Of a DNA stretch of 64,000 nucleotides, positions 1 through 64,000 are shown one piece after another (position 1 is the first letter of the stretch; the number at the start of each line of letters is the position of its first letter). Origin of the DNA: Candidatus Uhrbacteria bacterium. Its GTDB lineage: Bacteria; Patescibacteriota; Patescibacteriia; UBA9934; GWF2-40-263. The DNA lies in the NCBI GenBank assembly GCA_014239775.1, contig JAAZYG010000005.1:6746-70745 (forward strand), written 5' to 3'. The notes beneath the pieces are model-generated. The model was not told the DNA's origin, made no database searches, and was given only the letters and a program-made list of their open reading frames with translations. The position numbers and the translations under genes were made by a program.

Positions 1-297
1 TTTTGGGGAGGTTTTATACAACCATGGGCAGCAAATCTACTTCCAGGACCACTTGAACAAGTAATGATTTCTACTGCAATAATGGAACTTATAATTGGTG
101 TAGCCATGTTGTTTAACATATATACATGGATTGCGGCACTAATTGCATCATTACATCTTTTAGTGATATTGATTACAGTTGGAATCGACAGTATTACAGT
201 TCGTGATATTGGACTACTTGGCGCATCTGTTGCACTATTTTTATCGACTGTGCCAAAACATATAACAGACAAACTTTGTAGAAAAAATAAAAGTTAG
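1..297 (+). CDS. DoxX-like small membrane protein, 5' end truncated by window edge
   Basis: Frame 1 is open from base 1 to the TAG at 295-297 with no upstream stop. The sequence is TM-rich and has an ELIIG motif reminiscent of DoxX. Confidence 0.4.
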   Translation, partial: FWGGFIQPWAANLLPGPLEQVMISTAIMELIIGVAMLFNIYTWIAALIASLHLLVILITVGIDSITVRDIGLLGASVALFLSTVPKHITDKLCRKNKS

Positions 298-325
298 AAA
301 AAAATCGACCAATTGGTCGATTTTA
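298..325. terminator. bidirectional hairpin terminator
   Basis: A perfect palindrome atcgaccaattggtcgat (304-321) lies between convergent genes. It is flanked by an A-run on the left and TTTT on the right. Confidence 0.5.
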
Positions 326-1513
326 TAATTCTGTCAGACTTCTTCCTTGAAACAAATGTATGGTCCAAGAAAACGAAACTCTTAACTTATTAATAATACC
401 CGGTGTCTTAAATAAATATACCGTTCGCCAAACATACCAAGCAAACAATCCTTTGATATGAAAACCAAATATTTGCCCAATTCCATTTCCGTATCCTAGT
501 GAAAGCAAGAAACCAAACGTCCTTAGTTGATACGTGCCCATACTCTTCCCTTTTTCTAATAAAGATATGTTCTTAGCGACCACCTCAGCCTCTCTAACAG
601 CTGTTTGAGCTAATTTTGGTACAGGTTTACCATTTATGGAAATAATGTCTCCTAATGCAAATATATCGACATTCTCGACTGTTTGAAGATACTCATTAAC
701 CTGTACACAACCATGGTCATCTAGCTTAAGTACATTTTCATACAAACCAGTATTTGGCTTAACACCTGCACATAAGATAGTTATATCCGATCCATACTCA
801 CCTTTGTTTGTTATTACACTAGAACACGTAACTTCTTCAGCAATTGTTTCATTCAAAACCTCGATACCATATTTCTCTGTAAGGTTTTTTATATAACCCT
901 GAACCGTAGGATGATCCATGCCACCCATAATATTTCGTGCATTTATAACACGCAACTTATACTTTAACGTTGGATGTTTACTTTTTAACGAAGCAAGTAG
1001 TCTCTCTATGTCGAATATCAACTCTGAACCTGTTGCACCTGCTCCTATTACATTCACCTCTACCGTCTTATTGCATTGTGCAAATGAAACAATCTTATTT
1101 TTTATTGCAACAGCATCCTCTGCAGTTTTTAATTCAAATACATTCTCTGCACCCTTGATGTTATAAGTGTTTGTTGATGCACCAGTTGCAAGTACAAGAT
1201 AACTATAAGTAATTTCTTTATTATTTAAAATTACCTTTTTATTTTTTATATCCATATCAGTCACCTCACACCGATATAATTCAAAATCTTCATTTTTAAA
1301 AAACGTCTCATATTCAAATATTATGTCATGAGTTAAAAGTGAACCAGTTGCAACCTCATGCAATAATGGTGTGAATGTAAAATAATTTGTCTTACTAGCT
1401 AATATAACCGGATAACCAAGCTTAAGTAATGCTTTGGTTGTATAAACACCACCAAAACCACCACCTATCACAACAACTGGATCTTTTATCATATAAATAG
1501 AAGTATAAAACAA
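323..1513 (-). CDS. ndh: type II NADH dehydrogenase / FAD-dependent pyridine nucleotide-disulfide oxidoreductase
   Basis: VVVIGGGFGG dinucleotide-binding motif near the N-terminus and a second VIGAGATG motif. Size and layout are typical of Ndh-2. The likely true start is the internal MIKDP. Confidence 0.7.
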   Translation of the reverse strand: MFYTSIYMIKDPVVVIGGGFGGVYTTKALLKLGYPVILASKTNYFTFTPLLHEVATGSLLTHDIIFEYETFFKNEDFELYRCEVTDMDIKNKKVILNNKEITYSYLVLATGASTNTYNIKGAENVFELKTAEDAVAIKNKIVSFAQCNKTVEVNVIGAGATGSELIFDIERLLASLKSKHPTLKYKLRVINARNIMGGMDHPTVQGYIKNLTEKYGIEVLNETIAEEVTCSSVITNKGEYGSDITILCAGVKPNTGLYENVLKLDDHGCVQVNEYLQTVENVDIFALGDIISINGKPVPKLAQTAVREAEVVAKNISLLEKGKSMGTYQLRTFGFLLSLGYGNGIGQIFGFHIKGLFAWYVWRTVYLFKTPGIINKLRVSFSWTIHLFQGRSLTEL

Positions 1514-1541
1514 AAAAACCTCTGCAGCAAAGGCAGTGGTT
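1514..1541 (-). terminator. intrinsic terminator downstream of rpmG and the tRNA pair
   Basis: Minus-strand hairpin ccactgcc...gcagagg followed by TTTTTTT (the plus-strand A-run at 1512-1518). Confidence 0.5.
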
Positions 1542-1697
1542 TTATTTAGTTTCTTTGTGAAGCTTATGTGTCTTACAGCGTTTACAAAACTTTTTTAGCT
1601 CAAGTCTTTCTTTAAGCTTTTTCTTGTTTTTAAAACTTCTATAACCAAGCATTTTACACTCAGAACATTCAAATTTAATCAGATTATCTTGTGACAT
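1542..1697 (-). CDS. rpmG: 50S ribosomal protein L33 (51 aa, absent from the ORF track because it is under 60 aa)
   Basis: Manual minus-strand translation gives MSQDNLIKFECSECKMLGYRSFKNKKKLKERLELKKFCKRCKTHKLHKETK. It has the CxxC...CxxC zinc ribbon and the KLELKKF...H.L.KETK C-terminus typical of L33. It sits directly downstream of the tRNAs. Confidence 0.75.
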   Translation of the reverse strand: MSQDNLIKFECSECKMLGYRSFKNKKKLKERLELKKFCKRCKTHKLHKETK

Positions 1698-1745
1698 ATA
1701 TATCTATTACTGCGAAACCTTAGTAGATTTTACTAAAATTGTCAA

Positions 1746-1822
1746 TGGAGCCACCTGTGAGATTCGAACTCACGACCTACGGTTTACAAAACCGTTGCTC
1801 TGACCAGCTGAGCTAAGGTGGC
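1746..1822 (-). tRNA. tRNA-Thr (anticodon TGT)
   Basis: The reverse complement folds as a cloverleaf: GCCACCT acceptor, GCTC/GAGC D-stem, anticodon loop TTTGTAA, TTCGAAT T-loop and CCA end. Confidence 0.85.
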
Positions 1823-1847
1823 TTAATAACTTACTAAGGAGACAAAC

Positions 1848-1932
1848 TGGTGGGCCGGGAGGGATTTGAACCCCCGAAGGCGATGCCAGCAGATTTACAG
1901 TCTGCTCTCGTTGACCACTTGAGTACCGACCC
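1848..1932 (-). tRNA. tRNA-Tyr (anticodon GTA), long variable arm
   Basis: Reverse complement is GGGTCGG...CAGACTGTAAATCTG...GGTTCAAATCC...CCGGCCCACCA. The 85-nt length with a long variable arm is typical of bacterial tRNA-Tyr. Confidence 0.85.
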
Positions 1933-2012
1933 AGAAGCGAAATAATTCTACACAATATTAAAATTCAAGTCAATTACTAAATCAGTCAAGTTAATGCCAT
2001 CATTAATTTCAA

Positions 2013-3470
2013 TTAATGCACAATTTCCCAGTGTTTTTTCTTTGCGATACTAAGTAAATTACGGGAATGAGGCTTGACCACAATCGGATGACCAACAACC
2101 TTAAATATTGGTAAATCAGAATATGCATCTGCATAAGCATAACTGTCTTTTAAATTAAGACCGTGTTTTTTTGCATATGACTTAGCCTGTTTACTTTTTT
2201 CACTTCCATAAACAAGTTTCTTTATTTTTCCTGTATATACTCCATTTTTTATCTCCAACTTTGTAGCTATCAAACCTTTAGCACCAATCAAATCCTTAAA
2301 ATGCTTTGCAAGTGGTTCTATAACTTGACTCAAAGAAACAACATGATGCCCTGCCTTATGATGATCTTTAATATATGCAAGTAAGTCATGATCAAATTTA
2401 TCTGTCTCAACAATCTTAAAAAACTCATGAGCTAATATATCCAACTTTTCCTTATTCCACCCAGCTATACATTTAGCAGACTGTGCAGATAAATCTTGCA
2501 TTGAAATAATTTTTAAATTATACAAAAATAACGCAAAATAAACCCTCCAAATACTTAATCGTGATAAAAATCCTTCTTTTTGTAACCAATGAAAAAAATC
2601 ATGCATGCAATACCCTTTGTATATAGTATGATCTATATCAAAAAATACACCTACATCCTTACGTTTTTTCTCAGATAAAAAATCTCTATGATACCTATGG
2701 GGCAACTGCTTCATCATTTGATCACGAACGTCCTTTGTAAAGTCAACAACTGCTTTTCTAAATGGATACGCACGTGTAACTTTTGGTGGCATCATTGGCT
2801 TTCCAAAGATGACTTTAATTTTTCCAGGACACATCCTTGTACGATCAACAACCTTCTCCTCTCCAATAAATGTCATTGGGACTATTGAACGCTTTGAACG
2901 TAAAGAAACACGTGCAGCGCCTGTATGTAAATAGTGGAACTTGTGCGAATGCTCAACATGACCTTCACCAAAAATTAAAACATTCCTACCCTCTTTTAAT
3001 GAATTCATCATCTTCTTAATAGCAGCTTTTTTTGTGTGTGCTTTTTTAAAATGTTTCTCATCATAACCATCACGCAATACATCAATAGCACCGGCTTTAA
3101 AACAAAAAATATTAAAAGGATATTTAAACATTCCACGAGGACCAACCAAACAATCTACATTTGGACCCAAAAGGCCAAAACAAAAAAAACCATCTAACAC
3201 AGACCCGTGATTAGATACATATATAAACGGACCTTCTATATTCCCTGTATTATCTTCTACATCAAATTCAATGCCAGATAACTTTTTTAACAAGGCCGAA
3301 TTTATCATTGACGCTTTACGCCACAACCCATCTCTTTTATTCTTTGGAATAAGCTTTTCTACCACTAAAAACACAGGTGCTTCTACACAACCTATTATAT
3401 AAAATAATAATTGTACTGATATTCCGTAAACAGTTTTTAATTTTAATTTATCCCCCAATAATGTTGCCAT
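2013..3470 (-). CDS. fusion protein: PlsC-type acyltransferase (N-terminal) plus HAD-IB phosphatase-like domain (C-terminal)
   Basis: NHGSVLDG is the H(x)4D acyltransferase motif and FGEGHVEH is the second acyltransferase block. VFFDIDHTIY is the HAD DxDxT motif, and the C-terminus has a conserved K...D pattern. Confidence 0.6.
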   Translation of the reverse strand: MATLLGDKLKLKTVYGISVQLLFYIIGCVEAPVFLVVEKLIPKNKRDGLWRKASMINSALLKKLSGIEFDVEDNTGNIEGPFIYVSNHGSVLDGFFCFGLLGPNVDCLVGPRGMFKYPFNIFCFKAGAIDVLRDGYDEKHFKKAHTKKAAIKKMMNSLKEGRNVLIFGEGHVEHSHKFHYLHTGAARVSLRSKRSIVPMTFIGEEKVVDRTRMCPGKIKVIFGKPMMPPKVTRAYPFRKAVVDFTKDVRDQMMKQLPHRYHRDFLSEKKRKDVGVFFDIDHTIYKGYCMHDFFHWLQKEGFLSRLSIWRVYFALFLYNLKIISMQDLSAQSAKCIAGWNKEKLDILAHEFFKIVETDKFDHDLLAYIKDHHKAGHHVVSLSQVIEPLAKHFKDLIGAKGLIATKLEIKNGVYTGKIKKLVYGSEKSKQAKSYAKKHGLNLKDSYAYADAYSDLPIFKVVGHPIVVKPHSRNLLSIAKKKHWEIVH

Positions 3471-3560
3471 ATTGACAATAACGATTTATAAGGCTATTTT
3501 ATCATGAATATAGGAGGATAACTAAGTTCTTTAACAATTAAATATACTTAAACCACTTTT

Positions 3561-5405
3561 TTGGGGAAAACCATGACTCTTGAACCGAGGTCATTGTCGC
3601 CAGTTAGAACCTGGGCAAGCATTAACGCGCCTCGCAACATATTACTTCTACTTGTTGGGTGCGAGCATTTAGGTGTACCTAAAAAGGTCATCTTCAATAG
3701 TTTACCTGATAGACTAAAAGGTAAATCGATATCATTAATGAGAAAAGATGAAGATCAAATTACTCTTGCAGAGTATGATGATGTTCTAAGACCTTTAATA
3801 GATCACTTAGGTCACGTGAGTCTACTGAGCGAAATTGGTCATGCATCACCAAAGATTGACTTTGGTTTTGAAACCGTCAAACGTATCGCAGGCACACTTC
3901 CTGGACTCGGTCATTTTGTTAGTCCATGGGTTGCATACAAACAACTCAATGAAGCTGCAAGAGCTTGGAATAATAACAAAATCTGGAAGGCTGATTTAAT
4001 AGATCACAACATGGTTAGGCTTATGTGTACATATAATCCTGCTAGTCCAACCGGACAAACCATCGATCGAATTAAAGACGCAGTTTCACTTTTGTATTTA
4101 ATCAGAGGGATGAATGAAGCTCTTCCAGGAATTTTTCCAGGAAGATACTTGTTGTCTGAAGTTAATTACAGACTAGTCAATCTACCACTAGAACAACTAC
4201 TGCGGACATTGTGTCCAAAAAGTAATATTGAATTTAGTGGAAATGTCTTATACTTCAACAATGAACTCGTTGCAACAAAGGTTTGGCTAAAACCAGACCA
4301 CAGAGGATGGTTCATGGGTGACTACTCACGAACTGAGATTGATGGTGTAATGACAACACCAGCAATCTTAATCTTAAAAGATGTGTGTACACAAGCGACA
4401 GGAAATGTATGTCCTGGTCAAATATTGCCACTAGTTCGTCTAGGTGAAATTTATCAAATCAACGAAGATGTGAGTCAATTTTCACACACAATACTGGACA
4501 TTCGGTGGAACACAACTTGGGCAGATAAAGTAAAAAGTTATCTACCGTTCGTTGGTGGTCATAAAAACTTCCAAAATGAGTTCATTACTGAAAACAGGGC
4601 GGTTGCAGCAACTCAACAAGTTTCGCTTGAAAAACGTAAGACTCAAATTTATACAGCACTTATTTCAGCGATTTATCCTGATAAATCAATGTTTCAATCT
4701 GTTCTTGAAGGTAAAAATCTTACAGTAATAGATGACACTACAGTGTCTTTGTTTGTTGACATTGCAAACTTCTCAAAATGGGCAAACTCCTGTGGAGCCA
4801 ATGAAGTATACAATTTTATGCAGCCCTTTATGACTGGTGTGAATAAAATTGCCTTACGTTGTCATGGTAAGCTGTGTAATTTTACCGGTGATGGATGTGC
4901 AATTAATTGGTTTGGTAAAATAGGACCCAGCAAACAATATTCAGTAAAACGAAGATTGCAATTTGCCATAGATGCATCTCTCTACATTTTGAAACTTGCA
5001 GATAATGCTGGATGTTCTGTACGTGTAGGAATTTCTGTTGGTCAAACAATCACATACACTATTCCTGTAGACAAAAGTGGTATTCAAGCAATGCCTGTCA
5101 CAAATGGAGTAGCAATGAATATGGCCGCAAGAGTGCAGGCTGCAATGAAACCAACACAACAAAAAATGAAATGTTCTGTTGCAGCAATGGATGATAGTGC
5201 AGAAAAAGTTCTTACAGCTGATGGAATCTTAAATATTGCACCATTAAACATAAGGATCATTGGTGTAGTCGAAGAAAAGTCTGATACATTTAGTTTATTC
5301 CAAATCATGCCAACAACAATGACTGAAAAGGACCAAAACTGGATCACACGGACTGGCGCAGACACGTCTATGAATATGCCCACAATCAACTCAAATGAGG
5401 ATTAA
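3561..5405 (+). CDS. class III nucleotidyl cyclase (adenylate/guanylate-cyclase-type catalytic domain) with a roughly 385-aa N-terminal domain of unknown function
   Basis: The C-terminal domain has the metal-binding Asp in VDIANFS and in FTGDG, plus VRVGISVGQ...TNGVAMNMAARV, which is the N/R transition-state motif. The true start is probably the ATG at 3573 (MTLEPRS), since 3561 is a TTG. The 5' part of the gene is clearly more G+C-rich than its neighbours. Confidence 0.7.
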   Translation: MGKTMTLEPRSLSPVRTWASINAPRNILLLLVGCEHLGVPKKVIFNSLPDRLKGKSISLMRKDEDQITLAEYDDVLRPLIDHLGHVSLLSEIGHASPKIDFGFETVKRIAGTLPGLGHFVSPWVAYKQLNEAARAWNNNKIWKADLIDHNMVRLMCTYNPASPTGQTIDRIKDAVSLLYLIRGMNEALPGIFPGRYLLSEVNYRLVNLPLEQLLRTLCPKSNIEFSGNVLYFNNELVATKVWLKPDHRGWFMGDYSRTEIDGVMTTPAILILKDVCTQATGNVCPGQILPLVRLGEIYQINEDVSQFSHTILDIRWNTTWADKVKSYLPFVGGHKNFQNEFITENRAVAATQQVSLEKRKTQIYTALISAIYPDKSMFQSVLEGKNLTVIDDTTVSLFVDIANFSKWANSCGANEVYNFMQPFMTGVNKIALRCHGKLCNFTGDGCAINWFGKIGPSKQYSVKRRLQFAIDASLYILKLADNAGCSVRVGISVGQTITYTIPVDKSGIQAMPVTNGVAMNMAARVQAAMKPTQQKMKCSVAAMDDSAEKVLTADGILNIAPLNIRIIGVVEEKSDTFSLFQIMPTTMTEKDQNWITRTGADTSMNMPTINSNED

Positions 5406-5417
5406 TAAAGCATTACT

Positions 5418-5446
5418 AACACCTGTTTATACAGGTGTTTTTTTAT
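5418..5446 (+). terminator. intrinsic terminator after the cyclase gene
   Basis: aacacctgt-ttat-acaggtgtt hairpin followed by TTTTTTT. Confidence 0.6.
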
Positions 5447-5477
5447 TAAGAAAACATAAACACACAACTTATATCTG

Positions 5478-5506
5478 TTGACAACCAGCATGTTTATATA
5501 TAAACT
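5478..5506 (+). promoter_or_regulatory. possible sigma70-like promoter for the 108-aa ORF
   Basis: TTGACA, then 17 nt, then TAAACT. The -10 is weak. Confidence 0.3.
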
Positions 5507-5560
5507 CTCAAGTCAACTTTGACAATCTGTTTTAAATAAAGTTTTTACAAGGAACAGTAA

Positions 5561-5887
5561 GTGATTTTTTCTGAAGTTTTTTATGTTGATTATGACCGAT
5601 CTGTTAAATTCAACCCAACCTTGCACAGTCAATTTGTAAAAAAATTTCTTGCATGGTCAAACCTTATAATTGTCGGTCCGCAGTATGAGCACAAACATCT
5701 GTACAATCACTTCTGTACAGATCATACAGCCCCACCAACATCACAGCTTATAGCTGCTGGTGATTGTACGGGCGATGGACATGTGTGGAGTTGGACAAGT
5801 GTTGGCTTTGGTTTTAAAACACCAAAAGACATCAAACCTCACATACTCAAGGCAATTCAAATGAAGGATGAAGCTTTAGGCTTCTAA
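5561..5887 (+). CDS. hypothetical protein (GTG start), His/Cys/Trp-containing orphan
   Basis: ORF of 108 aa downstream of the cyclase, with a weak AAGGAA SD. I recognise no motif. Confidence 0.35.
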   Translation: MIFSEVFYVDYDRSVKFNPTLHSQFVKKFLAWSNLIIVGPQYEHKHLYNHFCTDHTAPPTSQLIAAGDCTGDGHVWSWTSVGFGFKTPKDIKPHILKAIQMKDEALGF

Positions 5888-5981
5888 CACTAAAGCTATG
5901 CTTTACTAAACATACAAACTTTTTGTGTGTTTTTTTATTTACACAATCAAAAAAACTACTAATACGTAGTTTTTAAGTAAA

Positions 5982-6057
5982 TGGAGCCGTCACGCGGATT
6001 CGAACCGCGGACCTCATCCTTACCATGGATGCGCTCTACCTACTGAGCTATGACGGC
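5982..6057 (-). tRNA. tRNA-Thr (anticodon GGT)
   Basis: Reverse complement is GCCGTCATAGCTCAGTAGGTAGAGC...anticodon loop ATGGTAA...GGTTCGAATCC...TGACGGCTCCA. Confidence 0.85.
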
Positions 6058-6067
6058 AATAATAATA

Positions 6068-6877
6068 TTATTCCTCACTTGTTTTTTGAATATATTCATC
6101 CTTTAATTTATAAAACCTACCCTCAAACTCATCAAGTTTTTTATTTTCTGGATTGACCTCCTGCAACAAGGTGATTCCTTTTCTAGCATCTTTTAATGAA
6201 CCAGCTCTAAGAGAAGTTTCAATATAAAAATCTAAATATTTTGGATTTTTAGACCTATTATCGATTGCCTTTTTTAGATAATCTAATGCAGATTTGTAAT
6301 TTAAAGAATCCATCTCCATCTCTGCAAGAGACACCAAAACACTAGCATCATTTGGTGAAATTTTTAATGTAAATTTATAAGTCTCTTTTGCCTGGTCATA
6401 TTTAGAACTCTTTTTATAAAGATCACCCAATCCTTCATATGCATCAACACTTTTTGGATTATGACTAATAATATCTATATAGATTTTTTCTGCATGTACA
6501 ACCTCATCTTTTTTGACTAAATCCTTAGCTTGATCAATTAATCGTCTTATTTCATCTTTATTGTAAGAGTGAACACCTTCTTCAGCTGTACGTTTTAATT
6601 TCTGATAATATTGCTCTAAAGAATATAATTTTTGTACAGCACGTCTACCGTATTTAGACGCAACACGAACAGCTCCAGAAGATGCTTTTACTACATTTCT
6701 AGCAACACCGCTCTTACGTTGTAATTTTTGTAATATAATCTTCTCTTTTACTTTTCGCGCCTTTTCTTTTGGTACTGATTCAATGTTAATAACACGTAAT
6801 TTTGGGATATTACGAACCAAAATAATAGAAATTGTAAACAAACAGAAAATAATTATAGAAACTAATATCCAAACCAT
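6068..6877 (-). CDS. TPR-repeat protein with an N-terminal transmembrane anchor
   Basis: Hydrophobic N-terminus, then repeated A..Y..LG..Y / A...Y...L helical-hairpin patterns characteristic of tetratricopeptide repeats. Confidence 0.55.
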   Translation of the reverse strand: MVWILVSIIIFCLFTISIILVRNIPKLRVINIESVPKEKARKVKEKIILQKLQRKSGVARNVVKASSGAVRVASKYGRRAVQKLYSLEQYYQKLKRTAEEGVHSYNKDEIRRLIDQAKDLVKKDEVVHAEKIYIDIISHNPKSVDAYEGLGDLYKKSSKYDQAKETYKFTLKISPNDASVLVSLAEMEMDSLNYKSALDYLKKAIDNRSKNPKYLDFYIETSLRAGSLKDARKGITLLQEVNPENKKLDEFEGRFYKLKDEYIQKTSEE

Positions 6878-6880
6878 ACT

Positions 6881-7654
6881 TTACTCTTGTGCTTCAAGGA
6901 CTTCACTTGCAGCCTCAATCACATCCTTGAATTGATTAATTTTAACACTTGCACCACCAACCAAAACTCCATCAATACTTTTCTCTCTTAATAAAGCATA
7001 TGCATTATCACCATTTACACTACCTCCATACAAAACATTTAATTGATCTTCCTTTATACCAGGAAAGATATCTGACAAAACAGTTTTAATAAACTCATGC
7101 ACCTCTATAACCTGTGCAACATCTGCATTTTTACCAGTACCGATTGCCCAAATGGGTTCATATGCTATAAACAATTTAGCTGAAGATCGTAATCTAATCC
7201 CACCTAATGCACTGGCTATTTGATTTTTTATAATCTCCAAATAACCACCCTCCTCTCTATGTTCAACACTCTCACCAATACACACTATTGGGGTTAAATT
7301 ATTCTCTAAAGCCTTTTTTAATTTCCTATTAACAATTTCATCCGTTTCAGAAAACAAACCCCTTCTTTCTGAATGCCCAATTAATACATGTGTTACACCG
7401 ACCTCATCTAACATTCTTGAAGAAATCTCACCAGTAAATGCACCCTTATCTTCCCATGACATGTTTTGTGCACATAAAGAAACAGATGACCTTGCGATCA
7501 CTTTTCTAACTTCCGACAAAGCAATAAATGAAGGACAAATGATTAAATTAGGAACAACTTTCCTACCCCTCAATGTCAAAAGCGTACCACGAGCCAACGC
7601 AATACTTTCTCTAACTCCCACATTCATCTTCCAATTTCCTATAACTGTTTTCAT
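6881..7654 (-). CDS. tpiA: triosephosphate isomerase
   Basis: NWKMN near the N-terminus, the active-site His in LIGHSERR, and the IAYEPIWAIGTGK motif. Confidence 0.85.
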   Translation of the reverse strand: MKTVIGNWKMNVGVRESIALARGTLLTLRGRKVVPNLIICPSFIALSEVRKVIARSSVSLCAQNMSWEDKGAFTGEISSRMLDEVGVTHVLIGHSERRGLFSETDEIVNRKLKKALENNLTPIVCIGESVEHREEGGYLEIIKNQIASALGGIRLRSSAKLFIAYEPIWAIGTGKNADVAQVIEVHEFIKTVLSDIFPGIKEDQLNVLYGGSVNGDNAYALLREKSIDGVLVGGASVKINQFKDVIEAASEVLEAQE

Positions 7655-8919
7655 ATTTTTGCCTTCCTTATGAACTCCTCCTTAGACTTATAAGGACCTA
7701 TAACAGCAACTGTCATTTGATCTAAATCAAGAATTTCTTTTGCCACATCTTGAATTTCTTCCAAAGTTACTCCATCTATTTTTTTCAAATATGCAGCTGG
7801 TGTTTTAACATCATCTTTAAACAGTGCTTGTGTTGCATACCACGAAGCACGTTGATACGTATCTTCAAGCTGTATTGAAAACTGTCCTTGTATATATGTT
7901 TTCGCATCTACCAATTCTTGCTTTGTAACACCCTTTTTTATAATAGATTTTACCTCTTTTAAAATAGTCTTAACAGCAAGTGGTAACCGCTTTTTGTCCA
8001 AACCAGCCCTAATCATAAAAGTACCAATATCATCATATTGATGACTGTATGCACGTACAAAATATGCTAAGCCCAGTCTTTCTCGTACCTCAATAAAAAG
8101 CCGTGAACTCATGTTGCCACCTAATATCACAGAAAGCAAGGATACAATATGATTCTTTTTTGAATCAATACCATATGTATAAAATCCTAATGCTAATTGA
8201 ATTTGTTCTGTTTTTTTGTATTCAACACAAATTCTTGGTGATTTTTTTGGTTTTGTGATCTTAAACTCTTCAAAATCTTTATCTGACTTTCCTTTTCGAA
8301 CAACTGAAAATTTATTTTCAACCCAAACCTTAGCTTTTTTATTAATATTTCCAGAAACAACAACAACCATATTTGAAGCGCTATAATGCTTCTTATAATA
8401 TTCTAAAATTTCATCTCTTGGCATTTCTTTCATTGTCTTTGGTGTACCTGCTATATTTCGTCCCAACGTATTACCTTTATACATCTCGTCTTCAACAATA
8501 TCCTCAACATGACGCATAGGATTATCCCTATACATGTTAATTTCCTCAATCACCACACCACGCTCACGATCCAATTCTGTTTTATCAAAAACAGAATTAA
8601 ACAACATATCACTTAGAATATCTAAAGCTAATTTTAGGTGAGTCTTGCTAACTTTTACGTAATAACCTGTAACATGCTTATCTGTAAATGCATTAAAATC
8701 AGCACCAATTGAATCTAATTCTCTAGTAATGTCCTGAGTTGTTGGGCGACGTTTTGTGCCTTTAAACAATAAGTGCTCAATAAAATGTGACGCACCGTTT
8801 AGTTTTTTATATTCATACCTTGAACCAACTCCAACCAAAATCATGACCGTTACCGTGTCTGTGCCTTTTGAAGGAGCAAATAAAACTGGTAATGAATTTT
8901 TTAATGTAAATTTTTGCAT
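7651..8919 (-). CDS. M16 family zinc peptidase (pitrilysin/insulinase-like)
   Basis: HFIEHLLFKGT is the inverted HxxEH zinc-binding motif. Length and layout fit M16. Confidence 0.75.
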   Translation of the reverse strand: MQKFTLKNSLPVLFAPSKGTDTVTVMILVGVGSRYEYKKLNGASHFIEHLLFKGTKRRPTTQDITRELDSIGADFNAFTDKHVTGYYVKVSKTHLKLALDILSDMLFNSVFDKTELDRERGVVIEEINMYRDNPMRHVEDIVEDEMYKGNTLGRNIAGTPKTMKEMPRDEILEYYKKHYSASNMVVVVSGNINKKAKVWVENKFSVVRKGKSDKDFEEFKITKPKKSPRICVEYKKTEQIQLALGFYTYGIDSKKNHIVSLLSVILGGNMSSRLFIEVRERLGLAYFVRAYSHQYDDIGTFMIRAGLDKKRLPLAVKTILKEVKSIIKKGVTKQELVDAKTYIQGQFSIQLEDTYQRASWYATQALFKDDVKTPAAYLKKIDGVTLEEIQDVAKEILDLDQMTVAVIGPYKSKEEFIRKAKI

Positions 8920-8929
8920 CTTGATAAAA

Positions 8930-10318
8930 TTAAATATTTAATATCGAACCAAACCAATCTTGTAAATCAGTTATCTTAACTCTATTTTGTTTCATGGTAT
9001 CTCTGTCTCTAATGGTTACAGATTTATCATCCAACGTATCAAAATCAACAGTTATACAATAAGGTGTGCCGATCTCATCCTGTCGTCTATACCTCTTTCC
9101 TATAGACTGAGTTTCATCATAATCAACAACCCACTTTTCAGAAACCAAATCTAAGACCTCTTTACTAACACTCTGTAATTCTGGTTTTTTTGACAATGGC
9201 AAAACCGCAATATGAAATGGTGCTATGTGGTTTGGAAACCTCATTAAAACACGCACTTCTCCATTAACTTCCTCCTCATCATAACAACTCAACATCACTG
9301 CAAGCAAGGTTCTATCAACCCCCATTGATGGCTCTATAACATGAGGTACTATCTTTCGTGTGTTGTCATTTGGGTCAGTATAAACCAACTGCTGTCCTGA
9401 ATGTTTTGTGTGATTTTTTAAATCAAAATCGGTCCTATAAGCCAACCCCCAAAGTTCCTTACATCCAAATGGAAAATCAAATTCAAAATCAATTGTTTTA
9501 TTAGAATAATGAGCCAACTTATCTTTTGGAATATCCTTAGCATGAAATCGATCCATATCAATCCCTATACTTTTTGCCCACTCACTCATCCAATCACTCC
9601 AATCCTTAAAATGTTTTTCCCATTCATCTGATTCTACAAAATATTCAATCTCCATCTGTTCAAACTCCAAGGTCCTGAAAATAAAATTTCCAGGTGTAAT
9701 CTCATTACGAAATGCTTTACCGATTTGTGCAATTCCAAACGGAATACGTTTACGAGATGAATCTAGAACCTGCTTAAAATTCACAAATATTGCTTGAGCT
9801 GTTTCAGGTCGTAAATATACACTTGATTTTTCACCTTCTGTAATACCAATACCTGTCTCAAACATTAAATTAAAAGTCTTGACCTTTGTTAGATCATTTC
9901 CATCTGGACTCTTTATTTTATTATCTGTAATTAGCTTATTCAATTCCTTAATACTCATTCCATCCGCATTAACACCTTCAACATTCTCCTCAATTAAATG
10001 ATCGGCACGATACCTTTTATGTGTAACCTTATCTTCAACCAAAGGATCATTAAAAGAATCTACATGCCCTGATGCAACCCATATTTTTGGATTCATTAAA
10101 ATAGAGCCATCTAATCCAACCATGTCCTGACGAGACTCTACTACCCTATGCCACCAATCAGATTTTATATTTTTCCTTAATTGTGCACCAAGAGGACCAT
10201 AATCCCAAGAATTCGCGAGTCCACCATAAATTTCTGAACCAGCAAAGACAAACCCTCGCTTCTTAGCGAGGTTTGATATTTTTTCAATTGTAACAATATT
10301 TTTCATAGCACTACACAA
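8930..10318 (-). CDS. glyQS: glycine--tRNA ligase (class II, dimeric GlyRS type)
   Basis: The N-terminus KRGFVFAGSEIYGGLANSWDYGPLG and the class II motifs match GlyRS. The likely true start is the internal MKNIV. Confidence 0.85.
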   Translation of the reverse strand: MCSAMKNIVTIEKISNLAKKRGFVFAGSEIYGGLANSWDYGPLGAQLRKNIKSDWWHRVVESRQDMVGLDGSILMNPKIWVASGHVDSFNDPLVEDKVTHKRYRADHLIEENVEGVNADGMSIKELNKLITDNKIKSPDGNDLTKVKTFNLMFETGIGITEGEKSSVYLRPETAQAIFVNFKQVLDSSRKRIPFGIAQIGKAFRNEITPGNFIFRTLEFEQMEIEYFVESDEWEKHFKDWSDWMSEWAKSIGIDMDRFHAKDIPKDKLAHYSNKTIDFEFDFPFGCKELWGLAYRTDFDLKNHTKHSGQQLVYTDPNDNTRKIVPHVIEPSMGVDRTLLAVMLSCYDEEEVNGEVRVLMRFPNHIAPFHIAVLPLSKKPELQSVSKEVLDLVSEKWVVDYDETQSIGKRYRRQDEIGTPYCITVDFDTLDDKSVTIRDRDTMKQNRVKITDLQDWFGSILNI

Positions 10319-10331
10319 AGCCTTTTTATGG

Positions 10332-10886
10332 TTACACTGTCATTATTTCTTTTTCTTTATTTACGGCAATATTAGAAATCTGTTCTGTATACTCATTTGT
10401 AAATTTATCTAATTCGTCAAGCATTTTAAATTTCTCATCTTCACTTATGTCCTTGTCTTTTTCTTGTTTCATTATTTGATCTCGTAATTCCTCTCGTACG
10501 TGACGAACCTTAATTCTTGCGTCCTCTATTCTGTCTTTCATGAGCTTGACCATGTTTTTTCTATTATCCTCTGTCATCATTGGCATTACTATCCTAATAA
10601 CATCCCCATCAACCACTGGACTTAATCCTATTCCAGAATCTCTAATAGCCTTTTCCATACTTTGTAACAAGGCTTTATCCCAAGGATCAATAGTAATTGT
10701 CTTTGCATCAGGTATTGTAATAGAAGAAAGGCCTTTCATTTCCATTATAGAGTCATATGCATTCACTGGAATATCCTCTACTAATGCAGGTGTTGCTCTG
10801 CCTGTACGCAAGGATGCCAAATCACCTTGCAAATACTCAATTACTGATTCAAATTTTGGTTTTTGTTGAACTAAAAATGTATGCAT
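10332..10886 (-). CDS. frr: ribosome recycling factor
   Basis: Length 184 aa, and LRTGRATPALVE..V.AYDS is typical of RRF. Confidence 0.85.
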   Translation of the reverse strand: MHTFLVQQKPKFESVIEYLQGDLASLRTGRATPALVEDIPVNAYDSIMEMKGLSSITIPDAKTITIDPWDKALLQSMEKAIRDSGIGLSPVVDGDVIRIVMPMMTEDNRKNMVKLMKDRIEDARIKVRHVREELRDQIMKQEKDKDISEDEKFKMLDELDKFTNEYTEQISNIAVNKEKEIMTV

Positions 10887-10898
10887 AGTTTTTTATTG

Positions 10899-11951
10899 TT
10901 ATTCTACAGGTGCAGCTACTCCGACATATAACACCGAACTGTCTTTTGGGTCAACTACTAATACCCTAGGTATTCTATTTGAAGGAAATCTTTCTGTCTT
11001 CCATGTCACACCAGCATCAGCACTTCTATAAAAAATTGAATTAGCTGCAAAGTAAATACGTTTTGGATCTATAGGATCAATTGCAAGTGCTTTTATCTTC
11101 AATTGGCCTGGTGAAGTAAGAAGTTCCAGCGGTTCCCAATTAAGACCAAAATCTTTTGATCGAAGCAATCCGTAAGTTGTTGCAGCTAGTACAACACTAG
11201 AATTTTTATTTTGTGTCATTGTAAAAACCTCTTTAGCACGCTGCAATTTTTCTATATTACTCTCTACAACCTCCCAATTCTGGCCACCATCTGTAGTTCG
11301 TCTTATACCGCTGTTAAAAGTTGATACTATGACATTACGAGTGTCTACATTGCTTATTAAAATTTCTGAAACCTCGCCACCAGATTTAAGCACAGTTTGC
11401 CACGTATCTCCCTTATCATCACTCCTTAAAACATCTCCGTTAGATAATCCTATCCAAATAGTATTACTGTTATACCAATCAATTGAAATACGATTCACTT
11501 TTACACCATCTCGTGTTTCAAGATATGTCTCTGAACTAAAAGTTCTCATACAATCTTTTGTACTGTATACCCTTGATCCTTTTGCAACATAAACATTACA
11601 AACATTTTTTGGATCAACCTTAATATCTAAAACCAAACCTTCTCTGAATGCCTTGTGACGAACCTGGCGCCATGAATTTCCTGCATCCTCACTATAAAGC
11701 ATCCCATTTTTTCGTGTAGCAATGTATGTAAAATTATTATCTTGTGGATCCATTTCCATATTTATAACATTGGTTGTAGCCAAAGTACCTATACCTTGTG
11801 CTGTTGGAACTAAAACAATCTGCCCCCATTCCTCACCAACATTAACTGTTTTAAATACACCACCATCATTAGTTTTTGGACCACTTGAGCCACCAAAACA
11901 ACCTGCTCCAGCAAGAATGATTGGCAATAAAAGTATTAAAAATCTTTTCAT
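10899..11951 (-). CDS. BNR/Asp-box repeat lipoprotein (sialidase/Ycf48-like beta-propeller)
   Basis: Signal peptide with an LAGAGC lipobox. It has five SxDxGxTW Asp-box repeats: SEDAGNSW, SDDKGDTW, TTDGGQNW, SKDFGLNW and SADAGVTW. Confidence 0.6.
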   Translation of the reverse strand: MKRFLILLLPIILAGAGCFGGSSGPKTNDGGVFKTVNVGEEWGQIVLVPTAQGIGTLATTNVINMEMDPQDNNFTYIATRKNGMLYSEDAGNSWRQVRHKAFREGLVLDIKVDPKNVCNVYVAKGSRVYSTKDCMRTFSSETYLETRDGVKVNRISIDWYNSNTIWIGLSNGDVLRSDDKGDTWQTVLKSGGEVSEILISNVDTRNVIVSTFNSGIRRTTDGGQNWEVVESNIEKLQRAKEVFTMTQNKNSSVVLAATTYGLLRSKDFGLNWEPLELLTSPGQLKIKALAIDPIDPKRIYFAANSIFYRSADAGVTWKTERFPSNRIPRVLVVDPKDSSVLYVGVAAPVE

Positions 11952-11956
11952 ATATA

Positions 11957-12940
11957 TTAAGTTAATAAAATATTTTCAAGAATCAAATGTGTGTTTACAT
12001 TGCTTTTTGCAACAATGCGAGCACGTCTAATTTCTTGAAGTAGGTTATATAAATCAATTATTTTAAATTTATTTGTTAATTTGTTAATATCGTCTTTATT
12101 ATTTTTATAAACACACAAATCATTGCAACCAATCTTATTCAACAACACATCTCTTAACACAGACTCCCACCTATCAAGAACTTCATGTAATTTTTTATTT
12201 TTATCAGTCTCTTGCTTTGTAATAATTTCTGTAACAGATTTAAACTTACGCGCTACCGAAGATTGAAACAAATGAGATACAGAAGAAACAACTATATCTA
12301 AATTTGCACGAAAAGATCCGTCCTTAATATATGATATTGCTAAACCTGGTCTGCCAAATGCTAAATCTGAAAATAAATCTGCTTGTTTTTTTCCAATACC
12401 ACTTTTTATAAGAGAGCTACTAATAAGATCACTTGATACTGTATACAAATTAATAACCTGACAACGAGAAACTATTGTTGCAGGCAAATCACTTATTGAA
12501 GTTGCACGTAAAATTAATAATGCTTTTCCATTAGGTTCTTCTAAGGTTTTCAACAAAGCATTCGAAGCACTCACAGATAATTTATCAGCCTCCTTTATAA
12601 AACCTACTTTATAACTACTTGCAAGAGGACTCATTGCCATCTTTTTATTAAACTCACGTATCTGCTCTACTGATATGTTTTGCTTTAACTTATCTTTGTC
12701 AGAAACTGTAGGTAATCTTTTAACAATAGAAACATCTGGTAATGATTCTAGACGATTTTGTGTATTTAATACATTGCGAATCAATTGCGTAATAACAGTT
12801 GTTTTTCCAGTATTTTTAGGACCAACAAAAAGCATACTATGTGGTAACTGATCGTTTTGAACCAATCTTGTAATGATCTCTTGAGCTGTTTTGTGTCCAA
12901 TTATTCCTGAAAATACGCTCATACTAGCATAGTATATCAC
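11957..12940 (-). CDS. holB: DNA polymerase III delta-prime subunit
   Basis: AAA+ Walker A LFVGPKNTGKTT, then the sensor and arm regions typical of the clamp-loader delta-prime subunit. Its size fits. Confidence 0.7.
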   Translation of the reverse strand: MIYYASMSVFSGIIGHKTAQEIITRLVQNDQLPHSMLFVGPKNTGKTTVITQLIRNVLNTQNRLESLPDVSIVKRLPTVSDKDKLKQNISVEQIREFNKKMAMSPLASSYKVGFIKEADKLSVSASNALLKTLEEPNGKALLILRATSISDLPATIVSRCQVINLYTVSSDLISSSLIKSGIGKKQADLFSDLAFGRPGLAISYIKDGSFRANLDIVVSSVSHLFQSSVARKFKSVTEIITKQETDKNKKLHEVLDRWESVLRDVLLNKIGCNDLCVYKNNKDDINKLTNKFKIIDLYNLLQEIRRARIVAKSNVNTHLILENILLT

Positions 12941-13038
12941 ACTTTATAATCTAAAACATTCATTACTTCTTGGTTATAATACATATGTATATATTACGAT
13001 TCGATCTTATTTGTCATAAATAACCAACAATTCTAATC

Positions 13039-13072
13039 ATCTTTATTTAGCTGAACTTAGCTAAATAAAGAT
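13039..13072. promoter_or_regulatory. perfect 14-bp-stem palindrome (operator or bidirectional terminator)
   Basis: atctttatttagct-gaactt-agctaaataaagat. It lies about 100 bp upstream of the holB start and 19 bp upstream of a plus-strand -35 box. Confidence 0.4.
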
Positions 13073-13090
13073 ATTTCTAAATTGTAGGTC

Positions 13091-13119
13091 TTGACAAAAC
13101 TGACAAAAACTGTTATTAT
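13091..13119 (+). promoter_or_regulatory. sigma70-like promoter pointing into the 13.1-15.1 kb island
   Basis: TTGACA (13091-13096), 17-nt spacer, TATTAT (13114-13119). Confidence 0.45.
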
Positions 13120-13599
13120 TGTCATGTTGATAATCGGCATGTAAATCATTTATTTGAAAATGCCATACAATTGAATACTGGGGAGAGACCAGTGCTATCT
13201 GTGATTGTACAGATGCTCAATCATATAAAATCGATTTTTGTATGTGTCTTTACCTTGATACATTCAACAATCGGTTTTTTATTAATTAAGATTACGGAGG
13301 AGAGAGTGTACCCGTCCCTTCAAATCCGAAAGGAAGAGATGGGCGGTGGATACCAAATGGAATAACTGGGTTTACTCACTTAATCCATACGCAAGGAATC
13401 CGTTATTCATACCAACTCTTGAGTAGGTCACTGAATTTTTTCCCTCCGTGTTCTGAGTTAATAAAACCAAAAAAACTCTATTTATCTACTGTAGATAAAT
13501 ACTTTAACAAGGCAAGCGAACCAATTGAGATGCTTTGAGCTCTTGGTGACCGCATTGATGTGCATATTGACACATCTAGTCTTTTTCTCAGAGCGCTCC

Positions 13600-13826
13600 C
13601 CCTGATGGATGGGTATTTATATACCCATCCATCAGGGCCATTATTAATTTAACACAACCCCTTGCCCGATCGTAATCTTATTTACAAATAAGACATCTAC
13701 GATCGGGTTTCTGTCATAATACGCAATTTATTTGTGTGTTATGAAGGAAATCACATAAAAATAATCTGATCTGGAATGAAGTAAATTATCAACTACTTCC
13801 TTCCAGATCAGATCCCCATGGTGGGG
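13600..13826 (+). repeat. array of four long perfect inverted repeats (hairpins) in the leader of the foreign ORF
   Basis: 13600-13637 has a 17-bp stem ccctgatggatgggtat / atacccatccatcaggg. 13665-13707 has a 10-bp stem cccgatcgta / tacgatcggg with a nested 8-bp stem tcttattt / aaataaga, followed by TTTCTGT. 13764-13813 has a 13-bp stem atctgatctggaa / ttccagatcagat with inner gaagta / tacttc pairing. 13814-13826 is cccca-tgg-tgggg. Confidence 0.6.
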
Positions 13827-13845
13827 CTTTGAAAAGGACAGCACT

Positions 13846-15123
13846 GTGCAAATAAGCACAACACCATCTCAGAAAAGGAGAATTTTAATGCTGCAAAACA
13901 TTTTTGAACCCCCCACCCTCATGGGAATGCAATTTTGTATTCCTGAAAACGACTCGCGTCCGGGCCTGCCGGGCAAGATCGAGGTTCTAGGTCGCAAGGC
14001 CCAGAAGTACTTCACAGGAAAGATAAACTTCCAAGAAAGCCATTTCAACAAAGGTGTTGCCGTCAGTCTGTGCATTCAGGCTGGTCAGGACTGGACCAAG
14101 TTGGGAAGCATTTCTGCGCTGAAAAAGCGTGGTAATGAGCTCCGGCTGATCTCTGAAGCCAGCGTGATTGCTGCTTCTACTGGTCTTCCGGTTGAATGGC
14201 TCGTTAAAGGAACTGAGTCTGTCGAAGGACTGCGAATGATCAAAAAGGCGGTTGAACTCGCTCGAAAGGTCAATCGTAATCACATGTTCTGGAGCAGTGT
14301 AATGACTCCCAGTCAAGTGATTGACCAGGAAATGAACGTCCTTTTGGCTCTGGAAGATGCCCTTATCACCGCACTCAAGACTAACCCCAAGAGTGATGAT
14401 GAGAAGGAAGATCTCAAGCAGAGTACAACGACTGTTGATCTGCGTGACATGGATATGGAGGCTTTCATCGAAGGTCTAGTTCCTGTACCTTCAGAACTTC
14501 CGAAGTTGCCTAGTACCAGGTCTGAATCCGACACCAAAGTCAAGGCAAAAACCTGTACTGACAACAATTGTGTGATCGTGAAGCGGATTGAACTGCATGA
14601 ACCTGGAACCTTGGTGGTTATTAATAACGAACTTCGTTATGTTTGCTGCGGCAAGCATGGCAAATGCCGTTCTTTGATGACACCTGAGGTCGCAAGAGTG
14701 ACTGCAGATGAAAGTAGGCTTCGACGTCAGTACCGGATCCCTGCTTGGAAGCAGATTGTGACTGAAGACTTTCAGTCTGATCGCCACACGGTCTACTGTC
14801 CGAGTTGTTCAAAATTCATCCTCAAGGATGGGTCAAAGACACTCGCACAATGGATCACTTCTGCTGAAGAGACTGAGAGAGATCTTTCTCGAAATGGTAG
14901 GCAAATCGCACGTAGCTTGGGATACAACAATCCCTTGAACAACGACGCCTACCTTGAGCTGGCATTGGCAGAGCCAGGACTGCGTGCTAACGGAATCGTT
15001 GGCCCCAATAAGACCCGAAAAGGTCCAATGGGAATTCGCGCAGCCTTGGCAATCTCCAAGACCAACCCGAATCGTCGTAACGGCAAAAACCGTAGCAACA
15101 ATCGGAATGCTCAACGCTCCTAA
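13846..15123 (+). CDS. hypothetical Cys-rich protein with a zinc-ribbon-like C-terminal half and a basic Arg/Asn-rich tail, in a compositionally foreign ORF (probable start 13888, 411 aa)
   Basis: Long ORF whose G+C is visibly far above the flanks (about half by eye, against roughly 30%). An AAGGAG SD sits 7 nt before the ATG at 13888. Cys pairs CTDNNC, CCGKHGKC and CPSC are present, and the C-terminal tail is KTNPNRRNGKNRSNNRNAQRS. It lacks the Lys/Asn/Ile bias of the host proteins. Confidence 0.5.
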   Translation: MQISTTPSQKRRILMLQNIFEPPTLMGMQFCIPENDSRPGLPGKIEVLGRKAQKYFTGKINFQESHFNKGVAVSLCIQAGQDWTKLGSISALKKRGNELRLISEASVIAASTGLPVEWLVKGTESVEGLRMIKKAVELARKVNRNHMFWSSVMTPSQVIDQEMNVLLALEDALITALKTNPKSDDEKEDLKQSTTTVDLRDMDMEAFIEGLVPVPSELPKLPSTRSESDTKVKAKTCTDNNCVIVKRIELHEPGTLVVINNELRYVCCGKHGKCRSLMTPEVARVTADESRLRRQYRIPAWKQIVTEDFQSDRHTVYCPSCSKFILKDGSKTLAQWITSAEETERDLSRNGRQIARSLGYNNPLNNDAYLELALAEPGLRANGIVGPNKTRKGPMGIRAALAISKTNPNRRNGKNRSNNRNAQRS

Positions 15124-15228
15124 AAAGAGCACTTGTTAATCAATAAAACGATTAACACTTGGGGAACGTAGAAACACTCTTTCTGCGTTCCCCACTCATT
15201 AAAGGTCATAAGACAACTTGTGCTCTTT
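15124..15228 (+). ncRNA. structured 3' element immediately after the foreign ORF (nested stems)
   Basis: An outer pairing aaagagcac (15124-15132) with gtgctcttt (15220-15228) encloses the hairpins gttaatc-aataaaac-gattaac and ggggaacg-(17 nt)-cgttcccc. Confidence 0.3.
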
Positions 15229-15476
15229 AATGGGTATAGAATTCTCTCCCCAAGAGACCAAAATAACATCCTAATAAGGATGTTATTTTGATATAAAAAG
15301 AACCCGGAAAAAACCGAGTTCTTCTACTGGCACGACAAACGCACCCTCTCTCTTCATATCTACTTATGTAGACAAAAAACATTAACACATACACAAACTT
15401 TGTCAAGTATCTTAAACAAAGACAATAAAGATAACTAATAATCTCTATAAAAAAAGGCTTTTTATGTTTAAATTAC

Positions 15477-15505
15477 TTGACAAATATCATATTTTTTGTT
15501 AATCT
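15477..15505 (+). promoter_or_regulatory. sigma70-like promoter
   Basis: TTGACA (15477-15482), 17-nt spacer, TAATCT (15500-15505). Confidence 0.5.
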
Positions 15506-15609
15506 AATCTTACAATTCAATCATGTCTATAAAAATAGATATACTACAACTGACTAGAGTGTGTGTTATGTAAATACAAAACCTCACTCTTTAGTATAGA
15601 GGAGGCAAA

Positions 15610-15762
15610 ATGCCTGGAAAGATAGAGGGAAATAAAGCAAACACGCTTAAACAGACGTGTATTACTAGAACTGCACTAAACTTCTGTAATTTTCGTCAAA
15701 CTGACATAAGTCGTAATCCACGACGTTTTCAACCTTGTTACATTTGTCCAGGCGGTGGTTAG
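15610..15762 (+). CDS. 50-aa basic Cys4 small protein or peptide (absent from the ORF track)
   Basis: GGAGG SD 4 nt before the ATG. The ORF is MPGKIEGNKANTLKQTCITRTALNFCNFRQTDISRNPRRFQPCYICPGGG with a C-x8-C...C-x2-C pattern. It has its own promoter upstream and a terminator right after. Confidence 0.35.
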   Translation: MPGKIEGNKANTLKQTCITRTALNFCNFRQTDISRNPRRFQPCYICPGGG

Positions 15763-15803
15763 CTACTTTAACCAAACCTGTCGACTAAAAGTCATCTTAT
15801 CTA

Positions 15804-15827
15804 CGGCCACTAACTCACGGCCGTTTT
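15804..15827 (+). terminator. intrinsic terminator of the small-peptide unit
   Basis: cggcc-actaactcac-ggccg followed by TTTT. It is oriented for plus-strand transcripts and abuts the stop of the convergent trmB-like gene. Confidence 0.55.
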
Positions 15828-15830
15828 ATG

Positions 15831-16607
15831 TTACTCAAATTTTTGTTTCTTATAATTTTCAGCACCTCTCCATGCTAATTCAAACAAAGCTTTTACAGTA
15901 TCTGCAATTTCCTTACTGGTAATGACCACTGACAAAATAGCTGATTTATATGAAAATAAAAATATATGATTATCTCTCACAACAATACTTCCATGAATCG
16001 GAAACTCACTTGCAGGTATAATTCGTATCTCCCCTTTTCCCATGTGAGGTAATGATACATCTGATTCATCTTCAACAATTGCAAGAACCCTGTGTTCAGT
16101 ATCGCTAGTTCTTAAAGTTGCATGGTGAGCATCTCTGTCGTGCATTACTTCAATTGTATTTTGAACATCCTCAAAAGGAAATATTTCAAAAAATTCACCA
16201 TCTAATTTTTCAAACATTGAACGAACTGTCTTAATCCCTTCAATTCCTTCAAGATATCTGATTTGCGGCTTTGTACCTTCTGCATTAAAAAGAGCCATTA
16301 ACATTGGTAATGTTTTATCTAACTCTGCTCTTTTTTCTGCTATCGCCCTATTTTGAGTATCTAAAATTGCACCAAGTCTTTCTGGAGACTCAGCTGCATA
16401 AAAACGCTTCTTACCTTTTACAAAAGTTGACATAAGACCACGTCCTGACAAAGATTCTATCATGACGTAAGTAGTTGCTCTGTTTACTTTTGATTTATGT
16501 GATATGTCTTGAACAGGTGAAGGACCCAACTCTAAAGCCGCCAGGTACACTGACGCCTCTTTATCAGAGAGTCCTAAATGTTTTAATTCATTGATTAGCT
16601 CATCCAT
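15831..16607 (-). CDS. TrmB-family transcriptional regulator
   Basis: The N-terminal wHTH LGLSDKEASVYLAALELGPSPVQDIS is typical of TrmB, followed by a C-terminal effector domain. Confidence 0.65.
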   Translation of the reverse strand: MDELINELKHLGLSDKEASVYLAALELGPSPVQDISHKSKVNRATTYVMIESLSGRGLMSTFVKGKKRFYAAESPERLGAILDTQNRAIAEKRAELDKTLPMLMALFNAEGTKPQIRYLEGIEGIKTVRSMFEKLDGEFFEIFPFEDVQNTIEVMHDRDAHHATLRTSDTEHRVLAIVEDESDVSLPHMGKGEIRIIPASEFPIHGSIVVRDNHIFLFSYKSAILSVVITSKEIADTVKALFELAWRGAENYKKQKFE

Positions 16608-16639
16608 AAATATATTTCTATCTTTTTATTTCAAAAACA

Positions 16640-17773
16640 TTATACCAAACTACGCAAAACCTCCCAGGTCTTAAGTGCTGTTTTATCCCATGTGTAATTT
16701 TTTACATGCTCCAATCCTTTTTCAATTAACATTTTTCTTAAACCAGAATCCTCAACTACACTACTCATTGCATTTGACCATGCTTCGGGTTTTTCAGGTG
16801 CAACATACAAAGCAGCATCTCCACAAACCTCCTTATGTACTTGAATTTTCGAAGTTATTAATGCTGTGCCACTTGCCATGGCCTCAAGATTAGGTATTCC
16901 AAATCCTTCATACCATGAAGGAAACAAATAAGCAGTTGCCACACTCATTATGTGCGATAAATCATCGCCATCCACAAATCCGAGTAGCCTAATTTGATTT
17001 TTAAACATCGATCTTTTTATATACACATTAATCTCATCAAAACCAAAACCTTTATCACCTATCAACACAAGCTCAACAGGATCACCTTTACCGCGCTTTT
17101 GTTTAAATAATTCAAAAGCTCGAATAATTGTTTTAAGATTCTTTTTATTTTCAATACGGCCAACAGATAAAAAAAAGTTCTGACCAAGTCTGTACTTATT
17201 TAACACAGATGCACTTTCATTTATTGGCATGCTTTTGTATACACCAGCTTCAGCTGCTAAATGTGTTGTGGTTATATGTTCAGGATTTATTTTTAATAAA
17301 TCCACCAACTCTTGTTTTGTAAAATTAGAAACAGAAATTAACTCATCAGACTTTTTTATTGCACGCTTTGTTGCAGATTTTAATCTTTTAATATCAGATG
17401 ATCTATAAAACGATTTATAAGTAATAAATCCAATATCATGAATTGTAGATACAATTTTTGTGTTCCCTTTATAACGCACAGGACCTTGTGATGGTAAGAA
17501 CAAAACACTTGGTTGAGTCTTGTAAACCTCCCAACTAACACGACCTTGCATCCACATACTACTAATTGGCCAGTTTAGGACCTTAGATTCCCATCCTGTA
17601 GGCATATCTGCTAGATCATCGTTTAATTTACTTGGTGAATATAAAAATACTCTCTCCCCTTCATTAAGAGAATGTTTCTTCATGGCTTGAATCAAATGAA
17701 AAGAATAATTCTCTACACCTGTCCTTTTTGTTTTATTTGCGGATGAAACATCTATACCGTAAGTGACAGACAT
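16640..17773 (-). CDS. GT4 family glycosyltransferase
   Basis: EGFGIPNLEAMASGTALITS is the E-x7-E GT4 motif, in a GT-B fold layout. Confidence 0.7.
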   Translation of the reverse strand: MSVTYGIDVSSANKTKRTGVENYSFHLIQAMKKHSLNEGERVFLYSPSKLNDDLADMPTGWESKVLNWPISSMWMQGRVSWEVYKTQPSVLFLPSQGPVRYKGNTKIVSTIHDIGFITYKSFYRSSDIKRLKSATKRAIKKSDELISVSNFTKQELVDLLKINPEHITTTHLAAEAGVYKSMPINESASVLNKYRLGQNFFLSVGRIENKKNLKTIIRAFELFKQKRGKGDPVELVLIGDKGFGFDEINVYIKRSMFKNQIRLLGFVDGDDLSHIMSVATAYLFPSWYEGFGIPNLEAMASGTALITSKIQVHKEVCGDAALYVAPEKPEAWSNAMSSVVEDSGLRKMLIEKGLEHVKNYTWDKTALKTWEVLRSLV

Positions 17774-17779
17774 ATTATT

Positions 17780-18802
17780 TTAACTTGTAAATACACTTCT
17801 TTTATAAGCATCTAAATTTTCCAAGGCTATACCTGTACCCTTTGCAACACACTGCTGTGGATCTTCAGCCATAAATGTTGGAACTCCTGTAGCTTCAGCA
17901 ATTAATGTATCTAAATTTCTTAACTGAGAAGAACCACCCGATAAAACTATACCTTTATCCATAACATCAGCGGAAAGCTCTGGTGGTGTCTTATGCAAAA
18001 CCTCTTTTACTGTATGTATAATCCCCTCCAACTCATTTTGTATAGCTGCAGTTACATCATCAGATGTAACATCAATAGTCTTTGGCAAACCATTTATCAT
18101 ATCTCTTCCCTTAACCTCCATAGATAATTTATCTGGCAAATACATTGCAGCGCCTATCTGAATCTTTATATCTTCTGCTGTTCTCTCGCCAATTGCTAAA
18201 CCATACTTACGCCTAATATATTCTGAAATTGCCAAATCAAACTTTACACCTCCTATTCTAACAGATTCTGAAGCAACTATTCCACCAAGAGATATAACAG
18301 CCATTTCTGATGTTCCGCCACCGATATCAATAATCATATGACCAGATGGTGAACCAATAGGAATATTTGCACCAATTGCAGCAACAATAGGTTCCTTTAT
18401 TATATATGCAGCCTTGGCACCAGCAGCCAATGTAGCATCTATAACAGCACGTCTTTCTGTTGATGTTATTCCTCCAGGAACTGCAACCATTACCTCTGGC
18501 CTAAACAAACGAACACCACCCAAAGCTTTATTTATAAAATATCTAAGCATGGCCTCTGTTGTTCTATAATCTGCTATAACACCATCTTTTAATGGTCGTC
18601 TTGCAACAATCGTGTCAGGTGTGCGACCAAGCATGTCTTTAGCCTCTTTACCAACTGCTAATACTTTTTTATCAACATAAGACACAGCAACCACTGAAGG
18701 CTCTTGTATGATTATCCCTCTCTTTGGTAGATACACCAACACCGTAGCAGTACCAAGATCAATTCCGATTTTTTTTTGAAACATACTTAATTTTTTATCC
18801 AA
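17780..18802 (-). CDS. mreB: rod-shape-determining actin homolog MreB
   Basis: IGIDLGTATVLVY phosphate-1 motif, DIGGGTSEMAV phosphate-2 motif, and IVLSGGSS adenosine motif. Confidence 0.85.
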   Translation of the reverse strand: MDKKLSMFQKKIGIDLGTATVLVYLPKRGIIIQEPSVVAVSYVDKKVLAVGKEAKDMLGRTPDTIVARRPLKDGVIADYRTTEAMLRYFINKALGGVRLFRPEVMVAVPGGITSTERRAVIDATLAAGAKAAYIIKEPIVAAIGANIPIGSPSGHMIIDIGGGTSEMAVISLGGIVASESVRIGGVKFDLAISEYIRRKYGLAIGERTAEDIKIQIGAAMYLPDKLSMEVKGRDMINGLPKTIDVTSDDVTAAIQNELEGIIHTVKEVLHKTPPELSADVMDKGIVLSGGSSQLRNLDTLIAEATGVPTFMAEDPQQCVAKGTGIALENLDAYKRSVFTS

Positions 18803-18815
18803 TAAACCACCTACT

Positions 18816-19523
18816 CTATAAACTTACTCTGAATGTTAAATCTTGATCTAAAATTGTATTCAAATCATACACATCATCACCCCATTGATACTTAGCTTCA
18901 TGAGGTATGGCATTTGAAACATTTTTATCAAAATCAATACTCATAGTCAATGGATAGTCTCTTGCACCATTTTGTTTATAATAATCCAATGTATAATCTC
19001 CATTATTAATTGATTCCACAACCATTGGAGATAATTCATATTCAAATATCAACTCCTTACTTTCACCAGGCTCAATAGATATAAAGGTACCAAATGAAGA
19101 CAATCCTAACTCATCAACCACATCAACAGCACCTTCTAATAATGTTGGATTTTTTAGCTTATCATCAAGCAATGACCCATGTACCTTTATAAACTTACTT
19201 CCCATAGGTACGTAAACTCTTGTATATGTTCTATACCTTGTTGTACGCCAATCAAATGATCCTGTATGCTCATATCTTATTTTTGTTCGTCCTATCATTC
19301 TACCATCAGGGCTTTTAAAAATTTCATAAAACAGAAATCTGTTTACTTTTGGATCAGTTTTTAAACTAGCAAGATTGGCATCTACAACTAATTGAAAATC
19401 ATCTGCTCCTGAAATAACCCTTCCTCCAAAACCAGATTTAGTAATTACCTCCTCTAAATTAGTATCCGAGCTATATACAAACAACTGTTTATCTACAAAC
19501 CCACGCCGTAAAGCATCAAGCAC
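18816..19523 (-). CDS. hypothetical protein (GTG start), possibly the C-terminal part of the upstream ORF
   Basis: It is in the same frame as ORF 19527-20840, separated from it only by TAA plus one codon. Confidence 0.4.
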   Translation of the reverse strand: MLDALRRGFVDKQLFVYSSDTNLEEVITKSGFGGRVISGADDFQLVVDANLASLKTDPKVNRFLFYEIFKSPDGRMIGRTKIRYEHTGSFDWRTTRYRTYTRVYVPMGSKFIKVHGSLLDDKLKNPTLLEGAVDVVDELGLSSFGTFISIEPGESKELIFEYELSPMVVESINNGDYTLDYYKQNGARDYPLTMSIDFDKNVSNAIPHEAKYQWGDDVYDLNTILDQDLTFRVSL

Positions 19524-19526
19524 CTC

Positions 19527-20840
19527 TTACCATCTATATACCGGTAAGTCATATAAACTATTCTGAACTTCCAGAACCAAATCTGCTAATATTTCTTTTC
19601 TCTGACTGTATGGTATTCCATTTTTTTGAAATCCCTTTTCTACTTCATATTCAATTTTTGTTGCTATATTATCAGATTGAAAAATTTGTCCTGAAATATT
19701 TTGTGACCCAACAATTTCCAAAATGCTTGCTGCAAAAATTGGTGTAAATCCAATCACACTATCAACATATCTAGCATGCGGAACATTTTTTTTCTGCTCA
19801 GCAGACAAAACATTTGATTGTGCAATAAACTGATCAATTACATTTAGTGAACTTACAGCAAAATCCGGTGACCAATTCCCATCACGCATATACCACTTTG
19901 ATTCACCAATATACCTTTTAATTGGCTCTGGGGAATCTCTAAGATTATATTTTTCTGATGGTTTATCTATTGCATACACATCCTCAACTTGAAACGATAA
20001 AATCTCAGTATCCTTTATTTTCAACAATCCATATGTTCCAATAAAACCACCACCGGGACGTAATTCATCATTATTTAAAAACAAAACCAAATGATTTTGC
20101 TCCTCATCTAGACCAACCATACCAGGCAAAACACGAGATGCAATTGAAAGTAAATACAACTGCTCCTCCGCTTTTTTAATATGATCAATAAATGGCTCTA
20201 CTGCATCGAATAAAAAACCGGAATTCTGTTGTTTTTGAATCGTGTCTAATTCTGAAAGAACAAGACCAATCCTTGTAGACATAAGCTCTAATTCACTAGA
20301 AGAAGAATTTAAACGAGCAATAATTGTCTTCTTTGTATCTGTTGGTAAATCACCAAAAGCAACATCTGGTTGCAATCCCAAATTAATCTGTTCAAAATAA
20401 TAATCAGACATTCCTGATAACTTAATTATTTCATCAGATAAATCTAAAAGGCCCTTTACAGAATCAATGACACGACCTCCGGCAATTACAATCTTATTTA
20501 TATGCTCAATTTGGGAATCTATGTATGGTATGAAACTTACAGACTTTATAAATATCAAACTATTTTGAGCAGCACTAAGTGAATCCTTAGATTGATTAAT
20601 AGCTTCGATTGCTTTTTCAAAATGCATTTCAGACGCATTTAATTTTGCTTCCTTAAAATAATCACGAACATCAAAAATATTTACAGTAAACTGACCAACA
20701 GCAATTAATAATATAATGAGCCACAGAATAAACACCCCTGATGCTGTATACAAAAAAGATCGCAACTTAATAATACGTCTGTGTTTTTTATGAACACTCT
20801 CATCTTCTGTTTTATGAATATAAAATGGATCGTGAGACAC
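19527..20840 (-). CDS. hypothetical membrane-anchored protein (cell-envelope cluster, DUF4012-like architecture is a guess)
   Basis: One N-terminal TM helix, then a long extracytoplasmic region. It is located inside the glycosyltransferase cluster. Confidence 0.4.
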   Translation of the reverse strand: MSHDPFYIHKTEDESVHKKHRRIIKLRSFLYTASGVFILWLIILLIAVGQFTVNIFDVRDYFKEAKLNASEMHFEKAIEAINQSKDSLSAAQNSLIFIKSVSFIPYIDSQIEHINKIVIAGGRVIDSVKGLLDLSDEIIKLSGMSDYYFEQINLGLQPDVAFGDLPTDTKKTIIARLNSSSSELELMSTRIGLVLSELDTIQKQQNSGFLFDAVEPFIDHIKKAEEQLYLLSIASRVLPGMVGLDEEQNHLVLFLNNDELRPGGGFIGTYGLLKIKDTEILSFQVEDVYAIDKPSEKYNLRDSPEPIKRYIGESKWYMRDGNWSPDFAVSSLNVIDQFIAQSNVLSAEQKKNVPHARYVDSVIGFTPIFAASILEIVGSQNISGQIFQSDNIATKIEYEVEKGFQKNGIPYSQRKEILADLVLEVQNSLYDLPVYRW

Positions 20841-20868
20841 AATACATGACTTAATTTAATTATATTAA

Positions 20869-21684
20869 CTATCTTGGTTTTTTTTTACCCTTATACTTTC
20901 TATAATAGTACATTGCGCTCTTTATCTGAACCCTAGTAAGTGGATTAAATAATTGCTTTATAAAACCACCCTCAGCAGTCTCTCTTCTGTGATAATGAAT
21001 TAACTCCACTTTTGGATAATAAGTAACACGCCATTTCTTATCCCAAAATCTTCTACACAAATCTTGATCCTCAAAATACACAAAAAAATTTGGATCAAAT
21101 CCACCAACTTCATCTAAAGCCTTCCTTCTAACAAATAAAGCGGCACCTAATAAATAATCAACATCCTTTGTTTCTATATGATTATAATCCTTCATTAAAT
21201 AATTATCTACAGATTTTTTTGCAAATGATAAATTTTTTAAAATAGGAATCCTTCTATAAAAAATCATTGATGGTTGCATGAATCTATAACAGCTATATTG
21301 AGTCGTACGATCTGGATTAAGAAGCTTTGGACCCACAATTCCTATGTCTGTATTATTATCCATAAATTCCACCAACTTCTCAAGCACGCCAGATAACATT
21401 ACAATATCAGGATTAAAAATAAAACAATATTTAGAATTTGATTTTTTAATTGCCAAATTCATTCCACAACCAAAACCAACATTTTCCTCATTAAATACAT
21501 ACAAAACATCTGGAAATTCTTTTTTAATTTTATGTAAAAGTGAATTATCTAAATTATTATCAACCACAATTATTTCATAAGAAATAGTCGGTGCACTTTT
21601 ATATATACCTTTTAATGTTTGCCTTAATAAACCAGGTGTATTGTAGTGAACAATCAATATTGAAACTTCCTTCATATAAACCAC
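20869..21684 (-). CDS. GT2 family glycosyltransferase
   Basis: IVHYNTPGLL...IIVVDNN, then a DxD-like FEDQDL and an acceptor-binding region typical of GT-A enzymes. Confidence 0.7.
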   Translation of the reverse strand: MVYMKEVSILIVHYNTPGLLRQTLKGIYKSAPTISYEIIVVDNNLDNSLLHKIKKEFPDVLYVFNEENVGFGCGMNLAIKKSNSKYCFIFNPDIVMLSGVLEKLVEFMDNNTDIGIVGPKLLNPDRTTQYSCYRFMQPSMIFYRRIPILKNLSFAKKSVDNYLMKDYNHIETKDVDYLLGAALFVRRKALDEVGGFDPNFFVYFEDQDLCRRFWDKKWRVTYYPKVELIHYHRRETAEGGFIKQLFNPLTRVQIKSAMYYYRKYKGKKKPR

Positions 21685-22721
21685 TTGTGCAGATCTTTTA
21701 TTGTGATCCTTTTTTTCTTCATTAAATCCATTCGCTTTAAAATAATTTTTGGTGTAAGTAAAATACTTTCAATATATGCACCTATATTTTTTGTTTCAAA
21801 AATCAGAACATAAACAAACCTCAATAATTCATTTAATATGATTCTTGGTGCAAAAAGTAAAAATGTAGTAAATCTTAAATTTTTAATAAGTAACAATAAA
21901 TGATTTCTTGTTGAATATTTACTTCTTACTTTTGATTTTTTTAATCTATTTAAAAATTTTTCAAATAAACTCATCTTTTCTTTTCCAAACATCCCTCTAA
22001 AATGATACGCAACTGCATTTGAATTATACATAGCATTCCATCCCAAGGTTTTTAACCTCCATGCCAAATCAACATCCTCCTTGTAAGAAAAAAAATCATT
22101 GTCAAAAAACTCATCCTTATATCTTGCATCATGAAGTGCACTTGCCCTATACAAAACCAGAGCACCAGAAATACCAAAAACTTGTTCGTTTCTATTAAAC
22201 TGCCCTTCATCTAATTCACCTGCGCCTCGATCTATAAAAGTCATATTTTTATATGCATTTATGCCAGTAGAATCAATCATGTCTGATCTAACTGTATTAT
22301 CAAAAACCCCATCCGATTGATTAGAACCGAATGCTCTTAATATTTTTCCACCAAATGATCCAATCTTTTTTTCAACACCAATACCAGAAACTAATTCTTC
22401 TAAAAAAGTAGGTGTGAGAATCACGTCAGGATTTGTAATTAAAATAAAATTATCATTATAGGATTCCTCTCTACAATGATCTAATACAAATCTTATACCT
22501 TGATTATGAGCATAAGAAAATCCTCTATTACGTGCATTTCTTAAAAATTTACAATTAGGATATTCTGTTTTTACAAATGTCTCAACACCATCTGTTGAAC
22601 CGTTGTCTATAACCAATACACTAAAATTTTCAAATGTTTGTTCTGATATGGAATTGAGTAATTTTGGTAAAAATCTCATCGAATTCCATGTAACAATATT
22701 AATAGATACAGATGGCTTCAT
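21672..22721 (-). CDS. GT2 family glycosyltransferase
   Basis: SINIVTWNS...VLVIDNGSTDG, then a DxD-like KEDVDLAWR, in a GT-A layout. Confidence 0.7.
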   Translation of the reverse strand: MKPSVSINIVTWNSMRFLPKLLNSISEQTFENFSVLVIDNGSTDGVETFVKTEYPNCKFLRNARNRGFSYAHNQGIRFVLDHCREESYNDNFILITNPDVILTPTFLEELVSGIGVEKKIGSFGGKILRAFGSNQSDGVFDNTVRSDMIDSTGINAYKNMTFIDRGAGELDEGQFNRNEQVFGISGALVLYRASALHDARYKDEFFDNDFFSYKEDVDLAWRLKTLGWNAMYNSNAVAYHFRGMFGKEKMSLFEKFLNRLKKSKVRSKYSTRNHLLLLIKNLRFTTFLLFAPRIILNELLRFVYVLIFETKNIGAYIESILLTPKIILKRMDLMKKKRITIKDLHKWFI

Positions 22722-22726
22722 ATATC

Positions 22727-24217
22727 TTATTTACTTCTGTGTTTCTTTGTGACATTAAAACCTAAATACCTACCAAGCATTAAACGCGACTGTGCATCAA
22801 TTGCAGGAAATGACCCAAATACTATAAACGTTATTGGCAAAAGAAGCCACTGAAATACCATTACTATCCATGTATGTCTACGTACCTTACTTGGACGTTT
22901 TGGAAGCAATGTAAGTGCCATAACAGAGGAAACCAAAATACCTACCATTGCAAATTGCATTAACTGCTCTAGAGTAAAAGGAGCTGCTTGAACTATTGCA
23001 TTAGTTTGTCCTTTTGCAACCCATAAAGGCAACCAACCTAATACAAACATTAATATTGGGGCTGTAGCCCATGTAAACATTCCCTCTATATGATTAAACA
23101 AATATTTTAATTTTATACCTAAACCAATTGTTTTATTTCTCTGAAAACCATCCACTAAAAAAGGAAGGTGCTCTACACCCCATGCCCAACGTCTCATTTG
23201 TACATATAAAGCCTGTAATGATTCTCTGTAAGTTTTACCTGTAACAGTATCCATTGATACAGGCAAAAACATTGGCTCCACCCTATAGTCACCTTCATAA
23301 TGAAAAAATGCTTGCATGAAAATACGCGAATCTTCACTAACAATATCTTTTTGCCAAAAACCAACATCCTTTAACATTTTCCATGGCATAGAATGAGATG
23401 AAAATGTCCACAATCTATCTGGTCTTGCAAGCTCTCCAAACAACCAGAAAGTTGTACCAAATGCACCAACTCTCACTGGTGCTGATGCGGTCCATATATT
23501 GTTCGAAAATAAAGCAATTGGTTGATATGAAACATGGGTTGGATTTTCTATAGTGCAGTACAAATATGTTAAATATGAAAAATACTGCTCATGCGCAATG
23601 GTATCAACATCAAACGCAGAAACTATAATATTTTCATCTTTAATTTCATAAAAATGCTTACTAAGCACATCTACCATTGCATTACCCATCCAATTTAGGT
23701 TTGAGCCTTTACCAGATATCTCACCATCCAATCCACTTGGATGCTCTGTTATAAACAACCCCCTAAACACGCCATCAAACTGCTTCTGTATATTTTTTGA
23801 AACCTGTGTAAAATTATCATGATCCGACTCTTCTCCACCCAAAATAATAATCATTCTATTGTTTGGAAACGAATTTTTTTTTAAAGAATTAATTGTTGCT
23901 TTAATAATTTCAAAATCTTCTTTATACGTAGGCAAGAAAATTAAATGATATTTATTTTTTGTTTCAGGAAGATCATCAATGATTAACTGCCAGTTTATTT
24001 TTTTTACTTTATTATATTTCCACCATGATAAAAACATAAAAACATTAAAATAAACCACCCTAAACAACCAAAGCAAATCAAAAACAATTATAAAAATTAT
24101 TACCCATAAAGGTTTTACAAAAGACAAGCCAATAGACAAAGCAAAAGTTCCCCAAACCAATAGGCCGGGGAACATTTCCCAAAATCTTTTTTTTCCGTAA
24201 CTGTACTTTTCTGACAT
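22727..24217 (-). CDS. membrane-embedded processive GT2 glycosyltransferase (cellulose/chitin-synthase-like)
   Basis: QMRRW (QxxRW) motif, SAFDVDT (D,D), and multiple TM helices at both ends. Confidence 0.65.
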   Translation of the reverse strand: MSEKYSYGKKRFWEMFPGLLVWGTFALSIGLSFVKPLWVIIFIIVFDLLWLFRVVYFNVFMFLSWWKYNKVKKINWQLIIDDLPETKNKYHLIFLPTYKEDFEIIKATINSLKKNSFPNNRMIIILGGEESDHDNFTQVSKNIQKQFDGVFRGLFITEHPSGLDGEISGKGSNLNWMGNAMVDVLSKHFYEIKDENIIVSAFDVDTIAHEQYFSYLTYLYCTIENPTHVSYQPIALFSNNIWTASAPVRVGAFGTTFWLFGELARPDRLWTFSSHSMPWKMLKDVGFWQKDIVSEDSRIFMQAFFHYEGDYRVEPMFLPVSMDTVTGKTYRESLQALYVQMRRWAWGVEHLPFLVDGFQRNKTIGLGIKLKYLFNHIEGMFTWATAPILMFVLGWLPLWVAKGQTNAIVQAAPFTLEQLMQFAMVGILVSSVMALTLLPKRPSKVRRHTWIVMVFQWLLLPITFIVFGSFPAIDAQSRLMLGRYLGFNVTKKHRSK

Positions 24218-24894
24218 TAGTGATCAGACGAAATGTCTTTTTTTAAACGAGTTAACAACTGCGACGCATGATCCTTGCCTCCTAGACCAAAAGCCAATCC
24301 ACCAGCAAGCGACAACATAAATACCAAACCGGTAAACAAAACCCTTATTAAGTCTGGTGCAATTTGCAACTGAACCAAAGCCGCCATAAAGCTGAATACT
24401 AAAATTGCCCATTTAGCCATTCCAGACAAAAAATTTGCTGAAGCAAGTTGAGCTGCCTCAACAGCAGACTTAACTACATTTTGAACAAAATTTCCCAATA
24501 AAATTCCTGCTAATAAAACAATTACTGCAACAATAACATTCGGGATAAATAGTACTACTTGTTTTAAGTAATCTGTGACTTCCAACCAACCAAGTATCTC
24601 TGTAGCCGCAATAAGTGCAACAATAATAAAAAACCATTTTACAATCCACCCCATTAAATTACCTATGTGTAATCTAATTCCCATTCTATCAAACTGAGAT
24701 CTGATCTCTAATTTTTGTGCCAGATCATCAATTCTCATTAATTTTATCAACTGCTCAACAACTGTACGAAGAACATGAGCAATTATCATACCCAAAATAA
24801 AAACAACAATTGCACCTATTACATTTGGCAAGTATGCAATTATTGTATCCCACAACTGTAACAGCGGCCCCTGTAACACATCTGATAAATTCAT
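24217..24894 (-). CDS. small multi-TM protein of the MscS-like conserved-TM-helix repeat type
   Basis: Repeated amphipathic TM segments and Gly-rich LAGGLAFGLGG. It resembles the mechanosensitive channel TM-helix repeat family. Confidence 0.45.
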   Translation of the reverse strand: MNLSDVLQGPLLQLWDTIIAYLPNVIGAIVVFILGMIIAHVLRTVVEQLIKLMRIDDLAQKLEIRSQFDRMGIRLHIGNLMGWIVKWFFIIVALIAATEILGWLEVTDYLKQVVLFIPNVIVAVIVLLAGILLGNFVQNVVKSAVEAAQLASANFLSGMAKWAILVFSFMAALVQLQIAPDLIRVLFTGLVFMLSLAGGLAFGLGGKDHASQLLTRLKKDISSDH

Positions 24895-25001
24895 ATATAA
24901 ATTTAATTTATTAATTATTAAGACTCAAATACTTTTACCAAACGTTACCATCAATTACATCACAATCCAACCCTTAAACCAAAAATACACACTATTTACA
25001 A

Positions 25002-25397
25002 CTATTCACCAAAACCCTTCACAGCTGGTCTGTCATATACCGGATTTACATATTGTACTTCACTAGACAACTTGGAAAAATCAACTTCATTTAATAAATC
25101 TACCGGGTTAAGAAATTTATAATTATCAATAGAATATACTGGAATGTTTTGAGTAAATCCAAAAGTATTTGCGATTGCAGTACTGGTTCTTGTTGAAGTA
25201 AAAGAACCCGGTCCACTCACACACATAACAGCATCTATTTCTGATGCAGATAGATTCCATTTGTCTAATTGCTCAGAAATAACTTTTAAAAGCTGTTCTG
25301 GAGACAAATCATACCTATTTATATGCTCAAAAACCCCATCCTTTACAATACCTATCCATGCAAATTTAATATCTTGTGCTGATAGAAATAAAATCAT
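25002..25397 (-). CDS. tsaB: short TsaB/YeaZ-like t6A biosynthesis protein (N-terminal domain only)
   Basis: MCVSGPGSFTSTRTSTAIANTF matches the GPGSFTGLRIG region of TsaB. Confidence 0.5.
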   Translation of the reverse strand: MILFLSAQDIKFAWIGIVKDGVFEHINRYDLSPEQLLKVISEQLDKWNLSASEIDAVMCVSGPGSFTSTRTSTAIANTFGFTQNIPVYSIDNYKFLNPVDLLNEVDFSKLSSEVQYVNPVYDRPAVKGFGE

Positions 25398-26023
25398 ACC
25401 TTTGTCATTTTATCTATCATTACAATTTTGTCAGAATTTAATATCTCAAGCAAAAATTTATCAGCCATTTGCCTTCTATCCAAAAATTCATCTTTTGGCA
25501 TTAAAGTATAATTTATCTCATAAGGAACCTCGAACTCGAATTTGTTAATAATTTTTTCTAAAATAGACTGCTTAATATCGCCAACTATTAATATATCCGT
25601 AGGAACAGATGGACTATCAACAAAACGACCTGTGAACACCATATAATGTATACTGCCTTTTTCATTAATCTCCTGTACAAGATTTTGTTTTAATAATATT
25701 TGAATCTTTTGAAATAATGAACGTAGATCGCTATATAATATAAAATCCGTATTTACCTGATAATACTTCTTTTTATCAGCAAGTGCCGTTGTTTTTTTGA
25801 TGTTCTTTACATGTTTTTCCCTAATTAGGCCCATTTCTAATAAATTCTTCAATTCACGTCTTACAGAATTAAGCTGTGCATCTATTTTTCTGGTAAGTTG
25901 TCTAACATAAAAAGCCTCCTGCGAGCACTGCAAGAACAAACTCATCAAACGAGCACGTGTCTTTGAACCAAACATCTGCTCAAGTTTAAAATTATTTTTT
26001 GTCATAAATCCTATTGCACACAA
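25394..26023 (-). CDS. hypothetical protein with a probable N-terminal winged-helix domain
   Basis: ARLMSLFLQ...FYVRQLTRKI...SVRRELKNLLEMGLI is helix-turn-helix-like. The C-terminal domain is unknown. Confidence 0.35.
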   Translation of the reverse strand: MCAIGFMTKNNFKLEQMFGSKTRARLMSLFLQCSQEAFYVRQLTRKIDAQLNSVRRELKNLLEMGLIREKHVKNIKKTTALADKKKYYQVNTDFILYSDLRSLFQKIQILLKQNLVQEINEKGSIHYMVFTGRFVDSPSVPTDILIVGDIKQSILEKIINKFEFEVPYEINYTLMPKDEFLDRRQMADKFLLEILNSDKIVMIDKMTKV

Positions 26024-26039
26024 TGATTATCCAGGTATA

Positions 26040-28274
26040 ATGTACACAAAGCTACAAAAGAGATCAAATTTTATGAATCCAACACTACAGGCAGCAAACT
26101 ATCAACCCTCCAGTCCTCAGGAAAAAATAGATGGAATATCTCTATTACTACCAGTAAAATCACGTAATGGTTTTGTGTTTTTAGTAGCAAATATCAAAAA
26201 AAGATCAACAGATTCAGAATTACTTCTACAGTTTTTAAATGATCAAATACACAGATTGGCAGATTCTTTTGGAAAAGAAGCAAATGCACAACATAGATTT
26301 GAACAATTTCTTGGTGCATTAAATGAAAACATCTCACAACAAGTCAGAGATGGTAAATGGAAAGTACAAATAGATGAATTTGATGCAATGATTGGAATAG
26401 CCTGTGAAACACAAATGTATTTATCTGGCACAGGTGAATTGACCGCACTTTTTCTTCATAAGAAACCCTCTCAAAGATATCAAATATTTAATTTATTTAG
26501 AGGGATACAAACAGAACAAAATCTACCAACCTGGGAAAAGACATTTGCTGTAATACTGGACGGTGACCTGCATGGTGGTGATGTGTTTTGTATATCAAAT
26601 AAAAATCTTCAACAAGAGATCCAAAACGAAGAACTTAATAGTATTTTAACAACACTTCCACCAAAAGGTGCGGCAGAAAAAATAAGACAGTACTTTTCAG
26701 AAAAAGAAAATGTTCTTATTCTTATTATAAAATCTGAAACAGATAAATCTGTAGAAAAAAATAAACAAGCAAAAATCTTATCTGACGTATCAATTGACAA
26801 ATTAACCAAATCTGAAGAAAAAACCACAGAGCTATTATCAGAAAAAAAACCAAAAATTGGCAAAATTATTATTTGGATACTAGAAAAAATATTTAGCAAA
26901 CAACCAGCATCAAGAATATTGAAGGATCTTAGAAAAGGTGAATCAAAATGGAAAATTGCGCTACACGCAACACAAATATTAGGACGAACTGGTATTAAAT
27001 ACACTAAAAATATATCCAAAAAAACTCTTAAAAAAGGAGGTCAACTAGCAAAAAAAGAAAACAGAAAAGTTGCTATAAATAAAGTCATGAAAGAAGGCTC
27101 TAATATATCTAATCGAATATTTAATCTAAAAAATAAATTATTTGGTTTACCAAAATCAACAAAATACTTAACAATTGGAGTAATTATAATTGTAATAACA
27201 TTAGCTTTTAGTGTATCCCTTCTATCAAAAGCTCAAGTAAAAAATAAAGAACAAAAAGCTTATGATGATGCACTTAATAAAGTTGAAGATGTTATAGAAA
27301 GAGCGGCTGGTGCAATTATTTATAAAGATGAAAATCAGGCAAGAACACTCTACATTAACGCTCTTAGCCTTATTGATAAGCTGCCAAGCGATTCAGTAGA
27401 GCGTAGTAAAAAAATAAGTGATCTAAAAATTGATATAAGAAATGCCACAGATGAAATTCGACACATGGTTACAATACCAAATCCAGCACTGATAACAGAT
27501 CTTGCATTACTAAACGACGGCTTGTTTGTAAATTCATTCACAAATCTAGAAAAAGAATTATACGTACACGCATCAGATGGTAAATTATATAAATTTAATA
27601 GAACACAAAAGTTATTCAAAGCAGTAAGTCTAAAATTAGAAAAAATAGATACACAAATTATATCATCATCATCTAACAATAATTTTGTATATGCAATAGA
27701 TGAAAATGGAGACATGTATTCACATGATATAGAATCCTTGGCTCAAGAAAAAATAAACCTTGAAACAATTATAAAAGGTACTGATATTGTAGCCTATGCA
27801 AATAGACTTTATTTACTTAGTCCAGCAGAAAATGAAGAAGGACAAATTTATCGATATTCTGCATCTGGCTCAATTTTTAGTAAACCACAACCATGGATTA
27901 AGGCCAAAACAACAAACCTAAATAATGCAACATCCTTAGCTATAGATGGAACAATATTTGTTCTAAAGAAAAGTGGTCAAATTATAAGATACATAAGCGG
28001 AAGCGAAGTTGGTTGGAGTGCCGGAATCGTTGATCCACCAATTACAAGTGCGACTAACATATGGACTGACACCGAGAGTAATTATGTGTATGTAATGGAA
28101 CCTTCAACAAAACGTATTATTATTTTTGAAAAGGAGACAGGAAATTTCGTTGTTCAATATAAATCAACTGCTTTTTCTGAAATGGTGAATTTTGTAGTGG
28201 ATGAATCAAATTATACAATTTATATCATGTCTGGATCTAAGTTATACTCAATAGCAGCGAGTCACCTTAAATAA
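26040..28274 (+). CDS. large hypothetical protein: cytoplasmic N-domain, central TM helix, roughly 350-aa C-terminal domain
   Basis: 744-aa ORF. The TM helix is YLTIGVIIIVITLAFSVSLL, around residues 375-395. I recognise no catalytic motif. Confidence 0.4.
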   Translation: MYTKLQKRSNFMNPTLQAANYQPSSPQEKIDGISLLLPVKSRNGFVFLVANIKKRSTDSELLLQFLNDQIHRLADSFGKEANAQHRFEQFLGALNENISQQVRDGKWKVQIDEFDAMIGIACETQMYLSGTGELTALFLHKKPSQRYQIFNLFRGIQTEQNLPTWEKTFAVILDGDLHGGDVFCISNKNLQQEIQNEELNSILTTLPPKGAAEKIRQYFSEKENVLILIIKSETDKSVEKNKQAKILSDVSIDKLTKSEEKTTELLSEKKPKIGKIIIWILEKIFSKQPASRILKDLRKGESKWKIALHATQILGRTGIKYTKNISKKTLKKGGQLAKKENRKVAINKVMKEGSNISNRIFNLKNKLFGLPKSTKYLTIGVIIIVITLAFSVSLLSKAQVKNKEQKAYDDALNKVEDVIERAAGAIIYKDENQARTLYINALSLIDKLPSDSVERSKKISDLKIDIRNATDEIRHMVTIPNPALITDLALLNDGLFVNSFTNLEKELYVHASDGKLYKFNRTQKLFKAVSLKLEKIDTQIISSSSNNNFVYAIDENGDMYSHDIESLAQEKINLETIIKGTDIVAYANRLYLLSPAENEEGQIYRYSASGSIFSKPQPWIKAKTTNLNNATSLAIDGTIFVLKKSGQIIRYISGSEVGWSAGIVDPPITSATNIWTDTESNYVYVMEPSTKRIIIFEKETGNFVVQYKSTAFSEMVNFVVDESNYTIYIMSGSKLYSIAASHLK

Positions 28275-28285
28275 AAATTTAAACT

Positions 28286-28315
28286 AAAAAGAACGGATCC
28301 AGTCCGTTCTTTTTA
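28286..28315. terminator. bidirectional terminator between the 744-aa gene and rplL
   Basis: agaacgga-tccag-tccgttct hairpin with an A-run on the left and TTTTT on the right. Confidence 0.55.
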
Positions 28316-28329
28316 TAAATAATATAAAA

Positions 28330-28746
28330 TTATTTTACTGAAACTGTTCCACCAGCATCTTCTAGTTGTGTCTTTAATTCTGCAGCTTCTTCCTTTGTTA
28401 CACCTTCTTTTACAGCCTTAGGAGCGCTATCAACAATCTCCTTAGCTTCCTTTAATCCAAGACCTGTGATTGCACGTACTGCCTTGATTACACCGATCTT
28501 ATTTTCACCAATACCTGTAAGCTCTACAGTAAACTCGGTCTGCTCATCAGCTGCAGAATCACCTGCACCTGCTGCACCTCCAGCTACAGCCATTGCTGGA
28601 GCAGCTGCACTAACACCAAATTTCTCTTCAAGCACTTTTACTAAATCTGCCAAATCAAGTACTGACATTTCCTCAATCTTTGACACTAAATCCTGAAACT
28701 TTGCAGGAACCTCTACTGCTTCAGTCTTTGTTGCTTCTTCTGACAT
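28330..28746 (-). CDS. rplL: 50S ribosomal protein L7/L12
   Basis: Ala/Gly-rich hinge [16 protein letters not shown] and a conserved C-terminal domain [12 protein letters not shown]...EAAELK. Confidence 0.9.
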
Positions 28747-28763
28747 AATTTTTATTTTTATTA

Positions 28764-29285
28764 TTAAGCTTTTGCTTCTTTTATAGAATTAAGTACGTAA
28801 ACCAAATTACGCAAGTTACCAGCAAGCACATTAACAAACCCTGAAACAGGCGCGTTAATTGAACCGACAACTTTAGCAAGTAATTCTTCTCTGCTTGGTA
28901 ATGTAGCAAGTTGCTTAATAGCATCTGCTCCTACCAACTGACCTTCCAAAACTCCGCCAACTACTTTAATTTCATCGCGACCTTTTGAAAACTCAGATAT
29001 TATTTTTGCTGCTGAAACCTCATCGTCATATCCAAATGTTGAAAGAATGCTTCCTTCAAACTCGTCTCTATTAACCTTGAAACCATTTTTTTCAAGAGCT
29101 AAAAGAAGAAGAGATTTTTTTGTTATAAGAATTTCAACACCATTCTCTGCACCCTTTTGTCTAAGACCGTTTGCATCTTCCATTGTATATCCAGAAACAG
29201 ATGTAAATACTGCTGCCTTCATATTAGAAAGTTTATCTGCGATCTCTGACACTAGTTCTTCTTTTTCTTTTCGTGTTTTTGCCAT
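28764..29285 (-). CDS. rplJ: 50S ribosomal protein L10
   Basis: It sits immediately upstream of rplL, and the size and N-terminal [15 protein letters not shown] pattern are typical. Confidence 0.85.
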
Positions 29286-29500
29286 AGTATTTTGTATATT
29301 TATCGACCTTTAAATAAAAAACTGCCGATTACATACCGCAGTGTTCTAAGAAAACTTTTCAGAATCTCATTTACCTCGACAGGACTTATTTCATTAATGA
29401 AAACCTGTTGTCTACGGCGGATATGTTCATTACTAATAGCAATGTAGCATCTCCAATCTTTAGTTCAAAAAGAGTATATATAAAACATATATGATTGTCA

Positions 29501-29528
29501 ATAAAAAAAGCGACTAGTTTAGTCGCTT
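29501..29528 (-). terminator. intrinsic terminator overlapping the stop of the zinc-ribbon repeat gene
   Basis: The minus strand reads aagcgacta-aac-tagtcgctt followed by TTTTTTT. Confidence 0.5.
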
Positions 29529-30100
29529 AGAGTCCAATTGTCTGGTCTACCGCATCTCCTCCACTGCCGGTAATGTTTAAGACAATAACCTTTTGAGTCG
29601 TGTATGTTTTTACATCCAGCAACCTTGCAACCAACATGCTTTATGCGTGGTGGTGGTGTCCAGTTGTCTGGTCTTCCGTGATCCCGCCAATTATCGAAAT
29701 GCTTCCTGCAACAACCTTTTGTTCTATGAGGATTTATACATCCATCTATCTTACAACCAACATGCTTTATGCATGGTGGTGGTGGCGTCCAGTTGTCTGG
29801 TCTTCCGTGATCCCGCCACTGCTGGTAATGCTTCCTGCAATAACCTTTTGATTGGTGAGGATTAATGCATCCAGCAACCTTGCAACCAACATGCTTTATG
29901 CGTGGTGGTGGTGGTGGCGTCCAGTTGTCTGGTCTACCACTTTTCAACCACTGCTGGTAATGCTTATTGCAATAACCTTTTGCACTACGCACTTGATCAC
30001 ACACACCAACCTTACAAAATCGAATCATTAAATAAAACCTTGTTGCACAAAAGTAACATATACAACGAAAAATATTAGAATAAAAAACCAACATTGTCAA
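29519..30100 (-). CDS. tandem-repeat zinc-ribbon protein (4 copies of a ~42-aa C-x4-C-x8-C-x2-H module with PPPP linkers); likely true start at the internal MIRF (30028)
   Basis: Four repeats CK[VI].GC......KGYC.KHY.QWR..GRPDNWTPPPP. The module resembles the zinc-binding GxCxxHYxRWxRxG motif found N-terminal in some phage and actinobacterial HNH proteins (from memory, not verified). Confidence 0.55.
   Translation of the reverse strand: MTMLVFYSNIFRCICYFCATRFYLMIRFCKVGVCDQVRSAKGYCNKHYQQWLKSGRPDNWTPPPPPRIKHVGCKVAGCINPHQSKGYCRKHYQQWRDHGRPDNWTPPPPCIKHVGCKIDGCINPHRTKGCCRKHFDNWRDHGRPDNWTPPPRIKHVGCKVAGCKNIHDSKGYCLKHYRQWRRCGRPDNWTLSD
29590..29960. repeat. imperfect tandem DNA repeats of roughly 126-129 bp encoding the protein repeats
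   Basis: Recurrent blocks aaccaacatgctttatgcgtggtggtgg...ccagttgtctggtcttccgtgatcccgcca. The region is more G+C-rich than its surroundings. Confidence 0.7.
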
Positions 30101-30124
30101 TCCAACAATGTTAGTCTTTGTATA

Positions 30125-30835
30125 CTACACACCTATAATAGTACCTATAAAACCCTTACCTCTTAATAAATTATCTAAATTTTCAATATTTTTACCATTC
30201 AATAAGGCCACCTTAATCTTTGATGTACTTGCCAGGCGTGATGCTACTGGATCAAATGGTACATTCATACCAGGATCCCACTTATTACCAACCATCTTTC
30301 TAAAATCCTTCCACGATATATCACAAATTATTTTTGCGTCCTTATGTTTGTTTGGATCCTTATCATAAACATAATCTATGTTAGACAAATTAACCAGAAC
30401 TTCTGCTTTTAATCTTTTTGCAAGTCTTGTTGCAACATAATCTGTTGACCATCCTGGTTTCCACCCAGCTGCAATAAGTACTGGCTTCTTCCATTTTGTT
30501 AATGGCCTTGTTGGATCTTTAAGCATTACAGGATGTGCAATGTCACGAAATACAGTTCGCAGCAAATGTCCATTTAACCTTGTAGAGTGAATTCCTAACC
30601 AATCAAGATCATCACGAGTAAGCTTACCAACTTTTCGTGCACTCTCTTGATAATGACGAGCAGTTCCACCACCACCCACAACAATAACAAATCTCCAATC
30701 TCGTTTTGTATGCTCACTTATAAGTACATGTAAATCTTTCAAAAACTTATGATCGATTCCGCCATTTGGCACAACCAATGATCCTCCAACTGAAATAACT
30801 AATGTAGACGGCTCAAGTGAATTTGAATGTGTCAT
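30125..30835 (-). CDS. pyrH: uridylate (UMP) kinase, amino-acid-kinase family
   Basis: VISVGGSLV...VIVVGGGG..R glycine-rich motifs and the size are typical of PyrH. Confidence 0.7.
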   Translation of the reverse strand: MTHSNSLEPSTLVISVGGSLVVPNGGIDHKFLKDLHVLISEHTKRDWRFVIVVGGGGTARHYQESARKVGKLTRDDLDWLGIHSTRLNGHLLRTVFRDIAHPVMLKDPTRPLTKWKKPVLIAAGWKPGWSTDYVATRLAKRLKAEVLVNLSNIDYVYDKDPNKHKDAKIICDISWKDFRKMVGNKWDPGMNVPFDPVASRLASTSKIKVALLNGKNIENLDNLLRGKGFIGTIIGV

Positions 30836-30868
30836 AAAAAAAATCGCCCTTATTGGACGATGAAATGA

Positions 30869-31222
30869 TTAAGATTCTTCGGCTTGATTAATTAACCAAT
30901 TAGTAAACATTGAAATTACCCACAATATTAATGCAGCAAAAAATGCTGGAACAAAGCCTGTAATAATAAAGCCTTCAACAATCGTTGAGGCCAACCATAT
31001 CATGAGCGCATTAATTACAAAAGTAAATAATCCTAATGTTAAAATTGTAACCGGTAAAGTTAATATAAATAACAACGGTCTCACTAGTGCATTTACTAAT
31101 CCCAAAATCAAAGCAGCAATAAGTGCATTATAAAAAGACTCAATCCCAAAACCAGGAACAATATTTGCAACTATTAACAATGCAACAGCATTTATTATCC
31201 AACGAAAAATTAAATAACTCAT
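30869..31222 (-). CDS. DUF360 / phage-holin-family 4-TM membrane protein
   Basis: 117 aa with four hydrophobic helices. IVPGFGIES...ALILGLVNALVRPLL is the signature of the mycobacterial 4-TMS holin superfamily. Confidence 0.55.
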   Translation of the reverse strand: MSYLIFRWIINAVALLIVANIVPGFGIESFYNALIAALILGLVNALVRPLLFILTLPVTILTLGLFTFVINALMIWLASTIVEGFIITGFVPAFFAALILWVISMFTNWLINQAEES

Positions 31223-31225
31223 AAT

Positions 31226-31432
31226 TTATTCATCAAATTTAGCTTTAATTTTTTCAACCTTATTCTCAATTTCTGATAATCTAGCTTTTAAATCATTTGC
31301 GAGTTCAAGTCCTTTTTCAAATTTCTTTAAACCTTGTTCTAAATCAAGATTTTCCTCTGAATCAAACCATTCTGTTATATCTTCTAAATCTTTAAACGAC
31401 TTAGCGAAATTTTCCTTTTTCTTTGGAGGCAT
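31226..31432 (-). CDS. xseB: exodeoxyribonuclease VII small subunit
   Basis: 68-aa helical protein, FEKGLELANDLKARLSEIENKV, located immediately downstream of xseA. Confidence 0.75.
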   Translation of the reverse strand: MPPKKKENFAKSFKDLEDITEWFDSEENLDLEQGLKKFEKGLELANDLKARLSEIENKVEKIKAKFDE

Positions 31433-31433
31433 A

Positions 31434-32645
31434 TTAAATTAATTTTTGTTGTGACTTCTTCTTAACACTGACAACTTTTGCCACAAACGATCCTGACGCC
31501 AATTGTACACCTACTTGTGCATCAATTTCAAGATCAGACATATTTTTTACAATGTGAGCACCTTTAGTAATAATACCATAACCTCGTGCTAATACCCTTT
31601 TTGGATCAAGCTGTCTAAGAACTTTGGTAAAAAAATTAATATTTTCACCTATTGCAGACAACCAATTTCCATTTTTTTGAATTAAATTAGAACGTAATAT
31701 ACCCAACCTGTCTTTTTCTCTTTCTAAAATATACCCAACCAAACTGATTGCACGTTCAATAATATTATAAGATGCCGATATCTGATCAGTAACCCTATCT
31801 TCCATATGAGATTTCATATTCTCTATTTCATACAGAACATCTTGCCTATTTGGAACTATTAATTCTGCTGCATTAGAAGGTGTAGATGCACGTACATCAG
31901 CAATAAAATCACATAACGACTCATCGCGCTCATGACCCACACCACAAACAACAGGTATCTTTGATTGAAATAATGCACGAGCAACAGACTCATCATTAAA
32001 CGCATGCAGATCTTCCAAACCACCACCTCCTCTTGTTAAAACAATCACATCGGGTCGTTCTGATTCTGATAATAAATTTAAGTACTGAAATGCTTGAACA
32101 ATATCATTTACAGCCTCCCTGCCCTGAACATGAACATGAGTATGAATAACAGACACACCTCCCCATCTATTATTTAGAATTCGAACAAAGTCACCATATG
32201 CAGCTGCATCCCTTGATGTAATCAAACCTATTTTTTCTGGAAAACGTACAAGACCTCTTTTTCTAGAAACATCAAACAAACCTTCATCCTCAAGTTTTTT
32301 CTTTAATAATTCGTACGCTCTACGCAATGCACCCTCACCAACAGGAATTACAGATTGAACGTTCATTTTAAAACTGCCAAATCTCTCATACACTTTTGGT
32401 TGACCTTGCACATGAACACGCATCCCATCTTCAAGTGGAACTTTCAATTGCCACACTGTCATAAAACATTTTAAAACAGATTTATTTTCTTCATCCTTTA
32501 AATCAAAACTAATCCATTTTTGCTGAGCAATCCTAAAATCTGAGACCTCACCTTCAACAACAAAATCTTGAGAAGGAATCATTCTTAGTGTCTCATTAAC
32601 TAACTCTAGGTATTCTGAAACAGAAACTGAATTTACTTCTGTCAT
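31434..32645 (-). CDS. xseA: exodeoxyribonuclease VII large subunit
   Basis: N-terminal OB fold VVEGEVSDFR and a central catalytic region GVGHERDESLCDFIADVRASTPSNAAE. Confidence 0.8.
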   Translation of the reverse strand: MTEVNSVSVSEYLELVNETLRMIPSQDFVVEGEVSDFRIAQQKWISFDLKDEENKSVLKCFMTVWQLKVPLEDGMRVHVQGQPKVYERFGSFKMNVQSVIPVGEGALRRAYELLKKKLEDEGLFDVSRKRGLVRFPEKIGLITSRDAAAYGDFVRILNNRWGGVSVIHTHVHVQGREAVNDIVQAFQYLNLLSESERPDVIVLTRGGGGLEDLHAFNDESVARALFQSKIPVVCGVGHERDESLCDFIADVRASTPSNAAELIVPNRQDVLYEIENMKSHMEDRVTDQISASYNIIERAISLVGYILEREKDRLGILRSNLIQKNGNWLSAIGENINFFTKVLRQLDPKRVLARGYGIITKGAHIVKNMSDLEIDAQVGVQLASGSFVAKVVSVKKKSQQKLI

Positions 32646-32646
32646 A

Positions 32647-33114
32647 TCAATTAAAGAAAAAAGGTTGATAGTGCTTAATTAATAACCACAGCGCAACACC
32701 TAATAATAAGTGAGTTACCAATGTCTCCATCCATACGTGGCTGCCTTCTTTTTTTGCAAACACACCCATTCCTATCAATGGATATAAAATAAGATTTACA
32801 ACAAACCAGCTAAAAAATGAATATGTTAAAAGTGAAACTATTCCATATGACAAACCAACAATATTACCAATTGTACTTTGTATAAATACTATATAAAAAA
32901 ATCCAAATAAAAAACCAACAACTATATGCAGAAGTAACCCAACCCAAAAAACTTCCATTTGCTTCAATTGTTTACCAAAAATAGTTTTTACTGAAATTAC
33001 CAAAGGAACCTCTTTTGCCTGTCCTCTTGTCTTAATCTCTAAAATTATTGCTGGAACAGAAAAAATAAAAGCCAAAATTCCACCTAAAAACCCACTAAGT
33101 ATGTAATCTGTCAT
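32647..33114 (-). CDS. hypothetical 4-TM membrane protein
   Basis: Hydrophobic helices only. Confidence 0.4.
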   Translation of the reverse strand: MTDYILSGFLGGILAFIFSVPAIILEIKTRGQAKEVPLVISVKTIFGKQLKQMEVFWVGLLLHIVVGFLFGFFYIVFIQSTIGNIVGLSYGIVSLLTYSFFSWFVVNLILYPLIGMGVFAKKEGSHVWMETLVTHLLLGVALWLLIKHYQPFFFN

Positions 33115-33117
33115 AAG

Positions 33118-34107
33118 TTAATTTGGATAAATAATAAGCACAACCCTCTTACCCTCTTTTATATCATTATTTCCATTAAAATCATGCATGGATTGCATTA
33201 TGGTATCAAAACTATACAAAAACTCCTCTCCATTTCTTGTTCCTGGATCATTTGTAATAAACATTCCTGAATCTGTATACCCTCTTAAAACAATCATATG
33301 ATACAAAGGTCCTGGCTGTTGAAAATTTGGATTTCCAAGCAACCTTCCCGCGGATGGAACTATGACCGGCCTACCATGTGCAAGATGAGTTCTTAACTGA
33401 TCTATTGTTGGATTTTCAATTGTTTCAACTTTTGAATATCCATACATCAACTCTGCTAATACACCCGTTTGCTCTGCTGTAGTATCTTCATATGAACCAA
33501 ATAGTCCGTTCTCGAAATCAATGATTTTTAAAATTTCCTTATCAGCGACATCTGCATCAATCTTACCTGGCTTAATACCATTATAAAAACCATGAACCAT
33601 ATAGACAGACGCTTCCTCGCAAGCTTCTTTATAAGGATAATCCCAATTTGCATGTGGAGCTTGTGATGTAAAAGGTACAGCTAGATTAATTGATGCCGGT
33701 AAAATAAATTCTTCTTTTTTTAACACATACTCCTCTAACAAAACTTCTTCTGTTTCAAAACCAACACCCTCAACCTCTTCATCATGAAAGATTTGTTCTG
33801 TATTAGTAACCTCCTCAATAAATTTGTCTTCAACTATATCCTTATTTATTGTTTCTTGCTCTAATATGACTTCATTTACAACTTCATCTTGCTTATTGTT
33901 TTCTTTTTGTATTTTTTCAATAACATCAACGTACTCAACAGCTTCTGGCACACTTGGTTTTGTAATATTTTGATACCAATCTAAAATGGGAACACGCTGA
34001 AGATATATCGCAGCACCTAATGCGATTAATACTATAATAAATTCTACAAACCTACGAATTGCTCTCATGTGTACTTCGTTTAAGTTTAAAAACACCACTA
34101 CCATCAA
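33118..34107 (-). CDS. secreted or anchored protein with an acidic linker and a C-terminal C39-like papain-fold peptidase domain
   Basis: N-terminal TM helix and a Glu-rich linker. The C-terminal domain has the candidate catalytic Cys in YKEACEEAS and His in YHMIVLRGY, ending with NDPGT. Confidence 0.45.
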   Translation of the reverse strand: MMVVVFLNLNEVHMRAIRRFVEFIIVLIALGAAIYLQRVPILDWYQNITKPSVPEAVEYVDVIEKIQKENNKQDEVVNEVILEQETINKDIVEDKFIEEVTNTEQIFHDEEVEGVGFETEEVLLEEYVLKKEEFILPASINLAVPFTSQAPHANWDYPYKEACEEASVYMVHGFYNGIKPGKIDADVADKEILKIIDFENGLFGSYEDTTAEQTGVLAELMYGYSKVETIENPTIDQLRTHLAHGRPVIVPSAGRLLGNPNFQQPGPLYHMIVLRGYTDSGMFITNDPGTRNGEEFLYSFDTIMQSMHDFNGNNDIKEGKRVVLIIYPN

Positions 34108-34157
34108 CCTCAGAAAAAACTTTTTCTGATTTCATATTTCTATATTAACAATTATTT

Positions 34158-35567
34158 TTACAAACTAGCATTCTCTCGCAACCACCTTTGAAGCTTATAA
34201 GTTGCTATAACATCATCCTCATTATATTCATAAATTTTTTGTAGAAGGTCTTTTTTGCTTTTATCCTCAAACCATTCCTCAAACCAGAGCACAGAATTTG
34301 CACCAGACGCATCATCTGATCTCCATTTAAAACCTATATAACTAGCTATATCTTTTAGTGAATAAAAAGATAATGGAAATATAACAGATGGACGAAGTAA
34401 TTCAAGTAAGTCAATCATGTTTCTATCAAGAGCTTCTCTGGCAATTTCAGAAATTCCATATTTTGCCGCAAATCTATTTATAACAACTTTCTCGAACCAT
34501 CCATAATGATAAATAGGAGAATCTATGTGACGCTCTATATACATTATAAATTCATTCCACATCTCAGCTTCTTGAGATGGGTCCTGAGCAAAGAATGCAT
34601 CATATTTCTCTTGACCATCCTCAACAGCCAAAATACCAAATAAATAATCAAAATCACGCAAAGGATCACTCTCAATATCAAAATATAAATCTACTTTTGC
34701 CTCTGGCATCTCAACATTTGCTCTTATCATGTGTCTACCATCTTTTATGGCAATTGCTTGGTCACGCATTGTCTCCAACCTATGCAAACTTAAATTTGGA
34801 GCTAAGCGCTCTAAGTCTGTAACAGATTTTAAAGACAGTTCTGTTATGGTCTTAACACCTGCATCATTTAGTACACTTACTTCATTGCGCCATACACGAT
34901 TTAATAACGATAAATCTTCACAAATCTCAGACTCTTCCCTACATTCCTTAAACCACGGAGACTGCTTACATCCTGAAGTAACAAAATGTGTAGGCTTGTC
35001 ACCAGTAACAATTTTCTCAATTTCTGACAAAGTTAAACCAAACTCTGCCTCAAACTCATCAATAACAAAGGGCATTACTTCTTTTGTAGAATTTACCACA
35101 TACCCCTGAACCGGCTTTACACCTTGCACTTTCTCTAGTAGCTCCGCATAAAAACAACCCTGAAACTTATAATCATCTTTTATGCTGCTTGAACGTTTTA
35201 TGTCAGCTGCAACATAATAATAATTACCAAGTTTTGATTTACCTTCTACTTTTTCAAGTAAATCAGGATTGCCAACCCAATGCTTATCAACCAACACCCC
35301 TCTAAAAATTGTTTGTCTCCCCTCAGCCATAAAAGCTAAAGTTTGAGAAAATGCTTCATCTGGATCTTCAGCTGTTACTTCACATAAATCCTGTCTGTCT
35401 GTAACAACCTCCATTTGCTTTTCACGCAATAAACCGTCTTCTATTAACTTCTCCATTAACGGCTCATGCAACTTATCTTCATCTTTGTGAACATCAAAAT
35501 AAACCCAATTTGGGCACTTAATATATTTATAAAATGTTTTCTCAGTAATTCTTGATAACATAAACAC
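34158..35567 (-). CDS. RecB-family nuclease-like protein (TM0106-type)
   Basis: C-terminal RNase-H-like block with YEYNEDDVIATYKL, and the central Cys cluster SGCKQSPWFKEC. Confidence 0.5.
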   Translation of the reverse strand: MFMLSRITEKTFYKYIKCPNWVYFDVHKDEDKLHEPLMEKLIEDGLLREKQMEVVTDRQDLCEVTAEDPDEAFSQTLAFMAEGRQTIFRGVLVDKHWVGNPDLLEKVEGKSKLGNYYYVAADIKRSSSIKDDYKFQGCFYAELLEKVQGVKPVQGYVVNSTKEVMPFVIDEFEAEFGLTLSEIEKIVTGDKPTHFVTSGCKQSPWFKECREESEICEDLSLLNRVWRNEVSVLNDAGVKTITELSLKSVTDLERLAPNLSLHRLETMRDQAIAIKDGRHMIRANVEMPEAKVDLYFDIESDPLRDFDYLFGILAVEDGQEKYDAFFAQDPSQEAEMWNEFIMYIERHIDSPIYHYGWFEKVVINRFAAKYGISEIAREALDRNMIDLLELLRPSVIFPLSFYSLKDIASYIGFKWRSDDASGANSVLWFEEWFEDKSKKDLLQKIYEYNEDDVIATYKLQRWLRENASL

Positions 35568-35585
35568 ATTATAACATGTTGCTAC

Positions 35586-35867
35586 TTAATTATTTATACT
35601 ATTTAAAATAATATTTTCATATTCTGGAAAATAGTTATTTATAACAGAAAGTTCGAAAGAACTTAAAATAGAAGTATTAGACTCTCGTTTAAGTAGAAAT
35701 TCAAAAGATCTTTTTATAAGTTCTTCTGTAGTAATCTTTTCTGAAGTTAATTGTTTGTAATATACTTCACTTAATTCAACAATATGTTCGGTGGTTTCAT
35801 CTGATATCACACCAACATTAAATACACCCTTAGGAAACTGGCTAATCTGTTTAATATTTATTTCCAT
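35586..35867 (-). CDS. hypothetical protein
   Basis: ORF only. Confidence 0.3.
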   Translation of the reverse strand: MEINIKQISQFPKGVFNVGVISDETTEHIVELSEVYYKQLTSEKITTEELIKRSFEFLLKRESNTSILSSFELSVINNYFPEYENIILNSINN

Positions 35868-35878
35868 AAAAATTACTT

Positions 35879-37117
35879 CTATTGTGTCACATCAGTTTCT
35901 TTCTCTCTGAGCAAATAATCAGATGGCTCATAAACATTACGTGCGTTCCACAGAATCCAACCAGATGCACCTGCGTCACGTGCAGCCCTAATCTGATCTT
36001 CTATAAGCACTGACGTATAAACTGCGCCTATATCAAAATCCTGTAGCCAGGGTCTAAATGACCTACGAACCTCTTTCTCTGTACCTGCATAAATACCTAA
36101 CACCCTTTTAACACCTTCATCAATTGACATCTTTACTATTGGATACGGAGTTTGTGCGGGATTTGAATATCCCTCAAAACCATTAGGGAAATGTGATGGA
36201 TAAACCATGGCAGAAGTCCAATCTGAATATGGAAATACATCAACCAAACGTTGACCTATATTAAAATCATCATATGACCAATACGTCATTCCAAACAGGT
36301 CAAAAGATACTGGTATACCCTCTTTTTTCATTGCACCACCAACTTTTTTAAAAAACTCTTGCATTATAGATACTTTTGTTTGTATACGATCATAAACAGG
36401 ATAAATAATTGCACTTATGGCTCCATCTGATGCAAAACGTACATAATCAAACTGCACCTCATCAAAACCTCTTGAATAAGCCTCTTTAGCTAGTGCAATC
36501 GCATAATCAGACACTTCACCAGCTGCTGGGTCTATCCAAACAGAACCAATATTGTCATACCAAAATCGTCCACTTGCAGATTTCAACGCAATCTCTGGAT
36601 GCACCTTTGCAAAAGCAGCATCACGCATAACTGGAATCCTGGCGATTCTATAAATATTTTTTTCATGCAATTCCTTAAGCAACCCATCCAAATCAGTGAT
36701 TGCTAATTTTTTTTGTGTATAAACCCTTAATTCCTCATCACTTGGTTCAAACGCAAGCTCTCCATTATCCATTTTTAAATCAATGACAGCAGTATTTAAA
36801 CCTGATTCAATCATGTAATCCAATAACTGTTTACCTTGTTGTGAACCAGCAGAATATGCAGTCCAATAAATACCCCGAACCTCATCTGGTAAATCAACTC
36901 TATTAATCTGAATATCAAGGCTTTCTTCTGATGTAGTATCTTTAGCCACATCAACCACTGCTTTTAGTCTTGGTTCTGATGATGTGTTCACATTATTTCT
37001 ATTACCAACTGAGAAAGCCCCTAATACAAATGGAATAAGAACCGTTACAACTAAAAACACGGGCACAAAATATATGTACCCATGTTTATCTTTTTTTTCT
37101 TTTGGGGACTCATCCAT
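35879..37117 (-). CDS. putative glycoside-hydrolase-like TIM-barrel protein with an N-terminal TM anchor
   Basis: N-terminal anchor followed by alternating beta/alpha patterning. I recognise no catalytic motif with confidence. Confidence 0.4.
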   Translation of the reverse strand: MDESPKEKKDKHGYIYFVPVFLVVTVLIPFVLGAFSVGNRNNVNTSSEPRLKAVVDVAKDTTSEESLDIQINRVDLPDEVRGIYWTAYSAGSQQGKQLLDYMIESGLNTAVIDLKMDNGELAFEPSDEELRVYTQKKLAITDLDGLLKELHEKNIYRIARIPVMRDAAFAKVHPEIALKSASGRFWYDNIGSVWIDPAAGEVSDYAIALAKEAYSRGFDEVQFDYVRFASDGAISAIIYPVYDRIQTKVSIMQEFFKKVGGAMKKEGIPVSFDLFGMTYWSYDDFNIGQRLVDVFPYSDWTSAMVYPSHFPNGFEGYSNPAQTPYPIVKMSIDEGVKRVLGIYAGTEKEVRRSFRPWLQDFDIGAVYTSVLIEDQIRAARDAGASGWILWNARNVYEPSDYLLREKETDVTQ

Positions 37118-37137
37118 ACCCCGTCATCCTATCACTA

Positions 37138-37779
37138 CTACTTATCTTCTACCAATACAGTGCTCATTATGTCACCAACCTGAATTTGATCAACAACATC
37201 CATACCTTCTAACACCTTACCAAAAATTGAATATGCCTTAGGTAACGGTGTGTCTCCTAACATTATAAAAAACTGTGAACCGTTTGTATTTGGACCACTA
37301 TTTGCCATTGCAACTATTCCACGATCATATCCATATTGATCATCTAGCTCATCTGCAAATGCATATCCTGGACCACCTGTTCCATTACCTGAAGGGTCAC
37401 CTCCTTGAATAACAAATCCCTCCTCTCTTCTGTGAAATGTTAAACTATTATAATAACCACCATTTGTTAAATATACGAAATTTGAAACAGTATTCGGTGC
37501 AGTTTCAGAAAACAACTCAAATACTATATCACCCTTGTTTGTTGTAATCTTTACTTTTTTATTAATAATTTCACTTTCATCTAACACTCCTTGAAATGTC
37601 CAATTTTCCATAACTTCTTCTTTTTCGGCATCGTTAAATTTATATGTTATCTCTTTTTCACCCTCCGAATCAGTAACAGCTGAATCCTTTGTTTCATCAA
37701 CTTCGTTATTCATTACAGAACATCCTGCACCTGTTAATACTAACCCTGTAACAAATAAACCTAAATAAAATCTTTTCAT
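37138..37779 (-). CDS. cyclophilin-type peptidyl-prolyl cis-trans isomerase lipoprotein
   Basis: LTGAGC lipobox and the cyclophilin core FHRREEGFVIQGGDP...GGPGY...MAN.GPNTNGSQFFI. Confidence 0.8.
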   Translation of the reverse strand: MKRFYLGLFVTGLVLTGAGCSVMNNEVDETKDSAVTDSEGEKEITYKFNDAEKEEVMENWTFQGVLDESEIINKKVKITTNKGDIVFELFSETAPNTVSNFVYLTNGGYYNSLTFHRREEGFVIQGGDPSGNGTGGPGYAFADELDDQYGYDRGIVAMANSGPNTNGSQFFIMLGDTPLPKAYSIFGKVLEGMDVVDQIQVGDIMSTVLVEDK

Positions 37780-37805
37780 ACGCTGCCATTATTGTAATTA
37801 AATAA

Positions 37806-38174
37806 TTAAATGTACAATAATGAATTAACAAATAAATTAGATAAAAGCAAGCCTGATAATACAGCAGCTGATATACCGAGTACAGCAACAACTCTTTTTG
37901 CTTTAAATGGAAGGTGTTCGCAATTAGAACATCCAGCCATATAAACAACCCTACAAGATACCTCAGGATCTTTTGAGTTTGATTTGATGTCCTTTAATAT
38001 TACCTCTACGTTTGGTTCTACAATAACCTGAGACATAATTTTCTTCGCAGCAGGCTTCTTACGTGCGACTTTTTTTGTTGCTACTTTCTTAGCAGCTACT
38101 TTCTTCGCAGCAGGCTTCTTACGTGCGACTTTTTTTGTTGCTTTTTTGATTGATGTTTTCTTTTTTGTTGGCAT
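37806..38174 (-). CDS. Lys/Ala-rich histone-H1-like N-terminal tail fused to a Cys-containing tail-anchored C-terminal region
   Basis: KKxAxKK 20-aa repeats in KKVARKKPAAKKVAAKKVATKKVARKKPAAKK. The C-terminus has CRVVYMAGCSNCEH and a hydrophobic helix. Confidence 0.5.
   Translation of the reverse strand: MPTKKKTSIKKATKKVARKKPAAKKVAAKKVATKKVARKKPAAKKIMSQVIVEPNVEVILKDIKSNSKDPEVSCRVVYMAGCSNCEHLPFKAKRVVAVLGISAAVLSGLLLSNLFVNSLLYI
38041..38141. repeat. perfect 41-bp direct duplication at a 60-bp period inside the Lys-rich gene
   Basis: ttcttcgcagcaggcttcttacgtgcgactttttttgttgc occurs at 38041-38081 and again at 38101-38141. Confidence 0.85.
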
Positions 38175-38248
38175 AACTCTCCTCTTAATTAATGAGCATT
38201 AAAACTTTTTTATATTATAACAAAATATTCTATTTCAGAAAAATATAA

Positions 38249-38698
38249 TTATTTAGACTTATACCCAATAGAAAATATTTTATTTTTTAACACACTTAGA
38301 TGTATAGAAATCACAGAACTATTAATTCCAAACACAGATGGTTGTACAATCCAACTCTTTAGATCTTCATCGAATGTATAAATAGCTAAATTTGAAATAC
38401 TAAATCCATCTAATATTAAATACTTCACATCAAACAACACATCTGCATTATAAGTTTCACCACCACCATCAACGTAAATATTATATATTGGTGAAATTAA
38501 TTTATCATCAACATATTTATCATCATAAATTTTTGATATTAAAACTTTACTTAAAATACTATTTACCTCAACATTATAATCTTCAGAAACTGATACATTA
38601 CGCTCCGGGACATGACTAGTTACGAAAATTATAGACCCAATAAAAATAAAAGCGACTATTGCCGCAATTATAATGTTATTAACCCCCCTACGCTTCAT
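38249..38698 (-). CDS. hypothetical secreted or anchored protein
   Basis: N-terminal TM or signal helix. ORF only. Confidence 0.35.
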   Translation of the reverse strand: MKRRGVNNIIIAAIVAFIFIGSIIFVTSHVPERNVSVSEDYNVEVNSILSKVLISKIYDDKYVDDKLISPIYNIYVDGGGETYNADVLFDVKYLILDGFSISNLAIYTFDEDLKSWIVQPSVFGINSSVISIHLSVLKNKIFSIGYKSK

Positions 38699-38712
38699 AT
38701 ACTAAAATTGTA

Positions 38713-39759
38713 TCACACCTGAGACACTTCCCACGGAAAACCCTCTCTGCCAAAATGACCGTAAACAGCAGTTTGTCTGTAAATAGATTGTCTTAATCCT
38801 AAACGTTCAACTATGGCCTCTGGTCGAAAATCAAACTTATCTTTTATTAAATTTGTTAAATCTGTTTTTGCACCTCGTGACTTTTCTGACATGCCTATAG
38901 CATGTATGTGAACTGGATCAGCTTGACCCATTGCGTACACAAGATTGATCATTGCACTCTTGCATAACTCTTGCTCAACTAGATATCTAGCGACATAACG
39001 AGCCATATATGCACCAGCCCTATCAACTCTCATAGGATCTTTACCGGATAAAGAAAAATCACCATGTGGAATTAAGCCGCCATACGTATCAACAGCAACT
39101 TTTGATCCACTAACACCGGAATCGGCTCTAAATCCAATAATTGTAAATGGCCCTAATGGATTAATTATAATTTTTAAACCATTATCACCTACAAGCGGCT
39201 CAATTAACCGCTCAAGAAGTGCTGTTTGTACATTTTTTTCAGTTACATTTAAATGATGTGAGGCCAATATTGTAATTGACTTTACTTCATTTTTTTCCAT
39301 TACAATCTGAACCTTTCCATCAGGTCTCAACCATGAAAAAGATGGGTCTATTTTTCTAAGATCATCAATTCTTCGTACAAAATTATGAGCAAATACAACC
39401 GGATGTGGCAACATTTCTCTTGTCTGTGATGTAGCATATCCATTTATAACTACATTATCTGTAACACCATTTTTAACACGCTTCATTTCTTCAGACTGAT
39501 CATCTACATTTACAAAAACCTCTATTTCATCTGTATAACCTATATCTCTATATACATTTTTTGCAAGCTCTCCAATATCAAAATCTGCGTCAGAATTAAC
39601 CTCACCGCCTATCATTAACATACCGTGACTGCCTAGTACATTAATATCTATACTTGCAGTTTTATCACGCTTTATGTATTCATCCACGATCGCATCAGCA
39701 ATTTGATCGCATACCTTGTCTGGATTACCAGACATGACTGATTCAAAAGATTTTCTCAT
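38713..39759 (-). CDS. metK: S-adenosylmethionine synthetase (short form)
   Basis: N-terminal FESVMSGNPDKVCDQIADAIVD and the GDFSLSGKDPMRVDRAGAY motif, which corresponds to GGGAFSGKDxTKVDRS. Confidence 0.75.
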   Translation of the reverse strand: MRKSFESVMSGNPDKVCDQIADAIVDEYIKRDKTASIDINVLGSHGMLMIGGEVNSDADFDIGELAKNVYRDIGYTDEIEVFVNVDDQSEEMKRVKNGVTDNVVINGYATSQTREMLPHPVVFAHNFVRRIDDLRKIDPSFSWLRPDGKVQIVMEKNEVKSITILASHHLNVTEKNVQTALLERLIEPLVGDNGLKIIINPLGPFTIIGFRADSGVSGSKVAVDTYGGLIPHGDFSLSGKDPMRVDRAGAYMARYVARYLVEQELCKSAMINLVYAMGQADPVHIHAIGMSEKSRGAKTDLTNLIKDKFDFRPEAIVERLGLRQSIYRQTAVYGHFGREGFPWEVSQV

Positions 39760-39850
39760 ATGTGTTAACGAATTTTATCACACTTACATATACACCAAAT
39801 TATTAAGTACACACTTAGTATATACAGTGTTATCCACACTGATATATTGC

Positions 39851-39892
39851 GTTCGTTTTTTGTTCGGTCTATAATACGAACATAATACGAAC
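39851..39892. promoter_or_regulatory. candidate LexA operator overlapping a -10 element
   Basis: GTTC-gtttttt-GTTC (39851-39865), then TATAAT (39870-39875), then GAAC-ataatac-GAAC (39878-39892). It lies 11 bp upstream of the lexA ATG in the metK/lexA divergent region. Confidence 0.4.
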
Positions 39893-39902
39893 ACATAAAC
39901 AT

Positions 39903-40517
39903 ATGCCTTATCTAACAAAGAAACAGACAGAGATACTTCGATACATAAAATCTCATCTGCAAGACAATGGATACGCTCCTTCCTACAGAGAAATCGGTGA
40001 GTATTTTGGTCTTTCTTCCCCAGCCACAATACACTCACACATTCAAACACTTGTTGAAAAAGGAGAAATTCAAATAGGTGAAGAAGGAGAGGCTAGATCA
40101 ATAGAATTGGTTCAATCAGAGCCATTTGCAATGGCTGTAATGCTTCCAATGGCAGGGCTTATTACCGCTGGAACACCAATAGAAGCTGTTGAACAAAATG
40201 AAGCGATGGCTGTACCTGCACAATTTGTAGTAGATGGAGCAAATTCCTATGTCCTACAAGTAAAAGGCAGGTCCATGATTGAAGATGGGATATTAGATGG
40301 AGATTTTGTTGTAATAGAAAGAAACCCATCTCCAAAAAATGGAGAAGTTGTTGTGGCATTATTAGATAATGCATACGCAACACTCAAACGATTCTACAGA
40401 GAAAAAAACCAAATTAGATTACAACCAGCAAATAGCTCAATGGATCCAATCTATGTACAAGATTGCATAATACAAGGAGTTGTACGTGCTGTAATAAGAA
40501 AATTTCAACCTGTGTAG
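39903..40517 (+). CDS. lexA: LexA repressor (S24 peptidase)
   Basis: N-terminal wHTH LTKKQTEILRYI...GYAPSYREIG. The Ser nucleophile is in VKGRSMIEDGI and the Lys is in ATLKRFY. Confidence 0.85.
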   Translation: MPYLTKKQTEILRYIKSHLQDNGYAPSYREIGEYFGLSSPATIHSHIQTLVEKGEIQIGEEGEARSIELVQSEPFAMAVMLPMAGLITAGTPIEAVEQNEAMAVPAQFVVDGANSYVLQVKGRSMIEDGILDGDFVVIERNPSPKNGEVVVALLDNAYATLKRFYREKNQIRLQPANSSMDPIYVQDCIIQGVVRAVIRKFQPV

Positions 40518-40789
40518 CATTAAATAAAAAATGAACTGTCGTCCGGCAAGACAATAACAGTTCATTTAACAAAACCACATACTATAAATAAAAATATGTA
40601 TACTAGCGGCTTTTAAATTATAAATAAAAAAAAATTAAATTTCAAATATGTCTACCCTATCAATAAAGTACTATCCAGCCACATTGTCATACCTAACACA
40701 CAGACGTGACAGACAGTTCTCAAAATCAATGAAACTTATAAAAATACGAGCTAGTAGAAGACAAATAAAAAAAATAATCCGAAGTATAT

Positions 40790-41038
40790 ATGCATGAAGT
40801 AATAAATGACCCAATTGATGTAATGGTTTCTTTTACTGAAAATAAAGTTATACCAAAACTATTTAAATGGAATAAACGAAATTATAAAATAGAAACTATT
40901 AATCTTGTGCACACAAAAATGGAAGGAAAGAAAAAAATATTCTACTTTTCCGTTTCTGACTTAACAAATTATTTTAAATTAAAACTAGATACAGATTGCC
41001 TAGAATGGCACTTAATCGAATTATACACAGATGGATAA
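40790..41038 (+). CDS. hypothetical 82-aa protein between lexA and dinB
   Basis: ORF only. Its position upstream of the Y-family polymerase gene is reminiscent of the small accessory proteins of UmuC-like polymerases, but this is speculative. Confidence 0.3.
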   Translation: MHEVINDPIDVMVSFTENKVIPKLFKWNKRNYKIETINLVHTKMEGKKKIFYFSVSDLTNYFKLKLDTDCLEWHLIELYTDG

Positions 41039-41065
41039 ACAAATAAACCTAGACTAAAAGCATTT

Positions 41066-42271
41066 ATGAATAAAATTATCATGCACATTGATATGAATGC
41101 ATATTTTGCATCAGTAGAACAACAAGCTAATCCTTTTTTAAGAAATAAACCAATTGGTATTATTGGTAAAAATGAAAAAAGGTCCGTAATATCAGCAGCA
41201 TCATATCAAGCCAAACAACTTGGTGTTAAAACAGCAATGTCTACTTGGCAAGCAAAAAACATTTGCCCATCAATAATCTTATATCCGGGAGATCCTGATA
41301 AATATAAATACGTAATGAATAAATTTAATAATATCTTTAGTGAGTTTACAGATAAAATAGAGATATTTAGCATTGATGAAAGTTTTTTAGATATTACAGA
41401 TACTGCAGAAGATTATTTTGGGGCAATATTCCTAGCACAAACAATCAGAGAGCGCCTAAAAGAAGAATTAGGTGATTACATAACAGCATCTATAGGAATA
41501 AGCTCAAATAAACTAATGTCAAAATTATCATCAGAAAAAGTTAAACCAAATGGAATAACAGTTACAAGACCAAAAAATATAAAAAAAGTACTATTTAGCT
41601 CTGAACTTGAAGATTTGTGTGGATTAGGTAAAAACACAAAGCATAAATTAAATGAAATGGGTATATATAATTTTGAACAACTTAGCAAAACACCACTTTG
41701 GACCTTAAAAAAAGAATTTAAAAGCAAAGGATTATGGCTTTATAATTCCTCAAATGGAATAAAAAATGATGCTGATATAGAACCTGAAAATAATTCTGAA
41801 CAAAAATCAATAAGTAACACCAACACAATGCAGATAGATACACTTGATGAAAAAATATTAAAACAAAATTTATCTAAATTATCTGAAAAAACTGCATACA
41901 AATTAAGATCTATCAATGCAACATCTAAAACTCTAGTGCTAAAAATTAGGTTTGATGATTTTTCTAATTTTACACATCAAATAACCCTAAACAAAGGGAC
42001 TAATGATGGAATTATTATATTTAAAAATACATGGAACATGCTTTCTAAAAAAATAAATAATTCAAAAAAAATACGCCAAATAGGCATATCTGCAAAATCT
42101 CTACTTACGGGACAATGCCAACAATCAATATTTAAAAAGGATAGAAAAAATGAATCCGCACTTAATGCACTAGACAGTCTTCAAAAAAAATATGGAAAAA
42201 ACACATGGAAACGTGCATTAATTAATTCTACACAACTAAGTACAGTATCTAGTGGTTTCTATCATAAATAA
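41066..42271 (+). CDS. dinB: Y-family DNA polymerase IV
   Basis: IMHIDMNAYFASVEQ (catalytic Asp), SIDESFLDIT (D/E pair), and little-finger-length C-terminus. Confidence 0.8.
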   Translation: MNKIIMHIDMNAYFASVEQQANPFLRNKPIGIIGKNEKRSVISAASYQAKQLGVKTAMSTWQAKNICPSIILYPGDPDKYKYVMNKFNNIFSEFTDKIEIFSIDESFLDITDTAEDYFGAIFLAQTIRERLKEELGDYITASIGISSNKLMSKLSSEKVKPNGITVTRPKNIKKVLFSSELEDLCGLGKNTKHKLNEMGIYNFEQLSKTPLWTLKKEFKSKGLWLYNSSNGIKNDADIEPENNSEQKSISNTNTMQIDTLDEKILKQNLSKLSEKTAYKLRSINATSKTLVLKIRFDDFSNFTHQITLNKGTNDGIIIFKNTWNMLSKKINNSKKIRQIGISAKSLLTGQCQQSIFKKDRKNESALNALDSLQKKYGKNTWKRALINSTQLSTVSSGFYHK

Positions 42272-42823
42272 TTATTTACCAAATTCACCCACTACAATAT
42301 GATTTTGTGGATCTGTGCTTCCATTGTATTTCTGTAACGTAATAACAACCTTTGCATAAGTAGAATAATTATCATCAACATCCTCTGCACCCCATTCAAT
42401 AACAAATTCCCCATCGTCATTGGTAACCATTTCACCAATTGAAATATACTTATATGGAAGCTGGCTTAATAACCAAACTTCATAAAAATATTCTTCTCTA
42501 TTAATTTCAGGTAATACAGACTTTATTTCCAAAAAATATTTTTTATCCTTTGTTCCACGCTTTGCCAATCCAATATCAGATCCATCCATATATAAAATTG
42601 CCTCAGATGATTCTGTGTCGATTGCACCACTAATTACGGCCTGAGAAATTGGATCAGGTTTTAGTATATTTATAATTGAATCAACATTAGATTCTTTTAT
42701 TGACTTAGACCCCCTAAACCACCTTACAGAAAAAATAAATATTATAAATAATACCAATACTATCAGCAATATAAATGTACTAGATTTAATTTTATTTTTA
42801 TTATTTCTATAATTTCTAGCCAT
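42272..42823 (-). CDS. hypothetical membrane-anchored protein
   Basis: N-terminal TM helix followed by a beta-rich domain. Confidence 0.35.
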   Translation of the reverse strand: MARNYRNNKNKIKSSTFILLIVLVLFIIFIFSVRWFRGSKSIKESNVDSIINILKPDPISQAVISGAIDTESSEAILYMDGSDIGLAKRGTKDKKYFLEIKSVLPEINREEYFYEVWLLSQLPYKYISIGEMVTNDDGEFVIEWGAEDVDDNYSTYAKVVITLQKYNGSTDPQNHIVVGEFGK

Positions 42824-42829
42824 ATTTTA

Positions 42830-43969
42830 CTAATCAATAACCACAGCACGAGCCACAGTTTCTACAACAGCATTGTTTAACAATGAAGGAATTATCATGT
42901 TAGAATTTGGATTTTTTACCATAGCTGCCAAATTAAATGCTGCTGAAAGTCTTACGTCAGATGTTATTTTCTTGTGTTTTGAACCCATAACCCCCTTAAA
43001 TACACCAGGAAATACAAGTGCGTTGTTAATTTGATTAGGTAAATCCGAACGTCCAGTTGCAACAACAGCAGCCCCAGCTTCTTTTGCTGCTTGTGGATCA
43101 ATTTCAGGAACAGGGTTTGATAACGCAAATATAACAGGATCCACGTTCATACTTAAAACCATTTCCTTTGTAAGAATACTTGGCTTACTTACACCAATAA
43201 ATACATCTGAATTTTTAATTGCATCAATAAGTTTAACGGAAGGTTTTTTAGAATTTATTAAAATTGCAGTATCCTTCTTATATTTATTAAGGTCGCTTCT
43301 ATTAGTAGTTAATGTGCCGCGTGAATCAAGAATCTTTATTTTCTTGACACCGGCATTTAACAAAAGATTAGACACCCCAAGACCAGCAGCCCCAGCACCA
43401 GAAATTACCACAGAAATCTTATCTAGCTTTTTATCAACAACTTTTAAGGCATTAATCAAACCGGCCAATACAACTATGGCGGTTCCATGCTGATCATCGT
43501 GCATAACAGGTATATCAAGCTCTTCGATAAGCCTTTCTTCTATTTCAAAACATCTTGGAGCAGATATATCTTCAAGATTTATACCTCCAAATCCTGGAGA
43601 AATGTTCTTAATTGTAAGAATAATTTCTTCAACATCTTGCGTATCTAAGCAGATTGGATACGCATCTATGTTTGCAAAATGTTTAAATAAGATAGCTTTA
43701 CCTTCCATAACAGGCAAAGCAGCTTCTGGCCCAATATTTCCAAGACCCAAAACTGACGAACCATCAGTTATAACGGCCACTGATCTATTTTTAATCGTTA
43801 ACTCATTCACCTTACTGGGATCAGAGGCAATAACTCTACAAGGCTCTGCCACACCTGGTGTATAGGCAACAGAAAGATCATCAAGATTACTTAATGGAAA
43901 TATAGATTTTATTTCCAATTTTCCTTTATGTTTCTGGTGTAGATCTAAAGACATCTTATCAAAATTCAT
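42830..43969 (-). CDS. malic enzyme (NAD(P)-dependent malate dehydrogenase, decarboxylating; short prokaryotic form)
   Basis: N-terminus LSVAYTPGVAEPC and the Rossmann motif VVISGAGAAG. Confidence 0.8.
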   Translation of the reverse strand: MNFDKMSLDLHQKHKGKLEIKSIFPLSNLDDLSVAYTPGVAEPCRVIASDPSKVNELTIKNRSVAVITDGSSVLGLGNIGPEAALPVMEGKAILFKHFANIDAYPICLDTQDVEEIILTIKNISPGFGGINLEDISAPRCFEIEERLIEELDIPVMHDDQHGTAIVVLAGLINALKVVDKKLDKISVVISGAGAAGLGVSNLLLNAGVKKIKILDSRGTLTTNRSDLNKYKKDTAILINSKKPSVKLIDAIKNSDVFIGVSKPSILTKEMVLSMNVDPVIFALSNPVPEIDPQAAKEAGAAVVATGRSDLPNQINNALVFPGVFKGVMGSKHKKITSDVRLSAAFNLAAMVKNPNSNMIIPSLLNNAVVETVARAVVID

Positions 43970-46065
43970 AATTCATCTATATCTCTTAAAAAACTAAGAT
44001 CGTTTATTTTTTTTTCTTCAATTGCATCACCCAATTTATTAAAAATAATTGTGGGCTCATCATGAAAATCACCACCAAATCCATTAACATGACTCTTTAC
44101 TTTCTTTAGTTTAACACTATTAAATAAACAATCTGGCAATTCTTGTAAAAACATAGATGGTTGTGACATAACCATCGAATCATACCCTGATGTAAGTGAA
44201 TATGTATAATATAGTCTATTACGCGCTCTTGTGGTTGCAACATAAAATAATCTTCTTTCTTCTTCGAGACCACCTTCCTCATCAAGTGCTCTTTGATTTG
44301 GAAACTTACCGTCCACAAGACTCATAACAAAAACAGCATCCCATTCCAGACCCTTTGATTGATGTATTGTAGATAAAACAATCTTATCCTTATAAAAAAG
44401 TGAATCCTTTGTATCAACACTGTCGTAATCAGAAACAAGTGATATTTCATCCAAAAACAACCTCAAATCTGAGTACCCCTCGGAAAAAATTGCAAATTGC
44501 TCTACGTCATCAATACGATCTAAATAATCTGCATATTCATTCTCTAAATAATCTCTATAATCACCAACAACAACAGCTCTAATTAAATCCGAAGGTAGTT
44601 GTTGAATGTTTATTTTATTTAACGTTCTACACAACGTATCCCAGCCAGACTGTGCCCTTTTTGAAAGTTTAATAGATGAATTTATAACCTCATCTATGTT
44701 TTTGCACGATCTAACTTCATTAATAATTTTCTGTGCCGTAACAAGACCTATACCAGTCTGCAATCCTAATACTCGCATCCATGCAGATTCATCTTTTATA
44801 TTTAATTTTATTCTTAAATGACAAATAATATCCTTGACATGTGCTCTTTCAAAAAACTTTAACCCACCCCTATACTCATAAGGTATGTCTCTTTTCATAA
44901 GCTCAAACTCGAGAGCTTGTGAATGAAAAGCTGCGCGAAACAATACTGCGATATTATTCAAACTCATTCCATCATTATTTAATTTTAAAATTTCTTTACA
45001 TATAAACTCTGCTTCTTGTTTTGCTGTAGATGCAGGGACAATGCTTGGCAGGTTATCTGACTCACACACTGCAGATAAATCCTTTTTAAACTGATCCGCA
45101 TTGTTTTCAATAGATGTATTTGCAATTTCTAATATTTCTGGAGTCGAACGATAGTTAGTTGTTAATTTATATGTATTTGATGGAGAATATGTGTTTGAAA
45201 AATCTAAAATATTTTTAATTTGTGCTGCACGAAATGAATAAATAGACTGAGCATCATCACCAACAACAATCAAATTACCATGCACAGACGACAACTCTTT
45301 GACAATCTGAGCTTGTATTATATTAGTATCTTGAAATTCATCAACAAGAACATGATGAAACTTATTAGCCAAACTAAATCTAATACTTTTGTTGTTTTGC
45401 AATAAATCTCTTAATCCAATCAATAAATCATCGAAATCAACAGAATCAGCCTGCTTCTTTCGTGCTGTATAAATCTCCTCAATACGCTCAAAAGAAGGAA
45501 TTAAATCAAAAAAACTTGAGTACTTCTTCTCAACCACTTCCTTTATTGATAATCCTGAATTACGAGAATAACTAATAATAGAGTTAATCTTTGAAGGTGA
45601 AGGAAACTTACGACCAGAAGTGTCAATATTCAAATCCTTGATACACACCCTAATTAAAGTTTTCACATCATCTTGATCTATTATAGTAAAGTTTGGAGAC
45701 AAACCAATTACAGATGAATGAGTCCTTAAAATCCTATTTGCAACAGAGTGAAAAGTACCTCCCCACAATCCAACTGGATGTGCACCTAGTAAAGTTTCTA
45801 CTCTATTCAACATCTCCTTTGCTGCCTTATTTGTAAAAGTTAAAAGTAAAATATTAGTAGGCAGCACCCCTTGATCAATTAAATATGCCACTCTGTAAGT
45901 TATGGTTCTTGTTTTTCCAGACCCAGCACCAGCCAACACCAAACCAGCACCATCACCGCTCAATACTACAGCTAACTGTTCTGAATTTAGCTCAGTCTTA
46001 TAGTTAATTGAGGAGTTTTTGATTGTTTTACTATTCATACCCATATTAATCATAACAAGTTGCAT
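43966..46065 (-). CDS. UvrD/PcrA/Rep-family superfamily-1 DNA helicase
   Basis: Walker A VLAGAGSGKTRT, motif II VLVDEFQDTN, and motifs V/VI VATTRARNRLY. The true start is probably the internal MNSKT. Confidence 0.8.
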   Translation of the reverse strand: MQLVMINMGMNSKTIKNSSINYKTELNSEQLAVVLSGDGAGLVLAGAGSGKTRTITYRVAYLIDQGVLPTNILLLTFTNKAAKEMLNRVETLLGAHPVGLWGGTFHSVANRILRTHSSVIGLSPNFTIIDQDDVKTLIRVCIKDLNIDTSGRKFPSPSKINSIISYSRNSGLSIKEVVEKKYSSFFDLIPSFERIEEIYTARKKQADSVDFDDLLIGLRDLLQNNKSIRFSLANKFHHVLVDEFQDTNIIQAQIVKELSSVHGNLIVVGDDAQSIYSFRAAQIKNILDFSNTYSPSNTYKLTTNYRSTPEILEIANTSIENNADQFKKDLSAVCESDNLPSIVPASTAKQEAEFICKEILKLNNDGMSLNNIAVLFRAAFHSQALEFELMKRDIPYEYRGGLKFFERAHVKDIICHLRIKLNIKDESAWMRVLGLQTGIGLVTAQKIINEVRSCKNIDEVINSSIKLSKRAQSGWDTLCRTLNKINIQQLPSDLIRAVVVGDYRDYLENEYADYLDRIDDVEQFAIFSEGYSDLRLFLDEISLVSDYDSVDTKDSLFYKDKIVLSTIHQSKGLEWDAVFVMSLVDGKFPNQRALDEEGGLEEERRLFYVATTRARNRLYYTYSLTSGYDSMVMSQPSMFLQELPDCLFNSVKLKKVKSHVNGFGGDFHDEPTIIFNKLGDAIEEKKINDLSFLRDIDEL

Positions 46066-46072
46066 TCTACCA

Positions 46073-46098
46073 CAAAATAAAAAAAGCCCGTTTGGGCT
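46073..46098 (-). terminator. intrinsic terminator after the 405-aa ORF
   Basis: The minus strand reads agccc-aaac-gggct followed by a T-run (the plus-strand A-run at 46075-46085). Confidence 0.45.
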
Positions 46099-47314
46099 AA
46101 AAGATTGAACAAGCGTATTTTAATTGCTTATATAACTCCTTAAGATTAAGTGAACTTTTACAAAACTCTGACTTAACAAGCACCAAACGCCCAATCACAG
46201 ACTCAAGGATTTGATGTCTGAAACCCTCATCAAGACGCTGTCCTGTAAACACATCTGCTCGAGTCAATACATCATACACACCAACAAGACGTTTATGTAT
46301 AAATTCAATTCTTTGACTTGAAATAACTTGTTTTTGATTTTGATACCATGCAACAATCAATAAAATTTCCTCAAGAACCCAATGTTGTTGAAGTAAAATC
46401 ATAGATCTATATACTCGCCTCAAAGCATCGCCAGCAGACGTCATCATTGATGCGTTCAATTGATCAGCAGCACTCGACATTAAATGCGATGCTTCCTGCA
46501 AATCCAACACAACATAACTCAAAGAACGTTTAAATGGTCGTATAGAAATCTGATGCACCTCATTAGAATAACAATCAATATTTTCTACAGCCTTGCGCAC
46601 CAAACTATTAGTTCTTGAGTGACCAAATAGTTCATTCGAGTTCAATAATTCCATGACATATGAGCGTATACTAATGCATTTTTCATGTAATTGAGCAAGA
46701 TAAACCTCCAAAACGACTGCCCTGTGCTCCATTATTCTTCCAACACCACGCAGACTATGAATGGCCTGTAAATATTCACGTGATCTTTTTAAAATTTTAG
46801 GACCAATCTCTCTACCAGATACTGAGCTGTTATGTACAACTAAATCTAAATCTAGTTGTACTGGATACCAAATAAAACCCACACCATCTTCGGAACACAC
46901 ATTAGATAAAATCCAGGACATATTTTCTAAATCAAAATTAGATCCTGATAAATGCTTTACTTCATGATGAGACAACAAATGATATTTCGGATTAATACGA
47001 CTATATGCTCGTCTTAAATCATTTATTGATCTAAACTGTTGAAAAACATGATCTTGCCTTAATGCTAAATTCTGTTTAACCCTTGCGGTTAGCCCCATGT
47101 TCCTACTTAAAATATGACCAACAAACACACCACCAACATTCTCTCTTGCAACATACAAAGTGTTATTAACGAGAATTTCAAGTTTAATATTTTCTATTAA
47201 AGCAGGTTCTTTTTTATTAGAACCTTTAGCTGATGCCATTATCGTTAAATCACGACGTATAATTACCGGATTGCTTAAATTAGGCCAAACAACCCTAGGT
47301 TCACTTTTTGTCAA
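46097..47314 (-). CDS. hypothetical protein with atypical composition (TTG start, strong SD)
   Basis: GGAAGGAGG SD 9 nt upstream of the TTG. The protein is Leu/Arg/Ser/Val/His-rich and the gene is visibly more G+C-rich than the host genes. I recognise no motif. Confidence 0.45.
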   Translation of the reverse strand: MTKSEPRVVWPNLSNPVIIRRDLTIMASAKGSNKKEPALIENIKLEILVNNTLYVARENVGGVFVGHILSRNMGLTARVKQNLALRQDHVFQQFRSINDLRRAYSRINPKYHLLSHHEVKHLSGSNFDLENMSWILSNVCSEDGVGFIWYPVQLDLDLVVHNSSVSGREIGPKILKRSREYLQAIHSLRGVGRIMEHRAVVLEVYLAQLHEKCISIRSYVMELLNSNELFGHSRTNSLVRKAVENIDCYSNEVHQISIRPFKRSLSYVVLDLQEASHLMSSAADQLNASMMTSAGDALRRVYRSMILLQQHWVLEEILLIVAWYQNQKQVISSQRIEFIHKRLVGVYDVLTRADVFTGQRLDEGFRHQILESVIGRLVLVKSEFCKSSLNLKELYKQLKYACSIF

Positions 47315-47407
47315 TGTACCACACCTCCTTCCACCTCATCACTAAACAACTGATGAGAGAAACGATTTAATCACCTAAAATACATATTGTCAATAAATAA
47401 TTATTGT

Positions 47408-48436
47408 TTATTTTAGATATTTATATTTATTATCAATATGTTCACTAAATGTTTTTGAATATATAACTTCCCCTTCTTTTGTGGTTAAAAAGTATAAATA
47501 ATCTGAATCAATAGGATTTAATACTGCAATTACTGCATTCATGCCTGGATTGCTAATTGGCCCAATAGGTAACCCTAAATTTTTATAAGTATTATAAGGT
47601 GAATCAATCTTACTATCAGTTAATAATATTGATGCGTCTTTTTTTCCAGTAACGTAATTTACAGTTGAATCAGCCTGTAAAGCCATTCCTATTTTTAATC
47701 TAGTCAAAAATATACCAGCAACAATCTTCATATCTTCTGCGCCACGCACCTCTCTTTCAATAATCGATGCAAGTATTATCAAATCATGTAAAGACATTTT
47801 ATTTTCCATGATTAAATCTTCAGGTATGACTATATTATTTTCTAAAAATCTATTTTTTAAATTCTTTATCATTGTATCAACAATGACAGAAGAACTTGCA
47901 TCTTCTCTAAATCTATATGTATCTGGAAATAAATACCCTTCCAGAGTTTGCCCTACTGGAATTGACGACAATAAATTACCTTCTGCAGCAACAGTTCTTC
48001 CATTAACACCTGTTACAGTAGACCAATCTTTCTCTTTAATATGCCCAAATTTTTCGGTAATAAGTAATCCAATTTGTGCAATTGTATATCCTTCTGGAAT
48101 TGTAATTGAAACATCCTTAGATTGAGCATGAAGTAATTTTGAAACCAATGTTTGATAATTAGTATTTTTTTGAAGTGTAAAATTACCAGCCTGCAATGAC
48201 CCACCTGACTTTAAAAACCATATGTACGTTTTAAATAAAAACGAACTACTAATTACACCAACTTCTTTAAGGTCATTACTAATATCATCTACTGATGCAC
48301 CTGGTTCTACTATAAACTGTATATCTTCTGCATCCTTGTCTGGTTCAATAATAAAAGCATCCCAAAACATAGAACCTCCAAGAGCTAATACAACAAAGAA
48401 TAAAATACCAATTAAAATTCCTATAAAACGCAACAT
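47408..48436 (-). CDS. mltG: endolytic murein transglycosylase MltG (YceG-like)
   Basis: N-terminal TM helix, FIVEPGAS...I...L...GVI (LysM-like), and the C-terminal YceG catalytic region ...EREVR.... Confidence 0.7.
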   Translation of the reverse strand: MLRFIGILIGILFFVVLALGGSMFWDAFIIEPDKDAEDIQFIVEPGASVDDISNDLKEVGVISSSFLFKTYIWFLKSGGSLQAGNFTLQKNTNYQTLVSKLLHAQSKDVSITIPEGYTIAQIGLLITEKFGHIKEKDWSTVTGVNGRTVAAEGNLLSSIPVGQTLEGYLFPDTYRFREDASSSVIVDTMIKNLKNRFLENNIVIPEDLIMENKMSLHDLIILASIIEREVRGAEDMKIVAGIFLTRLKIGMALQADSTVNYVTGKKDASILLTDSKIDSPYNTYKNLGLPIGPISNPGMNAVIAVLNPIDSDYLYFLTTKEGEVIYSKTFSEHIDNKYKYLK

Positions 48437-48439
48437 AAA

Positions 48440-49510
48440 TTACAACAAACTATCAAGATTATTTTTCTTTAAATGACTAATTAACCCCTTAAGATTTTGT
48501 GAAGAGTTTTTACTGCAAACAAGTAAAGCATCCTCTGAATCAACAATTACGACATCCTCCATTCCTACCACAGCAATAAGTTTATTTTTATTAAAACCAT
48601 AAATCAGCGAACTGTTCGTATCAACCAAAGCACACTCACCTTTTGTCACATTATTTGAATCAACTGATAATCTATCATGCAAAGTATCCCACGCTCCTAT
48701 ATCACTCCAACCAAAGCTTCCTTTAATAATCAAAACATCTTCTGGATTCATATTTTCTGTAACAGCATAATCAAATGAAATTTTGGTAAGTTGTGAATAC
48801 AGACCAGAAATATCACCACCTTTTTTATATTCCTTCTGAATTTCTCTTAAGACACTGCCCATTTCTGGAGAATACTTGTCATATGCTTCTAAAAACTTTT
48901 GCGGTGTCCACATGTAATAACTAGCATGCCATAAATATGACCCATCATCTAAATATTTTTTTGCGGTTTCATAATCAGGTTTTTCATGATGTGATTTAAA
49001 ACCATATATTTCAATATCATCAATTTCATTATGTTTATCTGAAATTTTTGTATAACCCAAAACCGTACTAGGAAATGTAGGTGTAATAGCAATATCTAAT
49101 AACTTACCTGTTGATAAAATCAAAGAATTACCAACACTAAGTGACCGTAAAAAAATTTCTTCATCTCCAATGTAATGATCTGATGGAATAAAAACTATTG
49201 GCTCTTCTGGATCATCAACACCAAGAACAGCAGCAACAAAACCCATTGCAGGACCAGTATCTCGTTTTTCTGGTTCAATCAAAATATTCTTATCATCTAC
49301 ATCAGGGAAAATATCTTTTATAAAACACTCATATGATGGTGAAATAGAAAAATAAATTTTTTCTGATGGAAACATTCTTAATAAGCGTCTATAGGTATCC
49401 TTAATAAGTGGCTCATCGCCCACAAGATCAACAAACTGCTTTGGTCTTGAAACTCTGGATATTGGCCACAACCTTGTACCTGCTCCACCTGCTAAAATTA
49501 CAGCTTTCAT
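48440..49510 (-). CDS. mannose-1-phosphate guanylyltransferase / NDP-sugar pyrophosphorylase
   Basis: MKAVILAGGAGTRLWPISR...PKQF nucleotidyl-transferase signature. Confidence 0.7.
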   Translation of the reverse strand: MKAVILAGGAGTRLWPISRVSRPKQFVDLVGDEPLIKDTYRRLLRMFPSEKIYFSISPSYECFIKDIFPDVDDKNILIEPEKRDTGPAMGFVAAVLGVDDPEEPIVFIPSDHYIGDEEIFLRSLSVGNSLILSTGKLLDIAITPTFPSTVLGYTKISDKHNEIDDIEIYGFKSHHEKPDYETAKKYLDDGSYLWHASYYMWTPQKFLEAYDKYSPEMGSVLREIQKEYKKGGDISGLYSQLTKISFDYAVTENMNPEDVLIIKGSFGWSDIGAWDTLHDRLSVDSNNVTKGECALVDTNSSLIYGFNKNKLIAVVGMEDVVIVDSEDALLVCSKNSSQNLKGLISHLKKNNLDSLL

Positions 49511-49516
49511 AAACTA

Positions 49517-49999
49517 TTAAAATATTATGGTTCCAATTTGTAATGCTAAACCTAAGAAAAAACCAATAAGCGCTCCAGCAAAAATATCACTTAAATAATG
49601 AACTCCAACAGCAACTCTTCCCAGTGCAACAAGTGCTGCACATATCAAAAACGGAACAAATAAATTTACATCAGAAACAAAATATGACAAAAGAGTAAAC
49701 GCAATTGTTGAATGTGCAGACGGAAAACTAGGAGTATTAACAAAAGGCACGACCAACGGTTTAAACTCATGTAATTCGTAGGGTCTTTTACGTCTTACAG
49801 TCTCTGATATTAATACTGATATACCCCACGGTACAAATACAAGTAGGATCAATATTAATTGTTTATTGTAATAATATGCGATAGTAAAACCAAACATTAT
49901 CCACACTAAATGAGCAGCACAAAATACTGCCACATGTTTTAAAAACCATGATGATTTTGCAATATCATAAATTTTCTTTGATACTAAATATCCTGACAT
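49517..49999 (-). CDS. PAP2-family membrane phosphatase
   Basis: KR....PSFPSAHS...GVHYLSDIFAG matches the KxxxxxxRP / PSGH / SRxxxxxHxxxD acid phosphatase motifs. Confidence 0.6.
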   Translation of the reverse strand: MSGYLVSKKIYDIAKSSWFLKHVAVFCAAHLVWIMFGFTIAYYYNKQLILILLVFVPWGISVLISETVRRKRPYELHEFKPLVVPFVNTPSFPSAHSTIAFTLLSYFVSDVNLFVPFLICAALVALGRVAVGVHYLSDIFAGALIGFFLGLALQIGTIIF

Positions 50000-50721
50000 A
50001 TATATAAAACTTCTTTTCTTAAAACCTCCAACTCCTCCTCTCGTCTTATAATATCACTTTCAATCAAATTCGCATCTTTTGGTCTTATTGTATTTTTATC
50101 ACCAAACCCACAATACTGCTTTACAGGACACATCCAACATCTGGGTTTTGATGGTATACATATATACCGACCAAATTTTACAAATACTCTATTAATTAAA
50201 TCATGTGACTTCTTTGGGACTAATTTCAACAAACTACTTTCTGTGTGCAAAGGTATTTTTGTATTCACCCAGCCCATACGATTTGTAACACGATGAACGT
50301 GTGTGTCAACAGCAATTGCTGGTTTGTTGAAACATGCAACCAGTACAACACTTGCAGTTTTTCTACCAACACCAGCAAGTAACACTAAATCATCTATATT
50401 ATCTGGGATTTTACCATTAAAATCCTTCACCACAGTATCAGCCATTTTTTTTAGATTTTTTGCTTTCTGTTTATACATCCCTATTGTGTTTATCATGGAC
50501 TGTATTTCTGAAACTGATGCATCTGCCATTACCTCAACATTAGGATACACCTTAAAAAGATTTGGAAGTAACTTTAACACTTGCTCATCACGAGTTCTGG
50601 CAGATAAAATCACGCCAACTAAAGTTTTATACGGACCCCCAACAACCATCCCGCCAGGATTTTTAAATTGTTCACTTAATTTTTTTAAAACCTTTTCTAT
50701 CTCTAGTTTTGTAACCGACAT
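49984..50721 (-). CDS. nth: endonuclease III (HhH-GPD DNA glycosylase with 4Fe-4S cluster)
   Basis: HhH LAGVGRKTASVV, catalytic AVDTHVHRV, and the Cys cluster CIPSKPRCWMCPVKQYC. Confidence 0.8.
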   Translation of the reverse strand: MSVTKLEIEKVLKKLSEQFKNPGGMVVGGPYKTLVGVILSARTRDEQVLKLLPNLFKVYPNVEVMADASVSEIQSMINTIGMYKQKAKNLKKMADTVVKDFNGKIPDNIDDLVLLAGVGRKTASVVLVACFNKPAIAVDTHVHRVTNRMGWVNTKIPLHTESSLLKLVPKKSHDLINRVFVKFGRYICIPSKPRCWMCPVKQYCGFGDKNTIRPKDANLIESDIIRREEELEVLRKEVLYICQDI

Positions 50722-50726
50722 AAAAA

Positions 50727-52313
50727 TTAAAGTAATGGTTGCCCCGTCATGTCTGCTGGCTGATCTATTCCCATAATAACAAGAATGGTGGGTGCAACAT
50801 CTGCCAGCATTCCTATTGTTGGCATCAATGAAAGATCACCATCTGGAACCTCACCAGCAATTGATGGCTGTCCCTCGTACTTGTTAGAAATAATGATTAA
50901 CGGAACAGGATTTGTTGCATGCTCCTTCAAGGACTCACCTGTTCGTAAGTTTTTAAGTTCTTCTGAATTTCCATGATCTGCAGTAATAAGAACAGAACCG
51001 TCACGTCCAAGTACCTCTGTAACTATTTTTCCGATGCACTCATCTACAACCTCTATTCCCTTTTTTGCTGCATCAAAATTTCCAGTATGCCCAACCATGT
51101 CTGGATTGGCAAAGTTTAAAACTATAAAATCATACTTATTTTCTTGTAACTCTTTTATTGTTTTTTCTGCCAAAACTCTGGCACTCATTTCTGGTTTTAA
51201 ATCATAAGTTGCAACTTTTGGAGAAGGTACAAGAACTCTATCTTCACCCTCAAAAGGATCTTCGTGTGTGCCATTTAAAAAGAAAGTTACATGAGCATAT
51301 TTTTCTGTTTCTGCAATATGCAACTGAGAAAGTCCATTTTTTGATATAACTTCCGCTAAACAATTATTTATTACCACTGGTTCAAACGCAACCTCAACTG
51401 GCAAATCTTTTTCATATTCTGCCATAGTAACAAAAAATAAATTTTCTTTCTTAACACGCTCAAACCCATCAAAATCATCTGACACAAAAGCACTTGTTAT
51501 TTGACGCGCTCGATCTGGTCTAAAATTAAAAAATATAACCGCATCATTATCATCAATTGTAGCAACAGGTTTTGATCCTTTTTTTAATACAGTAGGCAAA
51601 AACCCCTCATCATACACCTCATTTGTGTATGATTCTTTTAATGCTTCCATTGAATCTGTTGCTTCTTTACCAACACCAGACACCATTGCATCATATGCTT
51701 TTTTAACTCTATCCCACCTATTGTCTCTGTCCATTGTAAAATACCTACCAACCAATGTTGCAATACTACCAAGCTTTAGCTCTTCAATTTTTTCTTGTAG
51801 ACCACCAATAAAATCGGGTGCGGAATTATAAACTGTATCTCTGCCATCTAATATTGCATGTATAAATACTTTTTTTAATTTATGCTTCTTTGCAAGCTCT
51901 AATAATGCAAATGCATGTGCATCCACTCCATGAACACCACCAGAACTAATTAGTCCCAATATGTGTAATTTACTTTTGTTTTTCTTTACATGCTCTATCG
52001 CTCCTAAAAAGGATTCATTCTCAAAAAATTCACCGCTTGATATTGAACGATTTATTCTTGGAAATGTTTGATAATAAACACGACCAGCACCAATTGATAA
52101 ATGACCGACCTCTGAATTCCCCATCTCACCCCATGACAAACCAACCTCCTCACCAGACGCCTTCAGTGTCATTGCAGGGTACTTCTGAATATAACTATCA
52201 AAATTTGGTGTATTAGCTTGCTGAATTGCATTACCATCTCCACCAGGTGCAACACCAAAACCGTCTATTACAATTAAAACGGTTGGTTTTTTTATAGAAT
52301 CTGGTTGCTCCAT
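50727..52313 (-). CDS. gpmI: 2,3-bisphosphoglycerate-independent phosphoglycerate mutase
   Basis: N-terminal LIVIDGFG, central SGGVHG, and C-terminal ITADHGN. Confidence 0.85.
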   Translation of the reverse strand: MEQPDSIKKPTVLIVIDGFGVAPGGDGNAIQQANTPNFDSYIQKYPAMTLKASGEEVGLSWGEMGNSEVGHLSIGAGRVYYQTFPRINRSISSGEFFENESFLGAIEHVKKNKSKLHILGLISSGGVHGVDAHAFALLELAKKHKLKKVFIHAILDGRDTVYNSAPDFIGGLQEKIEELKLGSIATLVGRYFTMDRDNRWDRVKKAYDAMVSGVGKEATDSMEALKESYTNEVYDEGFLPTVLKKGSKPVATIDDNDAVIFFNFRPDRARQITSAFVSDDFDGFERVKKENLFFVTMAEYEKDLPVEVAFEPVVINNCLAEVISKNGLSQLHIAETEKYAHVTFFLNGTHEDPFEGEDRVLVPSPKVATYDLKPEMSARVLAEKTIKELQENKYDFIVLNFANPDMVGHTGNFDAAKKGIEVVDECIGKIVTEVLGRDGSVLITADHGNSEELKNLRTGESLKEHATNPVPLIIISNKYEGQPSIAGEVPDGDLSLMPTIGMLADVAPTILVIMGIDQPADMTGQPLL

Positions 52314-52315
52314 AC

Positions 52316-53575
52316 CTACCTTACTTCTTCTTCAATTTCTAATAATCGATTATATTTTGCCAACCTTTCTGATCTGGATAAAGATCCTGTTTTTATAAAT
52401 TCTGCATTAACCGCAACTGCTAAATCCGCAATTGTTGTATCGCTTGTCTCTCCGGATCTATGTGATACAGAAATTTTATATTTAAATTGTTGAGCTAAAA
52501 CTATTGCATCAATTGCTTCTGACAAACTTCCGATCTGATTCACTTTAATTAATACTGCATTTGCTGCACCCATATCAATTCCTTTCCTGATCCTGGCTGA
52601 ATTTGTAACAAATAAATCATCGCCAACAATTGCTATATCTTTACCTAATTTTTTTGTCATATCAACCCAACCTTCAAAGTCATCTTGATCAAGCCCATCC
52701 TCAATTGAAATAATAGGATACTTCTTAATCCAAGACTCCCACAACTTTATCATTTGTTGAGCAGACATATATTTTCCATCTACCTTTAATCTATACTTAT
52801 TATCCTTCTTAACATACACCTCGGAAACAGCTGGATCCAATGCCAAAAAAACATCTTTACCTGCTGTATAACCAGCTTTTTTAATAGCTAGCATTATCAA
52901 CTTAATTGCATCTTCATTTTTTTTCAAAGCAGCAGAATAACCACCTTCATCTCCTTTAAGTGTTGAATGTCCTTTTTTCCTTAATATATCACCTAATGCA
53001 TGAAATACTTCTGCACCACACCTAACACGCTCTTTAAATAATCGTTGCTGTGGAACTATCATAAATTCTTGAAAATCCAAACTCCACCCAGCATGTGCGC
53101 CACCATTTAATACATTCATTGTTGCAATTGGAAGTTTGTATTTTTTATATTGTAAATCAAATGCCAATCGTAAATAAGAATAAAGTGGCATCTTTTTTGC
53201 CTTTGCTGCTGTATGTGCACACGCCAACGAAACTCCCAAAATAGCATTAGCACCTAATTTTCTTTTATTAATAGTCCCATCCAATAATAACATTTTCTCA
53301 TCAATACCTCGTTGGTCCGTCACATCCATTCCACGCAATGCTTTTGCTATTTTTGTATTTACATTTTTAACAGCCTTCAAAACACCTTTTCCACGATATC
53401 TACTTTTATCTCCATCACGTAATTCTAATGCCTCATGAATTCCAGTCGAAGCACCACTGGGAACAGACGCACTACTAACAGTTCCGTCTTTAAGCATTAT
53501 GGATACATTTAGGGTTGGATTACCTCTTGAGTCTAAAATTTCATGAGCATGAATTGTTTCTATTTTATATGACAT
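52316..53575 (-). CDS. eno: enolase
   Basis: ILDSRGNPT, SGASTGIHEA, and IKVNQIGSLSEA. Confidence 0.9.
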   Translation of the reverse strand: MSYKIETIHAHEILDSRGNPTLNVSIMLKDGTVSSASVPSGASTGIHEALELRDGDKSRYRGKGVLKAVKNVNTKIAKALRGMDVTDQRGIDEKMLLLDGTINKRKLGANAILGVSLACAHTAAKAKKMPLYSYLRLAFDLQYKKYKLPIATMNVLNGGAHAGWSLDFQEFMIVPQQRLFKERVRCGAEVFHALGDILRKKGHSTLKGDEGGYSAALKKNEDAIKLIMLAIKKAGYTAGKDVFLALDPAVSEVYVKKDNKYRLKVDGKYMSAQQMIKLWESWIKKYPIISIEDGLDQDDFEGWVDMTKKLGKDIAIVGDDLFVTNSARIRKGIDMGAANAVLIKVNQIGSLSEAIDAIVLAQQFKYKISVSHRSGETSDTTIADLAVAVNAEFIKTGSLSRSERLAKYNRLLEIEEEVR

Positions 53576-53578
53576 AGA

Positions 53579-54796
53579 CTAGTTTTTTATTTTTAATACC
53601 TCTAAACCTGGAAGTTTCTTTCCAGCTAAAAATTTTAACATCGCGGAACCACCTGTGGATAATAACGTAAACTTATCGGCAATTTTTAATCTTTCAAGCA
53701 CGGGAACGGTATCACCACCACCAACTATCGTAACTGCTGAAGACGTCTTATTTGCAATGGCTTTTGCAATAAATTTAGTTCCAGCACAAAACGTATTTAT
53801 TTCACAATACCCCATAGGTCCGTTATAAACAATTACTTTTGCATGTTCAATAATAGACTTATACAGAACTCTTGTTTTTGGGCCAATGTCAACAATTCTA
53901 TCTGTCTTATTTAGACTATCAGGTGCCTTAACCTCTAATTTTGCATCTTTTCTCAATGATCTAACAACCACAACATCTATTGGAAGAATTAACTTTTTAC
54001 CTAAATGACTTATTGCATTTTTAGCCTCATCAATACCCAACTCATCAAACACAGATCTGCCAATCTCTAATCCCTCTGCTGCAAAGAAAGTATTAGCAAG
54101 TGCACCACCAATCAACACATTACTCGCTTGCTTTTCAAAATTTTTAATAACAGGCATTTTTGTTTGAACTTTTAAACCACCCATTATGACAACAAAAGGT
54201 TCCTTGGTATTTTTATTCAACTTACTTAATACAGAGACTTCATTAGAAAGAAGAGGTCCTGCATATGCTGGAATCTCTTTTGTAATGCCAGACACAGAAG
54301 CATGTTCTCTGTGAGATACAGAAAAAGCATCATTTACATACATATCAGCAAGTACTGACAATTCCTTTGTAAAATCAGACGAATTTTGTTTTTCTCTTAA
54401 ATCAAATCTTATGTTTTCTAATAAAATAATTTCACCTTCGTTCATTTTTTCAACAATATTTTCAACATCAGATCCTGTAATTGATTTAGATAATTTGATC
54501 TTTACACCTATTAAATTAGATAACCTTTTAGCAACAGGCTTTAAAGAATAAGATGCTGTACGACGCCCATTTGGTCTTCCTAAATGAGACATTATTATTA
54601 CTTTTGCACCTCTTTGTGACAACCAGTTTATACCAACAGCTGCTTTTGCAATTCTGCCGTTTGGACCATCTACAGCCTTACCTTTTTTAATGGGTACATT
54701 AGCATCAATTCTAACCAAAACACGCTTGCCTTTTAAATTCATGTCTGACCTAATTTTTTTAAGCTGCATAGATTGACATAATATCACGTAACACAA
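53579..54796 (-). CDS. pgk: phosphoglycerate kinase
   Basis: RVDANVP, IMSHLGRP, and GGGDT. The true start is probably the internal MNLKGKR. Confidence 0.9.
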   Translation of the reverse strand: MCYVILCQSMQLKKIRSDMNLKGKRVLVRIDANVPIKKGKAVDGPNGRIAKAAVGINWLSQRGAKVIIMSHLGRPNGRRTASYSLKPVAKRLSNLIGVKIKLSKSITGSDVENIVEKMNEGEIILLENIRFDLREKQNSSDFTKELSVLADMYVNDAFSVSHREHASVSGITKEIPAYAGPLLSNEVSVLSKLNKNTKEPFVVIMGGLKVQTKMPVIKNFEKQASNVLIGGALANTFFAAEGLEIGRSVFDELGIDEAKNAISHLGKKLILPIDVVVVRSLRKDAKLEVKAPDSLNKTDRIVDIGPKTRVLYKSIIEHAKVIVYNGPMGYCEINTFCAGTKFIAKAIANKTSSAVTIVGGGDTVPVLERLKIADKFTLLSTGGSAMLKFLAGKKLPGLEVLKIKN

Positions 54797-54815
54797 ACTA
54801 CGTACTATTTAAAAC

Positions 54816-55739
54816 TTAATAATGAATGTTTAAATTAACAATCTCTGGAGGAACAAACAACCTAGCCCTGGGACCAGTTTCACTTATCCCTGAAGTTATA
54901 AATAACTGCTGATCATTGTACCTAAACAATCCCCTGTCGTATTTTTTGCCTAAGTCAGTTGGAATTTTTGGTACTGCCCCTAAAAATGGTAAACGTATCT
55001 GACCACCGTGTGTATGTCCTGCGATTACCAAATCTGCCATTTTAGAATCAGAAAATAAAATAATATCTGGATTGTGAGTTAACAAAATAACATTCTGATC
55101 CTCCGACACACCCTCCATTGCAACACCTGGTGATGCTCCATACCAAACATCAGAGACGCCAGCAACTACAATCTCTTTATTATTTATATCTATTATCTCA
55201 GATCTGTTATTTAAAATTTTGAAGCCTATTTCATGAAGTTTATCCTCAACAATTCCAATACTACCATCGAGATTATCATGATTGCCTGTAACAACATAAA
55301 CACCCATTGGAGCAACTATACCAGCCAATGGATTTAACATATCTACCTCTGATGAAGAATTAGAAATAAAATCGCCAACAATAAAAACAATATCCGGTTT
55401 TTGTTTGTTTATATTTTTTACAACGTAATCAACCCATCTTTCATCTTTATATGGACCAACATGAATATCAGATAAAACAACTGCCTGTATGATTTCCGTT
55501 ACTTCATTAGACAAATATACTTCCTTTTCATTAACAACCAAGAGTCTTGGCTCAATGTAGCTGCCGTAAAAAATCACTAACCAACTAAAAATAAGTACCC
55601 ATAATGATATAGACACTAACCATTGCTGTTTATAACTTTGTTTATGTAGTAATAAATGAAGAAATAATACAGCAACAAAAAAAAGAAAAGAAACAATTAT
55701 AAACTCAAAACCGAACCACATACTATAGTTTGCCAACAT
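54816..55739 (-). CDS. membrane-anchored calcineurin-like metallophosphoesterase
   Basis: N-terminal TM helices, with DIHVG, GDF, GNHD and GHTHGGQ motifs. Confidence 0.6.
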   Translation of the reverse strand: MLANYSMWFGFEFIIVSFLFFVAVLFLHLLLHKQSYKQQWLVSISLWVLIFSWLVIFYGSYIEPRLLVVNEKEVYLSNEVTEIIQAVVLSDIHVGPYKDERWVDYVVKNINKQKPDIVFIVGDFISNSSSEVDMLNPLAGIVAPMGVYVVTGNHDNLDGSIGIVEDKLHEIGFKILNNRSEIIDINNKEIVVAGVSDVWYGASPGVAMEGVSEDQNVILLTHNPDIILFSDSKMADLVIAGHTHGGQIRLPFLGAVPKIPTDLGKKYDRGLFRYNDQQLFITSGISETGPRARLFVPPEIVNLNIHY

Positions 55740-56730
55740 GCTCTGTCATATCAAGCAGCATTGTAGAGTACCCCCATTCATTGTCATACCATGCAAGTAC
55801 TTTAACCAAGTCTCCATCAACAACACGTATCATGTCTAAATCTACAACAGAAGCAAAAGGTGATTGAATAAAATCTGTAGAAACAAGAGGTAAGTTAGTA
55901 ACACCAACAACCTTTTTCCATCGTGCACTTTTAGACGCTTTTTTAAACGCACTCTGAACATCCACAAGAGTGGTCTTCTTTTTTGTAACAAAAGTAAAAT
56001 CAGTCAATGAAACATCAAGTGATGGAACACGGACAGATATACCATCAAACTTATTTTTCAATGACTTTACAACCTTAGTAGTTGCATTTGCTGCTCCAGT
56101 AGACGTTGGTACAATATTAGAAAAACCAGCACGTGCACGTCTCAAATCCGGTTTATGCCTTGGTGGTATGCCATCAACCATATTTTGTTGCGCAGTTACT
56201 GAATGAATAGTTGTAAGCATAGCCTTCTTAACACCAAAAGACTCATGCATAATCTGTGCAATTGGTGCAACTGAGTTTGTAGTACAAGAAGCATTGTTTA
56301 CAATTGTATTTCCTTTTTTACATTTTTTATGATTAACACCCATTAAAAATGCAGGAGTTGTTTTTGAAGGTGCACTAATTACAACTTTTTTTGCACCAGC
56401 TTTTTGATGCTTGGCCGCATCCTTTTTGTCAGTAAAAATACCAGTTGATTCTATTACAACATCTATCTTATGTTCCCCCCAAGGTAATTGTGCTGGATCT
56501 TTTTCTGAATAAACAGGGATCTTTTTCCCATCAATTATAATGTTATTTTTATCCGCCTGAACATCATGATTCCATGTACGAAAAACTGTATCGTACTTTA
56601 ATAAATGAGCTAAAATATGCGGATCAGTAAGATCGTTTACTGCAACGAATTTTATATTCTTTCTATCCCAGCCTGCACGTAAAGTCGTACGACCAATACG
56701 CCCAAAACCATTTATGGCAACTCTTAACAT
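55723..56730 (-). CDS. gap: glyceraldehyde-3-phosphate dehydrogenase
   Basis: INGFGRIGR and the catalytic ASCTTN. Confidence 0.9.
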   Translation of the reverse strand: MLRVAINGFGRIGRTTLRAGWDRKNIKFVAVNDLTDPHILAHLLKYDTVFRTWNHDVQADKNNIIIDGKKIPVYSEKDPAQLPWGEHKIDVVIESTGIFTDKKDAAKHQKAGAKKVVISAPSKTTPAFLMGVNHKKCKKGNTIVNNASCTTNSVAPIAQIMHESFGVKKAMLTTIHSVTAQQNMVDGIPPRHKPDLRRARAGFSNIVPTSTGAANATTKVVKSLKNKFDGISVRVPSLDVSLTDFTFVTKKKTTLVDVQSAFKKASKSARWKKVVGVTNLPLVSTDFIQSPFASVVDLDMIRVVDGDLVKVLAWYDNEWGYSTMLLDMTEHVGKL

Positions 56731-56770
56731 AATTGTTTATAAATATAGATAAATAATATTTACATTTTAA

Positions 56771-56797
56771 CATAAAAACGCCCCATTAGGGACGCTT
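56771..56797 (-). terminator. intrinsic terminator after tsf
   Basis: The minus strand reads gcgtccc-taat-ggggcgt followed by TTTTTAT. Confidence 0.45.
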
Positions 56798-56808
56798 TGT
56801 GTATCTAT

Positions 56809-57396
56809 TTAAATATTGAATCTGGTAAATCCTCTTATGTGCATATTTTCACCTAGGGCCACAATTTGCTCCTTTAAATATACGTCTATTGTTTTACTGT
56901 CATCTTTTATATATTTTTGCTCCATCAGAACGATTTCGCCATACCATTTATTCATCTTACCCTCTATTATCTTTCCGATAACTTCTTCTGGTTTGTTCTC
57001 ATGCTTCATCTCATCTCTGAATAATTGCATTTCCTTTTCAACCATATCTTTAGGCACATCCTCGCGCTTTAAATAAGATGGATCTTCTGCACTCACATGC
57101 ATTGCTATGTCATTACAAAATGATATAAACGTTTCATTTCTTGCTACAAAATCTGTCTCACATAACATTTCTATTAAAGCACCCAACTTACCGTTTGAAT
57201 GAATGTATGCATGTACACGACCCTCACTTGTTTCACGACCGGCTTTTTTTGCTGCTTTAGCAATACCTTTTGTACGGAGCTCTTCAGAAGCTTTTTCAAG
57301 ATCACCACCTGTAGACTCAAGTGCTTTTTTTGCATCCATCATTCCAGCACCTGTCTGAGCACGTAATTGAGCAACTAATTTTGCATCAATAGACAT
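56809..57396 (-). CDS. tsf: elongation factor Ts (short form)
   Basis: N-terminal UBA-like LVAQLRAQTGAGMMDAKKAL and the ...E.ETDFVARNE. dimerisation motif. Confidence 0.8.
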   Translation of the reverse strand: MSIDAKLVAQLRAQTGAGMMDAKKALESTGGDLEKASEELRTKGIAKAAKKAGRETSEGRVHAYIHSNGKLGALIEMLCETDFVARNETFISFCNDIAMHVSAEDPSYLKREDVPKDMVEKEMQLFRDEMKHENKPEEVIGKIIEGKMNKWYGEIVLMEQKYIKDDSKTIDVYLKEQIVALGENMHIRGFTRFNI

Positions 57397-57425
57397 AATA
57401 AAAAACTTTTATTTATAATTTAAAT

Positions 57426-58172
57426 TTATTTTGTTTTTACTGTATTGACCACAATCTTTTCCTTCTTTTCTGTAACTATTTTTGCAGCATTTGCTTTTCC
57501 TACCTTAATTGCATCACAAACTAATTTAGATAAAATCTCAATTGACTTTACAGCATCATCATTTGCAGGAATAACTTTATCAATTTTAATTGGATTGATA
57601 TTGGTATCACACACAGCAACAACCTGTGTTCCGGTTACCTTAGCTTCTAAAATTGCTGTTTTTTCATTTTTTACATCTATAACAAACATAGCTTCAGGAA
57701 CACGTGTCATATCTTGTATTCCACCCACTTTAATCTCCAATTCATCGATTTCACGACTCATCAATAACTGCTCTTTTTTTGTATACTTTTTCAATTCTCC
57801 TTTATCTCTTTTGTCTTTTAAAGACTTAAGTCTTTTAATAGAATCCTTGATTTGCTTAAAGTTTGTAAGAGTACCACCCAACCAACGCTCAGTTACGTAT
57901 GGCATTCCACTTTCCTCAGCATACTTTTTTACAATATCTTTAGCTTGTATTTTTGTACCTACAAACAAAACAACACCACCACGTGATGTAATCTCAGTTA
58001 TTGTATTTAATGCATCCTGCAAAAGACCTGTTGTCTTTTCAAGATTAATAATGTGTACACCTGAACGAACACCAAAAATAAAAGGATCCATTTTAGGATG
58101 CCATCTAGACGTTTTGTGTCCGAAATGCATTCCTGCCTCAAGCATTTCAGTCAATGACGGAAGTTTTAACAT
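57426..58172 (-). CDS. rpsB: 30S ribosomal protein S2
   Basis: MLEAGMHFGHKTSRWHPKM N-terminus. The tsf-rpsB pairing supports the call. Confidence 0.9.
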   Translation of the reverse strand: MLKLPSLTEMLEAGMHFGHKTSRWHPKMDPFIFGVRSGVHIINLEKTTGLLQDALNTITEITSRGGVVLFVGTKIQAKDIVKKYAEESGMPYVTERWLGGTLTNFKQIKDSIKRLKSLKDKRDKGELKKYTKKEQLLMSREIDELEIKVGGIQDMTRVPEAMFVIDVKNEKTAILEAKVTGTQVVAVCDTNINPIKIDKVIPANDDAVKSIEILSKLVCDAIKVGKANAAKIVTEKKEKIVVNTVKTK

Positions 58173-58308
58173 ATTTTTTCCTTTTTAGACTTCAGTGGCA
58201 ACTTTTGGCCCATAAATCATGGGAGGATCAAAAGAGGTTGTATCCACTTGTGAAATTAATTACGCGAAAAGTATAAGAAAAAACCTAAAATAAGTCAATA
58301 TTACCAAC

Positions 58309-58333
58309 AAAAAAACAGCGATTTCTCGCTGTT
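58309..58333 (-). terminator. intrinsic terminator after the M20 peptidase gene
   Basis: The minus strand reads acagcga-gaaa-tcgctgt followed by TTTTTTT. Confidence 0.5.
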
Positions 58334-58339
58334 TGACGA

Positions 58340-59794
58340 TTAAACATCGTCAGCAATGTGAATATAATGATCTCTCAATACCTTTGCAATGCAAGCTGTA
58401 AGCTTTTTTGCATAAGGAATATGAAGAAATTCATTAGGCCCGTGTGCATTTGCACCTGGCCCTAACACACCAGTAATCACAAACTGTGATTGAGGGAACT
58501 TATCATGAAGCATTTTCATAAATGGAATTGTTCCACCTTCACCCATATACAAAGCTTTTTCTTCAAAAAAAGCCATTGAAGCACCCTGAATAGATGATTC
58601 GAGCCAAGAAGCAAGCGTTGGAGCATGCCACCCAGGCCTTGCAGTACCAGTAAAGGTCACTTTTGCATGAATGAGTTCATGGTTTTCAAGCATGAACTTC
58701 ACTTCCCTATATGCAACTTCTGGATCCAAAGTTGGTGGGATTCGAATAGACAACTTTAACTCTGTAAATGGTCTTAATACATTTCCAGCATCCTTAATTG
58801 CTGGAATACCACCAACACCAGTTACCGACATGGCCGGACCCCATGTTCTTGCAAGAACAAGATCCGTAAGTTCATCTGACTCGATGTCAGGTGAATTATG
58901 TGCCCATTGAAACCGCTCATACAAAGCATGTCCAATTGTCTGTGCTGCATCTTGTGCTTGCTCGCGACGCTCTTCAGGAATATCAACACACAAAAAATCA
59001 CTCATGTGTTTTTCAAATACACAACCATTTGTGCTTTCAATCCTATCCAATGCACTCCTAATGATTCGGAAGCTGGATTCAACAATGCCACTTGCATCAC
59101 CCGAATGAACACCTTCCTCGAGCACATCAACACGCAATGTACCTATAACCAAACCTCGCAATGAGCTTGTAAGCCACAACTGATCATAATTACCTGCCCC
59201 AGAATCAAGACAAATAACCAAATCTGGTTCGCCAATGCGATCAGACAAGTGATCAAGATAAAAAGGAAGGTCTGGACTACCAGACTCTTCACCTGTTTCA
59301 ATGAGTATAACGCAACGAGCATGCGATATGTTTTGTTTTTGAAGTGCCAAAACAGCTGTCAAACTTGCAAAAACAGAATAACCATCATCTGCCCCACCGC
59401 GTCCATATAACCGCTCATCACCTTTATCATCAACGATGATCTTTGGTGTCCACGGGCCAAGACCGCGCTCTGCGTCCCAACCAACCATTTCTGGTTGCTT
59501 GTCTAGATGTCCGTACATCAGCACGGTTGCATCAGAATCACCTGGAATCTCCAACAACAAAATAGGTGTACGACCATCAATGTCAATAACCTCAACACTA
59601 ACATGCTTGGGCGCATGCGCACGACACCAATTTTCTGCTAATTCTACAACCTTATGCACATGACCATTTGACCTCCATTGAGCATCAAAAGCCTTGCTTT
59701 TTGCTGGAATTGCAATATATTCCTTAAGTGTTTTTAAAATTTTCTCATCCCAGAATTTATTCACCCAATCTAATAACAATACAGTGTTCATCAC
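58340..59794 (-). CDS. M20-family metallopeptidase (dipeptidase/ArgE/DapE-like)
   Basis: HLDKQP, GRGGADDGY, IETGEESG, and a C-terminal His in a GPGANAHGPNE context. Confidence 0.65.
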   Translation of the reverse strand: MMNTVLLLDWVNKFWDEKILKTLKEYIAIPAKSKAFDAQWRSNGHVHKVVELAENWCRAHAPKHVSVEVIDIDGRTPILLLEIPGDSDATVLMYGHLDKQPEMVGWDAERGLGPWTPKIIVDDKGDERLYGRGGADDGYSVFASLTAVLALQKQNISHARCVILIETGEESGSPDLPFYLDHLSDRIGEPDLVICLDSGAGNYDQLWLTSSLRGLVIGTLRVDVLEEGVHSGDASGIVESSFRIIRSALDRIESTNGCVFEKHMSDFLCVDIPEERREQAQDAAQTIGHALYERFQWAHNSPDIESDELTDLVLARTWGPAMSVTGVGGIPAIKDAGNVLRPFTELKLSIRIPPTLDPEVAYREVKFMLENHELIHAKVTFTGTARPGWHAPTLASWLESSIQGASMAFFEEKALYMGEGGTIPFMKMLHDKFPQSQFVITGVLGPGANAHGPNEFLHIPYAKKLTACIAKVLRDHYIHIADDV

Positions 59795-59895
59795 AACTCT
59801 CCTTTAATACTGACAAAAAATAGGTTAATCCCTCCTTTTTTTTAATGTACTGTTCAAACAACTTGGCAAAAAAAAGTCAAAAAGTCAATACTAAA

Positions 59896-61053
59896 CTATT
59901 TTATAAACATGGCATCTCCAAATGAAAAAAAACGATATTTTTTATCTATTGCATGATTGTATGCATTTAAAATGCTTTCTCTTCCAGCAAAAGCAGATAC
60001 CAATACAAGTAGTGTTGATTTTGGTAAATGAAAATTTGTAATTAAAGCATCAACAATATTAAATTTAAATCCTGGCTTTATAAACACATCTACATCACCA
60101 GAGTATCCACGCAATCCAATCTTTTGATCTACACCCTCTAAAGCACGCACAACCGTAGTACCAACAGCAATGACTCTCCTACCTTCTTTCTTTGCTAATA
60201 AAATCCTTTCTACGACTTCTTGCTTTATTGTGACATATTCTGCGTGCATTTTATGCTCACTAACAGTTTTAAATTTCATTGGCATAAACGTACCCATCCC
60301 AACATGCAAAGTAATATATTCCAATTGAACACCTTTCTCCTTTAATGTATCCAATAATGATTCTGTGAAATGGAAACCTGCTGTTGGTGCAGCAACAGAA
60401 CCGGTATTAACTGCATATATTGTTTGATACTCATCTAAATTTATAATGTCATTTTCTATGTATGGTGGTACTGGTATGTGCCCATTTTCATTAACAAAAT
60501 CAATCACATCACCTTGTGTCATATCAAATACAACAGTAGCAACCCCATCTTCCTGCACAGCTTTTAAAACACCACTCATCCCAGCAAAAGACATAACTGA
60601 ACCAACAGAAAGTTTTCTTAGAGGCTGAATTAATACATCCCATTCAGATTCATGCTCACCAGAACGTCTGGGTCGTAATAAAAATACCTCAAATTCTCTA
60701 TTTTTTGCAGCAGCATACATTCTTGCTCTAAATACCTTTGTATTATTCAAAACTAAAACATCACCCCTATTTAATTCATCTGATAAATTAAAAAACTGTT
60801 TTTCATCTATCGACCCGGTTTTCTTATCTAAAACCATCAACCTAGACGAGTCTCTTGGTCTAACAGAACATTGTGCAATTAGCTCCTCTGGAAATGTGAA
60901 ATCAAATAAATCTGTTAAATCATTCATAATAGCGACATGATGCTCTATAATTAGACTATTGACAAGTTGATGTTTCATTGCTAAAATTCGCACAAAATTT
61001 ATGAACGTACGTATACTAGCGTGCAAAGAATATGAAAAAAGAAATACACCCAC
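59896..61053 (-). CDS. queA: S-adenosylmethionine:tRNA ribosyltransferase-isomerase
   Basis: DFTFPEELIAQ...RDSSRLMVL and the C-terminal YRFFSFGDAM. The true start is probably internal, at MKHQLV or MNDLT. Confidence 0.8.
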   Translation of the reverse strand: MGVFLFSYSLHASIRTFINFVRILAMKHQLVNSLIIEHHVAIMNDLTDLFDFTFPEELIAQCSVRPRDSSRLMVLDKKTGSIDEKQFFNLSDELNRGDVLVLNNTKVFRARMYAAAKNREFEVFLLRPRRSGEHESEWDVLIQPLRKLSVGSVMSFAGMSGVLKAVQEDGVATVVFDMTQGDVIDFVNENGHIPVPPYIENDIINLDEYQTIYAVNTGSVAAPTAGFHFTESLLDTLKEKGVQLEYITLHVGMGTFMPMKFKTVSEHKMHAEYVTIKQEVVERILLAKKEGRRVIAVGTTVVRALEGVDQKIGLRGYSGDVDVFIKPGFKFNIVDALITNFHLPKSTLLVLVSAFAGRESILNAYNHAIDKKYRFFSFGDAMFIK

Positions 61054-61319
61054 AATACTTCAATAAATCAACAATATCCTGTGCTTGTGGAGCAAACTAT
61101 CAAACAGGTTCAACTATTGAGAATATTCAAGTAGAACTTTGTTCTAAATGTCACCCTTTCTACACTGGTAAACAAAAAATCATTGATACTGCACGTAGAG
61201 TTGAGAAATTCCAGACTCGTCTTGCTCAAAAATCAACTGATGTTGTTAAGAAAAAAACCAAGCATGCAAAGCGTGATGAGCAAAAGAAAGAAAAACAAGC
61301 GAAAAAACAAGAGGCTTAA
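61032..61319 (+). CDS. rpmE: 50S ribosomal protein L31 with Lys-rich C-terminal extension
   Basis: MKKEIHPQY...C.CG......CSKCHPFYTG zinc-ribbon L31 signature. Confidence 0.85.
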   Translation: MKKEIHPQYFNKSTISCACGANYQTGSTIENIQVELCSKCHPFYTGKQKIIDTARRVEKFQTRLAQKSTDVVKKKTKHAKRDEQKKEKQAKKQEA

Positions 61320-61331
61320 ATATAAACTAAA

Positions 61332-61366
61332 AATACCTTTGACTATTGTACCAAAGGTATTTTTTA
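61332..61366 (+). terminator. intrinsic terminator after rpmE
   Basis: aatacctttg / caaaggtatt 10-bp stem followed by TTTTT. Confidence 0.6.
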
Positions 61367-61388
61367 TTTAAGATTCTTATACAAACAT

Positions 61389-62453
61389 ATGGATCTACAA
61401 AAACAAATCGAAAATTATCAAAATAAAGTAAAGGAGCTTGAATCTAAACTTACAGATGCAAGCGTTCTTTCTGATACAAAAAAATTAAGGGAAATTACCG
61501 CAGAATACAATAATGGAAAAATAATTTTAGAAATCGGTAACAGATACACAAAGACAGTGTCGGATCTTAAAAGTGCAGAATCTGCCCTTGCTGAAACAAT
61601 GGATGAGGAAATGAAGGAACTGGCACATGAAGAAATAAATGAATTAAGTACAAACTTACCCATAATAGAGAAAGAGCTACTTCTTGCACTTATACCAGCA
61701 GATCCAATGGATAAGAAAAATATTATTATAGAAATTCGTGCAGGTGCCGGTGGAGATGAGGCTTCGTTGTTCGCAGGAGAACTAATGAGAATGTACACAC
61801 GTTATGCTGAAGTTAATAATTGGAAGACAGAGCTTATTTCAGCAAACAGAAACGAAATAGGAGGTTTTAAAGAAACAAGCTTTTCAATTAAAGGAAGTAA
61901 CGTGTTTAGTAAACTAAAGTATGAAAGTGGTGTACACAGAGTGCAGCGTGTACCTGAAACCGAAAAACAAGGACGAGTACATACATCAACAGCAACTGTG
62001 GCAGTATTACCAGAAGCAGAAGAGGTAGATGTAAAAATAAGCCCTGGTGATCTAAAAATTGAGGCAACAACATCCACTGGAGCAGGTGGTCAAAGTGTAA
62101 ACACAACATACTCAGCCGTAAGAATAACCCATTTACCAACAGGTCTTATGGTGTACTGCCAAGAAGAACGATCTCAAAAACAAAACAAAGAAAGAGCGTT
62201 ATCAATAATACGTGCACGTGTATATGCGATGGAACAAGAAAAAGCTCAAAAAGAAAGAGCAGATGCAAGACGTGGTCAGATAGGAACAGGTGATAGATCA
62301 GAAAAAATAAGAACTTATAATTTTCCACAAGACAGAATCACAGACCACAGAATCAAACAAAACTTTCATGACATTCCATCTGTCATGGATGGTGGTATGG
62401 ATACGATAATTAAATCCATGAAAGAAGCTGAATTAGTTAAACAATTATCTTAA
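61389..62453 (+). CDS. prfA: peptide chain release factor 1
   Basis: GAGGQSVN is the GGQ motif, and RVPETE is the PxT tripeptide that recognises UAA/UAG. Confidence 0.85.
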   Translation: MDLQKQIENYQNKVKELESKLTDASVLSDTKKLREITAEYNNGKIILEIGNRYTKTVSDLKSAESALAETMDEEMKELAHEEINELSTNLPIIEKELLLALIPADPMDKKNIIIEIRAGAGGDEASLFAGELMRMYTRYAEVNNWKTELISANRNEIGGFKETSFSIKGSNVFSKLKYESGVHRVQRVPETEKQGRVHTSTATVAVLPEAEEVDVKISPGDLKIEATTSTGAGGQSVNTTYSAVRITHLPTGLMVYCQEERSQKQNKERALSIIRARVYAMEQEKAQKERADARRGQIGTGDRSEKIRTYNFPQDRITDHRIKQNFHDIPSVMDGGMDTIIKSMKEAELVKQLS

Positions 62454-62477
62454 ATACTCAATATATAATCATTGACA

Positions 62478-62507
62478 AAAAACCATACAAACTGTATGGT
62501 TTTTTTA
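62478..62507 (+). terminator. intrinsic terminator after prfA
   Basis: aaccatac-aaact-gtatggtt followed by TTTTTT. Confidence 0.55.
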
Positions 62508-62538
62508 CTCCTAGTAATACTTAATACTAGAAGCTTTT

Positions 62539-62687
62539 GCCTGAGTGAGGGTTGTATTATTAGCCTGGAACAATTAACACACCTCCCTCCTTCTATGCAT
62601 GCTCGTATGAACATGTGTAGTGTTAAATGTTTTAATGATACAACCCTCGCTAGGCCTTTAAAGAATCTGACAAGGTTCTTTTTTTTT
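62539..62687 (+). ncRNA. candidate small structured RNA with its own terminator
   Basis: Long-range pairing of gcctgagtgagggttgtat (62539-62557) with atacaaccctcgctaggc (62638-62655), enclosing CACCUCCCUCC. A second hairpin gaatc-tgacaa-ggttc plus T9 is at 62663-62687. Confidence 0.3.
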
Positions 62688-62764
62688 AAAGTTATGCACA
62701 AATTTAGTGTACACATCTGTGGACAACCTAAAGAAAATAACAAAAATCCAAGTAATATGTACTG

Positions 62765-62793
62765 TTGACATGTATGTATGATACTGATATTCT
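62765..62793 (+). promoter_or_regulatory. sigma70-like promoter with no downstream ORF
   Basis: TTGACA (62765-62770), 17-nt spacer, TATTCT (62788-62793). Confidence 0.4.
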
Positions 62794-62799
62794 AGTTTT

Positions 62800-63965
62800 T
62801 ACCCAGTCGTGAAATAAACAACCAACCTACAATGCCTTGGCAAAGTAATTAGGGAGTAAATTAATCGACAGTTAGAAGATAATCAAAATATTTAATGTGC
62901 TCGCTTGCGGGTCATAAAATAAAAATTTTCTTCTAATGGTAGATACGGTTATTTAAAATGATCAACTAAAACCACAATTTAAGGATTGGTTTAACAACTT
63001 TCATCCATAAATTGAAAAGTATTTTCGTCATTAAATGTTTGTGTGCGATCTCAGGATTACATCCAACGATCTGTGGCATAATGAAAATACGGTAAGTCAT
63101 TGAGATTTTTAAATAATTGAATCAAAATCAACTGAAGGTTTAGGTATGAAGCTTGTTGCTTTCTAGGATTGATAAACAACTCACGAAGTTTTTCTCCCCT
63201 ACAGCACAGCCATTGCCACTAGATTGTAAAGTACTCTGAATGGTTCCATGGAATCACAAAGACCGCTTCAACAGCTAGTTAGTTATTAGTAATCAAAACT
63301 CTTAGGCAACTAGGAGACTACTGAAACTGAATCCACGGACGTTTAAAGGTCACCATACCCTCAAACAACCAATGATTTAGCGGAACTATTAATTTGAATA
63401 CTAATGACTTTGAGTGGACCATGGTGGAACACTTTAAACTGAAAGTTGATTTGTGAAATTGGTGGCAACACTTATTTCACACGTTCCTCCTATGTAAACT
63501 TTAGCAATTAAGAATCAATCTGAATTGAGTATTATCCATTTTCAACATCTGGAAACATACAAAAGACAGATAGGTAAATTGATTTGCTTTGCACACATCA
63601 GTGGCAACACTTGATAATACAACGCTTTTTAAGCAGTATGTGCATATAAAAGTTTGCGGGTTTTCAAACAACTGAAGAGTTTGTGTGGAAATGACATGAA
63701 ATACTGTCACTTCCCTAGATTACGCATTCGCGTTTTGTCATCATTGCAACTTGAGTGTCACAACAAAAGTAGCAAGACTGCACAAAGTAAAAAATGAGCA
63801 ATCAAGAAAACACAAGCTTAACAGTGAGAGGATGGATTTCACTCCTGAATCTCGTGTGATGAAAAAATGAAGGCAGTTGGATGAAGATCTGATAGTAAAG
63901 AATTTATTCTAGGATAAATCCTAACTAACAGATCTGATTCCTCTGCTGACATTGGAACAACTCTT
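62800..63965 (+). ncRNA. ORF-free candidate long non-coding transcript, bounded by the promoter at 62765 and the terminator at 63966
   Basis: No ORF of 60 aa or more in five of six frames over roughly 1.2 kb. Base composition is more balanced than in typical intergenic DNA here. The transcript is bounded by the promoter and terminator annotated as separate features. Confidence 0.25.
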
Positions 63966-64000
63966 AGAGCTCTCAGCTTGCTGTGAGCTCTTTTTCTTTT
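63966..64000 (+). terminator. intrinsic terminator at the window edge
   Basis: agagctctcag-cttg-ctgtgagctct with one mismatch, followed by TTTTTCTTTT. Confidence 0.4.

What the first reader, a model, noticed from the sequence alone, without database searches (positions are those of the whole stretch)
29519..30100. Protein built from four tandem copies of a C-x4-C-x8-C-x2-H zinc-ribbon module with poly-Pro linkers
The ORF consists almost entirely of four roughly 42-aa repeats, CK[VI].GC.N.H..KGYC.KHY.QWR.HGRPDNWTPPPP. The repeats are mirrored at the DNA level by imperfect 126-129-bp tandem repeats at 29590-29960. From memory, the single module resembles a zinc-binding motif found at the N-terminus of some phage and actinobacterial HNH-type proteins, GxCxxHYxRWxRxG. 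Here it is polymerised and no nuclease domain is attached. That suggests a multivalent nucleic-acid-binding or scaffold protein. It sits between the rplJL operon and pyrH and has its own terminator. The annotated N-terminal 24 aa are probably not translated, since the internal MIRF start lies directly before repeat 1.
Basis: partly seen in the sequence, partly recalled or inferred. Interest (0 to 1): 0.6.

Follow-up and report, generated by a model that had tools for sequence, protein, structure and literature searches.

The report
Stand-alone four-module CCCH zinc-finger array
A small, very basic protein of a candidate-phylum (Uhrbacteria-like) bacterium consists of four tandem zinc-binding mini-domains of a widespread but uncharacterised type, best known from the N-termini of phage HNH endonucleases; it has no nuclease and most likely binds DNA, so it is a real but fairly ordinary member of an unstudied family.

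Summary
Window 29519-30028 (-) encodes a 169-aa protein of four ~42-aa repeats, mirrored by a 129-bp DNA tandem repeat.

The module is not a zinc ribbon. AlphaFold puts two ligands on a knuckle and two at the start of a helix, which is treble-clef-like, and models four independent beads on proline-rich linkers.

The module family is very large: 42,291 cluster representatives, with arrays of up to about 25 copies. It borders Pfam DUF5763 and Zf_WRKY19. It occurs N-terminal to HNH_3, HNH, endonuclease VII and GIY-YIG domains. About two thirds of the nearest relatives have no nuclease Pfam domain, including Bacillus phage 0305phi8-36 gp9. Polymerisation without a nuclease is therefore common.

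The gene is a lineage-specific insertion in a variable pyrH-rplJ spacer. It is absent from all 80 related Patescibacteria loci. Relatives with 2-4 modules sit at other chromosomal sites in other Uhrbacteria-like contigs.

The ATG (MIRF) start is supported. Copy number is only partly corroborated by sister assemblies.

Multivalent DNA binding is inferred, not shown. Verdict: new member of a known but uncharacterised kind, of modest interest.

The parts
30078..30119 (-). pyrH intrinsic terminator hairpin plus T-tract. It overlaps the -35 box of the zinc-finger gene and contains the TTG (30100) and ATG (30094) that open the long 193-aa ORF.
   Evidence: An inverted repeat pairs 30083-30097 with 30105-30119. 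The RNA fold is -18.4 kcal/mol and is followed by UUUUUU. A related strain's contig, L005, is conserved up to the T-tract and diverges after it.
30072..30100 (-). Sigma-70-like promoter TTGACA-17-TAATAT for the zinc-finger gene.
   Evidence: The promoter scan scores 10 of 12. ATTGACAAT is a recurrent extended -35 at 5 intergenic sites in the window.
29519..30028 (-). Coding sequence of 169 aa plus stop, starting MIRFCKV. The protein has pI 9.74, net charge +22, 15 Cys, 12 His, 8 Trp, 18 Pro and no Glu.
   Evidence: Homologues also start a few residues before the first Cys.
29903..30028 (-). Module 1 (aa 1-42), ligands C5, C10, C20, H23. Tail HYQQWLKSGRPDNWTPPPPP.
   Evidence: AF2 helix 21-30, pLDDT 84-88.
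29774..29902 (-). Module 2 (aa 43-85), ligands C49, C54, C64, H67.
   Evidence: AF2 helix 65-74, pLDDT 87-90.
29648..29773 (-). Module 3 (aa 86-127), ligands C92, C97, C107, H110. It reads KGCC and HF instead of KGYC and HY.
   Evidence: AF2 helix 108-117.
29522..29647 (-). Module 4 (aa 128-169), ligands C134, C139, C149, H152. It has no poly-Pro tail.
   Evidence: AF2 helix 150-159, pLDDT 89-93.
29508..29528 (-). Intrinsic terminator of the zinc-finger gene: a 9-bp stem, 3-nt loop and T-run. It overlaps the stop codon.
29473..29501 (-). Context: rplJL promoter TTGACA-17-TATACT, which marks the downstream edge of the inserted segment.
   Evidence: 11 of 12. It is followed by the L10 leader RF00557 at 29306-29435.

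Best explanation
The gene encodes a stand-alone array of four structurally independent CCCH zinc mini-domains. In each, a C-x4-C knuckle and a C-x2-H at the start of a short helix hold one structural zinc, which is treble-clef-like. The domains are joined by flexible or PPII proline-rich linkers.

The module belongs to a very large, experimentally uncharacterised family bordering Pfam DUF5763 and Zf_WRKY19. Elsewhere this family sits N-terminal to several unrelated DNA-cutting or DNA-recombining domains: HNH_3 with AP2, HNH, endonuclease VII, GIY-YIG and a tyrosine integrase. It also often occurs alone. The inferred mechanism is that each module is a small basic DNA-binding unit and that the four together bind DNA multivalently without cutting it, for example as a regulator or nucleoid-type protein.

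The gene is an accessory, laterally acquired cassette (-10 box, 5' UTR, CDS and terminator, about 570 bp). It is inserted between the pyrH terminator and the rplJ promoter in one Uhrbacteria-like lineage. Its repeats arose by internal tandem duplication.

Shown here: the anatomy, conservation of the ligands, family membership by homology, absence of a nuclease, and the insertion and variable locus. Inferred: zinc binding, DNA binding and any cellular role.
For: - Ligands: C, C, C and H are the only invariant columns in 68 aligned modules from 26 proteins, and the Gly before the third Cys is nearly invariant.
- Structure: the AF2 single-module model has pLDDT 74, with a knuckle, a short hairpin and helix 23-32. 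The full-length model has mean pLDDT 79 with modules at 84-93, linkers at 50-66 and pTM 0.32, which indicates beads on a string.
- Family size: an exhaustive profile search gives 42,291 representatives at E<=1e-3, with up to about 25 matched stretches per protein.
- Domain associations: HNH_3, AP2, HNH, Endonuclease_7, GIY-YIG and Phage_integrase.
- Phage links: PHROG HNH families match only over their N-terminal region. Foldseek against viral models puts phage HNH and endonuclease VII proteins and 0305phi8-36 gp9/gp10 at the top.
- Charge: pI 9.74, net +22, no Glu.
- Selection: dN/dS between repeats is 0.22-0.78.
- Transcription unit: own promoter and terminator.
- Insertion: the synteny xseA-xseB-holin4-pyrH-[gap]-rplJ-rplL is conserved. 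The gap ranges from 183 to about 4000 bp and holds unrelated cargo, and 0 of 80 loci carry the module.
- Composition: GC3 is 0.38 against 0.22 +/- 0.03 for 52 window genes.
- Relatives: the nearest ones are also nuclease-free and chromosomal. P0140 has 4 modules and lies in a Patescibacteria-like contig near xseA. P0209 has 2 modules, comes from Ca. Uhrbacteria and shows the same context in the contigs listed, out of 23 read. P0175 is also chromosomal.
Against: - No experiment or solved structure exists for any member. PDB sequence searches and Foldseek against the PDB give nothing significant. No papers mention DUF5763 or PF24906.
- The target itself fails the Pfam gathering scores.
- DNA binding rests on charge and domain association only. 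RNA or protein binding is not excluded.
- GC3 at four-fold sites equals the host mean, so the compositional evidence for foreign origin is mixed.
- Expression has not been shown.
- No operator-like DNA repeats were found next to the gene.
Confidence: 0.6

Rival explanations
1. The gene is a decaying remnant of a homing-endonuclease gene. An HNH or endonuclease VII homing endonuclease inserted here and later lost its catalytic domain. What remains is a non-functional or selfish leftover.
For: The module is typical of phage HNH and endonuclease VII genes. The locus is a variable spot and the gene is absent in 80 related loci. GC3 is atypical. A related strain's contig diverges right at the edge of the cassette. 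One homologue, P0175, shows a frameshift within its array.
Against: No trace of a nuclease domain lies upstream or downstream, because the stop codon overlaps the terminator. All 16 zinc ligands are intact and dN/dS is below 1 between repeats. The gene has a host-type promoter. The 12 best hits of the single-protein search and the 7 best of the profile search are themselves nuclease-free arrays, some stably chromosomal across many samples. The stand-alone form is therefore a lineage, not a one-off truncation.
Confidence: 0.15
2. The protein is an RNA-binding, ribosome-associated or protein-scaffold factor rather than a DNA binder. It is a small basic zinc protein placed next to the rplJL operon, with PPII linkers that serve as docking sites.
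For: It is adjacent to the L10 leader and rplJL. The top Foldseek PDB matches, although non-significant, are zinc-containing ribosomal proteins and a topoisomerase zinc finger. The linkers are poly-proline.
Against: Those PDB matches have E>3. The position next to rplJ is not conserved: 0 of 80 loci have it, and homologues sit near xseA, sodA or LOG genes. The domain partners are DNA enzymes, not RNA enzymes.
Confidence: 0.1
3. The four-copy array is an assembly artefact, with the wrong copy number or a collapsed or expanded tandem repeat.
For: Three to four sister-sample assemblies break at or inside the array. Contig L004 ends with the repeat 3-to-4 linker directly after repeat 2. That fits a three-repeat allele or a graph tip.
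Against: L002 reproduces repeat 4 and most of repeat 3 at 99.9% identity. L004 reproduces repeats 1-2 at 99.8% identity, from different samples. The longest exact internal repeat is only 46 nt, which reads of 100 nt or more can span. Each repeat has its own substitutions and the frame stays open.
Confidence: 0.08

Closest known systems
Bacillus phage 0305phi8-36 gp9 (182 aa) and its paralogue gp10, annotated 'Cys-rich domain protein; may contain zinc fingers' or 'HNH endonuclease'
   Same: gp9 is a stand-alone protein of four tandem C-x4-C-x9-C-x2-H modules, about 180 aa long, with no recognisable nuclease. tblastn gives 29% identity over 92% of the query. The 182-aa and 244-aa viral models A7KV19 and A7KV20 are among the top Foldseek matches and match gp9 and gp10 in length; that identification is by length only.
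   Different: gp9 is encoded in a phage early-gene block, not a bacterial chromosome. Its linkers are not proline-rich and it lacks the GRPDNW-PPP tail. No function has been shown for it either.
N-terminal modules of phage and actinobacterial HNH_3/AP2, HNH and endonuclease VII proteins (PHROG 5351, 1271, 3593, 19978), e.g. Gordonia phage BrutonGaster gp127
   Same: They share the CCCH module and the HYxRWxxxG(D/R)P helix motif, usually in 2-3 tandem copies.
   Different: Those proteins continue into a His-Me-finger nuclease domain. The window protein ends after module 4.
Pfam DUF5763 (PF19067) and Zf_WRKY19 (PF24906)
   Same: The ligand pattern is the same kind. 8 and 12 of the 68 aligned modules hit these models at E<0.01, and several homologues carry them as precomputed domains.
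   Different: The target scores 14.5 bits against DUF5763, whose cut-off is 26.3, and does not hit Zf_WRKY19. Both Pfam entries are of unknown function, and Zf_WRKY19 is named from a plant protein.
Stand-alone arrays in other Uhrbacteria/Patescibacteria-like contigs: P0140 (4 modules), P0209 (2 modules), P0175 (3 modules plus a fourth out of frame), P0001 (3 modules)
   Same: They share the G(R/C)P(D/T)NW tail subtype at 45-56% identity. They are chromosomal with housekeeping neighbours. At least P0209 has its own terminator.
   Different: They sit at different loci (upstream of xseA, upstream of sodA, next to a LOG-family gene) and differ in copy number. None is at the pyrH-rplJ spacer.
Trp-cage miniprotein TC5b / exendin-4 C-terminus (PDB 1L2Y)
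   Same: KHYQQWLKSGRPDNWTPPPP aligns without gaps to [20 protein letters not shown] at 10 of 20 identities. Tyr, Trp, Gly, Pro and the PPP run fall in the same register. AF2 places a short helical turn at P-D-N, at the position that, from general knowledge of the Trp-cage, corresponds to its 3-10 helix.
   Different: E is 0.13-0.6, which is not significant. Gly11 of the cage is Arg here. The tail is modelled at pLDDT 50-70. The resemblance is a lead, not a finding.

Membership tests
Pfam DUF5763 (PF19067) | HMM score at or above the gathering cut-off of 26.3 bits | tested here: not met
   14.5-14.8 bits, E 0.02. Homologues P0009, P0011 and P0024 do carry the domain.
Pfam Zf_WRKY19 (PF24906) | HMM score at or above the gathering cut-off of 27 bits | tested here: not met
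   The target gives no hit. 12 of 68 family modules hit at E<0.01, and some multi-module relatives exceed the cut-off.
CCCH module family as defined here (alignment A2) | Invariant C-x4-C-x9-C-x2-H with G two residues before the third Cys, followed by an aromatic-x2-(W/L/F)-x3-G helix | tested here: met
   All four modules of the target have it.
His-Me finger / HNH nucleases (HNH_3 PF13392, HNH PF01844, Endonuclease_7 PF02945) | beta-beta-alpha-metal catalytic core with the catalytic His | tested here: not met
   There is no Pfam or NCBIfam hit to any nuclease model. PHROG 5351 is matched only at profile positions 9-79 of 171. No coding space is left downstream.
   In both AF2 models the third and fourth ligands (C-x2-H) sit at the N-terminus of an alpha-helix: helix 23-32 in the module model, and helices 21-30, 65-74, 108-117 and 150-159 in the full model. 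These are predicted structures only.
Treble-clef zinc finger | Zinc knuckle plus ligands from the first turn of a helix, with an intervening hairpin (definition as quoted in PMC5714182) | tested here: inconclusive
Zinc-binding protein | Stoichiometric zinc bound by the Cys3His set | not testable with these tools
   This is inferred from four invariant ligand columns. It needs a metal analysis.
Homing-endonuclease gene / mobile element | A nuclease, target-site duplication or other mobility hallmarks | tested here: not met
   There is no nuclease. The flanking ATTGACAAT direct repeat is a recurrent -35 consensus (5 sites; 9 of 100 shuffles reach that count), not a target-site duplication.
Anti-phage defence systems (PADLOC) | Match to a PADLOC model | tested here: not met
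   No hits for the target, P0140 or P0209.
Trp-cage fold | Y-x2-W-x3-G-x-P-x4-PPP with the Trp buried by the prolines | tested here: inconclusive
   The sequence register matches at 10 of 20 residues but E is 0.13.

The most novel reading that the evidence does not exclude
Two readings are not excluded.

(1) Each module may be a composite microdomain in which the zinc-stabilised helix is capped by a natural Trp-cage: Y-x2-W-x3-G-x-P-x4-PPP, in exact register with the designed TC5b miniprotein. That would make this one of the smallest two-element autonomous folds.

(2) The nuclease-free arrays of Uhrbacteria may be domesticated targeting modules of phage endonucleases. They could now serve the host as DNA-binding regulators, or as decoys that occupy the target sites of related homing endonucleases.
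Probability: 0.1. Interest if true: 0.55.

Novelty: new member of a known kind. Interest (0 to 1): 0.3.

Why it matters
The module family is very large: tens of thousands of 50%-identity clusters in phages, giant viruses, bacteria and candidate-phyla bacteria. It is attached to at least four classes of DNA-cutting or DNA-recombining enzymes. Despite this, it has no solved structure, no literature and no tested function. A 169-aa protein made only of four such modules would be a convenient minimal object for determining the fold, the metal content and the nucleic-acid specificity of the module. That knowledge would help explain how many phage HNH and endonuclease VII proteins find their targets. 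For the biology of this particular genome the gene is a small accessory insertion, and nothing suggests an unusual mechanism.

Tried and rejected
- Exact-sequence look-ups of the 193-, 191- and 169-aa products found nothing, so the source genome is not in the collection.
- NCBIfam gave no meaningful hit. PADLOC gave none.
- PDB sequence searches with the protein and with the module profile gave only chance-level hits. Foldseek of the module against the PDB gave E>3.
- Literature searches for DUF5763, PF19067, Zf_WRKY19, PF24906 and the spacing formula returned nothing. A WRKY19 search was uninformative.
- Target-site duplication: the 9-bp ATTGACAAT on both sides of the gene is a recurrent extended -35 box in this genome, so this idea was rejected.
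- Prophage context: none in the window. The 'Phage_holin_4_2' neighbour is part of the conserved Uhrbacteria synteny.
- Operator-like repeats beside the gene: none beyond the two terminators.
- Viral and metagenome scans with the protein found no close orthologue, only single-module matches and one phage HNH_3/AP2 gene.
- Compositional evidence of foreign origin is ambiguous. Overall GC3 has z=4.8, but four-fold GC3 equals the host mean.
- The + strand ORFs inside the array are shadows of the repeat and have no homologues.
Full report
**1. What is there**

The minus strand of window 29519-30100 carries an open frame of 193 codons from a TTG. Tandem Repeats Finder reports a 129-bp unit, 3.5 copies, 80% matches and score 518 at 29532-29982.

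Translated from the internal ATG at 30028, the product is 169 aa and divides into four units: aa 1-42, 43-85, 86-127 and 128-169. They read MIRFCKVGVCDQVRSAKGYCNKHYQQWLKSGRPDNWTPPPPP, RIKHVGCKVAGCINPHQSKGYCRKHYQQWRDHGRPDNWTPPPP, CIKHVGCKIDGCINPHRTKGCCRKHFDNWRDHGRPDNWTPPP and RIKHVGCKVAGCKNIHDSKGYCLKHYRQWRRCGRPDNWTLSD.

- The units match each other at tblastn E 1e-10 to 1e-27. The motif occurs nowhere else in the 64 kb.
- Pairwise, the cores are 50-76% identical in protein and 65-83% in DNA. dN/dS is 0.22-0.78, so the copies have diverged under purifying selection.
- The protein has pI 9.74, net charge +22, 15 Cys, 12 His, 8 Trp, 18 Pro and no Glu.

**2. Gene boundaries**

- pyrH is identified as TIGR02076, archaeal-type UMP kinase, at 184 bits. 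It ends at 30125.
- A hairpin follows pyrH, with arms at 30105-30119 and 30083-30097 and then a T-run. The RNA fold is -18.4 kcal/mol. This is the pyrH terminator.
- The TTG (30100) and ATG (30094) that open the long ORF lie inside this hairpin. They also lie within a TTGACA-17-TAATAT promoter-like site at 30100-30072.
- The first in-frame start downstream of the -10 box is the ATG at 30028, four codons before the first Cys. Homologues likewise begin a few residues before their first Cys.
- The stop codon overlaps a clean terminator at 29528-29508 (9-bp stem plus T-run).
- Directly after it come the rplJL promoter (TTGACA-17-TATACT, 29501-29473) and the L10 leader (RF00557, 29306-29435, 48.3 bits).
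- The unit specific to this gene is thus about 570 bp: -10 box, 5' UTR, CDS and terminator.

**3. Is the array assembled correctly?**

The exact protein is not in the 15-billion-protein collection. Identical RplJ and PyrH proteins occur on short contigs from sister samples of one project.

- L002 covers window 29735-28481 at 99.9% identity, which includes repeat 4 and most of repeat 3.
- L004 covers 31878-29762 at 99.8% identity, which includes repeats 1-2.
- All these assemblies break at or in the array.
- L004 ends with the repeat 3-to-4 linker (CACCACCACCACGC) directly after repeat 2. This indicates either a three-repeat allele or a graph tip.
- The longest exact internal repeat is 46 nt. 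Ordinary reads should resolve that.
- The four-copy structure is therefore plausible and both ends are corroborated, but the copy number is not independently proven.

**4. What the module is**

*Database matches.* Pfam gives only a sub-threshold DUF5763 match of 14.5 bits against a cut-off of 26.3. NCBIfam gives nothing. PHROGs matches several 'HNH endonuclease' families strongly (phrog_5351 at 4.9e-30, phrog_1271 at 1.1e-20), but only over their N-terminal parts, positions 9-79 of 171 for phrog_5351.

*Homologues.* The first homology search returned 25 proteins with 2-6 tandem modules. Some are followed by HNH_3, AP2 or HNH domains. The 12 best have no other domain.

*Conservation.* Aligning 68 modules leaves exactly four invariant columns, C, C, C and H, plus a nearly invariant Gly.

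*Family size.* An exhaustive profile search of 1.84 billion cluster representatives finds 42,291 proteins at E<=1e-3, 14,339 at E<=1e-10 and 1,194 at E<=1e-30. Up to about 25 stretches match per protein.

*Partner domains.* Top hits carry Zf_WRKY19 (PF24906), DUF5763, HNH_3 or a phage integrase domain. 12 and 8 of the 68 modules hit Zf_WRKY19 and DUF5763 respectively. A second, subfamily-profile search lists 120 relatives. By my count of the listed Pfam column, about 26 have HNH_3, 6 HNH, 5 Endonuclease_7, 1 GIY-YIG and about 82 no catalytic domain.

*Sequenced phages.* The module lies in genes annotated HNH endonuclease, endonuclease VII, hypothetical protein or 'Cys-rich domain protein; may contain zinc fingers'. 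Bacillus phage 0305phi8-36 gp9 (182 aa) is itself four stand-alone modules.

The idea that polymerisation without a nuclease is unusual is not.

**5. Fold**

- AlphaFold2 on the module alignment gives pLDDT 74, with a knuckle, a small hairpin and a helix at residues 23-32.
- The full-length model has mean pLDDT 79. The four modules score 84-93, the linkers 50-66, and pTM is 0.32, so it depicts four independent beads.
- The third Cys and the His sit at the N-terminus of the helix. This is the treble-clef arrangement as defined in PMC5714182, not a zinc ribbon.
- There is no solved relative by sequence or by Foldseek against the PDB.
- Foldseek against predicted viral structures returns phage HNH and endonuclease VII proteins. 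It also returns two unnamed 182-aa and 244-aa models (A7KV19, A7KV20), whose lengths match 0305phi8-36 gp9 and gp10, at E 1e-8 to 1e-6.

**6. Genomic setting and evolution**

*Host.* RplJ is at most 69% identical to any GTDB species representative. The best loci are Candidatus Uhrbacteria and other Patescibacteria MAGs (taxonomy).

*Synteny.* In those loci the order xseA-xseB-holin4-pyrH-[gap]-rplJ-rplL is widely conserved. The gap varies from 183-270 bp (just promoter and leader) to about 4 kb and is filled with unrelated genes. None of the 80 loci contains the module, by tblastn or by motif scan. The gene is therefore a lineage-specific insertion in a variable spacer.

*Closest strain.* Contig L005 is 98.8% identical over pyrH. 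It stays conserved through the pyrH terminator and then diverges sharply.

*Composition.* GC3 of the gene is 0.38 against 0.22 +/- 0.03 for 52 window genes (z=4.8). The excess comes from two-fold codons, and four-fold GC3 equals the host mean. This is suggestive of foreign origin but not conclusive.

*Flanking repeat.* The 9-bp ATTGACAAT on both sides is a recurrent -35 motif, not a target-site duplication.

*Relatives in other bacteria.* Relatives with the same G(R/C)P(D/T)NW tail exist in other bacteria, at other chromosomal sites:
- P0140 is 46% identical and has 4 modules. It lies on a 50% GC Patescibacteria-like contig, divergent from and upstream of xseA in the same xseA-xseB-holin4-pyrH cluster.
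- P0209 is 87 aa with 2 modules and ends in GRPTNWPPPS. It comes from Ca. Uhrbacteria GW2011_GWF2_40_263. It was read on 23 contigs, and every place listed shows it upstream of sodA; it has its own terminator.
- P0175 has 3 modules plus a fourth out of frame, among housekeeping genes.
- P0001 has 3 modules and is 56% identical, on a 671-bp contig.

*Copy number.* Copy number thus varies from 2 to 4 among relatives. Within each protein some modules are each other's closest relatives: T2/T3/T4 at 76% and P0001 b/c at 85%. This fits repeated internal tandem duplication.

*Other contexts.* Other stand-alone arrays sit in phage-like contexts.

**7. Mechanism**

Shown:
- a conserved Cys3His set in four autonomous predicted mini-domains;
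- strong positive charge;
- no nuclease;
- an independent transcription unit;
- family-wide attachment to four or five unrelated classes of DNA-processing catalytic domains.

Inferred: each module binds one structural zinc and contacts DNA. The array binds DNA multivalently without cutting it. Its cellular role (regulator, nucleoid protein or decoy for related endonucleases) is open.

Rivals:
- A decaying homing-endonuclease remnant. Intact ligands, dN/dS below 1, a host-type promoter and nuclease-free nearest relatives argue against it.
- An RNA-, ribosome- or protein-binding role. The position next to rplJ is not conserved, and the PDB matches to ribosomal zinc proteins are at chance level.
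- An assembly artefact, discussed in section 3.

**8. A curiosity**

The only PDB sequence matches are to the Trp-cage miniprotein. KHYQQWLKSGRPDNWTPPPP aligns without gaps to [20 protein letters not shown] at 10 of 20 identities. Tyr, Trp, Gly, Pro and the PPP run are in register.

AF2 puts a short helical turn at P-D-N. From general knowledge of the Trp-cage, that is the position of its 3-10 helix. The match is not significant (E 0.13-0.6). The tail is modelled at low confidence. Half of the pattern (Y-x2-W-x3-G-x-P) is simply the family consensus. I record it as a lead only.

**9. Verdict**

The fold label and the spacing need correction, and the architecture is common rather than exceptional. 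The gene is a new, divergent member of a very large, catalogued but experimentally unstudied zinc-module family. It sits as an accessory insertion in a candidate-phylum genome. Its interest is modest. Its main value is as a minimal model for a domain that many phage endonucleases carry.

Noticed in passing
window 13846-15123 (+): A lone plus-strand ORF of 425 aa sits in a 48% GC island, against a window mean of 34%. It has several Cys clusters and no Pfam hit, and TTGACA promoter-like sites flank it. It looks like another foreign insertion.
   Followed up: partly
window 30078-30119 (-): The pyrH terminator hairpin (-18.4 kcal/mol) overlaps the -35 box of the next gene. The simple terminator scan missed it because the stem is AT-rich.
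   Followed up: yes
window 1738, 3471, 29494, 30093, 47386: ATTGACAAT recurs at five intergenic, promoter-like positions. This suggests an extended -35 consensus in this genome, although 9 of 100 shuffles reach five matches.
   Followed up: partly
L004 2090-2114 (sister-sample contig, equivalent to window ~29790-29762): The contig ends with the repeat 3-to-4 linker directly after repeat 2. It is either a three-repeat allele of the gene in sample SAMN14422882 or an assembly-graph tip.
   Followed up: partly
L005 810-869 (ERZ813196): This strain is 98.8% identical over pyrH. It diverges abruptly right after the pyrH terminator and then shows an ATG with a different reading (MMWVKEIV). The slot may hold different cargo in the closest relative.
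   Followed up: partly
L119 6001-6620: Homologue P0175 is called as 197 aa, but its fourth zinc module is encoded in the +2 frame. This is a frameshift inside the tandem array, either real or a sequencing error.
   Followed up: partly
L110 2682-3302: The four-module homologue P0140 lies next to the same xseA-xseB-holin4-pyrH cluster as in the window, but upstream of xseA and on the opposite strand. Its called N-terminus (about 32-45 aa before the first Cys) looks spurious, as in the window.
   Followed up: partly
L006-L085, gap between pyrH and rplJ: The pyrH-rplJ spacer is a hot spot for unrelated cargo across Uhrbacteria. Examples are a conserved ~290-aa protein in L007, L018 and L019 that looks PP2C-phosphatase-like by eye, and an Fpg-like glycosylase (also judged by eye) in L024. 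Neither assignment was checked with a family search.
   Followed up: no
window 26040-28274 (+): A 744-aa plus-strand ORF with strong AT skew has no Pfam or NCBIfam hit. It is present also in the sister contig L001.
   Followed up: no
window 29903-29917, 29774-29785, 29648-29656 (-): The linkers contain runs of five, four and three consecutive Pro codons, nearly all CCA. From general knowledge, such PPP motifs stall ribosomes without EF-P. This was not examined further.
   Followed up: no
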